Assembly: GCA_951406725.2 (NCBI GenBank)
Contig: OX597820.1
Coordinates: 74,214,001 to 74,278,000, forward strand
Length of the DNA: 64,000 nucleotides
Direction of reading: 5' to 3'
From: Octopus vulgaris
Lineage: Eukaryota
Within the stretch, counting starts at the first letter, position 1. Each line of letters begins with the position of its first letter. Under the pieces are notes generated by a model. The model saw nothing but the letters and a program-made list of their open reading frames with translations, was not told the origin of the DNA and did no database searches. Positions 1-64,000 of the stretch are shown here, one piece after another. Made by a program: the position numbers and the translations under genes.

Positions 1-120
1 CAGGGTTTGCCACCACCTGAGTCTCATGGAGCCTTAGGTGCTTTCGCTCAATAAACACTCACAACGCCCGGTCTGGGAATCGAATTCGCGAGTCCGCTGC
101 CCTAACCACTGAGCCATTGC
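1..120 (-). mobile_element. tRNA-derived SINE family B, 5' part (truncated by the window edge)
   Basis: Matches 4897-5035 (ctcaataaacactcacaacgcccggtctgggaatcga...ccctaaccact). The reverse complement has A/B-box-like motifs. Confidence 0.85.
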
Positions 121-166
121 GATCTTATCTTTATATATATATATATATATATAAAGATAAGATCGC
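119..166. repeat. Palindrome with 14-bp arms around (TA)n
   Basis: gcgatcttatcttt-(at)n-aaagataagatcgc; the arms are exact reverse complements. Confidence 0.95.
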
Positions 167-238
167 TATTTAAAATACCGATCTTATCAGGTGGCTAGCA
201 TGGGAATAAAAAACCTCGAGGGTAATAATTAAAATTAT

Positions 239-460
<222 letters not shown>

Positions 461-701
461 CGTCTGTCTGAAAACGTTCCATGCCCAACTCTAGCAGCAA
501 TTTGACTTCATTTGACGGTAAATACTGCATTGAAAAGACGTGTATGAATACAGCATCTTTGATGTTCTCACTGGAACTATGTTCTTCTTTCTTTGTACCA
601 TCGGCTAATCCGGCAATATACTGACTACTTTGACCGAACTCGGAACCATGTTGTTGGTAAGCAAGCAATTTACCAAACATCCACTCCTGCGCTGTATATG
701 C

Positions 702-732
<31 letters not shown>

Positions 733-1924
733 TGTATGTATGTATGTATGTATGTATGTATGTATGTGTGTGTGTATGTATGTATGTATGTATGTATGTA
801 TGTATGTATGTATGTATGTATGTATGTATGTATGTATGTATATATATCACTCTTTTACACTCTGTGATTTACCAAATATATATATATATTCTAAGTGAGT
901 GTGTGTCTTTGTATTCGTATTTGTCTGTTTGTCTCCACCCCTCCCCCACCGCTTGACAACCGGTATTATTGTGTTGACGTTCCTGTAACTTGGCTCGGCA
1001 AAAGAAATAGATATAATAAGTACCAGGTTTAAAGGATAGATTAAATATTGGATAGATTAAAAATTCCTCAAGGCGGTGCCCCAGCATAGCCGCAGGCTAA
1101 TGACTGAAACAAGTAAAAGACAAACGGTTAAAGACCGTTGGGAGACCCGTGAGAATAAATTGCATCCCTAATCAGGTTAACCTTTTGAAGGCCAGTTTCA
1201 AAAGGTTTCTCCCTTTCTCAGATGGATAGATTTCTTTTTGCATAGCACAAATAATGCCAAAAATAAATGATTTTGGTGGTAGTTGGAAGATCTCTCTTTC
1301 ATCAATAAGTCTGCAAAAAGACCAAAAAGAAAAACAAAAAAGGAAAAGAAAAGAAAAGAAAAAAGAAAGAAAGAAAGCACTTTAAAAGTGGACAATTTTG
1401 TAAGGTGATTACAATGAAGGAGGGTACTTAGAATGGTAACGGAAGGACTTCGACAAACTTTAATGATTGATTGAATGGCCAAACCAAATAAAGTAATTGG
1501 TTAAATGTTAATGAATTATTTAATAAGAGTAAAAGAGGTGAAACCGAACCAGTGCATGAGCTTATTATTAACGTAATGACCCTCCTTACGACAGTTCCCA
1601 TAGCTTCCATTGTTGTGATGGTGAAGAGTGTAACGCTTCGGGATTTTTCCTTTCGTCTAAGAAAGTGAAAGGGAAGAGAGTGAAGAAAGAAAGAGTGAAT
1701 AGAGAGCGAGTGGGAGAGACTGAGAGGGGGGTAAAGAGAGAGAGAGTGAGGAAGAGAGAGAGAGAGTGGGGAGAGAGGGGGTTGCTGAATATATGGCAAG
1801 CTGCAGAAAAAGAACATGATTTTGATAAAAATAGTGTGTGTAATAATATATTTTATTATTTTTTTCAATGCTTTGCTTTTCTTCCTTCTTTACTTTAATC
1901 TCCTTCCGTCTTTTAAAACTCTGG

Positions 1925-2157
1925 GAAGAAGAAGAAGAAGAAGAAGAAGAAGAAGAAGAAGAAGAAGAAGAAGAAGAAGAAGAAGAAGAAGAAGAAGAAG
2001 AAGAAGAAGAAAAGAAGAAGAAGAAGAAGAAGAAGAAGAAGAAGAAGAAGAAGAAGAAGAAGAAGAAGAAAAGGAAGAAGAAGAAGAAGAAAAGGAAGAA
2101 GAAGAAGAAGAAGAAGAAGAAGAAGAAGAAGAAGAAGAAGAAGAAGAAGAAGAAGAG
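1925..2157. repeat. (GAA)n microsatellite
   Basis: About 230 bp of near-perfect GAA triplets; source of the poly-E/K/R/F/S ORFs. Confidence 0.98.
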
Positions 2158-2605
2158 GAGGACAGGTGGTGGGGTTACTATCAATCAGTGCAAAAACTTT
2201 AGAAAAAGAAAGAAAAGAATGAGAAATAAAATAAATAAATAAATTACTCGACTGGCGAAAGGAAAGAAACCAATGGAAACCCTTCCAGCTGTTCACGTGA
2301 TAATCACCCTTTTACACTCTGTGATCTACCAGAAGCAAAAGAAATAAAAGTAACAAATATCAGGGGAAAATAGAGAGAAGGGAGAGAGTGAAGAAGAAAG
2401 AGGGAGAGTCCCAACTTCTCTTTGCATCTTCTACTCCGCCTTCCCCCCCCATCGTTCCTCTTATTTTTTTTTTTTATATTCCTCCATATTGGTTACTAAC
2501 CCCCGCTTTTTTTTTTCACTTTAAAAGCACAGACGTACATAAAGGGGATACACACATATGCACATACGCAGCTGTTATTTTACAACTCATCCGTATTTTA
2601 CCCCA

Positions 2606-2637
<32 letters not shown>

Positions 2638-2769
2638 CCTGCATTTATATAATATATTTTTCTCTTTTTCTTTTTCGTGTCCTCTTTCTCCTCCCCTTCC
2701 TCGTTCCCTCCTTTATCTTCATACGCTTTGTCTTCTGCGCTTTTCTCTCTTACACCTTTCTTACTTCTT

Positions 2770-2831
<62 letters not shown>

Positions 2832-3374
2832 ATCACCCTACGTACTTTACTCACTTCTACTTCCACCACTTATGCTACTTTGCACAACAGAAGAAAATGG
2901 ATTGACGTGTCGTCTGGTCTTGTTTGGCTGTTGACTTATTTTATTACAAAAATGACTGAAGGTGGGAGATTTAAGCAGCCCCTACGACGTCACTCGACCT
3001 GCTATAACTAATAGCTAAACTCTCCCAAATCAAACACAACAACCGTGAAAAAAAAGAACAAAAAAGGATAATAATGGCGTATGGTCTTGCATGGCTTACT
3101 TTTTTTACCTTTCACTTGTTTCGTTCATTAGACTGCGGCCATGCTGGAGCACCGCCTTGAAGTGATTTTAGTCGAATAAATGAACCCAATTACTTATTTT
3201 TTGTTCTCTTTCTTTAAGCTCGGTATTTATTCTATCGATCTATTTACCGAACTGCTAGGTTACGGTTGTCAAGTGATGGTGGGGGTACAAACAGTGACAC
3301 AGACACATCTCCCCCCTCATATAGTTATGGTATACTATTCCATATTTTTGAGATTTCTCTCTTTACTCTTTTAC

Positions 3375-3584
3375 ACTTTTACTTGTTTCAGTTATTTGAC
3401 TGTGGCCATGCTGGAGCACCGCCTTTAGTCAAGTAAATCGACCCCAGGACTTATTCTTTGTAAGACTAGTACTTATTTTATCCGTTTCTTTTTGTCTTTT
3501 GCCGAACCGCTAAGTTACGGGGACATAGACACACCACCATCGGTTGTCAAGCGATGTTGGGGGAACAAACACAGACACACAAAC

Positions 3585-3620
<36 letters not shown>

Positions 3621-4035
3621 ACACACACACACACACGCACGCACACACACACACACACACATATACGACGGGCTTCTTTAAGTTTTTGTCTACCAAATCC
3701 ACACACAAGGCTTTGGTCTACTATAGTCTCGGGCCGACCAAAGCCTTGTGAGTGGATTTGGTAGACAGAAACTGAAAGAAAACCGTCATATATATGTATA
3801 TATATATATTTGTATGTGTGTGTATATGTCTGTATGTCTGTATTTGTCCTCCCAACATCGCTTGACAACCGATGCTGGTGTATTTACGTCCCCGTAACTC
3901 AGCGGTTCGGCAAAAGGGATGGATAGAATGCATACTAGGCTTACAAAGAATAAATCCTGGGGTTGATTTGCTCGACTAAAGGCGGTGCTCCAGCATGGCT
4001 ATAGTAAAATGTCTGAAACAAGTAAAAGAATAAAA
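3375..4035. mobile_element. Two headless SINE-A copies joined head-to-head (- then +)
   Basis: 3375-3720 is the reverse complement of SINE-A and 3720-4035 is forward SINE-A. Junction: cacaaggctttggtcta|ctatagtctcgggccgaccaaagccttgtg. Confidence 0.85.
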
Positions 4036-4070
<35 letters not shown>

Positions 4071-4080
4071 CAGAGGGAGT

Positions 4081-4129
<49 letters not shown>

Positions 4130-4675
4130 CGCCATTAATTATGCAGATTAAAAGGAATGTTCTGCAATGAAAGAGTTAATAAGACTGAAACGTGATTGTT
4201 GCCTTCGCTCGTTGGCTTTCAATTGTTTTTATTCTCGAAGGTTCGATCAACTTTTTTTCGGAGCTTTCGTCCTTGCTTTCAGATTTTATATTTTGATCGC
4301 TTTAAGTGGGAGTCTGTGTTTACTAATTGCTCCAATAACGAAGGCCTACAAAATCGAAATGCTGATTTCAAATCTACAGTCAACTTTCTTCATCTTTTTT
4401 TTTTCCTACTGCTAATTCTCTGAATAATCACAGTTGTATAGTTCATCCGTAAGTAATAGGGCTGGTCAGCTGCTTTTATTATTTAATTCATAACACAGAG
4501 GAACATTTGCGAAAAAATGCTTATTTGAATTGGTTTTAACTGTTAGTCCTACCTAATTTGGTGGTGATGGGTTCAGAAATGCCCTCAGAAATTTTCTCTC
4601 ATCTCAAGTTTTTTTTGTTATACAGAGATTAATTTTTTTTAATCAGATAATGTCAATTTTGCCTTTAAGTGCAAT

Positions 4676-5045
4676 GGTGGAAGCACTCCGTCGGTTACGA
4701 CGATGAGCGTTCCGGTTGATCCGAATCAACGGAACAGCCTGCTCGTGAAATTAACGTGTACAGATACGTGCACCCTTTACGTAGTTCTCGGGGATATTCA
4801 GCGTGACACAGAGAGTGACAAGGCCGGCCCCTCGAAATACAGGTACAACAGAAACAGGAAGTAAGAGTGAGAGAAAGTTGTGGTGAAAGAGTACAGCAGG
4901 GATCACCACCCCCTGCCGGAGCCTCGTGGATCTTTTAGGTGCTTTCGCTCAATAAACACTCACAACGCCCGGTCTGGGAATCGAAACCGCGATCCTACGA
5001 CCGCGAGTCTGCTGCCCTAACCACTGGGCCATTGCGCCTCCACAC
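4676..5045 (-). mobile_element. Full-length tRNA-derived SINE family B with target-site duplication
   Basis: The reverse complement starts gtggaggcgcaatggcccagtggttagggcagcagactcgcggtcgtaggatcgcggtttcgattccc (A/B box). It is flanked by ttaagtgcaat (4665-4675) and ttaagttcaat (5046-5056). Other copies lie at about 6750-6955(+), 42377-42695(-), 45218-45365(-), 47955-48080(+) and 54343-54672(+). Confidence 0.9.
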
Positions 5046-5373
5046 TTAAGTTCAATACTGAAATAAGAAATTAACACAAACTAGATAGTACTTTTTATTG
5101 TTTAACAGATATATTACAAAAAATGTTTAATTACACCTATCAGGATAGATATTTCGTCACTCTGGAGCTTCAGCTACTCTTTGCTGCTTTGCTTGAATAA
5201 CTTGCATCACAACAGTCTCTTAGCAGAGGCCAGCAGTAGTTAGCCATCATGCTTGTGTTCCAATTAACTTGGTATCTAAATATATAACATAAACTCTTTA
5301 ATTACACATCTCAGGATATATATATATTTCTGTCAATCTGGAGCCTTAGCTACTTAAGGTGTGAACTTTATCT

Positions 5374-5965
5374 TTGCTGCTTTGCTTGAATAACTTGCAT
5401 CTCAACAGTTTCTTTGCAGAGGCCAGCAGTAGTCAGCCATCATGTTTGTGTTCTATCTACCTTAGTGTCTTGTCTCCATGGTATCGATGTCTTGGTGAAC
5501 TCTTTCCCCTGGCTCGTCACTTATTGCACTATGATTTTCAAGGAAAAAATCCAAATGACTGTGCAGGAAATGCACTTTTACGCTCATGTTGCAGCTCAGT
5601 GCTCGAAAACTGGCTAACAGAGTCTGCACAAGTTCTTCATAATTTAATGACGTCCTGTTTCCCATGAAATCGGACACAACTGCTGCAAAAGCATTCTAAC
5701 TTCCTTTTTCAACGTCAGACATGGTCTCCAAAAACTGTTCGTTCTGCAATAGCCCTCTAATCTGTGGCCTGCCAAACACACCGACCTTAATTTTCTCATA
5801 AGACAAAGCTGGAAACTTTCTACTTAAGTATTTGAAACTATCTAAGTGTTCCAACACATATTTTACACACTATGTGGAGTGCCCCGGCTTTGTCTTGATC
5901 ACCCAGTTTCATGCCAAAGTAAGTGAGGTAAGCTTTCTTCACAAAATCTGTGGTTTTGTTTCGCT
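5374..5965 (-). pseudogene. Chapaev-like transposase remnant
   Basis: Minus-strand peptides KKAYLTYFGMKLGDQDKAGALHIVCKIC, then FKYLSRKFPALSYEKIKVGVFGRPQIR...GS*NAF...CNMSVKVHFLHSHLDFFLENHSAISDEPGERVHQDIDTMETRH, then MMADYCW. These resemble Chapaev3 transposase motifs as recalled. It has stops and a large internal deletion. Confidence 0.85.
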
Positions 5966-5989
5966 GCCTGGGTAAAGTGCGGGGTTGTT

Positions 5990-6040
<51 letters not shown>

Positions 6041-6172
6041 ACTGGTCATATTTCTGAAATACAAAATAGTTATTTCTTTAGTTCTTAGACAATTTTTAAC
6101 AAAAAGAGGTCTTGATCTATATGACATCAAAATTAAAACATTAAGAACGCATTCATGCACCAATTTTCATAA

Positions 6173-6610
6173 AGGCGCAGGAGTGTCTGTGTGAGAAGTA
6201 GCTCGCTTATCAACCACACGGTTCCGGGTTCAATCTCACTGCGTGGCACCTTGGGCAAGTGTCTTCTACTAAAGTCTCGGACGGAAATTGAAAGAAGCCC
6301 GTCGTATATATATATATATATATATAATACAAAATACACAGTCATATTGTGTACGTGTGCGTGTGTGTGCGTGCATGTATGCATGCGCGTGGGTTTATGT
6401 GTGTGTATGCATGTATGCGTGAGTGTGTGCGCGTGTGTGTTTGCCCTCCCCAACCATCGTTTGACAACCGATATTGTTTGCGCCCCCGTAACCAGCGGTT
6501 CGCGAAAAGACACCGATAGAAAAAGTACTAGTCTTAAAAAGAATAAGTCCTGGAGTCGATTTGTTCGACTAAAGGCGGTGCTCCAGCATGGCTGCAGTCA
6601 AATGGCATGT
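6173..6610 (+). mobile_element. tRNA-derived SINE family A (octopus OK/OR-like; exact family name uncertain)
   Basis: Head ggcgcaggagtgtctgtgtgagaag...gggttcaatctcactgcgtggcaccttgggcaagtg, an internal TA/TG microsatellite, and tail ggcggtgctccagcatggctgcagtcaaatg. Confidence 0.9.
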
Positions 6611-7023
6611 TTCACCTAGTTTGCAATGAGGCTTATACTTAACCAAATACAGCATGGGCGTATCTTCAAATTCCACAGATAAGAGGCACGTATTATGTCA
6701 AGGACAACAGAAACGTGTTGTTTATTAACATCCAATTGTAAAGAGGACATGGTGGAGGTACAGTGACCCAGTGGTTAGGGCATCGGACTCGCGGTCGCAG
6801 GATCGCGGTTTCGATTCCAAGACAGGGGCGTTGTGAGCGAAAACACCTAAAGCTTCACGTAGCTCCGACAGGAGGTGGTGGTGAACTCTGCTTTCTCTCG
6901 CTCTTTCTTCCCGTTTCTGTTGTACCTGTATTTCAAAGGGCCAGCCTTGTCACAATCTTCTGTTATAACCCCGTACCAAACCAATGACTTGAGAATGTGC
7001 GTGTGTGTTTGTGTATGTATGTA

Positions 7024-7070
<47 letters not shown>

Positions 7071-8249
7071 CTTTGTGTGTATGTATATCTTTGTGTTCCC
7101 CAACTTACCGCTTGACAACCGGTGTTGGCCTTTTTGCGTCCCCGTAATCTCGCAGTTCGTAAGGGAGACCGATAAAATAAATATCGGACTTTAAAATAAG
7201 TCCTGGCGAGATTTGTTCAATTAAAACTCTTCAAGCCAGTGCTCCAGCATAGCCGCAGTCTAATGACTAAAACAAAACAAATAACTAAATAACAAAATAA
7301 ATAGGATAAACCGAATTGACCAACGTAATTGCTCAACCTTCCAGGAACTGCAGTAAATATTTTCCCTCCATTCGCACCCTACTGTCATAGTTTAAAGATG
7401 AAAAAGAAAAAAAATATTGACAAACTGTATCTGAAAATCGGAGACAGGATGGTCGCAGCTGGAGCGCCTTTGATCTCATGTCTGCACGGTTAGGGCCGAA
7501 CTGAAGCTAGACAGCAACATAAGTGAACAGGGATTTATCACTTTCTCACAACGGGATATGTGTTTAGTCTATTGAATCGACACGCCGGTACATGACAGCG
7601 GCAGTTATTTTATTGCTTTCTGTCTTCTCATCTCCCGCCCTAATTTTCCACTCCCTAGGGCGATGAAAGGTAAAGATGAACCGGGCAATTTTATAAAACA
7701 CAGATATTGGAGAGAGACGAGTGGTGTCACTTAGTTTAAAGACAAGGGTATGCTTGATAGCTGAGCGTTAATTATTTTCGATTATTTAATCTCTTATAAT
7801 TAGTTTATTTAATCACTTCCGTTTATGTAATCACTAGAGATATGTAAAAAAAGAAAAAAGAAAAAGTTTTTTTTTTTTAATACTGTAAATTTAAGCACGA
7901 AATTTTCAATTAGCATGATGCAATTATTAGCAACATTAATAAAGCCACAAAAATGAAAGTCACTTAATTTCAGAACATTTTAGAAAAAAGTAATTAAACT
8001 TTAATATTCGATATTAAATAGTAGTAACTAGGTAAATCAATCGATAGGGGCAGACATAACTGCATGGTTAAGAAGCTCGTCTGGCCACGTGACTTCGGAT
8101 TCAGTCCCATTGTGCCGCACGTTGGGCAAGTGCAGCGCCTTGTGTGCCACGTTGCGCAAGTGTCTTGTACTTTAGCCCCAGGCCGTAAGCATGCAGAAAT
8201 TTGAAGTAATGCTTTGGTACAATGGTAAAATGTCTAATGTTTATAAATA

Positions 8250-8660
8250 GAGGAGTGGCTGTGTGGTAAGTAGCTTGCTTACCAACCACATGGTTCCGGG
8301 TTCAGTCCCACTGCGTGGCACCTTGGGCAAGTGTCTTCTACTATAGCCTCGGGCCGACCAAAGCCTTGTAAGTGGATTTGGTAGACGGAAACTGAAAGAA
8401 ACCCGTCGTATATATGTTCATATATATATATATATATATATATGTGTGGGGGTGGGTGGGGGGTGGGGGTGTTTGTGTTTGTCGCCCCCACCTCGCCTGA
8501 CAACCGATGGTGGTGTGTTTACGTCCCCGTAACTTAGCGGTTCGGCAAAAGAGACCGATAAAATAAGCACTAGGAATAAGACCTGGGGGACGATTTGCTC
8601 GACTAAAGGCGGTACTCCAGCATGGCCTCAGTCACATGACTGAAACGAATAAAAGAGTAA
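8250..8660 (+). mobile_element. Full-length SINE family A
   Basis: ggagtggctgtgtggtaagtagcttgcttaccaaccacatggttccgggttcagtcccactgcgtggcaccttgggcaagtg...tgactgaaacgaataaaaga. Confidence 0.92.
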
Positions 8661-8939
8661 GAGAGAGATAGGCTAATGACGAAAGGCCTTTGATTATAGG
8701 TTATCCCTCGTCGAACTTGACCTTGGCCTAAATAAAAACAATGACAACAACCATAACAGCCACTACGAGCCAACTAGGGGTTTAAGAGCAGAAAACTCTT
8801 TGAATATCAGAGGTGAATTGTAAGTGCATAAAGGACATGTCGAGGTACATCATTATTGGGAAAAATAATAAATCTTCCAAGATTCATTGTAAACAACAGG
8901 AGTAGGAAAACATCCATATATATTTTCTCTTTTCTTTTT

Positions 8940-9465
8940 CTTAGTTGTTTCAGTGATTTGACTGCGGCCATGTTGGGGCACTGCCTGGAAGAATTTTTAG
9001 TTGTATGAATCAACTCTAGCACTTATTTTATTTTAAAACCTGGTACTTATTATATCAGTCTGTTTTGCCGAACCGCTAGGTTACGAAGGTTTAAACACGC
9101 CAACACCGGTTGTCAAGCAGTGGTGCAGGACGAACACAAAGTCACACACACACGCGCGCACGGACACATGCACGCTCACACATGCATGCACACAGGCACA
9201 CACACACTCACACACATACTCACAAACACACACAAACATACACATGCACGCACACACGCATACACACATACACTTATAAATATATATATACGTGTGTGTG
9301 TGTGTGTGTGTGTGTATTACGAGCTTCTTTTAGTTTCCGTCTACCAAATTTACTCACAAGGCTATAGCAGATGACACTTGCCAAAGACGCAACGTAGTTG
9401 ATCTGAACCCTGAATCTTGTGGTTGGGAAGGAAACCTCTTACGGCACAGTCACACCTACGCCTAT
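8940..9465 (-). mobile_element. SINE family A, diverged
   Basis: Reverse complement of the SINE-A tail, middle and head, with an expanded (CA) interior. Confidence 0.8.
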
Positions 9466-9937
9466 TTATGAATTATATTGAATGAAAATATATCGTAATA
9501 GGCGAAGTTTACTGCAGTATTCGTGTCAGGAAACAGTATGTCTTATGAACATGCTGTGTTAAAAAATGTAATATGTATATATCAGAGAAAGACGGAACTG
9601 GTCCCTGCTGTGACGAATGCCATCGGCAGATGTACATTTCTCCCTTGCGGGGTGTAATCAATAATGTGTACTCACCCCCAATTTCGTCACAACAGCTTTA
9701 TATATAAACTGTGTTGCAGGTACCCTCTGAATAATATTCCATTATGTGCAAGAGAAGCAGAGTTAGTTTAAAGTAGCAATTTCTGTATCACACACAATGT
9801 AAATACATCGTGAATGGAAAAAAAAATACTGCGGTATTCATCCGAAGATAACATCTCTTCCAGTAGACGCGTTGCGTTTAAAAACTGCATATAAATCTTT
9901 AATTTTTCCAATTCATTGATATGTAACATATATTAAA

Positions 9938-10650
9938 CTAGCGACAGTGCCCAGTTGTGCTCCGGTCAATTAATTCTAAAATATAAACAATCACATGAAT
10001 TCACTACATTTTTGGATAAATTACTTTAAAAAATGCTGACGTGGCCCGGGAATAATGAGTCATTCAGAATTGTTGTTTACAAGCAGTTCTGTTTTTTTTC
10101 TTTTAATTTTTCTTTTAGAAATTAGTATTAAAAAATTACATAACCCACGATCAATATTCATATTAATCACGGTTTAGATCAATCTGTAACATGTACAATG
10201 CAGAAATATGTGCAGTTATTTTATTTAGAAGTATTTTAACAGTGAAAATTCTGTTGATGAGTAAACATATTTTATGTTCTCTACTTTTGATTTAAAATAA
10301 AAACAATTAACGTATTATATGTGAATCAAGAGACCTTATGTTACTCCAAGTTAGGATCATAGACCCTACTATACACACAAATTTGAATTATTAGCTTTCT
10401 GGGTAACTGAGAAGTAAAGGGCGTAGCCTTCTCTGAAGAGGAGACAACTATCTCCGAAACATATCTGTCAGAAAATTCCCAATTACTTTTGGGTTGATAT
10501 ACGAAGATTACGATATTTACAAAAGTACTGTAATTTCAGAACGAAGAAAGGCTTCCAAATAAATAACTGTAGATATTTCTACTGAATACAGCTCTCAGAT
10601 GTTAGGATTTGGGATTTGCTCAATACTAATAAATATCTTTTAAATATAGA
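9938..10650 (-). mobile_element. Candidate non-autonomous Helitron
   Basis: On the minus strand it starts A|TCTATATTTAAAA (10651/10650) and ends CTAG|T (9938/9937). A short GC-rich imperfect hairpin lies just inside the 3' end. Confidence 0.5.
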
Positions 10651-10689
10651 TACATATATGAATCTAGTTCAATATACATCTACAGATGC

Positions 10690-11360
10690 AATGCTTGGAC
10701 ACATCGTCAGTGTTGTAGCCTGAAGTCATTGGACGTTTCTGGTCTAACAACATACACCTTATACAGGCGACCCGACCTAAGTTGAACAAATTTAGGCCTA
10801 TGTTCAAGTGACATTCTATTAGTCATACCAATTATTTCTCTGTGTTCTTCATGGCTCTTCTATTCGCTCCTGTAATGCCCTAAGTTCCACTAACCTTACT
10901 CAGAACACGATATGCGAAACCTCGATAGCCAACCTCCACTGACAAACATCTCGTTCTCTGTCCATTCTTGAGGCAGTCTTCCATCAACTCCCAGCAATTG
11001 GTCTTCTTCATTTCCTTTCCATCTTCTCCTCTCAAGCACACTTAACCTCAAGATTAACTACCTTGTTGTCTTGGAGTCAGAGATGATAACTGGTCTCCGT
11101 TAAGGTCTGGGTGACACTTGCTAGAAACTTGCTGCTTCTGCACATCGACTTCCATCACCCAGTCTCGTGTACTGTGGAAAGTAATGCCTCAAGTCTATTC
11201 GTTGGACTCTCCCTCCTTGACAAAGCATATATCTTTGGCTCTAGTGATAACATTTTTGCTGTCACTGATCTCTTTGTTGGTCGCTTTAGTGTTTGTCTTG
11301 AGGAACTGGCCATATCTCCAGTGATAGCATCCTTCATCAAGATGAGAGCGAGGGTGTGTG
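10690..11360 (-). pseudogene. 3' remnant of a Hero-like (restriction-like endonuclease) non-LTR retrotransposon
   Basis: Minus-strand peptides DEGCYHWRYGQFLK...ICFVKEGE...RDWVMEVD and ELMEDCLKNGQRTRCLSVEVGYRGFAYRVLSK...GITGANRRAMK resemble the Hero-clade C-terminus (GRYRWRHDQVL, PVEVGCRGF). It has stops and frameshifts. Confidence 0.8.
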
Positions 11361-11392
11361 CATGGGTGTGTATTATATATAAAAACATACTT

Positions 11393-11427
<35 letters not shown>

Positions 11428-11724
11428 CACATAGATACATAACAAGGTGAAGAAAATAGCTTTCAAATACCAGAGACAGAATGAAATTGCGTTTTGTTGC
11501 AGGTGAAATGATTTAACATTTCGTTCCAGTATCTCATCAGTTTTTCTACGAGATAAATTGATGGCCCATCGCTCAACCCTTCTCCATTTCTAGAGAAACA
11601 CATGCTGCAAATGACACCCTACGACGATCCTGCTCACAGATCAATGTAACCAATTCCCATAAACAAAAAAAAAAAAAAGAATCAACTCCTGTTCTTAATT
11701 GGTACATTTCTACTTTTGGCAAGA

Positions 11725-12150
11725 TAGATTTCTTTATTGGCCACACAGGGCTGAACACAGAAGGGACAAAATACAAAGTAGAGCTTTACTTTTGGGGAAG
11801 AAGAGAAGGAAAAAAAAAAAGAAAAACGGGTCGAATTCCGATCAAAAGGGATCGTGAAAAAAAAATGGTGGGGACGATCAATAAGGATCGTGTAACGCAG
11901 AAATGTCAATGTAAAATGGGAAAACAGATTAGGTTTGTCCGTGGATAGAAAAGCCTACGGAAAAGACCACGAGAACCTTGGGCAATAGTGTCATGCAAAA
12001 AGAAAACGCATGACAATAAGTGGCTCTCTTTTTTCCTTTCGTCTTTTTTTTTTTGCCATTCGGTTCATAGGATTGTGCTCAAGCTGGCTCCGTCATTCAT
12101 ACGTGCCATCCTTACTACATTCACCCATCTTTTCTTGAAATATTCAAGAT
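11725..12150 (-). mobile_element. 3' end of a LINE (Tx1/L1-like)
   Basis: The minus strand reads EYFKKRWVNVVRMARMNDGASLSTIL*, followed by a pyrimidine-rich 3' UTR ending gccaataaagaaat. The clade assignment rests only on the short FxxRW motif. Confidence 0.5.
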
Positions 12151-12480
12151 AATAGACAAGTTGACGCTGACTGGATTTGAACCCAAAGCACTTAAACAAA
12201 TGCAGCTAGATAGTCTACCCGACAGTTTAGTGACTTGACCAATTCGCAGCGTCCTCGTTAGTTTATGCTATTTCTATCGACCATTCCACCTTTCTGTTTC
12301 TCTCAGTGTACAGCCAAAACAGAGAACCAGTGAGGAAATATTTAGAAAGGTAGAAACTGAAGGAATTTGAATTAGACACAATCAAACTTTTACCTTTTAT
12401 TATTTTTTTTGTCATTGGGCTGTGACCATACTGTAGCACCGCCTTGAAGGCTTTTGATCGAACAGATCGAAACCAGTATA

Positions 12481-12685
12481 AGGCGGCGAGCTGGCAGAAT
12501 CGTTAGCACGCCGACCGGAATCCTTAGCAGTATTTCGGCTGCCGTTACGTTCTGAATTCAAATTCCGCCGAGGTCGACTTTGCCTTTCATCCTTTCGGGG
12601 TCGATAAATTAAGTACCAGTCACGCACTGGAGTCGATGTAATGGACTTAATCCCTTTGTTTGTCCCCTCTATGTTTAGCCCCCGT
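12481..12685 (+). mobile_element. tRNA-derived SINE family C (Meta-domain-like), nested in a minus-strand SINE-A
   Basis: ggcggcgagctggcagaatcg...gttctgaattcaaattccgccgaggtcgactttgcctttcatcctttcggggtcgataaattaagtacc. SINE-A halves lie at about 12405-12478 and 12686-12790. Confidence 0.85.
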
Positions 12686-13109
12686 GGTCTCTTTTACCGA
12701 ATCGCTAAGCTATGGGAAGGCAAACAAACCAACACCACTTGTCAAGCGATGGTAGGAGACAATCACAAATACATACACACACAGATAGTCACACACACAC
12801 ACACACATACACACACACACATATATATGAGGTAATTTTTATATCCAACTTAACGATGATGTATTGTAAAAGAGCTGTATATTACGCTATTTCCCTTGAG
12901 AAGACCTCTTGTATGGACTCATGGTACATAATAGCACAAATACTTATACTGCTGGCAGACGAGAATATGCCGGATCGCGTGATTTCAATGTACTCTGTCT
13001 CGTCAGTGGCAGGCATCTGGTACCTGCATGCATCCAAATCCTACCACTAGTGATATATGGAATTTCAGTGACCATTCATGCATTGATGCAGCGAATAGCC
13101 AAATGCTTC

Positions 13110-13894
13110 GTCGAGCTTCTTTCAGTATCCGTCTACAAAACCAACCACAACGCATTGGTCGGCTCGGGGTTGTAGTAGAAGACACTTGTTGCCCACAGTG
13201 CCACACAGTGGGACTGAACCGAGAATTACATGTTCTTAAGTGATCATCTTAGTCACACAGCCAAGATGAGAAAACTGAAATATTTTGGACGTTTATTGTT
13301 TTATTGCTTCACTGGAGAACTGCCTTGAAGAATCGACCCCAGAATCTATTTTTTAAAACCTGGTACCTATTCTAGCGGTGTCTCTTTTGCCGAACCGCTA
13401 AGTTACGGAGGTCGTAAACACACCAACACCGGTCGTCAAGTGGTGGTGGTGGACAAAAAAAAACATACACACATACACACTTACACAAACACTCTCGCAC
13501 ACATACACACACACACACGTACATAGGCGTGGATGTGGGGTAAGAGGTTTGCTTCTCAACCACATGCTTCTGAGTTCAGTTCTACTGCGTAGCACCTTGG
13601 GCAAATGTCTTCTACTATAGCTTCGGCCCGATCAAAGTTTTGTGAGTGGATCTGGAAGGCAGAAACTGGAAGAAGCATGTCGTATATATATATGTCAATG
13701 TTTTCCCCCCGCCCCGCTATCGCTTGACAACCGATGGTTGGTGTATTTATATCCCCGTAAAATAGCAGTTCGGCAAAACAGACCGATAGAACAAGTATTA
13801 GGTTTACAAAGAGTAAGTCCTGGTGTTAATTTCTTCGACTGACACCCTTTAGGGCGGTGCTACCGCATGGCTGCAGTCAAATGACTTAAGCAAG

Positions 13895-13932
<38 letters not shown>

Positions 13933-14090
13933 GACAGGCTTCTTTCAGTTTCCACCCATCGAATCGATTTACAAGGCTTAGATAGGCCCGAGGCTATAGT
14001 AAGAGACATTTGCCCAAAGGTGTCACGCAGTGGGACTGAACCCAGAACCAACTGGTTGGAAAGCAAGTTTCTTATCACACAGCTACGTTT
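13110..14090. mobile_element. Cluster of four SINE-A fragments in mixed orientation
   Basis: About 13110-13265(-), 13315-13470(-), 13525-13895(+) and 13930-14090(-), each matching SINE-A segments. Confidence 0.8.
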
Positions 14091-14453
14091 GCATCAACGA
14101 GAAAACTAAAATATTTTGGAGACTTAATTAGAGAATTTAAAAAAATAATTTTCAGAGATTATTAGTAATAGAAGGCAAAATGAAAGGAAAAAGAAGACAG
14201 GAAGACCAAGAATTAGGTGGGAGGATAATAATAAGAATTGGACTGGCTTAAAATAGAATGATTATAAAAGAATTGTACAATTAAGACAGACATGGCGATT
14301 CGTGGTATCAACTGGCTGGGAGCAGACGACACCTGATGTTGTTGATAGTAATGATGATGATGTCGTCCCTCTCCCACCCTTACACACTCCTACATATTCA
14401 TTCTGCCTTGCATTCTGTCGGTCTTTCTCAGTCTCCCTCTCTCTCTATCCACC

Positions 14454-14505
<52 letters not shown>

Positions 14506-14527
14506 GTTCTCTCCCCCTCTCTCTTTT

Positions 14528-14600
<73 letters not shown>

Positions 14601-15029
14601 ATCTTCTATCCGTCTCTCTACTATTTGTATATCCATCCATCCATCCATCCATGCATCCATCCACCCACCCACCCACCCACCCATCCATCACCCGTCAATC
14701 TCACACGTTCTGTTGAACTATAAACACGGTTTTCTTTTCACTATATTTAACATCACTCTCCCACCCTCCCACCCTCCCTCCCTCCCTCCCTCCATCACCC
14801 CCCTCTCTCTTCCTACCATTTCTTGTTAATATTTAAACACATGAAATACCATCAAACTCTCCCTCCCCCCATCCGCCACCGCCGCCGCCCAACCATCACC
14901 GCTGCATGTGTCACCGTAATCTAAGCCTTCTTCCATTGTTGTTCATGCTGATGTGCTTGTTACTCGCTTCTGCTGCTGCTACCGCCACATCTTCGCCGCC
15001 ACGTCTACTATTACTACTGCACATGTTAC

Positions 15030-15296
15030 TTGATACGGATGCTGCCACTGCTGCTGCTGCTGCTACTGGTGCTGTCGTCGTCGCCGTCGCTGCTGGCTGC
15101 TGCCGTTGTTGCTGTTGCTGCTTCTACTACTGCCACTATTACTACTACTACTACTACTACTACAACTACTACTACTACTACCACCACCACTGCTACCACT
15201 ACAACTGTTACCATCACCACCATTACTACTACCACCATCACCACCACCATCACCACTACTACTACTACTACTGCTACTACTACTACTGTTCCCATC

Positions 15297-15347
<51 letters not shown>

Positions 15348-15359
15348 GTTCCCATCACT

Positions 15360-15407
<48 letters not shown>

Positions 15408-16020
15408 GTTCCTACCATCACCACCACCACCACCACCACCACTACTACTACTACTACTAGTCATCGAAGGTGCCTCCACGTGGTTGGCAGACCAGCAACA
15501 AATAGCAAAATTTGCCTCAAAATCACTTCCTATTGCACTTGAAAACCAAAGCAAGAGCACAATTATTTAACGTACTCCTAGGTACATTGTGTATGAATAA
15601 AAATAGATGATGGGAAGGTCATAGTTGGAACTCCTTTGATCGTAGGTTTTTGCTCTTCAGGGTTTGACTAAAGGAGCGTTGGTTGCTAAACAACAGCTTC
15701 CATAGCTACTGCTGCTGCTGCTGCTGCTGCCGCTGCAGCTATCTATCATCGAAGGCATCACCACGTGGTTGGATGCTTGATTGACAATAAATAGCAGTCA
15801 AATCTCTCTCAAATCCCTTCCTACTGTTTCTTTTAAGTCGGAAGAGCGCATTGGTTTAATGTAGTCCCAGATACACCGTGTCTGAATGAAAATAAGCGAT
15901 GGGGATGGCCATCGCTGGGAACCGTTTGGATCATAGATTTTTTTTCCTCTTTCAGGGATTGACTAGCGGTGGTTGCTAGACAACAGCTACCATCAATCCA
16001 GCCCAACCACCACCACCACC

Positions 16021-16061
<41 letters not shown>

Positions 16062-16242
16062 CACTCAACTACTACAACCACCACCACCACCACTATTATT
16101 TCTACTACTTCCACCACCACCACCACCAACTACTACTACTACCACAACCACCACTATTACTACTACTACTAGTACTACTACTACCACCACCGCCGCTACT
16201 ACTACTACCCCCAACTATTACTACCACCAAACCACCACCACC

Positions 16243-16324
<82 letters not shown>

Positions 16325-16325
16325 T
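15030..16325. repeat. Compound (TAC/CAC/TGC)n trinucleotide tracts with two copies of an old dispersed repeat
   Basis: Tracts at 15045-15460 and 16005-16325. Repeat units at about 15462-15690 and 15747-15985 share tcatcgaagg..ccacgtggttgg..aaatagca..caaat..cttcctac/t..gatgg..catag/cgctgg..tttg..tcg/atag..tcaggg.ttgacta. Confidence 0.85.
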
Positions 16326-16663
16326 TTCTATACAGCGCCGGTTGCCTTTTCTTCATTGAAGATGAAATAGATGTTGTGTGTCATTGAAGAGGCTGTTGCG
16401 ATTTTGTAGTTGTTTATTGTTTTTATGCTTTTTATTCGTTTCTTTTTTTCCCAGTCATTGGGCTACGGGCTTGCTGAGGTGAGAGGGAGGGGAACTGCCT
16501 TGAGAGGTCTGCGTTTCGAGCAGATCCAACTTATTCTATCGGTTTCTAATCGCCGAATCGCTGAGCCAATTGGATGTAAGCAAACCAGCACCGGCTGTCA
16601 AGTGGTGAGAGACACACAAACGCAAAGAAGAAACAAGAGAAAAAGAATTCACGATATGAGTGC

Positions 16664-16717
<54 letters not shown>

Positions 16718-16720
16718 CTA

Positions 16721-16828
<108 letters not shown>

Positions 16829-16897
16829 GATCTATCTATCTATGTGTGTGTGTGTGTATGTATATATATATATATATGTGTATGTGTGTGTGTGTGT

Positions 16898-17305
16898 GCC
16901 GCATGGCTGCGCGGTGAAGACACTCGCTTTGCAATCACATCGCTGCGGGTTCTGTCCCACCTGGCGGCATCTTGGGAAAAAATGTCTTGTACAATAATCC
17001 CCGGACCGACCAATGTCTTGCGAATGGATTTTGCAGACGGAAACTGCGTGAAGCCCGACATGTGTGTGTGTGTATGCATGTTTGGTACTTACCTCCATAC
17101 CGCTTGGTGACCGATGTTGTTTTGTTTACGTCGTCGTAACATCGGCGGTTCAGCCTAAAACGCCGGTAGAATAAGTACCAGATTAAAAAAATCTCCAAAA
17201 ACAAAAACCTCAAAAACAACGAAGGGGTCAGTTCGTTGGACTCAACCCTTCAAGGCAGAGCCCCAGCATGACCACGGTCCAGTGACTGGAACAAATGAAA
17301 GAGTA
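16898..17305 (+). mobile_element. SINE family A, old diverged copy
   Basis: Degenerate head (catggctgcgcggtgaag...gggttctgtccca...cttggg) and tail (cccagcatgaccacggtccagtgactgga). Confidence 0.75.
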
Positions 17306-17319
17306 AAATAGAAATATTA

Positions 17320-17703
17320 AAATTTCTAAATATCTGAGAGAGATATAAGCAGTGGTGGAACGTGGTGATCAGTGAATTTACTTCATTGAAATTATATATA
17401 TCTATGTTTACAAAGTCTAGTCAGGTATCTTCAGCTAGCAGGCCATGCTACTCCAGACTGATGACGAGCAAGACTCAGAAACATGTCTCTGGATGCAGGC
17501 TTAGCTGTTGGGGGTGCTTGTCTCCCCTTTGTAAACATAAGGACACAGGAAATGTGTCAAGGCCGACAGGAAGCGTTGATGCTTCCTAGGGCTAAATAGC
17601 CGTGGTGTGATTCCCTTTATGGGACTGTCACGTTAAGTTGGCAGTATACAACTGCTCTATAGTTCCACCACTGCATATATCTCTCTGAGATATTTAGAAA
17701 TTT
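17320..17703 (+). mobile_element. Inverted-repeat-bounded cassette carrying a hammerhead motif, ending at (TA)n
   Basis: The 42-bp arms 17320-17361 and 17662-17703 are reverse complements with 2 mismatches. The HHR is at 17452-17493. Confidence 0.8.
17452..17493 (+). ncRNA. Type I minimal hammerhead ribozyme motif
   Basis: UCCAGA-CUGAUGA-C-GAG(caaga)CUC-A-GAAAC-AU-GUC-UCUGGA: 6-bp stem I, canonical core, palindromic ACAUGU stem III and a GUC triplet. Confidence 0.8.
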
Positions 17704-17715
17704 AATTCATATATA

Positions 17716-17778
<63 letters not shown>

Positions 17779-17797
17779 GCAGCGACTCCATCTAAGA

Positions 17798-17836
17798 ATA
17801 TCTGAAGAAGGAATTTTATTCCGAAATATCATCAGA
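17798..17836 (+). ncRNA. Hammerhead-like motif
   Basis: CUGAAGA-A-GGAAU(uuu)AUUCC-GAAA-UAUCAUC; stems I and III are weak. Confidence 0.5.
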
Positions 17837-18163
17837 CTATGGATGACCAAATTACAACAGGTTATAGCCCATTGTTTGTCTTATAGTGCATCGTTGTACC
17901 AAAATTATCAAGAGTAAAATGCAACCTAAATCATTGAAGAAAAAAAAAATATTAACCAGCGCAAGACTATATCCATTAACAACAGAACCAAAAGTGAAAA
18001 GATGTGGTCGACCTAAAGTTAAAGACTTTTTCACTTCCCGAGGGTTATACAAATACATCTGTTTGTTGTCTACACCACCTGTCTTTATCTTTTTTTTTTT
18101 TTTGTAAATTCTCCTTACATATATATGTATGTATACTGTATGTGTGTGTGTATATATATAGAG

Positions 18164-18240
<77 letters not shown>

Positions 18241-18801
18241 TACATATGCACATATGAAAAAGTCTATGTTTGTCCACCACTGCTTGTCAACCGGTGTTGG
18301 TGTGCTTATCTCGATGACTTAGTAATTCGGCAAAAGAGACTGATGGAATAAGCACCAGATTTTCCAAACAAAAATGTTGTACGGTCGGTTCGTTGAATTA
18401 AAACTCTTCACGGCCGCAATCTAACGACTAAAACGCATAAAAAGTAACAGGCAAGTAATCCCCCAAATGATACCTTATCGTTTTGAAAAGTAGGTGGGAT
18501 GTTGACAGCTGAAACACATTTGGTTATTGGTTTAACCAGGGCATGGATGACCTTAACAAGAACAACAACGAGAACAAGACACATGAGTGGTACAGGGTCA
18601 AAAGGTACAGGCAGTATCATCTCCGCTGGCATCATCAGATGCACGAAAACCATGGAAGGGAGTTGGGGTGGGTGTAAGCCTCTACGCGGTCACTCGAACT
18701 TGCTATGAGAAACAACCAAATTTCCTCGGTCTACTGTATTTAATGAAAAAAAACAAAGGAAAGAAAAAGAGAAAAAAAGCGAAGAATAATTAGAGAAAGC
18801 T

Positions 18802-19030
18802 AGGCGCAGACGTGGTTGTGTGGTAAGAAATCTTGCTTCACACCCACATGGCTCCGGGTTCAGTCCCATTGCGTGGCACCTTGGGCAAGTGTCTTCTACT
18901 ATAGCCTTAAGTCGACCAAATCCTTGAGAGTGAATTTGGTAGACGGAAACTGAAAGAAGCTCACCGTATATGTGTGTGAGTGTGTGTACGCACCACCACC
19001 ACTTGTCGACTGGTGTTGGTGTGTTTACTA
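18802..19030 (+). mobile_element. SINE family A, 5' half
   Basis: ggcgcagacgtggttgtgtggtaag...cagtcccattgcgtggcaccttgggcaagtg. Confidence 0.85.
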
Positions 19031-19147
19031 ATTCCACACTTACAGTAGGGTCTTCAATACTAGATTTACACGTGTCTAATGTGAGAAATTTAAGACATGG
19101 CATGAAGGAAAAAATCTGAGGGTAACAGCATTATACTTGGGTATAAT

Positions 19148-19489
19148 ACTGTTGTTGTTGGCATCCTTTTGTCTCAGGAGACAATGGAGTTGCGCATAAA
19201 CTAATCCGGTCTGGTTTTTACATTTCATGTCCTCTCCAATTTCTTCACCAGTTTTGCGCAGGCCTGGGCTAGATGTAAGAAAATCCTGGGTAGCCCAATC
19301 GTCAGGATTCCTCTCTCAACCTTGCTGACATAGTCCAAAGGAGTGCAGAGTATTACGTTTGGCACCAGCTTGGTTGCAGGAGCTGCCAGAAGAGTGTAGA
19401 GTCGAACACTAAACCGCCTACGGGGCTCCACTCCGGATTTCTTTGAAGGTTGACTCCTTTCCGTAACCCTGGATAGGGGCCCATACCGG
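19148..19489 (-). mobile_element. Non-autonomous RTE-derived element (5'UTR-like part fused to the 3' tail)
   Basis: The minus strand has ggagtggagccccgtaggcgg...gctggtgccaaacg...ctttggact...gagaggaatcctgacga (RTE 5'UTR-like), then ccattgtctcctgagacaaaaggatgcc(aac)n (RTE 3'-tail-like). It runs into the N gap. Recognised from recalled RTE consensus sequences. Confidence 0.6.
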
Positions 19490-19589
19490 NNNNNNNNNNN
19501 NNNNNNNNNNNNNNNNNNNNNNNNNNNNNNNNNNNNNNNNNNNNNNNNNNNNNNNNNNNNNNNNNNNNNNNNNNNNNNNNNNNNNNNNN
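19490..19589. other. Assembly gap (100 N)
   Basis: Run of n. Confidence 1.
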
Positions 19590-20385
19590 CGGACCACGGA
19601 TTCCAGAGATACGCGGTGTTTTTTTTAGTACCTTCATAAGTAGCCAAAACGGTGCATAAAGGGAAAATACTCCGAAAGTAACATAACCCTGAAATGGGAA
19701 TATATAATACTGTGAAAATTGCTTCCATAAATTTATGTTTACGTTACATAACAATTCCTTTTGCATTTTTGTACATACGCCATAAATAGATGCTGTTACT
19801 GGAGTTTATCCCGGAAGTTCTATTTCTATTAGATGCAGTAAATAATCAATAAAGTATTAATCCATTAACTGCTAATTTTTTTAAATTCATATTTTTTGGC
19901 TTTGATAGGTACCTTAGCAGTTAAAATGATATATAGTATTTAAATTTTCTTCATATGTGAATTATTTTGGAAATTCTGATAAATTTTTCGAAAAGTTCCA
20001 AATAGAGATTGCTGAAAAAAAAGCATATTTATCCTTTTCTATTCAATTGCATTAATAAACATTTCAGCTTTTTTTTTTAAACTATAGTATCAGATGTGGA
20101 TGTTTATGAAATATCGATGAATGATATAGATGGGAAATGCAAAAAGAATTTTTTAAATGTTTTCAAAGCTGTCAATATTTTTGTAGTTCAAAAATTGTGA
20201 TTTATGACATAAAATGTCCTCTAGAATTAACCAGATCTAATAATGACAAACTTTAACTACTAAATATTGTTAAACACACTTCTGCAAATGCAATGTCATA
20301 ATTCACTTTTAAAACAGCGAACAATCGGCAGTGAAACTGTTTTTAGCAGATCCTCAAACGGGGTTCATGACAGGCATTGGGTTAA
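19590..20385. mobile_element. Possible piggyBac-type non-autonomous element, right end
   Basis: An AT-rich block without microsatellites ends ...caggcattGGG|TTAA (20379-20385). The left end would be in the gap, so the TIR cannot be confirmed. Confidence 0.35.
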
Positions 20386-21057
20386 GACACGAACGAATTG
20401 AAATATTTAACTGAAATCATCATAAAATTAGCTTTGATTTACATTACAATGTTGAAATCAGCTTCAATGCTTTATAACCTGAATCGTCAGTGACCCAAAG
20501 GGGTCACGGGTAGTCTTGTTTAATTATAAAAATATAATAGGATATTTTAAACATCGGGTGGCTTTGAGGGTCTGCCCGAGCAAAAGAGGAATGTAAGGGT
20601 TCCATAGGCAAAAGGAAGCGATAGTATAAACGCCAGGCGATTTCTTCGACTAAAAAAAGAAAAAAAACCTTGCCAGACGGTGCCCCAGCATGGCCACAGT
20701 CAAAATAACTGAAACAAGCAAATGGCCTGAGATAAAGGGGTTTATTTTAAATCCTCTCCCTAGCAAAAAGGAAGAATGCCGGGACAGAATAAGTCACGTA
20801 CTTACACACTTGCAAATCAAAACCACACACCACACATGCACATACATTCATAATGGTATGTATGCATATGAAAATGTGTGTGGGTGGGTTGGTGGGTGTG
20901 CGATTATAGGAGTGTGGGCAAATTAATCGACAAACTTATGTATAAATATTTACTTGTCTGAGCTGTCTGTTTTTATGAGACCACGCTTAAGCTTATATAT
21001 ACATACGCACAACATCCGTATATACGTGAATGTGATCGTATAAAAGTTAATGTATAC

Positions 21058-21089
<32 letters not shown>

Positions 21090-21458
21090 CATATGTTTAT
21101 ATATGTGTATGAGTGCTTGAGTCTGTGCGTATATTCCACATAGTCACAAATACAGACACAACACTTATATATGCAATAGGGACCAACGGTGGGGAGGAAG
21201 ATTGACAGAGAGCAAATAGAAGAGAAAAACGCACACACACACACATGCACATACACATGTACAAAAACACACACACACGCGCATTGAGAAACAAGCAGAA
21301 ACACACAGAAACAAGTACACACACATATATATGTTTGTGTACATGTATGTTTATATGTGTGTATACATGAATATATAAATATATATGTGTGTGTGTGTTT
21401 ATACATATACATATATCTGTGTGTGATTATATACATGCATACATTTATAAGTCGGATA

Positions 21459-21499
<41 letters not shown>

Positions 21500-21705
21500 T
21501 ATATATATATATATATATATATAAATTTCAATATGTATATATATACGTGTATATATATACATATTGAAATTTATATATATGTATGTATATATGCATGTAT
21601 GTATATGTATGAATGTGTCTAGAATACACACGCACACACATTTATATAAGTTGGAGAGAGAAGGAAAAAGGAGAGTGTAAGCGTATGTGTGAGAAAGAGC
21701 GAGAG

Positions 21706-21736
<31 letters not shown>

Positions 21737-22074
21737 GATGCAAATGTATAAACATGCACACATACATTTGCAGGCATCGTAAACACCTGATTTATATGGA
21801 CGTTTGCCAAATACAAAGGTATTCTTTAAGAAAATAAAATAAGACATTTTATCCTTAATTAGAAAAGAGATAATTAGTTTTCAGCTAGAGGTAACTGACT
21901 AAACACACATATAATCGTTATACAAGGTTTAATGGGTCTTGGGTAAATAAAATAGAAATGAAAAGAAAAAAAATATATATTCACATACGTGCTTTTGCAC
22001 TGGCATACATGCCTATATGTGAGTGTGTATGGGTGTGTGAGTGCGTGCGTGTGTGTGCGTACGCGCACGTATGA

Positions 22075-22109
<35 letters not shown>

Positions 22110-22111
22110 AG

Positions 22112-22168
<57 letters not shown>

Positions 22169-22248
22169 ATATACATATGTGTATGTATATATTTATATAT
22201 ATATATATAGATATATACATATATACAATATATCTATGTGTATGTCTA

Positions 22249-22294
<46 letters not shown>

Positions 22295-23003
22295 TAGATA
22301 CATATATACAATATATCTATGTGCATCTATATATATATATATATATATACATATGGATGTAGACATACATGCATACATTCATACATAAATATATATGAAG
22401 TATATTCACATACACGTATAAAAACGCCCACTTTCGTGCAAAGACTCAATCGAGTACCCAAAAGTACAAATAAACGCACATATATATACACATACACATA
22501 AACATACATAAATACATCCATCCATCCATACATACATACATACATATATATATACACAGACATTTATTCATATATATATATATATATATATATACATGCC
22601 TACATGCATACACATATAAATACATACATGCCTGCATGCGTACATGCACAAACATGGCCACAGAACTTTATCTGCCATCACATGTATACTCAACCAGTTA
22701 ATACGCACATCTATACATTTTCGCACAGAAACTCATCCATACTCACAAGGACGAACATGCTGCCTGTATACACATGCTCTCATATTTTTTATCACAAATG
22801 CAAACTAACAAATGTGCAGATGTTCCACACACACAAAAATGTGGGCTCGTGTGTATGCATGTGTAACTATATGTATATACTTATATGTATCTGCATATAT
22901 ATATATATATATATATACACATTCCAATATAAGGATATACTTTTTCAAAAAAAAAAAAGAGATTTTATCAGTGAAATACGGTTCAATGTGAAAGTATAAA
23001 CAA

Positions 23004-23370
23004 TTATAAATAAGGGCAAAAGAAAAATATTTCTGTGCCAATATGCTGAAAAATAGACCTTTGAACCTCTAACCACACACAATATTTTTCACTATAAATA
23101 CGCAGTTTCTTCCATGGCTATATGTGATTGGCCATTTATTTCCAATCGTGTTTCTCGCTGAAGAAGGAAGAATCCTTGTGGATTAATCCAGAAATCGGTC
23201 CGATTCGGGAATAACGAATTAAAAAAAAAAAACATTCTGTTAGCTTGCTTTCCTCGTTTCAGCATGCTGTGTATTTAAAGAAAAAAATATTGTATGTGAT
23301 TAGACGATCTAAAGTCTACTATTCTGCATATTGGTAAAAGAATTTTTTTATCTTTTGCCCTAATTTATAA
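23004..23370 (+). mobile_element. Second inverted-repeat-bounded hammerhead cassette
   Basis: The arms at about 23004-23064 (ttataaataagggcaaaagaaaaatatttctgtgccaatatgctgaaaaatagac) and about 23308-23370 are diverged reverse complements. The HHR is at 23155-23203. Confidence 0.75.
23155..23203 (+). ncRNA. Type I hammerhead ribozyme motif with an extended stem II
   Basis: UCG-CUGAAGA-A-GGA-ag-AAUCC(uugu)GGAUU-aa-UCC-A-GAAA-UCG-GUC-CGA. Confidence 0.65.
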
Positions 23371-23429
23371 GCATATATAAACATATATGCGTATGTATAT
23401 GTGTATGTGTGTGTGTATATATATATGTG

Positions 23430-23630
23430 ATCTCTTGAGCACCACCAGCAAAAATATTTTTTTCCTCTGTCTTCCCTTCTCTGGATCTTTCCTTCTCCTT
23501 TGTTTCTGACGAAGAGCTCCGCTCGAAACGTTAAAGCCTCCTTCCCTTCTTTCCTGAGCATCAAATAATATCTTAATTGTTCCACGTCCTCGCATTGCTG
23601 TGTTTTTTTTCTGTGTTTTCTTGTTTTGAT

Positions 23631-23636
<6 letters not shown>
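23430..23636 (+). mobile_element. Solo Penelope-like 3' terminal fragment with a hammerhead, ending in (TA)n
   Basis: Homologous to 31262-31422. Contains UUU-CUGACGA-A-GAGC(ucc)GCUC-GAAAC-GUU-AAA at 23503-23535. Confidence 0.8.
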
Positions 23637-23685
<49 letters not shown>

Positions 23686-24073
23686 ATATTCTTTTATTCG
23701 TTTACTTGTTTCAGTCATTTGACTACGACCATACTGGAGCACCGCCTTTAGTCGAACAAATCAACCTCAGGAGTAATTCTTTGTAAGCCTAGTACTTATA
23801 CTATCGGTCTCTTTTGCCGAACCTAAATGCAAATTCAATGTACGAATTTGTAATTAAATTATTGAGTATTAATTGAAACGGCTGTAAGAAGCGCAGATGA
23901 CCAGTTTGTTGTTAACCTCCTCATCTCCATTTTCTTTTCTTCTTTTAACTGGATATAAACTATATGTTTATTATATACCTATTGCTTTAAGGAATTTAAA
24001 TCCCCCAAAATACTAGGTATTGAACCAGTATTTCCTTGGATGCAACCATCCCTTCCAGAGGTTAACATATCCC

Positions 24074-24122
<49 letters not shown>

Positions 24123-24128
24123 TACATA

Positions 24129-24334
24129 CAGTAATCATTCGACTATCGCGGGGGTTACTTTCCAAAATACCCCGCGATAGGTGAAAATCTGCGAAGTAGA
24201 AACAGTACTGTATTGTATATTTTTTAAATATTTATAATCTGTATATACTTATTTTAATTATTAATGCAAAAGAACACCACGGGGGAATCGGCATAAGCTT
24301 AGATAATAAACCGCGATATGGCGCGGGGTTACTG
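24129..24334. mobile_element. pogo/Tigger-like MITE
   Basis: ta|CAGTAA...atcgcgg ... ccgcgat...TTACTG termini. A second copy lies at 58858-59144. Confidence 0.8.
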
Positions 24335-24346
24335 TGTGTGTGTGCA

Positions 24347-24386
<40 letters not shown>

Positions 24387-24442
24387 AAGATATATATATA
24401 TATAGTTGTGCCTGAAAATATGTGTGTGTATATGTATATGTA

Positions 24443-24509
<67 letters not shown>

Positions 24510-24511
<2 letters not shown>

Positions 24512-24890
24512 TCTTTTACTTGTTTCAGTCATTTGACTGCGGCCATGCTGGAGCACCGCCTTTAATCGAGCAACTCGACCCCGAGACTTATTCTTTTGTA
24601 AGCCCAGTACTTATTCTATCGGTCTCTTTTGCCGAACCGCTGAGTAACGGGGACATAAACACACCAGCAACGGTTGTCAGGCAATGCTAGTGGGACAAAC
24701 ACAGACATACAAACACACACACGCATATATACATATACATATATACGACGGGCTTCTTTCAGTTTCCGTCTACCAAATCCACTCACAAGGCTATAGTAGA
24801 AGACACTTGCCCAAGGTACCACGCAGTGGGACTGAACCCGGAACCATGTGGTTGGTAAACAAGCTACTTACCACACAGCCACTCCTGCGA
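24510..24890 (-). mobile_element. Near full-length SINE family A
   Basis: Close reverse complement of 8250-8660, with a short internal deletion. Confidence 0.92.
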
Positions 24891-26404
24891 CTATATATAT
24901 ATATATATACATTCACACACACAACATATACTTACAAACATGCATGCAAATGTATATGTAATTCCACAATGAAACAAGATGATGTGCAAATAAGTAAAAA
25001 ATTTCGTTGAAAATTTAAGCTGGCAAGAGAAATGAGATGACGAAATATTGGTGTCAAATTATCATACTATTCCAGCAATTTCAGTGAAAGGGCCTTCGTC
25101 GCTTACATGCAAAGGGTACTTATTTCATAGACGTGGAGAGAATGAAAGGCAAAGTCGACCACGGTGGAATTTGAACTCAGAACGGAAAGAAGGACGGAAA
25201 AACCACTAAAAATCGTGCTAACGATTCAGGCGGCTGACCGTCTTGAGACGATGGAATGCTGGTTTGGGGTTTTATCCATTATAAACTGAGAAATTAGGCT
25301 ACATAGGAGACTAGAATGTTCTGCGTATTCGAGAAGTGAAAGAAAATAATCTGTCCGTCTGTCTGTCTGTCTGTCTGTGTGTCTGTTGATTGGTTGTTTT
25401 CTGTATGAATATATGGGTTATGATCTGGAAAGTTGTTTACGATGGATACGATATCTTCACATTTGAATTAAATTTAATTTTATTTGTTTAAAAAAAAATA
25501 TTTGATTTGATTTTATTTGCTGCTGGAATCTTTACATAGAGTTGTTTTTCAAGCTGGAATTTGATAGAAAGTTTTGGTTTAAAAAAAAAAAAAAAAAAAA
25601 TTGTGTTAATAAAACAGACATGTTTTCTTACATGGGAATGATGGAGCTATGATGAAGTAGTGCGAAATTTGATTCGCTTAATAAAGACGCATTTTACACA
25701 CAAACATACACAGACAAATCTCACATATACAGACGGAGAAAGAGAGAGAGAGGGGGGGAGTGAGGGGGGAAGGGGGGGAGAAAGTTTGTTCTGGTTTAAA
25801 AAAAATCTCATGCAACAAAAAACGTTTTCATACAACAAAATCGTGACGATATGATGGAGTGATGTGAAATTTGATTCGTTTATTAAGGAATATACACGCA
25901 CACAAACCTGCGTACACACAAGTGTGTGCTTGTGTACACCATATATATATATACACATACATGCCGTATTTATGTATATGCATGTATATATTTTACACAC
26001 ACATACACACACACACACTCATTAGTGGTTTCAGTTGTAGGACTACTGCCATACTGGAGCACCGCCTTAACTTATTTCCTATCAGCAGGAAGATGGTAGA
26101 ATATATGTATGCATGCATACATACATACATACATACATACATAAATACATACATACACACATACATACATATATACATACATATATGAACTTGTCTAGAC
26201 ATGTAACTATATGCACAAGCATACATAAAACAAAACATACAAATCGGCACATATACATGCATACATACATACATGCATACATACATACATATATATATAC
26301 ATACATACATACATACATACATACATACATGCATACATACATTCATACATGCATACATACATACATACATACATACATACATACATACATACATACAAGC
26401 AAAA

Positions 26405-26513
26405 ATACCCTGTTGTCGATGTTGAAATTCCAATCACGGAGCCTTGGATCTAGGTTAGAAATCGACTCTTTATCTATTAGTAAGAAATCTTGAAATAAAA
26501 CTAAATAGTGATA

Positions 26514-26550
<37 letters not shown>

Positions 26551-26697
26551 GTGTGTATGTGTGTGTGTGTGTACTTATGTATGCGTACTAACAATACCAT
26601 GTTGGTGATGTTGAAATTCCACTGAAGGAGCCTTGGTCCTAGGTTAGAAACCGGTTCTTTCTCTATTGGCAACAAATCTTGAAATAAAGCTGAATAA

Positions 26698-26700
<3 letters not shown>
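26405..26700. repeat. Two tandem units of a ~190-bp microsatellite-containing repeat
   Basis: gatgttgaaattcca...ggagccttgg.tc.taggttagaaa.cg..tcttt.tctatt...aaatcttgaaataaa occurs at about 26418 and about 26607. An inverted copy lies at about 32258-32670. Confidence 0.85.
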
Positions 26701-26747
<47 letters not shown>

Positions 26748-26787
26748 TTATTCAGCTTTATTTCAAGATTTGTTACCAATAGAGAAA

Positions 26788-28413
26788 ACCCCCCCCCTCA
26801 CCGCCACCAACCTCATCGTCCGCACACCCGCACCTCCACCATCTACTTCCTTCCCAAGATCCATAAACCCTCTAACCCTGGCCGTCCCATAGTCTCTGCC
26901 TGTAATTGCCCCACTGAACTCATCTCCCTATACCTCGACCGCATCCTGTCCCCCCTAGTCGCAGCCCTCCCATCCCACATACACGACACCAACCACGCCC
27001 TCCGTCTCTTCAATTCCTTTTCCTTCCCTTCCAGCCCCTCACACCTCCTCTTCACCTTAGATGTAAAATCCCTGTACACAGTGATTCCCCACAATGACGG
27101 TCTCCTAGCCCTCCAACACTTCCTCGACCGTCGTCCCGACCCCACCCCCAGCACCCCCACCCTTCTCCGTTTGGCTGAGCTCGTCCTCACCCTCAATTGC
27201 TTCACGTTCGCCGGGGAAACGTACCAACAGGTGTCCGGGGTCGCGATGGGAACTAGGATGGGCCCCAATTTCGCCAATCTCTTTCTTGGCTACATTGAGG
27301 CCCAAGTGTTCTCCCAGTTCTCTGGGCCGACCCCCGAACTATACGGTCGCTATATCGACGACTGTGTAGGTGCCACCTCCCTTTCCCGGGAACGTCTCGG
27401 CCAATTCATCTCTTTCCTTTCCAACTTTCACCCCTCTCTTCAATTCACCTCCACCATCTCCAACACCTCTGTCAACTTCCTTGACATCTCTCTCCGCATC
27501 GATCACCCCTCCAGCTCTCTCACCACCACCGCCTTCTTTAAACCTACGGATTCCCACCTCTATCTCAACTTCTCTTCCTCCCACCCCTTCCACACCAAAC
27601 GAGCCATCCCCTACTCCCAGTTCCTCCGCCTCCGACGTTTGTGCAGCCGCGACCAGGATTTCGAGACCCAATCTCAATACCTGGCCCGCATGTTCAGACT
27701 CCGAGGTTACCCACCCACACTCCTCTCTGATGCCCTCACCCGCGCCCGTCGCATCGACCGCACTACCGCCTTGTCTCCTTCCCCCGCCCACCCCCCAACC
27801 GCACCCCCTTCCCCCTCCTTTTCCACCCCTCTACCCTACCCCTTCGTCGCAAGATACTACGTGCCTTCCGTCGCCTCCAGCTTGATCCCACCACCCGCCC
27901 CATTTTCCCTAACCCACCCCTGTCCTCTTTCAAACGAGCCCGCAATCTGCGTGACCTCCTGGTCCACAGCACCCTCTCCCCTTCCCCCTCAGCCCCACAC
28001 GGATCATTCCCTTGCTCTAGATCCCGCTGCAACACTTGCCCCTTCATCACCAACACCACCGCTGTCACCGGCTCCAACATGCATACTGTACGCATTAGGC
28101 ACTCTTTTACGTGCACCTCGTCTGGCCTTATTTACTGCATTAAATGCAACCTATGCGGGATGCTGTATGTAGGTCAGACGGGACGCCGGTTGTCCGACCG
28201 TTTCACTGAACACTTGAGGGACGTTCGCCTACACTCTTTTCTCCCGTCGCACGCCACTTCCGCTCGGCCGGCCATTCCCGAGATGACATCTCAGTGTTTG
28301 GTCTCGCCCCCCACAATGGTCGCCCACTTTCCAGGCTCCACTTGGAGCAACGCTACATCTTCACCCTACAAACTACCACCCCACACGGACTTAACACAGC
28401 CCCCTCCTCTTGA
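26788..28413 (+). pseudogene. Penelope-like reverse transcriptase + GIY-YIG endonuclease (two frameshifts, N-terminus missing)
   Basis: RT motifs: YFLPKIHKPSNPGRPIVS, TLDVKSLYT, GVAMGTRMGPNFANLF, RYIDD, NFLD, KPTD..YLNFSSSHP, IPYSQFLRLRRLCS. After a shift near 27800: RNLRDLLVHS, CSRSRCNTC, FTCTSSGLIYCIKCNLCGMLYVGQTGRRLSDRFTEH. After a shift near 28240: PVARHF...LEQRYIFTLQTTTPHGLN, stop TGA at 28411-28413. The first ~30 aa of track ORF 26697 come from (TA)n and the fold-back arm. Confidence 0.95.
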
Positions 28414-28417
28414 GACC

Positions 28418-28452
<35 letters not shown>

Positions 28453-28454
28453 CC

Positions 28455-31130
28455 GGACACACCACCCACACACACACACCCACCTACCTCCCACCCACCT
28501 ACCTCCCACCCACCTACCTACCTCCCACACGCCTGTTCACACACACACACATACGTAGACCCATCTACACATTTAATCACACACACTTACAGACACACAT
28601 GCACATACACACACACATACATACACACACGCATACATACTTACACACACACACACACAGACATACATACACACATACACACACACATACATACGCACAT
28701 ACATACACACACACTCACACACACACACCGCACGTACATACCTCACACACACACATGCACACATACATGTAGGCACATACATACATACATACCCACACAT
28801 GCACACCCGTACACTGAATGCACACACACATACACCTTTTTGCATCCAGGCAGCCCCCCCTCTTTTCTGCTTTCCGGTTTTGGCTGATGGATCCTCGGTT
28901 CCCGCGTAGCGGGGCGTTCGAGGCCTTTGCGCTCGCGCGCCTTGGCGCGCGCTGGGGCTCGGTCGGCCCCTTTGGGCTTGCGTTGCACTGCTTGTGCGTT
29001 GTGTGCGTGAGCGCGCTTCGTGTGTGTGGGCTTGCTTCGGATGTGCGCTTGCGTATGTTTGCATACATACCCACACACTCGCATGCATCCCTACCCACAT
29101 ACATACACGCACACCTACTCACACACACACATACACACACACACATACCCGCACACACACACACATACATACATACACACACATACCCACTTCAGACATA
29201 CACACACACAGACATACACCCATACACCCACACTCACACGCATACACACACACACATACACACGCACACGTACACATACACACACACACACCCACATACA
29301 TACATTACACTTGTATACGCACACACTTACATTCATACACACACACACCTACACAGCCATACCCTCACTCAGACACACACATCTACCTACACACACACAA
29401 ACACACACTGACACACACCCATATATAGATACATCTACACACTCACGCCTACACACACACATACACACATACATAAACACACACACATACACATACACAC
29501 ACATACGCACACACGCATATACTTATACACATGCACACACACACACATACATACACCCATATACATACACACACACATACCTACATACTCCTATACGCAC
29601 ATACATACACACATACACACACTCACACAAACATACACACACACATACTTACACACACACTCACCTGCACGCGCACACACATGCATGACAAACACTCATA
29701 CACTCACACTCACATACGCACACACCAACATAAACACGCACACGCACACACACACCTACACTCCCACACACATACACACGCACCTACATACACACACGCA
29801 CGCATACACACGCATACACACATACATTACACACGTACACACACACCTACATACACATGCACACACACACACACACAAACATGCACGGACACACCCAGAC
29901 ATACATACATACACCTATATACACACGCCTACACACCTACATACACACACATATACACACGCCCACACAGCTACATACACACACATACATACACACATAC
30001 ACGGACACACCCATACATACTTACATACATACACCTATACACACACGCCTACACACCTACACACACACATGCACACACACACACATGTACGCACATACAC
30101 ACACATATACGCACACACATATATACCCACACACATGCACACACACACACATACGCACATACATGCACGCATGCACACGCGCACACCTACACGCATACAC
30201 ACACACACACGCACGTACACATACATACATACACACACGCATACATACACCCATACACATACATGCATCCTACACACACATACATACACACTCACACATA
30301 CATACACACACACGCACTCACTCACACACCTGTATGTTCGCGCACACACATGCACATACACACACTTCCCCACACCCACACGTACATACATACACACTCA
30401 TACACACATACACACACACACACACACAGGACATACATCTATGCACACACATATATACACACATACTCACATACATTCATCGGACACACTGCCACCCAGA
30501 CATACACACAGACACACTCACACATCCACACGCACACATACGTACGCGCACACTCGCAGGCTCGCGCACACACGCGTTTGCGCCGGTTCGCGCACGCATG
30601 CGCCCGCATGCACCTCGCCCTTGGATCCGACGAGACCTCCCGCCCGTTCCTGGGATGTCGCGTGTCGTTGGGTTTTCCCACGCCCGTCTCCGCGGGACCA
30701 CTCCTCCATCTTCCCCTCCGCTGGAGTCCTTTTCCTAAACCCCCCCCCCCTTTTTTTTCGTTACACACACGCGCACACATATACACACATTGCTTAAACA
30801 TATACCTCACTCTTACACACATTCAATCTACTCGCCACTAATACTACCACGACACTGGACACACACACACACTACCACTCAACACACGCTGGCACGCTAC
30901 ATACGCCCCCACCCCTTCCCCTCCCTCCCTTCCTCCTTCCTCCCTTTTCTCACTACTGACCTTTGTCTGCTATGCTGCTGCTATGCTGACCACCGTCTCG
31001 CCCTACCTCACACGCCTACACACAGACGCACACACTAACACATACATATATTTTTTGTTTTTTTACCTCGCCTCACACACACACATACACACACGCACAC
31101 GCACACACTCACACATACACACACATCTGT
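28455..31130. repeat. Degenerate (CA/TACA)-rich tract interrupted by two GC-rich islands
   Basis: About 2.7 kb of cryptic CA repeat, with islands at about 28835-29060 and 30545-30760. Confidence 0.9.
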
Positions 31131-31293
31131 TGCGTTACCAACCTTGTCTCCACTCTTTTGCCTTTAAAAACCCACTTTGCTCTTGTTATCGTAAACATCC
31201 GCCTTTCACCATGTGCTTCTGCTAACACCAGCCGTTTTTTTCTCTATCTCCGTTGCCCGCTCCGGGATCTTTCTTTCCTCTCTCTTCCTTCTT

Positions 31294-31330
31294 TATGTTT
31301 CCGACGAAGAGCTCCGCTCGAAACGTCATA
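31294..31330 (+). ncRNA. Hammerhead-like motif at the Penelope 3' terminus (U4C core variant)
   Basis: CCGACGA-A-GAGC(ucc)GCUC-GAAAC-GUC, with a palindromic ACGU stem III. Confidence 0.65.
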
Positions 31331-31417
31331 CCTTCCTGCTTCCATTTCCTGAGCGCCTATTAATAATAATACTGTAATTGTTCCCTTGTTGTTGTTTTTT
31401 TGTTTCCCGTTTGGATT

Positions 31418-31480
<63 letters not shown>

Positions 31481-31481
<1 letters not shown>

Positions 31482-31588
31482 ATAGAGTAGTGGTATGTGT
31501 GTGTGTGTGTGTATGTGTGTATAGAGTAGTGGTATGTGTGTGTGTGTGTGTATGTGTGTATAGAGTAGTGGTATGTGTGTGTGTGTGA
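31481..31588. repeat. Three ~39-bp tandem units
   Basis: tatagagtagtggtatg(tg)n repeated three times. Confidence 0.9.
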
Positions 31589-32287
31589 GTACTTATGTAT
31601 GCGTACTAGTAATATTGATTTAATCGAGACTTGAAGTTTCGCATTCAACAGTTTATTGGAGTAGACCATCAAAGATGACAATGCACGAGTTGCTTCGTTT
31701 GGGGGTTTCGCTAACTCTATTCCGCGACACATCGTTATTCTTCTTGCTACTGTAGCTGTTGTTGTTGTTGTTGATGTAGCTACTGCTACTGCTGCTATTA
31801 ATTTTCATACGTCAACAACATCTGTTGTATTGTGTGGCAGGAGATGACTGTGGGAGACAGTCGCTACTTCAATATATCCGTCAACTTTTCTCTTTTTCTG
31901 ATTGGTTCGACAAAAGCGATGCCGAAATTGTTTCTCCGTTGAAAAAAAATTCTCATTGCTTTAAAATCATGCCTCGTAGGGCGAGTAAAATGCAAGGGAT
32001 TATCAGCCTCCTTTAGTTCTGGGCATCTCAGAAACTATAAATAAATATTGTTCTGAAATTTTGGCAAAAGGCTAGATATATTTTAGGGATAAGTCGATTA
32101 CATGAACCTCAGTTTCTACTGGTATTTTTCTAGGTTGTCTTCTATGAGAATATGAATGTATGTATGTATATATGTTTGCATGTGTGAGTGTTTGTGTGTG
32201 CGTGTGTGGGTATGTATATAAGTATGTATGTTATCTAAGTATAAGTGTATGCCACTGCTGAGTTTTATTTCAAGATTCCTTGCCATA

Positions 32288-32602
32288 GGCGAAGGAGTGG
32301 CTGTGTGGTAAGTAGCTTGCTTACCAACCACATGGTTCCGGGTTTAGTCTCACTGCGTGGCACTTTGGGCAAGTGTCTTCTACTATAGCCTATATATGTT
32401 TGTGTGTCTGTGTTTGTCCCCCAACCAACATCGTTTGACAACCGATGCTGGTGTGTTTACGTCCCCGTCACATGGCGGTTCGGCAAGAGAGGCCGATAGA
32501 ATAATTACTAGGCTTACAAAGAATAAGTCCTGAGGTCGATTTGCTCGACTAAAGGCGGTGCTCCAGCATGGCCGCAGTCAAATGACTGGAACAAATAAAA
32601 GA
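32288..32602 (+). mobile_element. SINE family A inserted into the ~190-bp repeat
   Basis: The host repeat ttttatttcaagattccttgcca| resumes |atagagaaagaacctgtttctaaccta after the SINE tail. Confidence 0.85.
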
Positions 32603-32703
32603 ATAGAGAAAGAACCTGTTTCTAACCTAAATCCAAGGCTACTTCATTGGAATTTCAACATCAGGAACAGGTATGTATGTATGTATGTATGTATGTATGT
32701 ATG

Positions 32704-32734
<31 letters not shown>

Positions 32735-33094
32735 GTATGTATGTATGTATGTATGTATGCATGCATGTATTTATGTATATGTGCAGATTTATATGTTTTG
32801 CTTTATGTATATGTTTTCATGCATATATTTGCATGTCTAGACATGCTCATATATATTCAAATGATAAACCTCTGGAAAGTTTTACAGATTTTTACAGTTC
32901 CAGTGATTGATTGAATCTGTAGTCTTTTAATTAGCTTTCTTCTTTCTGGTTTTTGAAAAGCCTAATTTCTCAAGACTGGTATTTAGGCAGTGATTAGGCC
33001 GTGTGTTACATATCCCATATGTATGTATGTATGCATGTATGTATGTATGTATGTATGTATGTATGTATGTATGTATGTATGTATATGTAATTTC

Positions 33095-33610
33095 GGGGAA
33101 AAGTTAAGTCGATTATATCAACCTCAGTGCACAACTAATATTCATTTTATGGATCTCGAAAGGATATAAGGCAAAGTCGACCTCGGCCGAATTAGAATTC
33201 AGAACGTGAAGACGGACGAAATACCGCTAAGCTTTTCGCCTGGGGTGCTAACAACTGTGGCAGCTCACCGCCTTTATAACAATGATAATAATAATAAGAA
33301 TAAGAAAAAAGAATGAGGCGTCATTTAATACGTCTATGATATGCTATTATCGAGTTTACCACTGGTCTGGTACTTTGTGATATGAACTCCGGAAGAAATG
33401 AGAAAGTAAAGTTCATCTAGGAGTGATTTGAACACAAATGATATTGATGACATCGTTGAGGAAATTGGTAAGACCCGTCTCAAATTTTGGCTCAAGGCCA
33501 GCAAATTTGATAAGCGGGAGGAAGCCGATTAGATCGACTCCATTGCTCATCCAGGACTTATTTTTATCGATTCTCAAAAGGATAAAAGGCGATGTCGACC
33601 TCAGCGAAAT
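33095..33610 (-). mobile_element. Diverged SINE family C copies
   Basis: gaaaggatataaggcaaagtcgacctcggc...cagaacgtgaagacggacgaaataccgctaagc (33158-33235), and a second fragment at about 33480-33610. Others lie at about 25095-25245 and 39200-39660. Confidence 0.75.
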
Positions 33611-34578
33611 TGATAATAGTGGTAGACATATTGTGATACAGAAAATTTAGAAAAGAACAAACAAACAAAAAACAAAAAGAAGAGTTTCTCACAATGTTAA
33701 TGTTAAAAGGAAAGTTGAGAAACCTTTTTATATTTCAAGCACGAAAACCCATCATCAGTTTAGAAATATGAGTTTATCTGGATTCAGCCATTTAGATGAT
33801 GATGATGATGATGATGATGTCGAAAATGACAGTTTCAAGTTAAAGCACAGTCCCCACCCGCCATGACAAAAACAACAACAACAACAAAACAAAACAAGAA
33901 ACATCCTAGAGGAAGAAATTAGATTTGAAGAAGAAAATAAATAAAGACAGAGAGAAAAGTTAGGAAGGAAGCAGAAGGGTTAAGAGGATGCTGGTGTCAG
34001 CAAATAAGGAATCTCCAGCTGCTTTCTATTTAAGATTGGGCGAGAAAATGCAATGGTCATTACTTGGTATATGAAGTTGAAATTGAGTCTGCGGCGCCAG
34101 TTGGCTGTTTATAATCTATGGAGAATCAATTCAGACCTTTAGTACTGCACAGTTGTACAGTTGCACAGATAATGGCTACCAATGCTGAGTCAGTGTGAAG
34201 AATGGAAGAATGGCAGGCTAGTTATTGTAGAAGAAATTGCTTCAATCATCTTACCAATATGGCTGAACATAAGAGAAACTTGCACTCGTGTTCTTGTATA
34301 TCAAATATGCATGTATCTATCGTAATATACATACATGCACACATGGGCATAAAGACGCATGTTGTGTGTGTGTGTGTGTGTGTGTTTTCTTTATTCTTCT
34401 ATTCTTTTACTTGTTTCAGTCATTTGACTGCTGCCATGCTGGAGCAGCGCCTTTTAATCGAACAAATCGACCGTATGGTTGGGAAGCAAGCTTCTCACCA
34501 CACAGCCACACCTGTATATATTATATGTGTGTGTTTATACTTATATATGTACATATGTATACATATATATATACATAT

Positions 34579-34675
<97 letters not shown>

Positions 34676-34988
34676 TGTATTACAAGCACACACACATATA
34701 CATACGAGCCTGCATTTTTCCATACAGTTTTCAATACGTATATACAGGCGGATATAATTATACGTATGCGCAAATACATATATAAATCTGCCTTTATATG
34801 TATGGTTATATACATATACATATATTCATTTGTCTGACGCATACATACATGTATGCATACGTATACACACACACACGCGCGCACATATGTAACATTTAAA
34901 TGTAGATATGCATGTGTGTATATAATTATATATATAGATGTGTAATACCAGCGATTATAATTATTTTTATTTTATCGCAATTTGATTT

Positions 34989-35043
<55 letters not shown>

Positions 35044-35175
35044 CACATATATACATATATATAGATACACACATGTATTTGTATATATGCATACACATAT
35101 ATATGAATATGTATTCATATACATAATACATACATACACACACACACTCATATATATATATATATATATATATTT

Positions 35176-35485
35176 ATACAAAATTAAGAGGAATAACCAC
35201 TAAAGTGGACACCTAATATGCTAAACATAGACGTCAAATCGCCATTACCACGAAGAATGTGTTCTCAAGAAAAATCTCAGCAAAACGCCAAAATGTAAAA
35301 ATGAGCAAAACAAATGAAAATATACGAAGTAAAAAACGATTACCTACGTACCAGTTTGGCGATTTGCTGAGATTTTTTCTTGAGAACACATTCTTCGTGG
35401 TCTGACGCGTATGTTTAGCATATTTGACGGCTATGTTTAGCATATTATGTGTCCACTTTAGTGGTCATTCCTCTTAATTTTGTAT
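35176..35485. repeat. Long inverted repeat (about 120-bp arms) abutting (TA)n
   Basis: tacaaaattaagaggaataaccactaaagtggacac...ccacgaagaatgtgttctcaagaaaaatctcagcaaa pairs with tttgctgagattttttcttgagaacacattcttcgtgg...gtgtccactttagtggtcattcctcttaattttgta. Confidence 0.93.
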
Positions 35486-36079
35486 GTAACAGAATTTTTA
35501 ATTTTTGAATTTTTAAATATGCTAAGCCGCTGGCTTTAATTGATTAATATCAATTTCTATCCTTATTTAATTTATCTATCTATATATGTATATGTTTATA
35601 TGTATGTATATATGTGTATGTGTGTGTGGGTGTGGGTGTGGGTGTGTGTGTGTGATTCACATTAAATCTCTATAAACCCCAATTAGTGACGGAAACAATT
35701 TTTAGTTTGCAAAATAACGAAAAAAAGAAATCTCTTCGTTGTGCAATCAAGATTTAATTCAAAGTTTATGCGTCTTCAGTACATTTATGTACAGAATTAA
35801 GATACGATGTTTTGGCAAGTGAAGAAAAAATAGTGCAAAAGTTTAAATCGTTCACGAACTTTGATGCAACATGATGCAAAATGATGCAACATGAAGCTTG
35901 TTTACTTGATTTGGAGAACAGAAAATAAATTCAGCGTTGCTTAATCTGGGACAAAGTTTCATTCTATGTGATACATATATGTATGTAAGTATATATGTAT
36001 GCATTTATGCATGTATGCTTTTATGTATGTATGCATTTATGTATGTATGCATGTGTTTATATATGTATGTATATGTGTG

Positions 36080-36113
<34 letters not shown>

Positions 36114-36524
36114 CAGAAAGAGAGAGAGAGAGAGACAGGGAGTTGAATGGATAATTAGTATACATATAGTATGTATATTATATACAATTATATATATTAT
36201 ATATATATAATTATATATGTAGTATATTCAATGTATAACGTTATATATATATACATGGGTGTGTATATATAGCATATATATGTATAACACAAACACACAC
36301 ACACGCACACACACACACACATATATGTCATATCATATATCATATGTTGCTTTATATACATATATTCTATATATGATATATATTATTTATACACTCGTAT
36401 ATACATATGTGTTTGGGTTTGTGTGTATAATTTACAAAATGCGATGTATTTGATTTGAAAGAAACGCATTCTTATATAAGTAAATATATCCATCCTCTAA
36501 TGCATTATACATACACCCATATAA

Positions 36525-36642
<118 letters not shown>

Positions 36643-37879
36643 TATATACATATATAAACATAATATAATTTCACAAGTATATTTGTATACACACATAGAC
36701 CACATAGACACAAATACGTATACATATACATACATATGTATGCACACACGCAGATACCCCCCACACACACACACACGTGTGTGTGTGTGTGTGTGTGCGT
36801 GTATGTGTAATTCTTCCTGCATTTCCGCCCATCTAAGCATTCCACCAACGCTTTAGTTATCTCTGAAACTTTTCATCAATTATCGATTTATCACAGCATC
36901 CTCCTTCTCTCCATTATGCCATCCCATCCAGTCCCTCAATCACTTCAAACTATACAACAATCCATCAAACTATCCGTTACTCCACCGCTCCATACTCGTA
37001 CAACACCGCATCTAGTGAACCATGCAATCATCTTTTGAAGAACCACTACTAATCTATTCAGTGAACCATTCATTTCATCTCTGTTCCCACTTGACACGGA
37101 GCTACATAACTAATCATCCATCCATCCATCCAGCTGTCCACCCTTCCACCCATCCACCCATCTAATATATACACTCATACATCAACCTCTGCATCTGCCG
37201 ATCAAAGGCCGATTTGCCTTCTCTATCTGCGCACACCTAATTCCTTCCACCCGTCAACCAGGGCATTCATCTTCTCGCAGCTGACAGAAGATAACTATCA
37301 AAGCTACCAAATAGTAATGTGTACCTCAAGCCCCGAGATGTAGTTACTATATAGTCACTGCGAGAAATAACTGCTAGGCCTCCCTCGAATCACGCCCAGT
37401 CGTCTTTAAAAAGAGGACGCATGGCTATGATATCAGGTTCGCCCTTCAACTGCAGTGGACTTTCATCTACACAAGGACGACAACAATATGAACAAGAACA
37501 ACACACGCATATGAACCTCTCTGTCCTTCCTCAATCGTCTACACAACAATCTAGATACTTATCGGCGTTGGGTTAACTAATTAGCAAAAGAAACATATGC
37601 TTAGGGCATCAAGCGAAGGAGGGCACCACAGAAATGGTAAATGGTTTACGGTACGAAAGAAATCACATTAAGCTTGCTAAAATAAAATTCGAAGTGATTT
37701 ATATGATCGGGAATATACTTTCGAAGTGTTCATGCTGTCTGTCACAATGAGGACCTGATCAAAGACTTTGCAATTAAAAAAAAAGTTGGAGAAAACTTCA
37801 AATATATAATAGGAGTATACAAAAATGAACATTATTTTCCATCTTACAGTTAGTTTTGTTTCATTTTGAAAAATGAAAC

Positions 37880-39056
37880 ATTAGCACGCCGGGCGAAATG
37901 CTTAGCGGTATTTCGTCTGTCTTTACGTTCTGAGTTCAAATTCCACCGAGGTCGATTTTGCCTTTCATCCTTTCGGGGTCGATAAATTAAGTACCAATTG
38001 TGTACTGGGGTCGATCTAATCAACTGGCCCCCTCCCCCCATATTTCGGACATTGTGCTTAGAGTAGAAAAAAAAAAGTATATATATATGGGCTCACTAAA
38101 AGTTTTTAAGTGCTTAGGCCCTCTATAGGTTTTAATCCGGCCTTGATACCAATACATTGCCGATCTTTATCCATATACATAGATATCCGTCAAACTTTGT
38201 CCTCCATGGTCACTAATGCGCTCATCTAACAAAAAACCCTAATTATTCTTCCACTCAATCAACAAGACAACCCTCCAACAACCTTGCTTCTCCTATGACC
38301 ATCGAAGAAGACATACCTTGAATCACGTAACCACCTCCTCTTCCCAGTCGAGAAGGTATTCCTTGGGCCACCTTTGTATTCGCCCTTTCAGCCAAAACGT
38401 AATCCCATCGTAATCATACGGCTACTCATCCACCAAACCAACGTGACACCTCCCTCAACCATCTACGCTATGATCCATCCAATCAGCACTTCCAAACACA
38501 GAACTGCTCATCTACCCAGCTGAAGGGCAGTCCACCAGTTATTCAATCACTCTCTCACCCAATCAACAGGACATCTCTCCATATACTTATCCATGCGTCA
38601 ACGCAGCCAAGGAATTATTCCAGCCTGTGAAAACCAAGACAGCATTTCGAGTTCCAAAACGTTTGTTAACTGGATAATGTAACTGTTATGTAATATACGA
38701 AGCTGGTTAAGCAAAAATGAGGTAAGAGAAATATCTCTCTGTGGCCAGTGGCATGTGCTTGACCAACATAGACAAATACAGGTATATCAAACACCATAGA
38801 ACATAAATTTATGATTTATTAGAAATATTTTTGCCTTTATGATATAACAAGGACAAATATTTGATTGTGTTGATCGCTGCTTATACACGGGTGCAGCACG
38901 CCGGGCGAAGTGCTTCGCGGTATTTCGCCCGTCACTACGTTCTGAGTTCAAATTCCGCCGAGGTCGACTTTGCCTTTCATCCTTTCGGGGTCGATAAATT
39001 AAGTACCAGTTACGCACTGGGATCGATGTAATCGACTTAATCCGTTTGTCTGTCCT
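37880..39056 (+). mobile_element. Two SINE family C copies (about 37880-38070 and 38895-39056)
   Basis: Both contain gcacgccgggcgaa...gttctgagttcaaattcc..gaggtcga.tttgcctttcatcctttcggggtcgataaattaagtacc. The sequence between them is not part of either copy. Confidence 0.85.
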
Positions 39057-40415
39057 GGAAAACCTGTCACTAGGACAGTTCCAACTGCTAGAAACAGCAA
39101 CCGAATTCATCTCAAATTGTATCCTACCTTCTTGAGAAAGAAAGGAAAACTTGTGATTTAGAAAATTCAGAAATATAATCTGTGCATGATGATAATAATA
39201 ATCCTGTTTACTATAGGCACAGGGCTTAAAATTTGTGAGTGAAGGCCAGCAATTTTAAGGGGAAGGGTCAATCGATTACATCGACCCTCAGTATTCAACT
39301 GGTACACATTCTATCGATCCCGAAAGTCAAAGTGAACCCCGGAAAAATTTGAACTGGAGCATACAGAGCTGGAAATGCCGCAAAGCATTTTGTTCGACGC
39401 ACTGACGATTCTGAAAACTTGCTGCCTTTTGCATTAATAAAAATAACTCTTTCAACTCAGGCACAAGGCCAGAAATCTTGCGAGAGGGCTCTGGTCAATT
39501 AGTATCGACTCAAGTGCTCAACTGATATTTGTTTTATCCTCTCCGAAAGGGTGAAAGACAAAGTCGATGTCGACTGAATTTGAACTCAGAACGTAAAGAC
39601 GGACGCATAGCCGCTAAGCTTTTTGTACGGTGCGCTTACAATTCTGCACGCTCGCTGCTTTTTGTACGATAAAAATAATAGTAGGTGATCTACAGTGGAA
39701 CACCTTTGATCATATTATATATGAAAGAGCTGGTCCGGGATAAACAATAACAGCACCAAAATAGCGATAACAGTATTTACTCTTCAAAGTTTTCTTCAAT
39801 TAGCTCTCTAATCCATCTTTAACCCACCCACCCGTACACAACTAATATATCTTCCATTCGCCCCCTAATCCATCTTCCAATCCGTCTCTCAGTCCACTGC
39901 CTACCTCTATACTCATACGTTCTTTAATCCATCCGATATTTCATATACCCGTTTAAATCTGCATTTGATTACCGTTGATTCACTTCATCCGACTCCCCAC
40001 CTTACTCTCTCTCTCTCTCTCTCTGCTTCTCCCTCTTTCTTGTTGTCCCTCCTCCCAATTTCTTTCATCTCAAAGCTTCCTTTTCTCTCTTTTGTCTTCC
40101 CCTTTCTTTTATCTCAATGTTTCTCGCTTCTCTCACACACAAACACACACACACTCCCCTTCTCTTCATCTCCTCCGGTCTATTCTTTCACTCATCGGTT
40201 TCACCGTTTCTTTTTCGGTATATCCCCTTCTTTCTCTCACACGCTCTCATTTCTTTCTCTCCCCCCATTCTTATCTCGCTCTCACCAGCTCTCCCCCACC
40301 TTCGCTCTTCCTCTTCTTCATCTTCTTCTTCTTCCTATCCCTCCCTCTCCCCCGACCACCAACACCTAGCAATACCATTTCTGTTTTCTTTCTACATTTA
40401 CATCTACCCTCATAG

Positions 40416-40499
40416 AACCGTACTCTGTTAAGATGACAGCTGAGCTTGATGCATTGTGTGATAAACACTGCTATATTACTCACACCACCAAGACTGGAA
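40416..40499 (+). CDS. Candidate 84-nt host exon, product unknown
   Basis: A pyrimidine-rich acceptor ending catag and a donor gtaagg. Only one of the three frames is open (PYSVKMTAELDALCDKHCYITHTTKTG). The sequence looks non-repetitive. No homolog was recognised. Confidence 0.35.
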
Positions 40500-40521
40500 G
40501 TAAGGCATCCGCACCCAATTC

Positions 40522-40606
<85 letters not shown>

Positions 40607-40996
40607 TAGTAGTGATGGTGGTGGTGTTTGGGAGTAAGGAGTCGAGGGGTGACCCCATCTATTTTTCACAGTAGAGCGTGGTCATGGTGATAATGGAAGG
40701 GAGCTTGTACAAAAGAAAATGAAGGGTGGATAGTAACATGATATCAAAGATCGTAGTAGTAGTAGTGGTAGTAGTAGTAGTAGTAGTAGTAGTAATGGTG
40801 GTGGTGGTGGTGGTGGTGAGTGGTGGCAGTTGCAAAGTGAGTATGGGGTGGAGGAGGGCTGGTAGAGAATGTCGTTGCTATTGTTATTTTTGCTTCACCC
40901 CGAGCCGACTCCGAGCGAGCAGAAATAGACCTATGATAAAAGAGAATCCATCCGTGACGATCCTGTCTTTTATTATTTCTAAAATGCAAAAACTGA

Positions 40997-41185
40997 TTTG
41001 ACTGCGGCCATGCTGGAGCACCGCCTTTAGTCGTGCAAATCGACCCCAGGACTTATTCTTTGTAAGCCTAGTACTTATTCTATCGGTCTCTTTGCCTAAC
41101 CGCTAAGTTACGGGGACGTAAACACACCAGCATCGGTTGTCAAGCGATGTTATGGGGACAAACACAGACACTTAAACATATACAC

Positions 41186-41219
<34 letters not shown>

Positions 41220-41402
41220 ATATTTGTACATATATACACACGATGAGCTTCTTTCAGTTTCCGTCTACCAAATCCACTCACAAGGCTTTGATCGGCTCGA
41301 GGCTATAGTAGAAGACACTTGCCCAAGGTGCCAAGCAGTAGGACTGAACCCGGAACCATGTGGTTGGTAAGCAAGCTACTTACCACACAGCCACTTCTAC
41401 GC
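40997..41402 (-). mobile_element. Full-length SINE family A
   Basis: Close reverse complement of the SINE-A consensus seen at 8250-8660. Confidence 0.92.
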
Positions 41403-41877
41403 CTACATTAAAATGTTTTTAAAAGATAATTGTAAACAGTGACGAAAACATCAATGATCTAAAAATTGGTCCGATTCCATCGGTAGTTGAAATCCTACCG
41501 ATGCTACCGTTCCCTCTTTTGGGGTCGATAAGCAAAGTACCAATCCCGTCAACCCAGCATTCTTCACCACTACTTCATTTTATGTTCTCGCTTTGACGAT
41601 TCATCCTATCCTGTGTTTTCTAAGTGCATTTTCAAGTCTCAAGCCCTCCGTGGCACCCACACCTAAGTGCGTTTTCTTTCTTAATCACAACCCGACAATA
41701 GCGTTCACGCCTTCTCCTTCTGACATTGGTAAACCGATTGTCTACTGGCGTCATAAGGAATGCTGTGAGAGGCAAGATTCTTCATTAATCCTTCCGTTAT
41801 CTACATTGCTACCATCATCTTGGTTGACAGATAAAAGTTGTAACCTACAATATTTATAAATGCAAGTGTATAGCGTT

Positions 41878-42238
41878 GCTATTTTGCAAAAGTGTCGTAA
41901 GTCCAAAACGTTTCTTTTTCAGAAAACGAAAAAATACTTTCACCATTCCATAGCAAAACCGTTGTACTACACTTTAACAATTTTCGATATATTGCTATCT
42001 GAAGCAGCTGGAGATACAATAGTTTGTAACGGCCAAAAGAATCGGTCGTTACAAACAAAAATATTAAAAAAATGCATTTGGCCAAATTTGGACATACGAC
42101 AGTTTAACATAATAGCAACGATATATATATATACTTGTATATGCACAAGTGCCACTACACATCTTATTAATAAGAGGCGGTTCACCTATCGCGGTTCATT
42201 ACTTAAGCTTACGTCGATTCCTCAGTTTTGCATATATA
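41878..42238. mobile_element. Possible MITE
   Basis: Imperfect terminal inverted repeats ctattttgcaaaagtgtcgtaag / cttacgtcgattcctcagttttgcatata, and an internal hairpin gtttgtaacggcc...ggtcgttacaaac. Confidence 0.4.
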
Positions 42239-43064
42239 ATAAAAGAAATTCTGTTTCTAATTAGGTGGGGTTTTAGAACGTAACAGTCGCGATAATCGGC
42301 AGAACTGAACCCGAAACCACGTGGCTGCAAAGCGAGCATCTCAACTACACAACCAATGTCTACGCCAAAGAAATCGTGGCACTCCGTCGGTTACGACGAC
42401 GAGGGTTCAAGTTGATCCGATTAACGGATCAGCCTGCTCCTGTATCCTTAACGTAGTTCTCGGGGAGATTCAGCGTGACACAGAGTGTGACAAGGCTGGG
42501 CATTTAAAATACAGGCACAACAGAAACAGGAAGAAAGAGTACATCAGGGTTCGCCACCACTCCCTGCCGAAGCATCGTGGAATTTTTTAAGTGTTTTTGC
42601 TCAATAAACACTCACAACGCCCGGTCTGAGAATCGAAACCGTGATCCTACGACCGAGTTTCTTTTGCCCTAACCACTGAGTCATTGCGCCTCCACGCCAA
42701 AGAAATAAGAGATAGAAAATAAGATTTACTTCTCGGCCAGACATCGCAACTTCATTTAACATAACCGTTTTTCTTTTTCTTTAAGATTTCATTCAACATT
42801 AAATATCAGTACGCCATAATAAAAACTCTTTTATTCTTTTTATAAATCGTTATTGTTTACAGTTAGCAGAATGGTAATTCCAGCGATGGAAGAAAGCAGA
42901 CAAGCAAGCAAACAAACAAACAAACAAACTCCGTGATGCCCCCTGCTCCGCTTCTCATTTTTCTTTAAGCACGTGTTTAATTTGTATAATAGTTAATCCG
43001 ATCCTGTCGGGACATTATGCATTCAATTTTTATTTTTTATTTTTTATTTTAAGGTTTGGTTTGA

Positions 43065-43535
43065 TGAGGCAATTAGGTCTTATTTCTCGTGAGTCGAGCT
43101 ACTTACAAAGGCTCCTTCGTTGTTTATAATGGTGGTGGAAAAGTAGGTGGAAATTAGCTGCTATTTCTAGTAATTCAAGTTATCTGCAGAGGGTTCTTGG
43201 TTGTTATGATGGTGATGGAAGTGTGAAGAGGAGAATTATAGGAAAGGGAATTTAACTGTTATTTCTAGTACTTGAAGCTACATATTCAGGTTCCTTCGTT
43301 GCTTATCATGGTGATGGAAGTGTGTAAAGAAGAATTGTAATAGGGGGAATTTAGCTGTTATTTCTAGGAATTCGAGCTGCTTACTAGTGGTTCCTTCGTT
43401 GTTTATGGTGGTGATGGAAGTGTGTGAAGAAGAATTGTAATAGGGGGGAATTTAGCTGTTATTTCTAGTAATTCGAGCTACTTACTAGAGGTTCCTTCGT
43501 TGTCTATGGCGGTGATGGAAGCGCGTACAAGAAGA
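43065..43535. repeat. Minisatellite, about 5 units of 80-100 bp
   Basis: Repeats of gaatttagctgttatttctag.aattcgagct.cttact...ggttccttcgttgtttatggtggtgatggaagtgtg. Confidence 0.9.
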
Positions 43536-44074
43536 GATGTGGTAACAAAAGTACACACTCGTTCTCCACAAATTGGTCCTCCACCCACCTTTATAACAAT
43601 GAGCAAGCCAAGGGTTGCTGCCTAAATGACCCTCATTGACGCCACCCTCCCCGCAGTCCCAGTCTCCGACATAATGCCGTCAATCTGTCACAGATTATTA
43701 TTATTATTATTATTATTATAATTTCTTTTTTTCAGTTGTTGTTTTTGATGTTTTGGTTTTTGTTTTGCTTCGTTTTTGTTTATTTTATGGTCTGGCATCG
43801 GATTAAGACGATTGGCGGACAGGCGTTATTAGGGGGCAGAATGACAATAGCAACGAGACAAGGGGTGCAGTGATGCAGATTAACTGCACAATACCAACAA
43901 CAGCAATGCAAACACACGCCCCCCCCCCCATAAATGACAAACTACGCTTTTGCCTTCCCGCCAACAAAAAGAGAAAGCCTGCACGTGGTCGGCCACTGTG
44001 ATAAAATTGTTAGTCAAATCGCCCTTAAATCACACCCTCAGTGTTCTTCTTCTTCTTCTTCTTCTTCTTCTTCC

Positions 44075-44138
<64 letters not shown>

Positions 44139-44333
44139 TTATTTCTTTTTACTTGTCTACGTCATTGAACTACAACCAGGCTGTGACATCACCTTGAAGG
44201 CTTTTGTCGAGCAAATCAACTCCACTTCTTATGCTCTTTAACTCTCACACTTATTCTATCCGTGTCTTTAACCAAACCGCTAAGTTAAGGAGAAGTAAGC
44301 AAACCTCCAACGGTTGTCAAGCAGTATAGGAAT

Positions 44334-44390
<57 letters not shown>

Positions 44391-44584
44391 CATACATACA
44401 CATGACGGGCTTCCACACAGTCTCCGTCTGCCATAATCACCAATATGATATTGGTCTCCCCAGAGCTATAGTCTAACAACATTTGCCAAAAGTGCCACAC
44501 CGTGGAATTGAACCAGTTTCAGTCATGGTTTGGCGGCTAAACAGAGACACTGTCTTGAAGAGTTTAGTCGGACAAATCGACAGC

Positions 44585-44815
44585 CGGTCGAGCTGGCAGA
44601 AACGTTAGCACGCTGGCCGAAATGCGTAGCCGTATTTCGTCTGCCATTACGTTCTGAGTTCAAATTCCGCCGAGGTAGACTTTGCCTCTCATTCTTTCGT
44701 GGTCGATTAATTAAGTACCAGTTACGCACTGGGGTCGATATAATCGACTTAATCCATTTGTCTGTCCTTGTTTGTCCCCTCTGTGTGTAGCCCCTTGTGG
44801 ACAGTAAAGAAATAG
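44585..44815 (+). mobile_element. Full-length SINE family C
   Basis: Head gagctggcagaaacgttagc and tail tttgtcccctctgtgtgtagccccttgtggacagtaaagaaata. It appears nested in a degraded minus-strand SINE-A. Confidence 0.88.
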
Positions 44816-45669
44816 GTATTTATTCTCTCAAGTCCCGTATTTTTTTCGATTAGTTTCTTACGTCAAACCGCCAAGTTACATAGACGTAAACCAACCTAAA
44901 CCAGTTGTCTTATGGTATGAGAATACACACACAAACACACACACATCTTTATGATAGGCTTCCATGCAGTTTCCATTGACCATATGCACTAACAAAGCAC
45001 TGCTCGGTCTAGGCGCTACAGTAGAAAACACCCAAGGAGCCGCGCACTATGACAAAAACCAAACCACGGGGTTACAAAGCGACCTTCGTAACCGCACAGC
45101 CATAACTGGGACAGGATGTTTCTCTCTAAGTCTCTCTCAAATGACATGCGCGCACACACACACACATACACACATACACACACATACACATACACACACA
45201 TACACATACACACACAAGACTGGCACTCCGTCGGTTACGACGACGAAGGATCCTGGCGATACGATCAAAGGAACAGCTTTCTGCTCGAGAAATTAACGTG
45301 CACCACCGGGAATCGAACTCACGATTTGAAGATCGTGAGCCGAATTCACTAACCACTATGCCAGACGCATACGCACACTGACTTAGATAACGAAAGTTTC
45401 ATAGCAAAAACGACCTTGGATTATTGAAGATGAAGTGGGAACATAGATGGATGGAGGTAAATACTGGGGGGTAGTTCGTTGATCTGGTCCTTATAATTAA
45501 TTATGGAAGATGCAATTAACGGCGAAACTGCTAATTTAATGAATTGGAAGTCGACATTTTTCTTTCTTTCTTTTTTTTCGTTTTTCTTTTTTCTTTTTAC
45601 TTTTTGCATACTTCGTAGCTGTCTTGTAGTAATTATTGTTAGGGAACTGATATTGATGTGTGACAGATC

Positions 45670-45681
45670 GCTGTGTGTATG

Positions 45682-45713
<32 letters not shown>

Positions 45714-46342
45714 TGAGCATGTGTGTACGTGTATGTGTGTGTGTGTATGTGTTTGTGTGAGTGTGTGTGTGAGCATGTGCGTGCATGTATGTCTGTATTT
45801 GTGTGAGAGAGAGCATGTGCGTGCGTGTATGTGTGTGTGTGTTTGTGTGAGCATGTGCGTGCGTGTATGTCTGTGTGTGTGTGTGTGTGAGAGAGAGAGC
45901 ATGTGCGGGCTTGTATGTGTGTGTGCGTGTTTGTGTGTGTGAGCATCTGCGTGCGTGTATGCGTGTGTATGTTTGTGTGCATGTTTGTGTGTATATGTGT
46001 TTGCGTGAATGTGTGTGGGCATGTTCGTGCGTGTATGTCTGTATGTATGCGTGTGTGTATGTGTATGTTTGTGTGTGAGCATGTGCGTGCGTGTATATGT
46101 GTGTATATTTGTGTGTGTGTGTGTGTGTTAGGGAGTGAAAGTGAGAGAGAAAGTAAGAGAGAGATAGAGAGAGAGAGAAAGAGAGGGAGAGAGGAAGGGG
46201 GGTTATGGCGGCGGTGGTAGAGAATTAACAAACCCCCTGTTGTTTTCCGTGGGTCATAGGTGTGTAGTTAAACTTTAATAAGTGGAGGTGAGAGGTGATT
46301 TATCATCGTCGACGTCTTCGCCATCGATTTCACCACCGTCAT

Positions 46343-46374
<32 letters not shown>

Positions 46375-46735
46375 TCATCATTGTCATCATCGCCGTCGTC
46401 GTCGTTATGATCATGACGGTTTTCATCATTATGTTCAATACCATCACCAACAACATCGCCATCCTCTGCTCCTCCTCCAATTCCTCCTCCTCCTCCTCCA
46501 ATTCCTCTCCTCCTCCTCCTCCTCTTCCTCCTCCTCCTCCTCCTCCTCATCATCATCATCAACGCTGTCCCCACCTGCATTATCCTCATCGCCGTGTCGT
46601 CGTCATCGTCGTCATCGTCCTCGTCGTAGACCTCCCCCCACCCGCCATCGTCGCCGATGTCGTCAACACATTGCCTTCTTCTTCTACATCATTATGATCA
46701 GGAACAAGGAGATTGCTGTGATTGTTGTGATGATG

Positions 46736-46789
<54 letters not shown>

Positions 46790-47102
46790 TTGATGATGAT
46801 GGTGATGATGAACATCATACATTCTACAAAATGCCTTGTATTTCTCCTGACTTTACTTTCATCGCCATCACCTTCAGCACAATCTTCATCCACATGATCA
46901 CCATCACGACCATCATGATCATCATTATGATCATCATCTGCTTCATACGCCTTTCCTCTCTTTCTTCCCTTACAGCATCACCATCATCCTTATAATAATT
47001 ATCATCTACATCCTATAATTTTCCTTTACCACGCCATCATCGTCGTCGTTGTCATCAACATCCCCATCACCTTCCTCCCTTCCTCTTCTTCTACTTCTTC
47101 TT

Positions 47103-47133
<31 letters not shown>

Positions 47134-47145
47134 ATCATCATCAGT
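45670..47145. repeat. Cryptic (TG)n tract followed by compound (CAT/CCT/GAT)n tracts
   Basis: Direct inspection; source of the poly-H/D/M/S ORFs. Confidence 0.9.
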
Positions 47146-47400
47146 GCCCCACCTTCTTCATCTCAGCTCTGATCAATCATAACTTTACTGTCCAATTATT
47201 TTAAAATCTAATTTAAATTTTAATATTAATGATGTAAGAAATCGATGTTGTTTTTTTTTTGTTATAAAATCAGTTTTTAATTTGATTAGTTTACCAACTT
47301 AACTACATGTATGACAACATGCCATGACATCCAGTTAATTACCCGCCAAATGTTTACCTACCCCCTTATCTACCTATTAACATTCCTGCCTGTCCCTCTT

Positions 47401-47631
47401 ATTTCTTTATTAACCACAAGGGGCTAAACATACAGGGGACAAACAAGAACAGACAAACGGATTAAGTCGATTACATCGACCCCAGTGCATAACTGGTACT
47501 TAATTTATCGACCCCGAAAGGATGTAAGGCAAAGTCGACCTCGGCGGAATTTGAACTCAGAACGTAGCGGCAGACGAAATACTGTTAAGCATTTCACCCG
47601 GCGTGCTGACGTTTCTGCCAGCTCGCCGCCT
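47401..47631 (-). mobile_element. Full-length SINE family C
   Basis: Reverse complement of 44585-44815. ttcctgcct occurs on both sides (possible TSD). Confidence 0.9.
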
Positions 47632-48467
47632 TCCTGCCTACCTTTCTTGCCTAACAACAAACATTCTGACGTACCTACGTAACTTCTTACCAACAGCTTT
47701 GAGGAAACGTGTTTTTGTGGTTAAGGGTATTCGGCTTAGTTTTTATGGTATACTATCATGAGTTCGATTCCCGACGGCACGTTAGGAAATTTGAGTCATA
47801 CTCAGTGTCATGGCTAATTGGGGATCAAGGAAAACGAGCGCTCCACCTGAGCCCAGTTTTCAAAATTGGCGCCTTTTCAACAATTTTTTAAGACTCTTTG
47901 GTTGCTTACATCATTGTAAGATTCGTACGTAATGACATCGTTACTGAAATATGAGTGGAGGCGCAATGGCCCAGTGGTTAGGGCAGCGGACTCGCGGTCA
48001 TAGGCTCGTGGTTTCGATTCCCAGACCGGGTATTGTGAGTGTTTATTGAGCGAAAACACCGAAAGCTCCATGAGGCTCCATGGTCATTCAAGACAGAAGG
48101 GGGTCACAACAACTGAAATACGAAATTAATGAATGTGGAATACAATTACGTATATTATAACTAATGAAACATTTCGTGTAAGATAAGAGAAATGGGTTAA
48201 GATATTTTCGCCTTTTTTCACGTGATCGCCCCTCACAAACTTTAGAATCCACCTCTGGGTACTTTTTGGTTACGCCTCTGGGTGCATTTTGGTTATATCA
48301 CCCCCTTTAAAAAAATTGGGTTATCTCGACCCGTTTTAGGAAAACATCGGTACTTTTGTTAATCTTCTCCAACTTAAAAAATTGTTTAACCCTCAAAAAA
48401 ACAAAACAAAAAAAAAATGGAAAAACTAATAAACACGAAAACTGAAAGGAATAAACGTCTTATTGAA

Positions 48468-48715
48468 TCTTCACTTGTTTCAGTCATTTGACTGCGGCCA
48501 TGCTGGAGCACCGCCTTTAGTCGAGCAAATCGACCGCAGGACTTATTCTTTGTTAAGCCTAGTACTTATTCTATCGGCCTCTCTTGCCGAACCGCTATGT
48601 GACGGGGACGTAAACACACCAGCATCGGTTGTCAAACGATGTTGGGGGGAACAAACACAAGACACACAAACATATATAGGCTATAGCAGAAGACACTTGC
48701 CCAAGGTGCCACGCA
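48468..48715 (-). mobile_element. SINE family A with an internal deletion
   Basis: Matches the SINE-A tail and part of the core. Further degraded copies lie at about 34395-34515, 44150-44520 and 51950-52830. Confidence 0.85.
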
Positions 48716-49431
48716 GAATAAAATAATATATACATCAAATGACTGAAACAAGTAAAAGAGTACACACACACACACACACACATACACACACACTCACATA
48801 TGTGTGTGTGTAAAGAAAACATTTGGTGTTTTATGCTTTATAAAAGACCCGAGCTGTTGTTTACGTGTCTCGCTTTACAGCACAACGCGTATGGAAGTGC
48901 CCACATAGACACCACCACCACGACTACAACAACAACAACAACAACAAATCCACCATCACCACCACAACCAACAGCATCAATATCGCCTCCACCACGACCA
49001 CTAACGTCCCACTAATAGCAATAGCAACAAAAACACTCAGGCACAAGAACACCGCCACACAGCAATATACACCACCACCGCCCTCTCTCACCATCACCAC
49101 TTCGTCCTTTATTGCCCTCTCTCTCTCACCACCACCACTTCCACTGCTACTTCCTTTTCAGCTCACCACCTACTGTGCTTGAACTTTCATCGCCATGTTC
49201 CTAACACTATGTGGTGGAAGGAAGGAGTTTATATACTCCAGTCAAGAACAATTCATTGGAAAGCTCCTGTGTGTGTGTATGTGTGTGTGCGTATTGGCTG
49301 TTTATATGTATGTGTGCACTCTCACAAACACATGCTTAGAGACAGTCATATAGAGTCACTTTCAGAGCTAGCCAAAGAAAATTGTGTATGTGTGTGTGTG
49401 CGTTCGTGCGTGATGGTGTGTATATATGTGT

Positions 49432-49465
<34 letters not shown>

Positions 49466-49784
49466 CTGTCATCATTCTGTCTGTCAAATGTCCGGATCAC
49501 GACAATCGTTCCCTGCTAAGGCTAATTTCATTACTATTTAACAATGGCCCGCCTACTCACCCCTTCCAGTGTCAGCATCAGATTGCCCGGTATCCCACTG
49601 AGCCAAAGTATTAGTAGTAGTAGTAGTAGAAAAAGAAGTAGTAGTAGTAGTAGTAGTAGTAACAACAGCAGCAGTAGTAGGTGTTATTTTTGTATAATGG
49701 GACGTTTTATTTTCAGTTTGCGAATTTTATTGCTTCTTTTTCTTGTATATTTATGTATCATTCTTTATTATATATTTTTATATA

Positions 49785-49822
<38 letters not shown>

Positions 49823-50088
49823 AACACACTCACTCAGACACACATAAATCTATGTATGTATATATATATATATATATATATAGATGGATACTGTATATTT
49901 GTGTGTGTATTTATTTTGTTGGTTTCGTTAATTTATGTCGTATTTAGGGATTTGGTATTGTAGTTGAGTGTGTTTTCCCTCTCATTGTCCAGACTATTTA
50001 ATTGTCCTTCACGTTGTTGTTATTGTTGTTTATATGTTTGATTATTAGAATGGAAAGTGGTATCAGGAAATGGATACAGATGTTCCAT

Positions 50089-50119
<31 letters not shown>

Positions 50120-50350
50120 GCGCGCGCACACACACACACTCACAAACTTACGTATACATGTGTGTGTCTGCGTTTGTGTACGTACATGCATGCATGCATT
50201 CAGTTATGTATGTTATACATATGCATTTATGTTACTGAATGAAAGATTTAGAAATAATGAAATTTGTGTGTGTGTGTGTCTGTGTGCGCGTCTATATGTA
50301 TATAAACTTACATGGAAATGGATGTGTAACGTTCAATTAAATAATAATAG

Positions 50351-50404
<54 letters not shown>

Positions 50405-50587
50405 TATAAACATATATATATGCATACATACATACATATATATATATATATACATATCTATACATACATATATATATACATACATGCACACACACATATA
50501 TATATATGCATATATGGGTACAGGACGTCACTTAATGTGCAAACAACGTGAAATACATAAACAATGAGAGAATAGATATCTATATCT

Positions 50588-50654
<67 letters not shown>

Positions 50655-51286
50655 ATCAGCCGGTATCGTCTTCTAAGAGTTATACGTTCTTGTCCATGTT
50701 GTATTTTTCTACATACCTTAATATATATATATATATATATATTAGTAATTCAACTGAATCTTAACTGTTTTTATGTATATACATACATATACATACATAC
50801 ATACATACATACATATGTACATACATACATATATATATATGTATATATATATATATTAATAATATTTATACTAATGCATATGCATTCATGTGCTCCCATA
50901 TTCTTCTCTAGTTCTCTTCTCTGCTCTCTCTCTCGCTCTCTTTCGTTGGCGGAGCTCTTCACGAGAAATTTGGTTAATATGTCTATATCGTGCATGTTTT
51001 CAAGAGTACACTCATATTTGCATAGATTTACAAAAGAACATAGAAAGACTCGTACGCATAAAAACTCATTAAACATGAATATGTCTTTTCTTACAAATAC
51101 AGCGTGTGCATATGCCAACACACACACACACACACACAATATATGCATATGCTGATGGTCTCAGCACTTTAAGAATTCTGTTGATGGGATGTGCTGATTA
51201 AAATCTCCATTTACTGCGCAGATGGTGTATGTATACCACACAAAATCACACAATTGCGCGCACACGCAGAGACACGAATATAGCTC

Positions 51287-51379
<93 letters not shown>

Positions 51380-51600
51380 TTGTCTGTCTGTTTGTCTGTC
51401 TGTCTGATTCTCTCTCTCAATCTCTGTCTGTCTGTCTATCAATCTCTGCCTTTCTGTCTGTCCGTCTGTCTACCTATATATCTATCTATTTATCCATCTT
51501 TCCCTGTTTCTGTCTGTCTATCTATCAATCTATCTGTCTGTCTGTCTGCCTGTCTATCTCTCTATCTATCTATCTATAGACACACACACACACACACACG

Positions 51601-51708
<108 letters not shown>

Positions 51709-51759
51709 AACACAGTCCATGCCAGCGTGGAAAACGGACGTTCAATGATTATAATGCAG

Positions 51760-51900
51760 TTCTATATTTAATGAGAAGCCAGGTTCGAAATTTCCCAAAG
51801 ACACCAGACGAAGGCTGGAGGATATATCAGCCAAAATGTTGTGTTAACAAGAAACAAGATGAGGACAAATATCCATCAACTGTAAACAATATAAATAATG
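51760..51900 (+). mobile_element. Short element with a degenerate hammerhead-like motif
   Basis: cCAGACGA-A-GGCUG(gaggauauau)CAGCC-AAAAUGUU; the core positions are mutated but stem II is intact. Confidence 0.45.
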
Positions 51901-54754
51901 TTGATGATGATAATGATGATGGTGATGATGATAAAGATGCACATATAAGCATGACCACAGGATTTTGAGTTCAGTTTCACAGCCCGGCATCTTGGGGTGG
52001 TGTTTTCTACAATAACTTCGGGTCGACAATTGCTTTATGTTTGAATTTAGTTGACGGAAAATGCCAGGAAGCTCTTCGCTGATGTATTTATGTGTATGCG
52101 TGTATTTGTGCGCGTGTGTATGTCCTCTCCACCCTTTCACAACCGATGTCGATTTGTATACATCACTGAAAGTAGCGGTTCGCAAAAAATAAAAAAATAA
52201 AAAATAGTCATTAAATAAGTACCAGATTTTATTCGTAGAATAACCAGACAACAATAGAACACGGTTCTATTATGTTTTCATCCAAAATGGAGACGAACAC
52301 CGATGTCCCTTTTGACAGACTTAAATAATTTTTCTTTTACTCTTTTACTTGTTTCAGTCATTTGACTGCGGCCATGATGGAGCCGAACGAATCGACTCAA
52401 ACAATGACTTATTCTTTGCAAGCCTAATGCTTATTCTATTGGTTACTTTTGCCGAACAGCTAATGCTACGGGGACGTAAACATACTAACATCGGTTGTCA
52501 AACGATGGTTGGAGGACAAAGAAAAACACACAAATACATACATACATTGTGGCGCAATGGGTAACGCGTCTGGATACGGATCAGAAGATTCCGAATTCGA
52601 ATCCTGGCAAGCTGGAGGTTTTTTTTAGGCGCGGGCGTGGCTGTGTAGTAAGAAGCATGCTTCCCAACCATGTGGTTTCCGGTTCAGTCTCTCTGCGTGG
52701 CACCATGGGCAAGTGTTCTCTACTGTAGGGCCTTGTGAGTGTAGTACAGGGGTTGATTTGTTCGACGAAATCTCTCAAGACGGGACCCTAGCATGGCCAC
52801 AGTCTAATGAGTAAGACAAGCAAATGGCAAAAGATTCTTTCCTCTCATTCACTTACTCGCTCGTTTGCTCATTCCCTCCCTCCCTCCCTGCCTCACTCAC
52901 TCACTCACTCACTCACTCACTCACTCACTCACTCACTCACTCATTCACCCACTCTCTCTCTTCCTCGCTGTATACACACACACACACACACACAATATAT
53001 ATATATACAGAGAGAGAGAGGGAGAGAGAAAGACAGCGACATTGATATATATGTATGTGTGTGTATACACACACACACTCACACACATATATATATATAT
53101 GTATATATATATCTTTATATATATGTGTCAATATATAAATGTATGTGTATGTATATATATATATGTGTGTGTTTGTGTATATGTATATATATGTATATAT
53201 ATATATATTTATGTGTATATATGTATATATATATATATCTACATATATATATATATGTGTATATATATATATATATATCTGTGTCTGCTCAACACATGTT
53301 TATATGTGCTGTCTACAAACTGGGCTTACATATGCATAAAATTATGTGCTGCTATTTGTAAGCTTAAGCTACACGTCAGCAGGGGAGATTAAGAAAAAAA
53401 GGGCGAATAAAAAAAACAAACAAACAAACAAAATAACAAGACAAAACAAATAGAAAGAAACATGTCTGTTTGCCAAGGAATCCAAAAATATCTGCCCAGT
53501 CATAAATTTCATGACCCCCTACTGGCAATCGATCTATCAGCTTCCAGACAATGTCAGTGTTTAGCGAAATACCGACTCAGGTGTGAAATGAATGATTACA
53601 TAACATCGCGAAAACGTTGCCCTTTCTTTGTCAGTTTAATGGGCAATGCAATAATGCTTATAATAATCGTTGGCATTAAAAACCTGATCCTCTCCCCCCC
53701 TCCTTCTTTCTCACTCTTGCTTTCCGTTAATCTCCTTCACACACACACACACGCGCACACACAACCACGCAACCCGTCGTTTCACGCTCTCCGCCAATAC
53801 AAACAACTGTCTCTTTATTTTTAGTTTCCCAGTTTCTCTACCTTTCATTCTTTCCTTCTCGTTCTCTCCTCCTCTTCTCTCTCTCTCTCTCCTTCTTTCT
53901 CTCTCACATCTCAGTTTTACTCTTTCTCACCTCATACTCTAACCCCGCCACCTTGCACCACTATTCCACTTTGTTCCTTTTCTATCTTTCTTTCTATTTC
54001 TCTAACGTGTTTCTCCTTTCATTCTTCCTCCGTTTTTCTTCCTCTCCTTCCTTTCTTCCTTTCTTTCTTTCTTTCTTTCTTTCTCTCTGTGCCTCACTCT
54101 CTCTACATCTCTTTCTTTCCTTCTTTCTTTCTTCCCCCTCTCCCTTCCAATCTGTTTCTATTAGCTTTCCAGTCTTCAAATCGTTTACTCTCCCTCCCCC
54201 ATCCCACCTCTCTCTCTCTCTCTTGCTCTCATTTTTTACTCTCTCCATCTTTACTGTTTCCTTCTCCTCACTCTATCCCCCATTCCTTCACGTCTCTCTT
54301 TCACGTGAAGCTGTTCTATTTCTTTTGGTTCTTCAGCGACGAAGGCGCGTGGCTGAGTGGTTAGGTTATTCGGCTCCTGATCGTATGGTCCTGAGTTCGG
54401 TTCCCGCTCACGCGTTATGTTCTTAAGCAAGACACTTTATTTTACTTTGTTTCACTCCATTCAGCGACGATGATTGGATTCAAAGATGAGTTCTACCTGT
54501 AATGTATAAGGACCAGCCTTGTCACACTCTGTGTCACGCTGAATCTCTCCGAGAATTATGTAAAGGGTACGCTTGTCTGTGGAGCACTCAACCACTTGCA
54601 CGTTAATTTAACGAGCAGGCTGTTCAGTTGATCGGATCAACTGAAACACTCGTCGTCGCAACCGACGGAATGGCTGTGTTGTTAAGAAGTTTCAATTTCA
54701 GTCTTACTGCGCGGCATTTGGGACATGTCTTTGACTACTTTCTCTCATTCTGTC

Positions 54755-55130
54755 TTTTTCTTTTTTCTTCTTTTCTTACCTTCTTTCCTTCTTTCTTCCC
54801 TTTCCTTCTTTCTTTCCTTCTTTCTTTCTTCCCTTCCTTCCTTCCTTCCTTCCTTTTTTCCTTTTTTCCTTCCTTTTTCCTTCCTTCTTTCTTTCCTTTC
54901 TTCTTTCTTTACTTCCTTTCTTCCTTCTTTCCTTCCTTCCTTTTCCTTCCTTCTTTCTTTCCTTTCTTCCTTCTTTCCTTCCTTTCTTCCTTCTTTCCTT
55001 CCTTTCTTCCTTCTTTCCCTTCTTTCTTCCTTCTTTTCTTCCTTTCTTCCTTCTTTCCTTGTTTCTTTCTTTCTTTCTATCTTTCTTTCTTTCTTTCTTT
55101 CTTCATTCCTTTCTTTCTTTCCTTTTCCCC
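54755..55130. repeat. Near-pure polypyrimidine (TTCC/TTTC) tract
   Basis: About 375 bp consisting almost only of C and T. Confidence 0.95.
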
Positions 55131-55546
55131 CCTATTCTATCTCACTCTTTTTCTCTGCGTCTCTGTCCTACCCTCTCTCTCTCTCTTCCCTCTCTGGATT
55201 GTACCAGTAATTAAAAAAATTCAGCCATATGGCATCGGCTAATGCTGATTCGACCTCATACTTTCGTTGCGGGTTAATCGCTTACGGAATACTCAGTCAA
55301 TTTACACGAAAATTTCACAAGTGCCAGCTCAGTAATCGAACAAGCGAATATTCATGGCTACAACCGACGGCAGATCACCTCACCCCATCTACCATTATCG
55401 CCCACCTATGTCAATACATTCTATATCCTTCACTCTATCTCTGCGGGATTCCTCACAGTCTCCGCCTGCCAAATTCACTCACAAAACAAAGGTTGGCCCT
55501 AAATCTTATGTCTGCGAAGGTCTTGATCACAAATCCGTGCTTGCAC

Positions 55547-55640
<94 letters not shown>

Positions 55641-55762
55641 TTGTGTGTCTATATGTCTGTCTATCTATATATCTATGTATGTATGTGTGCGTGTGTGTCT
55701 GTCTGTCTGTCTGCATCTATCTGTGTGTGTGTGTGTGTGTCTCTCTCTCTCTGTATATATAC

Positions 55763-55795
<33 letters not shown>

Positions 55796-56824
55796 AAGAG
55801 AGTGGGAGAAAGAGAAAGAGAGAAAGAAAGAGAGAAATCGAGAGAGAGGAGAGAGATACATATATGTCACTACATATATGTATATATTACAAATACTCAC
55901 ACATACACACATGTGTGAGTATATATAATTGTATCTCTCATATCCTAATTACTCTTTTTATTTGCAACTATTCATGTTATTCGCTTTTGTAACAAACAGA
56001 CTTTGTTTTACTTTGATCTCGCTCGATTTGCTAGAAATAGCTGCCAAATCTCTTTCAAATTATATATCACAAGGCCAAAAACAGGAAACTATGCGAGTGT
56101 GTGTGTGTGTGGGGGGGGGAGATGTAATGCTATACACGTCATACCGTAAAAGTATCAAAAGAAATGATCGCACCCTGAATAACTTTCAGTATTGCTATAT
56201 TGAATGAGGGGTGGCCTGTGGTTAAATAACAACAACAACAAAAACCACAAAATAGCAAACTTAAAAATTCAATGGAGTGAATATAACAGAAAAGACAGAA
56301 TCAAAAGCAACATTAATAAAAACAAAATATATGAAATATATATATATATATATATATAAATAAAAGAAAACAACTAGATTAAATGCCGAACACAGTTCCA
56401 TCTCGATGTGCTAACTACGTCACCTTAAACCTTCACAACTGTTAGAACCACATGAATTCTATACTTCTTCGTTTTTCATTTCCTCTCTCGTTTTGATGGT
56501 ACTTCTGAACTTTATACGCTGTCGTGACGTTGCCTTGACAACCATCTGGATATTTGGACGTCACCATGCCGAGAAGAGAACATTTAGAAAATGGCTGACA
56601 TTCAGCTAAAAGATTCCAAGATTACACATTAGGCACTCGAACGTAACATTAACTGTCAATTCTTATTCTCACATTCATGAATGCGAGAACGAACCGGTGT
56701 CCTGTCGATTGCCCCATACATGGCGTCTGCAATGAATTATTACATGTTGTTTACATACACTTGAGTATAAATGCACACTTGTGTATGCAGCAATTACACA
56801 CATATATAAACACACATAAATATA

Positions 56825-56882
<58 letters not shown>

Positions 56883-56884
56883 CA

Positions 56885-57065
56885 TTTTTTGTTATCTCCT
56901 TGTTTCTCTCCTTGTTTTTTTCTGTGTATCTTTGTGTCGAAGAGCGTAGGCTCGAAACGTAAAAGACTTTTTCTATTTCTATTCCTGAGCGCTATACTAA
57001 TACATTTGTTTGTTTGTACTCCACCTGCCTTCGTCTTTAGTTTATTTTCGTAAACCTTCCCGTTA
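56885..57065 (+). mobile_element. Short hammerhead-bearing element between (TA)n tracts
   Basis: CUUU-GUGUCGA-A-GAGC(guag)GCUC-GAAAC-GUA-AAAG. Homologous to 61096-61280(-) and to the fragment at about 18018-18115(+). Confidence 0.75.
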
Positions 57066-57092
57066 TATATATGTATATATATATACATATAT

Positions 57093-57126
<34 letters not shown>

Positions 57127-57209
57127 GCATATTTATGTGTATGTATATAAATACATAGATACATATAAATGCATACATTTATCTATCTACCTATCTATCT
57201 ATCTATCTA

Positions 57210-57258
<49 letters not shown>

Positions 57259-57641
57259 CTATCAATCTACACACATGCATATATATAACAAGGAATTCAA
57301 TGATTGTGTAGAAATTTCATAACCTTTAGCTCAGAGCCCAACTATTTTCCCACACAGTCGTTTGGATCTAAACGGAAATGTTTGTAAAATCGTTAGTCAG
57401 CTTCTGCAGAAAAAATATCAGGGAGAGGACTTCATTGTTTGTATGTCTTCGGATTTTCGGTTGTGTATCGTCCAGCTGGATTACGCTGGAATTTAACTAA
57501 CCAAATGGCATAATAGCTTGGGCACTCTATAGATTACTTACAATGGGTTCCGCTACTTCTGTGAATCCAGTTCTTATACGTACATACATACATACATACA
57601 TACATACATACATACATACATACATACATACATACAGACAG

Positions 57642-57711
<70 letters not shown>

Positions 57712-57837
57712 TAGCTGAACACGTGACGTCAATAATGAAGACTAATTGCAGTATTTTATATAGAAATAAAGTACCAAAAATGTACATAATAATCACACAT
57801 ACAAACATTCACATAATATATGATACGTATACACACA

Positions 57838-57878
<41 letters not shown>

Positions 57879-58589
57879 GTATATATGGAATATTCTCCTC
57901 AGGAAAGAACTTTTAATTAAACCATGTACAACACAGAGAAGCCTGATATCGCCTAAAGTACTATTATCTTGACATTTTTAATCTTAATCCAAGTAAAGTA
58001 AAATGGCGAAACGTGTAAAATGTGAGACAATGCTTAGGGATTCTAGGAATATCAGCAACAAGGACTACATACATAGATACATACATACGTATATACGTAC
58101 ATACGTATATACATGCATGTGTATATATATGTACATGCATATATACATACATACGTATATATGTACATGCATACACACATACATACGTATATACATACAA
58201 ATATACATGCATACATAATACATACATACGTATATATGTATATACGTACATACATACATACATACGTATATACATAAATACATACATACATAGTATATAC
58301 ATTCATGCATTTATACATACATGCGTATATACATAACTACATACGAATATGCGTACTTACATACATACGTACATATATACATACAGACAAACAGACAGAC
58401 ATACAAATATGTATGTGTGCATACATACAGATGCATAGATTTATATGATGTATTTATATATTTATACCTGTGTATGTGTTTGCGCCTATGTACGCTCTCG
58501 CGGTATCCACGAGTCTATATATTACGATGTTGCTTATGGATAAAGGTATACAAATAACCTATCATATACATGAACGCGGAAATGCATTA

Positions 58590-58675
<86 letters not shown>

Positions 58676-58753
58676 ATATATATATATATCCATCTATCTA
58701 TCCATCTCTCTCTCTTTCTCTCTCTCTTTTTCTCTCCTCTCTCTCTTTCTCTG

Positions 58754-58838
<85 letters not shown>

Positions 58839-58857
58839 GCGTGTGTGTGTGTGCATA

Positions 58858-58951
58858 CAGTAACCCCTCGATTGTCGCGGGTGTTACGTTCCTAAACCCC
58901 ATCCCCCGCGATAGGTGAAGATCCGTGAAGTAGAAACAGTACTATACTGTA

Positions 58952-59027
<76 letters not shown>

Positions 59028-59141
59028 TTTATAATCTGTGTATATTTATTTTATTATATATGAAAACCAACAACACGGAGTAATCGACGTAAGCTTAAAT
59101 AATAAAACGGGATAAGTGAACCGCGATATGACGAAGGATTA

Positions 59142-59144
<3 letters not shown>
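58858..59144. mobile_element. pogo/Tigger-like MITE with TA duplication and an internal (TAT)n
   Basis: ta|CAGTAACCCCTCG...CGAAGGATTACTG|ta. Shares cccgcgataggtgaa..tc.g.gaagtagaaacagtact with the 24129 copy. Confidence 0.85.
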
Positions 59145-59193
<49 letters not shown>

Positions 59194-59339
59194 ATATATG
59201 GATATATATAAACATGTATACATATGTTTTATATACATGTATGTATGTATATATATATATAATATATTAATAAATAAAACAAATTAATAAATAAAACATA
59301 TGCATATATATATACATATATGTACATACCTACCTCTAC

Positions 59340-60010
59340 ATGTATATATACACGCATACATGAGTACAGGACACCAAAAAAAGTCGAACACAATGAGAAA
59401 CGAAAACACAGACACAAACCCAAGGAACTGGACATCTTTCTTAAATAACAAAAAAATAGAGTACAGGACAAATAACACATGGAAAAAACCACTTCTTCAG
59501 TCGCCATGGTTTCATCTACTCTACGTTTCGAAGGTGAAAGTGAGACGTATCTTCGATAGAAACTTTCCTTCCTGCGAAAAACAAAGCAAATAAAATTTGA
59601 GATCTTTTTGCAGAGGGGTAAAAATGGTAACAAAAACAGGACAGTAACGACAGTACAAAATATAAGCAGTAAAAGACAGGACAAGGAAAATAACAAGACA
59701 AGAAGGGTTGTTAAGCCGAACGAAAAAAAGTATTACGAACGCTATTTCTGTGGACGGCGAAGGGTGCAAAGAAAATTGCCGTCCACACCTCAAGAAGGTC
59801 AGGCGAGAGAGAAGGTGGCAAGGCTCTCGTCGCGGGTTAACGGCGGGAGGGAGGAGGAGGAGTAAGAGAAAGGGAGAGAAGAAAGGGGAATGGTTGTGAG
59901 GAAACCAGAAAGAATGAAGAATGAGATAGAGGGAAAGACAGTTAAGTGGAAGAAAAGGAAATCAAAGAATGAAGGCTGAGAAAGGGAGGGGACAGAAAGG
60001 TTAAGAGTGC
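59340..60010 (-). mobile_element. Probable Penelope-like 3' terminal region with a degenerate hammerhead
   Basis: The minus strand is pyrimidine-rich, has UUU-CUAUCGA-AGA...UUC-GAAAC-GUA-GAG at about 59518-59562, and runs into TA-rich repeat. Confidence 0.4.
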
Positions 60011-60584
60011 GCATCAAAATTAATATCAAGAACAATCTTACTTAGAAAGGGATGCGTGCGTTCCGTCATATAATATATTAATAATATATATATAAGCACA
60101 TGAATACATATGTATATATAACTATACATGTATATATAAATGTGTGTGTGTATAATACACATACCTACATCCACATATATGTATATATATATTTACATAC
60201 ATTCCCTTGCGCACAGGTACACACACACACACAAACCTCCATAAAACAATAAAGTCTTTTCAAGTAGGAAACCTGTAAGGGTTTTAAATAATAGAGAGAT
60301 GAAGGAAAAGATTCTTTAAATGTGTCAGAGGAATGTGGAGACCTGTACACAGCCTGTTGAAATATCGTTTTCGTTTATTCACTTGCTATAATCTTTTTCC
60401 AGAAATACACTTTTAAATTCATTGGAAATTAATGATTATGCGTATGAAATACATTTCGTCTTTTTAACTATTGTTCTTTCCTTTTCTCTGCTTGTCTCAC
60501 TCCCACACTCTGCCCTCATCATATATATATATATATATATCGGTTTCACTATCTGTTTGTCTGTGTGCCTTTTTATGTACACAT

Positions 60585-60638
<54 letters not shown>

Positions 60639-61095
60639 GATATTAGCCAACCGAATATGGCTAGGGACAGGGCAGGGTGGTGGGGGTGTCACTGTTGCAT
60701 TTAGCCCCAGGCGAACATCAACGTCACCAGATAGGCCTGACGCCATCACGGCGTCCTCTATCCTGCAAAGGGAGATCACTCACCAAGAAGCCGATACCAC
60801 ACACGGACCTAGGTTTCAAGGTGTATTGCCTATTATCAACGTGTGGTAGGCATCGCTTCTCGATGAACGACCAACTTTGCAAGATATATATAAGGATTTT
60901 CAAGTAAATACATTTACTGATTTCGAAAATCTGTTCGACAGCAATAATAATTCTCTAAATGAGATATAGACAGTGACTGCTCCGTAATATATATATAAAT
61001 ATGCGTATACATAGATATGTGTATATGTGTATACACACACACACACACATACACACACACACACACACACATACACACACACACATATATATATA

Positions 61096-61280
61096 GTGAG
61101 AATTTACAAAAAGACAAAAGACGAAGACGAAGACGGTTGTGTAAACAACAAACAGATGTATTAGTTTAGCGCTCTGGAAGTGAGAAAGTCTTTTACGTTT
61201 CGAGCCTACGCTCATCGACAGAAAGGAACACAGAAATAGACAGGGAAATAAAATAAAAAAGGTTTAGTGGCTAGCGATCT
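61096..61280 (-). mobile_element. Short hammerhead-bearing element, same family as 56885
   Basis: Minus strand 61225-61190 reads CUUU-CUGUCGA-U-GAGC(guag)GCUC-GAAAC-GUA-AAAG. Its 3' end abuts (TA)n. Confidence 0.78.
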
Positions 61281-61285
61281 GTCTG

Positions 61286-61374
<89 letters not shown>

Positions 61375-61624
61375 ATATATATATATATATATACACATAT
61401 ATATATATGATGTATATTATACACAAACACACTTATGTAGATAGATAGCTAGATAGAAAGAAAGAATTTCTCGCAGCTACAGTTTCATGCTTTCGTGATC
61501 ATCAGGTGAGGACTTACCTAATGTTTAGTATCATGTGATACTAGAGTGACAAGAAAGAATGTTGTTTAAGTAGACTCTGTCTGTCTGCATCTCACTCTGT
61601 CTCTATATCTCTGTATTCTTTCAA

Positions 61625-61830
61625 TAGCTAAGATGTTCTTGGGAAGTGTACAAGCTGTGGGCTGGAAGAGACCTCATGGCAGACCCCACACCAGCTGGCT
61701 GGACATAATTAAGGAAGACCTCCAGAGGCTCGACGTCACTTTGCAAAGTTGCAAAGTATGATGACGTCTCTTGGACCGCTAACATGGTATGACCTCATCC
61801 CCATGACGCAAGAGCATGACGCAAGCATCC
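61625..61830 (+). pseudogene. RTE-like LINE C-terminal fragment
   Basis: AKMFLGSVQAVGWKRPHGRPHTSWLDIIKEDLQRLDV resembles the RTE C-terminal WKRPRGRP..W.D motif. Confidence 0.7.
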
Positions 61831-62706
61831 AACAGCTGAAAGCATAAAAGTCAGTGATGTTAACATCAGTATCAACAGGAACGTCAAGGAGTTAATGTTG
61901 TTTTATAACTTACACTTGATGAAAAGTTAAAGCACCCCTGTATACGACGTTTCAATGGGAAGTTAAGAATAAGCAGAATTCCTGAACTAGTCGGTGTGTT
62001 CAGTTTAGATAATATTAACAACCGTAAGTTTCACACATCTGGAATATACGTGTATTTGCTGATAGGATAGAGAAGTTAAATCTATCGTTGAGAAATTTGC
62101 AACAATAAAAAAAGATATCTTTTGGTGTCTTTAAAATCATTTATACGTCGCAAACGCAATTTCAGGAGAGTAAGAGAGTGACATCCTCTTGACCGTGTAA
62201 AAATTGAACTATTTAAATTTCTTCTCTCCACAAGACCAACAAAAGACTCTGACTCAGAGATGAGTCTTGTGGCAAGGATAAGAGTTTCTTTTGTGTAATT
62301 CTGTGGTGTAGAGAAAAACAATCCAATGAAAAACTCACGCTTCAAAGTGTAATTAGTCTGAGAAGCTGGTTGATACTGTCGAATTTTATGTAACATTCAG
62401 GATATTTTCTAAGACCAACATCCTCTGTTGGCAGCAATGGGACAAAACTTTTGATTTCAAGTCAACAAATGTCGAGCGTTCCTTCAAGTAACTTCGGGTA
62501 ATGGTTACTTGAGTCTCCAACTGTCTTCCGGATTCCTGAAATGGTTAAAACTCACAGAAGCGCCAATGTTTTTGAAAACTATATTCTTTCTTATTGAAGA
62601 ACGGTGCCCTGACTTTACGCTAGGGAAATTAATGTTTTGCTAAATGGAGTTTGGCAAATAGTACACATGTTGCATTAGTTTAACGTTAAAAAAAAAGAAA
62701 GATCGC

Positions 62707-62740
62707 CTTGACGTTTCGGATGCTAGTCCTTCATCGGAAG
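62707..62740 (-). ncRNA. Minimal hammerhead motif (U4C core variant)
   Basis: CUU-CCGAUGA-A-GGA(cuagca)UCC-GAAAC-GUC-AAG. Confidence 0.65.
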
Positions 62741-63602
62741 AAAGAAAGCTAAAAATAAAATAGGAGAATGAATGAGAATAGGTGGCTGGAGAAAAAAGGA
62801 AGAGTTATGGGACAGATGTGAATGTGGTTCTCAGGAGGAATGAAGAGGAGGAGAGGGGGACAAGTTGGTGCGTGCAGTGATATACATACATACATACAAA
62901 CATGTGTGTGTGTGAGTATTTATTTACTATATATCTATTTAGAGAAAGAAGAGAAAGAGGAAGAAAAGAGAGTGAGAGAGAGAGAAAGAACTGGACAAAG
63001 AGGTGGAAGACACAAATGATGGATCAATAAACAGAATGCAAAATGAACATTTGCTAGTCTGAGATATTATTCAAGAAACAAGAAGTACCATAAATATACG
63101 AAATAAAAGAAAGAAACAATTGTGACAATAGCGTATTGTTTCGATAGGTGCTAAAACTTTTAGAAGCTCCTCTATCTTTAGATTTCCCTCGACGTTTCTT
63201 TAATTTTAGCAGAAATCTTATTTTATTCTAAAATTGAAGAACTCTTCTCCCTGTCATAAACTTCTTTGCTATTATTAACCAATTTCCTTTCGAGACATTA
63301 AATGAGGTATTCTTGATTTTTTTTTTGTCACTGTTTGCTTTTAATTCTTATTTTTTTCCCATTATTTAAAGATGCTTTTGTTATTTAAAGTCGATTTTAT
63401 TCTTTTTGTTATACACTATAGATGAATTCCAATTTAAAATAAAAATTGAATCACTTTGGTTTTTCCTAAAATATTTCAATAACAAAATGGTTTTCGTTCT
63501 TACGTCACCATTTTTTCAAAATCCTTTCTTATCAAACAAACTCACACATATATACACAAATAATACATATAGATTTTTATACGGATATATATGTATGTAT
63601 GT

Positions 63603-63678
<76 letters not shown>

Positions 63679-63794
63679 ATATACACATATATACATACAA
63701 ATATATATACATACAAATATATATACATATGTATACATATATATATGCACACATATATATACATACACACACATATATAAATATACACGCACAC

Positions 63795-63841
<47 letters not shown>

Positions 63842-64000
63842 TACACACATAACTGCATACATGTAGATATATGTATATAGATGCATACATATATACATAT
63901 GTATACACTTTGTTACGCAATTTCTTGTCAAATACAATTGTCATTTTCAAAGAAACTCTTCTATTTACCAAATATGTCAGTTAAAAAAGACACACACATA

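Follow-up and report, generated by a model that had tools for sequence, protein, structure and literature searches.

A Non-coding Hammerhead Repeat Family of Octopus vulgaris with a Penelope-type Insertion Signature

The cassette and its flanking sequences

The window analysed here is a stretch of 64,000 nt from the Octopus vulgaris genome (contig OX597820.1, forward-strand positions 74,214,001 to 74,278,000), and the cassette under study lies at positions 17305–17706 of this stretch. Its larger part (17363–17706, plus strand) is one forward copy of a circularly repeating, ORF-less monomer of ~355 nt, of which it covers approximately positions 1–343; the best dispersed copies are 86–95% identical. 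A type I hammerhead motif is recognizable in the forward copy (17446–17497, plus strand), with a predicted cut after C17487. Downstream of this motif are a small hairpin and a 'short' 3' end site at monomer position ~297 (17635–17658, plus strand), which would be the first start of reverse transcription, and then a 'tail' of ~55 nt with two AT-rich hairpins that extends to a 'long' 3' end site at monomer position ~345–355 (17659–17706, plus strand), the putative second start. An inverted and 5'-truncated second copy of the monomer 3' end (17305–17361, minus strand; approximately monomer positions 300–354) forms the left arm of the cassette, with its 3' end outward and with the full tail.

The initial annotation described this region as a unit enclosed by 42-bp inverted repeats. 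The match itself was confirmed, as 40 of the 42 positions of 17320–17361 are identical to the reverse complement of 17662–17703, and the fold of the whole unit deviates from that of shuffled sequences by z = −13.6. The extent of the arms had to be revised: the true left arm reaches ~17305, is ~57 nt long with a single indel of 1 nt, and includes 11 nt of the family tail that are missing from the right end, where the forward copy stops at 17706. Hence the arm does not mirror the right end of the insertion.

The left flank (17251–17304, plus strand) is the 3' part of an abundant dispersed repeat that has at least 10 matches in the window at 70–81% identity. This repeat is putatively SINE-like; no tRNA gene was called in it. 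The right flank is a (TA)n tract (~17709–17775, on neither strand in particular), already noted in the initial annotation, which probably represents the insertion target or lies next to it. A TA run was found within 30 nt downstream of 48 of the 130 intact 3' ends of family copies. A hammerhead-like motif sits across the tract from the cassette at 17802 (plus strand), and further hammerhead-like core motifs unrelated to the family are present in the window at 23506 and 10433 (plus strand) and at 33758 and 61505 (minus strand). A search of the window for a second copy of the hammerhead-repeat family found none.

A dispersed family of head-to-tail repeats

From position 44 of the cassette onwards, the sequence has many copies in the genome with 86–95% identity, often arranged head-to-tail; the units at G000:C1:169.826 Mb, for example, are spaced by 354–355 nt. 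Across the 2.8-Gb genome, a pattern for the hammerhead yielded at least 254 exact matches and a pattern for the 3' region at least 112, and neither reversed control yielded any. We analysed 90 loci from the first 100 hammerhead-pattern matches listed and 82 from the first 100 3'-pattern matches listed; approximately ten per list were passed over, most of which were loci already included. Tandem and segmental duplicates were dropped, eight by hand and the others automatically, which left 154 insertions including a few residual duplicates (e.g. L208/L222). Copy boundaries were defined by BLAST against one natural monomer and are accurate to a few bases.

The forward part exceeds one unit in 37 of the 154 insertions, with a maximum of ~3 units in this sample. 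Partial tandems were found, as was one trimer of 1,044 nt that lies, together with a 30-nt arm, inside a single 12-bp target-site duplication (TSD). None of the records found to carry the family is listed as RNA. Pieces of the family also occur in contigs of presumed-RNA runs, beside neighbouring repeats, although such contigs cannot show level, strand or circles.

The predicted hammerhead ribozyme

The window hammerhead has a stem I of 6 bp (UCCAGA at 17452–17457 and UCUGGA at 17488–17493) and the core elements CUGAUGA (17458–17464), GAAA (17478–17481) and GUC (17485–17487), together with a UAC bulge, a CAAGA loop on stem II and a palindromic ACAUGU at stem III. These elements, including GUC, are placed as in the initial annotation, in which the motif was regarded as canonical and near-textbook. 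The latter description does not hold, because the base of stem II (10.1–11.1) is a C·A mismatch; moreover, stem II comprises three pairs and stem III one or two pairs closed by the palindromic loop. When 17250–17710 was compared with Rfam (E ≤ 10), no hammerhead was matched, and none is present among the 150 window-wide matches listed of 265.

The core is not of the non-conserved kind that the initial annotation had named as a counter-indication. In 40 copies that had not been chosen by their core, it is intact in 33, and position 10.1–11.1 is C·A in 33 copies and U-A in 7. Loop 3 reads ACAUGU in 25 of these copies, ACUAGU in 13 and AUAUGU in 2; both main variants are palindromic, as is expected for dimeric cleavage (PMC4209133).

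An alignment of 23 hammerheads from approximately five families (that of the window and 22 located beside LINE ends, all picked by core pattern) showed two-sided changes at all six pairs of stem I. The covariation score was 0.49 against 0.24 for shuffles; kinship inflates such scores, and slid controls scored far lower. Twenty-one of the 23 have a non-standard base of stem II. From the covariation in the stems and the recurrence of the mismatch, the fold appears to be maintained, and the mismatch is a conserved feature rather than a product of decay. A U·U mismatch at the same place is known in active hammerheads (PMC3088659, PMC7229834). For the isolated motif, the active fold was computed at −4.8 kcal/mol and an alternative fold at −13.1 kcal/mol; the model used takes no account of core contacts. 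In a published test of predicted retrozyme dimers, cleavage was reported for only one of nine (10.64898/2026.07.22.740005).

The genome contains at least four more hammerhead families (L346–L384), most of which also start stem II with C·A and one of which has a U3-A8 variant of the core.

Anatomy of the insertions

An inverted segment is located directly upstream of the forward copy, in head-to-head orientation, in 64 of the 154 insertions, whereas 90 are arm-less. The segments range from 24 to 351 nt, which answers the question, raised in the initial annotation, of whether arm length is fixed or variable. The outer end of 47 of the 64 segments lies at one of two family end sites, with the 3' end outward; the other 17 end at neither site and look like local inversions. 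The forward copies end at the short site (S; monomer positions 286–301) in 71 insertions, at the long site (L; 338–3) in 59 and elsewhere in 24. The two sites are ~55 nt apart, and each is located immediately 3' of a small hairpin.

The use of the two sites is paired in a near-strict way. The 43 insertions that retain both outer ends comprise 21 of type L/S, 20 S/L, 2 L/L and no S/S, so that the arm and the forward copy use opposite end sites in 41 of 43 (Fisher's test, p = 2.6e-10) and the tail is present at both ends in just two.

Exact TSDs of at least 10 bp were detected in 20 of the 64 arm-bearing and 7 of the 90 arm-less insertions, as compared with 6 of 615 shuffled pairs. Such a TSD flanks the complete unit in 18 of the 43 two-ended insertions (against the same control of 6/615). 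Under this strict criterion, 44 of the 64 arm-bearing insertions have none. Of the 27 TSDs, 26 are 10–16 bp long, with a mode of 12–13 bp and an AT content of 81%, and their sequences differ between copies. The outer ends of the arms abut the TSD, and the TSDs surround the arm and the forward copy together. The arm therefore belongs to the insertion event.

The family thus combines an inverted, 5'-truncated copy of variable length, a one-sided tail and AT-rich targets with TSDs. An inverted 5'-truncated copy and a one-sided tail are hallmarks of Penelope-like elements (PLEs; PMC8557442, PMC3846280). The comparison extends further in endonuclease-positive PLE insertions (PMC8557442, PMC3846280 and Anolis Poseidon, PMC11167929), which share with the octopus family the partial tandems, the inverted 5'-truncated copy, the one-sided tail, the two 3' end sites and the AT-rich targets. 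The TSDs are also similar in length (8–10 bp in rotifer examples and 10–16 bp here). The published PLE tail is 30–40 nt, whereas that of the octopus family is ~55 nt, and the octopus family is ORF-less. In short, the signature published for Penelope insertions is found here on a retrozyme. The initial annotation proposed that the left arm repeats the 3' end of the element itself in inverted form, as Penelope elements do; this is supported by the variable and often absent arms and by the TSDs.

The window copy departs from the family pattern, with both outer ends at the long site, a short arm and no TSD, the best matches for one being internal to the arm; it stands outside the set of 154 insertions. 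Use of the long site at both ends is rare, and it is this use that makes the copy mimic an element with terminal inverted repeats (TIRs). The same arm-plus-junction was absent from the other copies among 40 candidates scored of 412. The window cassette itself is one ordinary, decaying copy, and the panhandle that the initial annotation expected in its transcript is an accident of this insertion rather than a functional feature, given that just 2 of the 43 two-ended insertions have the tail at both ends.

Proposed mechanism of insertion

The cassette arose by one insertion of the ORF-less hammerhead repeat of ~355 nt. We consider it likely that its arm was produced as a second cDNA, primed by a Penelope-type reverse transcriptase (RT)/endonuclease on the opposite side of the same staggered cut. 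This reading is based on the end-site and TSD counts and on the biochemistry of an Anolis PLE protein, which nicks and extends both strands and starts reverse transcription at two positions between which the tail lies (PMC11167929). A PLE protein supplied in trans would cut AT-rich DNA with a stagger of 12–13 nt, and both 3' ends would be extended on retrozyme RNA, one from each start site. Joining of the two 5'-truncated cDNAs head-to-head would generate the arm and the forward copy, and joining of one cDNA straight to the target would generate an arm-less copy. The hammerhead would probably act as a dimer that cuts multimers to monomers, which would be circularized later.

A different origin of the arm within the same element has to be weighed, namely self-priming or fold-back on one cDNA, or copying from an antisense template, without a second target-primed event. 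Self-priming has been proposed for palindromic PLE junctions (PMC3846280); junctions are symmetric at a few octopus loci (e.g. L039, L110, L112 and L248), and the 17 inverted segments resembling local inversions could be explained in this manner. However, the majority of arm junctions are asymmetric, and the outer ends of the arms lie at the same two sites as the forward ends and abut the TSD. Furthermore, in 21 insertions the arm has a tail that is absent from its own forward copy and hence cannot derive from that copy; the 11 nt by which the window arm extends beyond the forward copy point in the same direction. We regard this explanation as unlikely, and an arm made by a second target-primed event as the better account.

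The relatedness of each arm to its own forward copy bears on the template. The divergence of arms is 7.7% when measured against their own forward copies and 11.3% against other copies (n = 39, p = 8e-8); the corresponding values for tandem overlaps are 7.6% and 11.3% (n = 21). Recurrent minor variants are shared in 123 of 165 cases (41 expected), whereas rare variants are common to the arm and its own copy in 6 of 104 (1.6 expected) and to tandem overlaps in 2 of 63 (1.1 expected). Such sharing shows a common subfamily or source; as rare variants are seldom shared, a single RNA molecule or a circle is no more than a possible template.

The 5' ends were examined at the predicted cut site in 86 segments of the set selected by the 3' pattern. 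Among these, 53 run through the cut site, and 5' ends at the site showed no excess (2 versus 0.8 expected, p = 0.19). Continuity through the cut site without such an excess suggests that the template was circular or an uncut multimer; a religated circle and an uncut multimer would fit the data equally.

A more comprehensive reading would join several of these elements: twin-primed, rolling-circle insertion, in which one Penelope RT dimer would copy a circular retrozyme RNA from two fixed starts onto the two ends of a single staggered cut; an active C·A variant of the hammerhead that several families have in common; and insertion of the Tx1-like LINE lineage described below immediately upstream of the hammerheads, so that the ribozyme would trim the LINE's own read-through RNA. 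We put this combination forward tentatively, as a possibility that is more likely wrong than right in its entirety. If true, its twin-primed rolling-circle part would constitute direct genomic evidence that PLEs mobilize animal retrozymes.

Relationship to retrozymes and Penelope-like elements

By its anatomy, the family is assigned to the non-LTR retrozymes. The unit is short (354–355 nt, within the class range of 150–450 bp), non-coding and arranged head-to-tail, and each unit contains a type I hammerhead with a conserved core, with the caveat that 10.1–11.1 is C·A and that Rfam gives no match. There is no LTR and no contiguous ORF, and the TSDs exceed 4 bp (10–16 bp). Metazoan non-LTR retrozymes have units of similar size (PMC7229834: coral; mussel, 350–390 bp; axolotl, 330/350 bp). 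They are likewise ORF-less with a type I hammerhead having a 6-bp stem I (PMC7229834; Li et al. 2026, 10.64898/2026.07.22.740005), and share a weak palindromic stem III, the occurrence as monomers and short tandems, TSDs of >4 bp and the co-presence of PLEs. The axolotl HHR_Amex2 has a mismatch at the base of stem II as well, U·U in place of the C·A found here, where U-A is the minority form. Two differences were noted: metazoan retrozymes also form long arrays, whereas the octopus family reaches ~3 units at most in our sample, and the available text of PMC7229834, in which the word 'inverted' does not appear, and of 10.64898/2026.07.22.740005 mentions neither inverted arms nor a pair of end sites.

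The copies might instead be mere truncated pLTR ends of some autonomous PLE, with no independent retrozyme. The insertion signature is identical to that of truncated PLE ends, and the PLEs compared were a small sample (30 of at least 150 GIY-YIG matches, the young family and two more loci). PLEs are abundant in this genome, including a very young family present in the window, and none of those examined resembles the monomer. No pLTR-like match to the monomer was found in 30 loci of the young PLE family, and 30 GIY-YIG loci yielded one weak match in the opposite orientation. No RT or GIY-YIG ORF is contiguous with any copy in the 154 insertions within flanks of 1.5–2 kb, as would be seen in an autonomous PLE, and four PLE protein matches near copies are not arranged as for a pLTR. 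The initial annotation suggested looking for longer copies that run into a PLE ORF; instead, of the 75 forward segments extending to the start of the monomer, 60 lead on into the tail of the monomer itself. The sole recurrent foreign sequences upstream are LINE 3' ends or other interspersed repeats. In addition, the hammerhead is of the retrozyme type with a 6-bp stem I, not of the minimal PLE type (PMC4209133). Taken with these data, the pLTR explanation is improbable, even more so than self-priming.

The young PLE in the window (26694–28400, plus strand) has an RT and a GIY-YIG motif. Dozens of loci share its RT segment with 100% identity, some of them in 6.2-kb tandems (G000 C10:97.81 Mb). 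Two tandem loci of this element, of 10 kb each, gave no match to a simple pattern for the canonical hammerhead.

That the cassette is a MITE, i.e. derived from a DNA transposon with TIRs of 42 bp and a captured hammerhead, is suggested by the near-perfect terminal inverted repeats of the window copy and its position abutting TA, but we rejected it as extremely improbable, in agreement with the initial annotation, because fixed TIRs common to the copies and a short superfamily TSD were not found: 90 of the 154 insertions are arm-less, arms vary from 24 to 351 nt, TSDs are 10–16 bp and variable, tandem forms exist, and the window junction recurs in no other copy among the 40 scored of 412. Copies such as the window cassette would be labelled MITEs by transposable element annotators, for which caution is needed.

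The proposed insertion of a retrozyme by a PLE protein in trans has a counterpart in the non-autonomous Chlamys elements of Chlamydomonas, such as MRC1, which are non-coding and PLE-dependent and form pLTR-like or head-to-tail insertions (PMC8557442). Unlike the octopus family, these elements have a 3' end that resembles their autonomous partner, and the clade is reported to be without canonical hammerheads. For animal retrozymes, the mobilizing enzyme is stated to be open in PMC7229834 and 10.64898/2026.07.22.740005, and the available text of these papers links them to PLEs by co-occurrence and pLTR homology, with no use of the insertion signature as evidence. An ORF-less unit that bears all features of Penelope integration is more direct evidence than these. 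In the octopus family this signature is quantified, and the non-canonical base of stem II is conserved. The opposite pairing of end sites in 41 of 43 insertions also constrains PLE reverse transcription, with both cut ends being used and each having a different start site, and the 355-nt monomer provides an RNA for an in vitro test of two-site priming.

The family was not found described in the literature that we searched, though the supplements of PMC7229834 and 10.64898/2026.07.22.740005, which like Repbase and Dfam were beyond its scope, could list it. The same search retrieved no description of a cephalopod retrozyme; the available text of the giant squid genome paper gives just a count of 235 Rfam hammerheads.

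LINE-like elements inserted upstream of hammerheads

The 5' ends of family segments are in excess at monomer positions 67–82 (12 versus 2.9 expected). A transcription start at these positions was first considered as the explanation; several cases proved to be LINE insertions, and the excess led to the identification of LINE-like elements inserted in the retrozyme. The segments L268–L277, L283 and L284 start at positions 67–82, and neither a LINE end nor, within 9 kb, an upstream half accompanies them; another cause, such as an RNA start or an RT stop, may account for starts of this kind.

One of these elements, a derivative 1.6–1.7 kb long, contains a zinc-knuckle ORF only. A hammerhead core is present at most ~40 nt downstream in 31 of 40 scored copies, as compared with 509 of 20,000 random positions. 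A related element with APE, RT and zf-RVT domains has a hammerhead downstream at ~11 of 19 loci, as counted by eye. The insertion point lies 18–35 nt upstream of the hammerhead core, which leaves the downstream ribozyme motif intact, and the targets span several different retrozyme families. Forty loci with long flanks, 30 of them chosen for the hammerhead, were compared for TSD-like repeats (one mismatch allowed); 16 have such repeats, of 13–24 bp, and some of these matches are tandem units and not TSDs. All of the loci concerned (L265, L266, L279, L282, L285–L333 and L345–L384) are located outside the window. The nearest named homologs of a LINE protein from this genome are cephalopod.

Tx1 LINEs typically prefer particular targets (PMC4494074). 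Like the LINEs of the Tx1 clade (Tx1 in Tx1D, Keno in U2, Tx1-Mar in Mariner-N4; PMC4494074), the octopus elements prefer multicopy repeats and have TSDs, and their layout is of the L1/Tx1 type (zf-CCHC; APE, RT, zf-RVT); their preference is well above the 20% criterion. They differ in that the targets are hammerhead retrozymes of several families, and their affiliation with the Tx1 clade, suggested by domains and targeting, is putative. No description of LINEs that target retrozymes was found in our literature search.

A composite consisting of an inverted arm, a retrozyme segment, a LINE-like insert and a second retrozyme segment recurs at at least eight places (C17:44.6–79.7 Mb and C3:176.68 Mb; L248, L251–L256, L266, L279 and L282), with inserts of differing length. 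This recurrence suggests that the composite was duplicated or mobilized as a unit, and some LINE-like insertions may have been amplified as composites. At another locus (L267, G000 C2:56.80 Mb), two oppositely oriented LINE copies both terminate in a retrozyme segment, one at monomer position 78 and the other at 103.

Follow-up and report, generated by a model that had tools for sequence, protein, structure and literature searches.

A Penelope-like element in the Octopus vulgaris genome is joined to its upstream flank through an inverted copy of that same flank, in the 64,000-nt stretch of contig OX597820.1 analyzed here (hereafter, the window). This copy, the right arm of a palindrome, is a locus-specific reverse copy of the host DNA upstream of the insertion, and not element DNA. 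From the arrangement of the sequence we favor, with some reserve, the reading that it arose by templated snap-back synthesis during closure of the insertion break of a TA-targeting Penelope-like element. Within the family of this element, fold-back junctions of this kind are a rare by-product, representing ~1% of insertions or fewer, and the norm is plain TA on both sides.

A TA-centered palindrome of host DNA

The assembly sequence includes two inverted arms of 42 nt each on either side of a 46-nt TA run, which confirms the palindrome with one mismatch described in the sequence-only reading (41/42 positions complementary, mismatch at 26670/26775). Folded as DNA, it yields a hairpin of -58.1 kcal/mol (z -20), a stability equaled by 0/200 shuffles, and among the 49 TA runs of ≥16 nt in the window, only the one at its center displayed an arm score >16. 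The order at the junction is left arm, TA run, right arm, five filler bases, and a 5'-truncated Penelope-like element (Table 1). Truncated reverse transcriptase (RT) sequence thus does not follow the palindrome directly, as first proposed, but only after the filler, and the far end of the arm meets the element without intervening TA. At the point matching the filler and C run of the window, other element copies have only five C, and the four additional C at the window junction are without explanation under the fold-back reading; the window copy also differs from other copies by one C. Rfam searches of the palindrome returned only sub-threshold microRNA-hairpin matches, which were dismissed as chance. 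Another short palindrome, with 13-nt arms and a 22-nt TA run, was observed at 115–170 of the window, with no neighboring element of the family studied here.

Table 1 Features of the insertion locus (window coordinates)
Position	Strand	Feature	Basis
26404–26511	+	Host repeat, copy A (paralogous to copy B, in tandem with it), with TG/GA repeats and the GTACTTATGTATGCGTACTA motif after it; no inverted arm	83% to copy B, flank match
26591–26699	+	Host repeat copy B, from an older dispersed family; last 42 nt are the template	Family search
26658–26699	+	Left arm (template); at the mismatch it has the base common in the family	Sequence, family comparison
26700–26745	.	TA run, 46 nt; self-complementary center of the palindrome and 5' part of the target microsatellite	
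26746–26787	-	Right arm, inverted copy of 26658–26699 with one substitution (at 26775); carries the left arm's two rare variants	
26788–26792	+	Filler ACCCC between right arm and element	
26793–31422	+	Penelope-like element, truncated at its 5' end; covers 4630 nt of the 6164-nt tandem unit, from unit position ~1548 on	
26793–28394	+	RT core, CX4CX2C linker, and C-terminal GIY-YIG; several frames in the window	Translation, Pfam
31301–31324	+	Motif resembling a hammerhead core, close to the 3' end of the element	Custom regular expression
31423–31461	.	39-nt TA run where the element's 3' end meets the flank	
31562–31614	+	Downstream flank, 89% like 26546–26596 (copy A tail); natural continuation of copy B	Flank match

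The template of the right arm is the end of a host repeat copy (copy B, whose block was also delimited as 26591–26700), from a family with 597 genomic matches to a 35-place pattern. Two variants of the arm are rare in this family: among 100 copies listed of the 597, the G was found in 0/100 and the C in 7/100. A 29-mer including both variants occurs exactly twice in the 2.8-Gb genome, once per arm, which supports the initial proposal of a right arm copied in reverse from flanking DNA. Since the left arm carries the family's common base at the mismatch, the change sits in the right-arm copy. The sequence-only reading had itself named a possible objection, namely that the arm might be part of the element consensus; at the point of the right arm, however, element sequence continues in 29/29 other copies, and the arm matches neither these copies nor the tandem unit. 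Past the element, the sequence is similar to the tail of copy A, so that copy B-(TA)n-(TG)n is the probable order of the site before any event, and the GTACTTATGTATGCGTACTA motif found after copy A also occurs after the element.

The host repeat had further been described as a ~190-bp unit also present at 26470–26510 and 32260–32620. Repeat copies do occur at both places, the second as a minus-strand copy at 32602–32674 (88%) with its last part near 32250–32285, but the matching block spans only ~110 nt and a 190-nt unit is unconfirmed; judged by eye, the family extends further upstream of this block. A microsatellite follows the repeat in most of 30 loci. By sequence pattern, the repeat (26591–26699) has a hammerhead-like look, with no match in Rfam, and it could be what is left of an older retroelement. 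Elsewhere (L157/L158, G000:C1:130638400-130640050), an inverted pair 1.1 kb apart, with arms of ~430 nt composed of host repeat and microsatellite, encloses unrelated DNA of ~780 nt that has TA runs at its borders.

The element and the 5' junctions of its family

Based on predicted translations, the element is an endonuclease-bearing Penelope-like element, i.e., one with RT and C-terminal GIY-YIG in one open reading frame: a related copy (L032) holds both in a single 883-aa frame, while Pfam searches on pieces of the window gave RVT_1 (E 1.5e-4) and GIY-YIG (E 0.0034), both below Pfam's curated cut-offs. Tandem arrays of ~6.2-kb units were found on C10 and C16, in line with the tandem or partial-tandem organization associated with pseudo-LTRs. 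The linker in the window translation, CSRSRCNTC, agrees with the CX2-5CxxC motif described between RT and endonuclease in the clades Neptune and Nematis (PMC8557442), and does not distinguish between the two. Compared to its 29 best-scoring copies, the window copy showed 1–5 mismatches in ~1620 nt, and the element is very young; its 1–4 gap bases relative to other copies fall in homopolymers where checked. A hammerhead motif in the pseudo-LTR is another trait of such elements; the core-like motif in the window was located with a custom pattern, and Rfam gave no hammerhead match at E ≤ 1.

Several minor features of the family were also noted. By eye, two lengths seem to be favored among the 5' truncations: ~75–95 nt, immediately 3' of the hammerhead-like motif, and ~2350–2500 nt, in a GC-rich stretch (window ~28900–29050). 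In the arrays at L031–L037, the 3' end motif continues with TATA then CCAC, while insertions stop at TATA, and this TATA could pair with the TA target. A diverged relative, with a 78% match to the element's 3' end, lies at 23489–23583 of the window.

To place the window junction within its family, we examined 225 sequences picked by their 3' ends, window copy included. A 5' junction was resolved for 213 of these; the remaining 12 were dropped, either because they gave no alignment or because their 5' end fell beyond, or right at, the limit of the stretch, and five further loci (L252–L255, L258) fall outside the resolved set. The 213 junctions consisted of 145 with TA, 31 with another simple repeat, and 37 with complex DNA, a denominator that is slightly high as at least three calls (L069, L073, L308) lie by eye within the element. 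Excluding the window copy, 36 of 212 junctions were devoid of any simple repeat, which indicates that TA loss at the join is not rare. The count of inverted flank duplications suggested by the sequence-only reading came to none among these others: a TA-centered inverted flank copy touching the element was found at 0/212 other 5' junctions (95% upper bound 1.4%). Since TA flanks the window copy at both ends, as it does in the other copies, the arm is an addition to the usual TA and not an integration signature replacing a target-site duplication (TSD), as had been suggested.

Other palindromes near 5' junctions were considered and rejected. Those at L118, L122, L172 (inner), and L102 were rejected as flank copies, as none turns at a TA run adjoining its template, and their DNA recurs in 2, 6, 11, and 18 loci, respectively; at L118, L122, and L172, palindromes or inverted copies of other repeat DNA (98–99%) stand between the TA run and the 5' end of the element. 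Three more loci, L067, L302, and L123 (arms 93%, 92%, and 87%), were left out because their palindromes are probably older and of host origin, a matter of judgment for L302 and L123, whose palindrome DNA is found in no other locus. Inverted element DNA was present at the 5' junction of two copies (L080, L291), which is the textbook pattern at insertions of Penelope-like elements (PMC8557442).

How the right arm may have arisen

Under the favored reading, the TA tract would have been cut by the element, and cDNA synthesis would have begun at the downstream end and halted after 4.6 kb. The upstream 3' end could then have folded back in the TA run, copied 42 nt of its own strand, and joined the cDNA end (route a), or the cDNA end could have primed on the upstream DNA and copied towards the TA (route b), with templated synthesis closing the gap in either case. 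Both routes would yield identical letters, and the sequence by itself fits a TA-end or a cDNA-end primer equally. Read on the bottom strand, GG-TTC-TTTCTC of the flank corresponds to GG-T-TTTCTC at the join, a difference compatible with either route given a 2-nt slip. A weak possibility is that the ACC of the filler continues the template after a 2-nt skip, which would give a CC microhomology to the C run of the element. By analogy, a polymerase-theta-like enzyme would be the likeliest copying polymerase, the RT of the element being another possibility.

Snap-back synthesis at insertion draws support from the far end of the arm joining the element without TA, from a second locus with the same order, and from the publication of such junctions for L1, R2, and synthesis-dependent repair (SD-MMEJ, see below). 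This second case, a chance find outside the 212-junction count, is an unsampled copy on C11 beside the sampled L335 (L335/L209/L340, G000:C11:41368200-41373250). It reads flank, another element copy in the TA center, TA, a 61/61-nt inverted flank, a 5'-truncated 2393-nt element, and TA; its arm has two occurrences in the genome, is thus unique to the locus, and stops at a TG common to template and element. A primer inverted repeat (TA) is present at the presumed break, and the microhomology at the far join is at best 2 nt after the skip in the window and 2 nt at C11. Arms such as those reported here (23–61 nt) are longer than usual for SD-MMEJ. Overall, a fold-back at the insertion break, as put forward in the sequence-only reading, remains the best single explanation for a flank copy that is locus-specific and foreign to the element, whereas the TSD-replacing signature attached to it does not stand. 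One mismatch in 42 nt is, however, more than expected from the youth of the element, which counts against a single event and needs error-prone synthesis, a consensus error, or an older arm.

An older arm would fit a two-step history, which we regard as possible if distinctly less likely: an earlier break in the TA tract, through cruciform cleavage or an abortive nick, would have folded back and been rejoined to TA, giving flank-TA-inverted copy-TA. The element would later have inserted into the second of these TA runs, with loss of the TA where its 5' end was joined. Element-free scars of this type do exist. At L107 (7280–7370, 23-nt arm) and L194 (C10:56949680-56950015, 55/57), a TA-centered inverted copy of unique flank has TA beyond it and no element at the end of the arm, so that such a product does not require an insertion and route (a) would be available. 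Arms scoring ≥12 were also found at 3/381 other complex-flanked TA tracts (1.38 Mb, elements masked), and 3/213 loci have an element inside an inverted flank pair. Taken together, these scars, the TA-tract background, and the enclosed elements suggest that fold-back at TA tracts occurs in this genome with or without an element at the end of the arm, and polymerase theta is described as repairing TA-repeat breaks in human cells (PMC13645644). A two-step history would nevertheless require two uncommon events, including full TA loss at the join, as at 36/212 of the other junctions. The copied arms of L107 and L194 stop where the template itself reads TA, whereas the window and C11 arms stop elsewhere and touch the element. 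Finally, the background of 3/381 is not above the 16/1902 of a shuffled-pair control, although the 15 control matches printed were all repeat-to-repeat.

A broader and rather doubtful extension is that TA-targeting Penelope cuts, including those that leave no element, are the source of the TA-centered palindromes of this genome (~1% of TA tracts), possibly copied by the element's own telomerase-related RT. As the TA target is self-complementary, the upstream end left by the element could, in that scenario, prime itself.

An artefact, in which a fold-back chimera from library or assembly was fixed in the consensus, appears improbable. The gap bases of the window copy do suggest that the consensus may be imperfect, and a search of sequencing runs yielded no independent run with the junction, none sharing more than 0.17 of the words, but a read-level fold-back would continue along the reverse strand rather than stop at 42 nt. 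Moreover, the arm leads into an element that at its 3' end returns to the flank expected there, and related structures were found at several distinct loci, some with diverged arms (84–96%). It is more improbable still that an ordinary TA-element insertion came first and its 5' TA run later broke, folded back, and was rejoined inside the resected element: the letters would be identical, and TA runs are described as fragile (PMC13645644), but this very young element would have offered little time for such an event at a background of ~1% of tracts. Hardly credible, lastly, is an independent origin of the right arm as an element part or as the stump of a second host-repeat copy placed tail to tail in the TA run, for although the host repeat family is large and tail-to-tail insertions in one TA run do occur (at L089:7393–7422, a diverged relative sits tail-to-tail in the TA run of the element's 3' end), the arm is absent from the element, its variants are found together nowhere else in the genome, and 0/30 host-repeat loci have an inverted copy directly across the tail, the tail-to-tail question being addressed with these 30 loci and the genome-wide 29-mer search. 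The 29-mer count refutes such an origin, barring a donor copy absent from the assembly.

A separate observation concerns L292, where a TA run and a 218-nt element lie within a SINE-like repeat; ~30 nt are directly duplicated there, and the TA is followed by 8 nt of the left end in inverted orientation. Such an arrangement points to possible de novo formation of TA runs at a break.

Relation to published junctions

The closest published parallel comes from somatic L1 insertions, for which a short fold-back inversion upstream of the 5' end was described in 3 cases (0.3%) plus 1 mixed case, with sizes of ~52–220 bp (Nam et al. 2023, PMC10191854, preprint 10.1101/2022.05.18.492429). As described there, these resemble the window locus in their inverted upstream host DNA between flank and insert 5' end, in their rarity, and in their similar size. 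They differ in that the L1 cases occur in somatic clones, whereas a Penelope-like element is involved here and the junction is fixed in the assembly, and in that the turn here is a self-complementary TA tract, while the L1 model has the cDNA end as primer. A cDNA-end priming model is likewise given for the "snap-back" 5' junctions of R2 in PRINT (Zhang et al. 2024, PMC11371274), although R2, as presented in that work, targets rDNA in cultured cells without a microsatellite pivot. The defining trait of L1- and R2-type junctions, an insert reverse-complementary to the upstream flank that adjoins it at that locus, is found at the window locus; the paralogue copy A is without the arm, but is old (83%).

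Outside retroelements, snap-back SD-MMEJ and polymerase theta templated insertions use TA/AT among their most frequent primers (Khodaverdian et al. 2017, PMC5728401), and polymerase theta repair has been reported for breaks in TA repeats themselves (PMC13645644). SD-MMEJ, as documented in the former study, is similar in its hairpin priming at a short inverted repeat adjoining the break, limited synthesis, microhomology rejoining, and an insert that becomes part of an inverted repeat, but is known from nuclease breaks and not from retroelement ends. For endonuclease-bearing Penelope-like elements, the published accounts describe partial tandems, an inverted 5'-truncated element copy, and a microsatellite bias (PMC8557442, PMC3846280, PMC11167929). 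The family studied here is comparable in its tandem units, its 5' truncation, a targeting of TA by which TSDs are masked, and an occasional inverted element copy; the inversions in these accounts are, however, of element DNA, whereas the host flank is inverted here. A literature search, mostly among papers outside subscription journals, returned no report of host-flank inversion at junctions of Penelope-like elements.

The junction type as such is thus already published for L1, R2, and SD-MMEJ, and the window locus represents a further, rare example, probably made at insertion. What it adds is a TA pivot, a demonstrated locus-specific copy, and a measured rarity. The steps by which Penelope-like elements close their upstream junction are left unvalidated in a published model (PMC11167929), and one or two cases leave the integration model of these elements unchanged. 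As with L1 and R2, rare junctions of this kind show that an end at the insertion site is capable of templated DNA synthesis. The element's 3' end running into TA was matched by two exact patterns at 628 and 45 places, i.e., at least 673 clean 3' junctions in the genome, which makes a full census possible.
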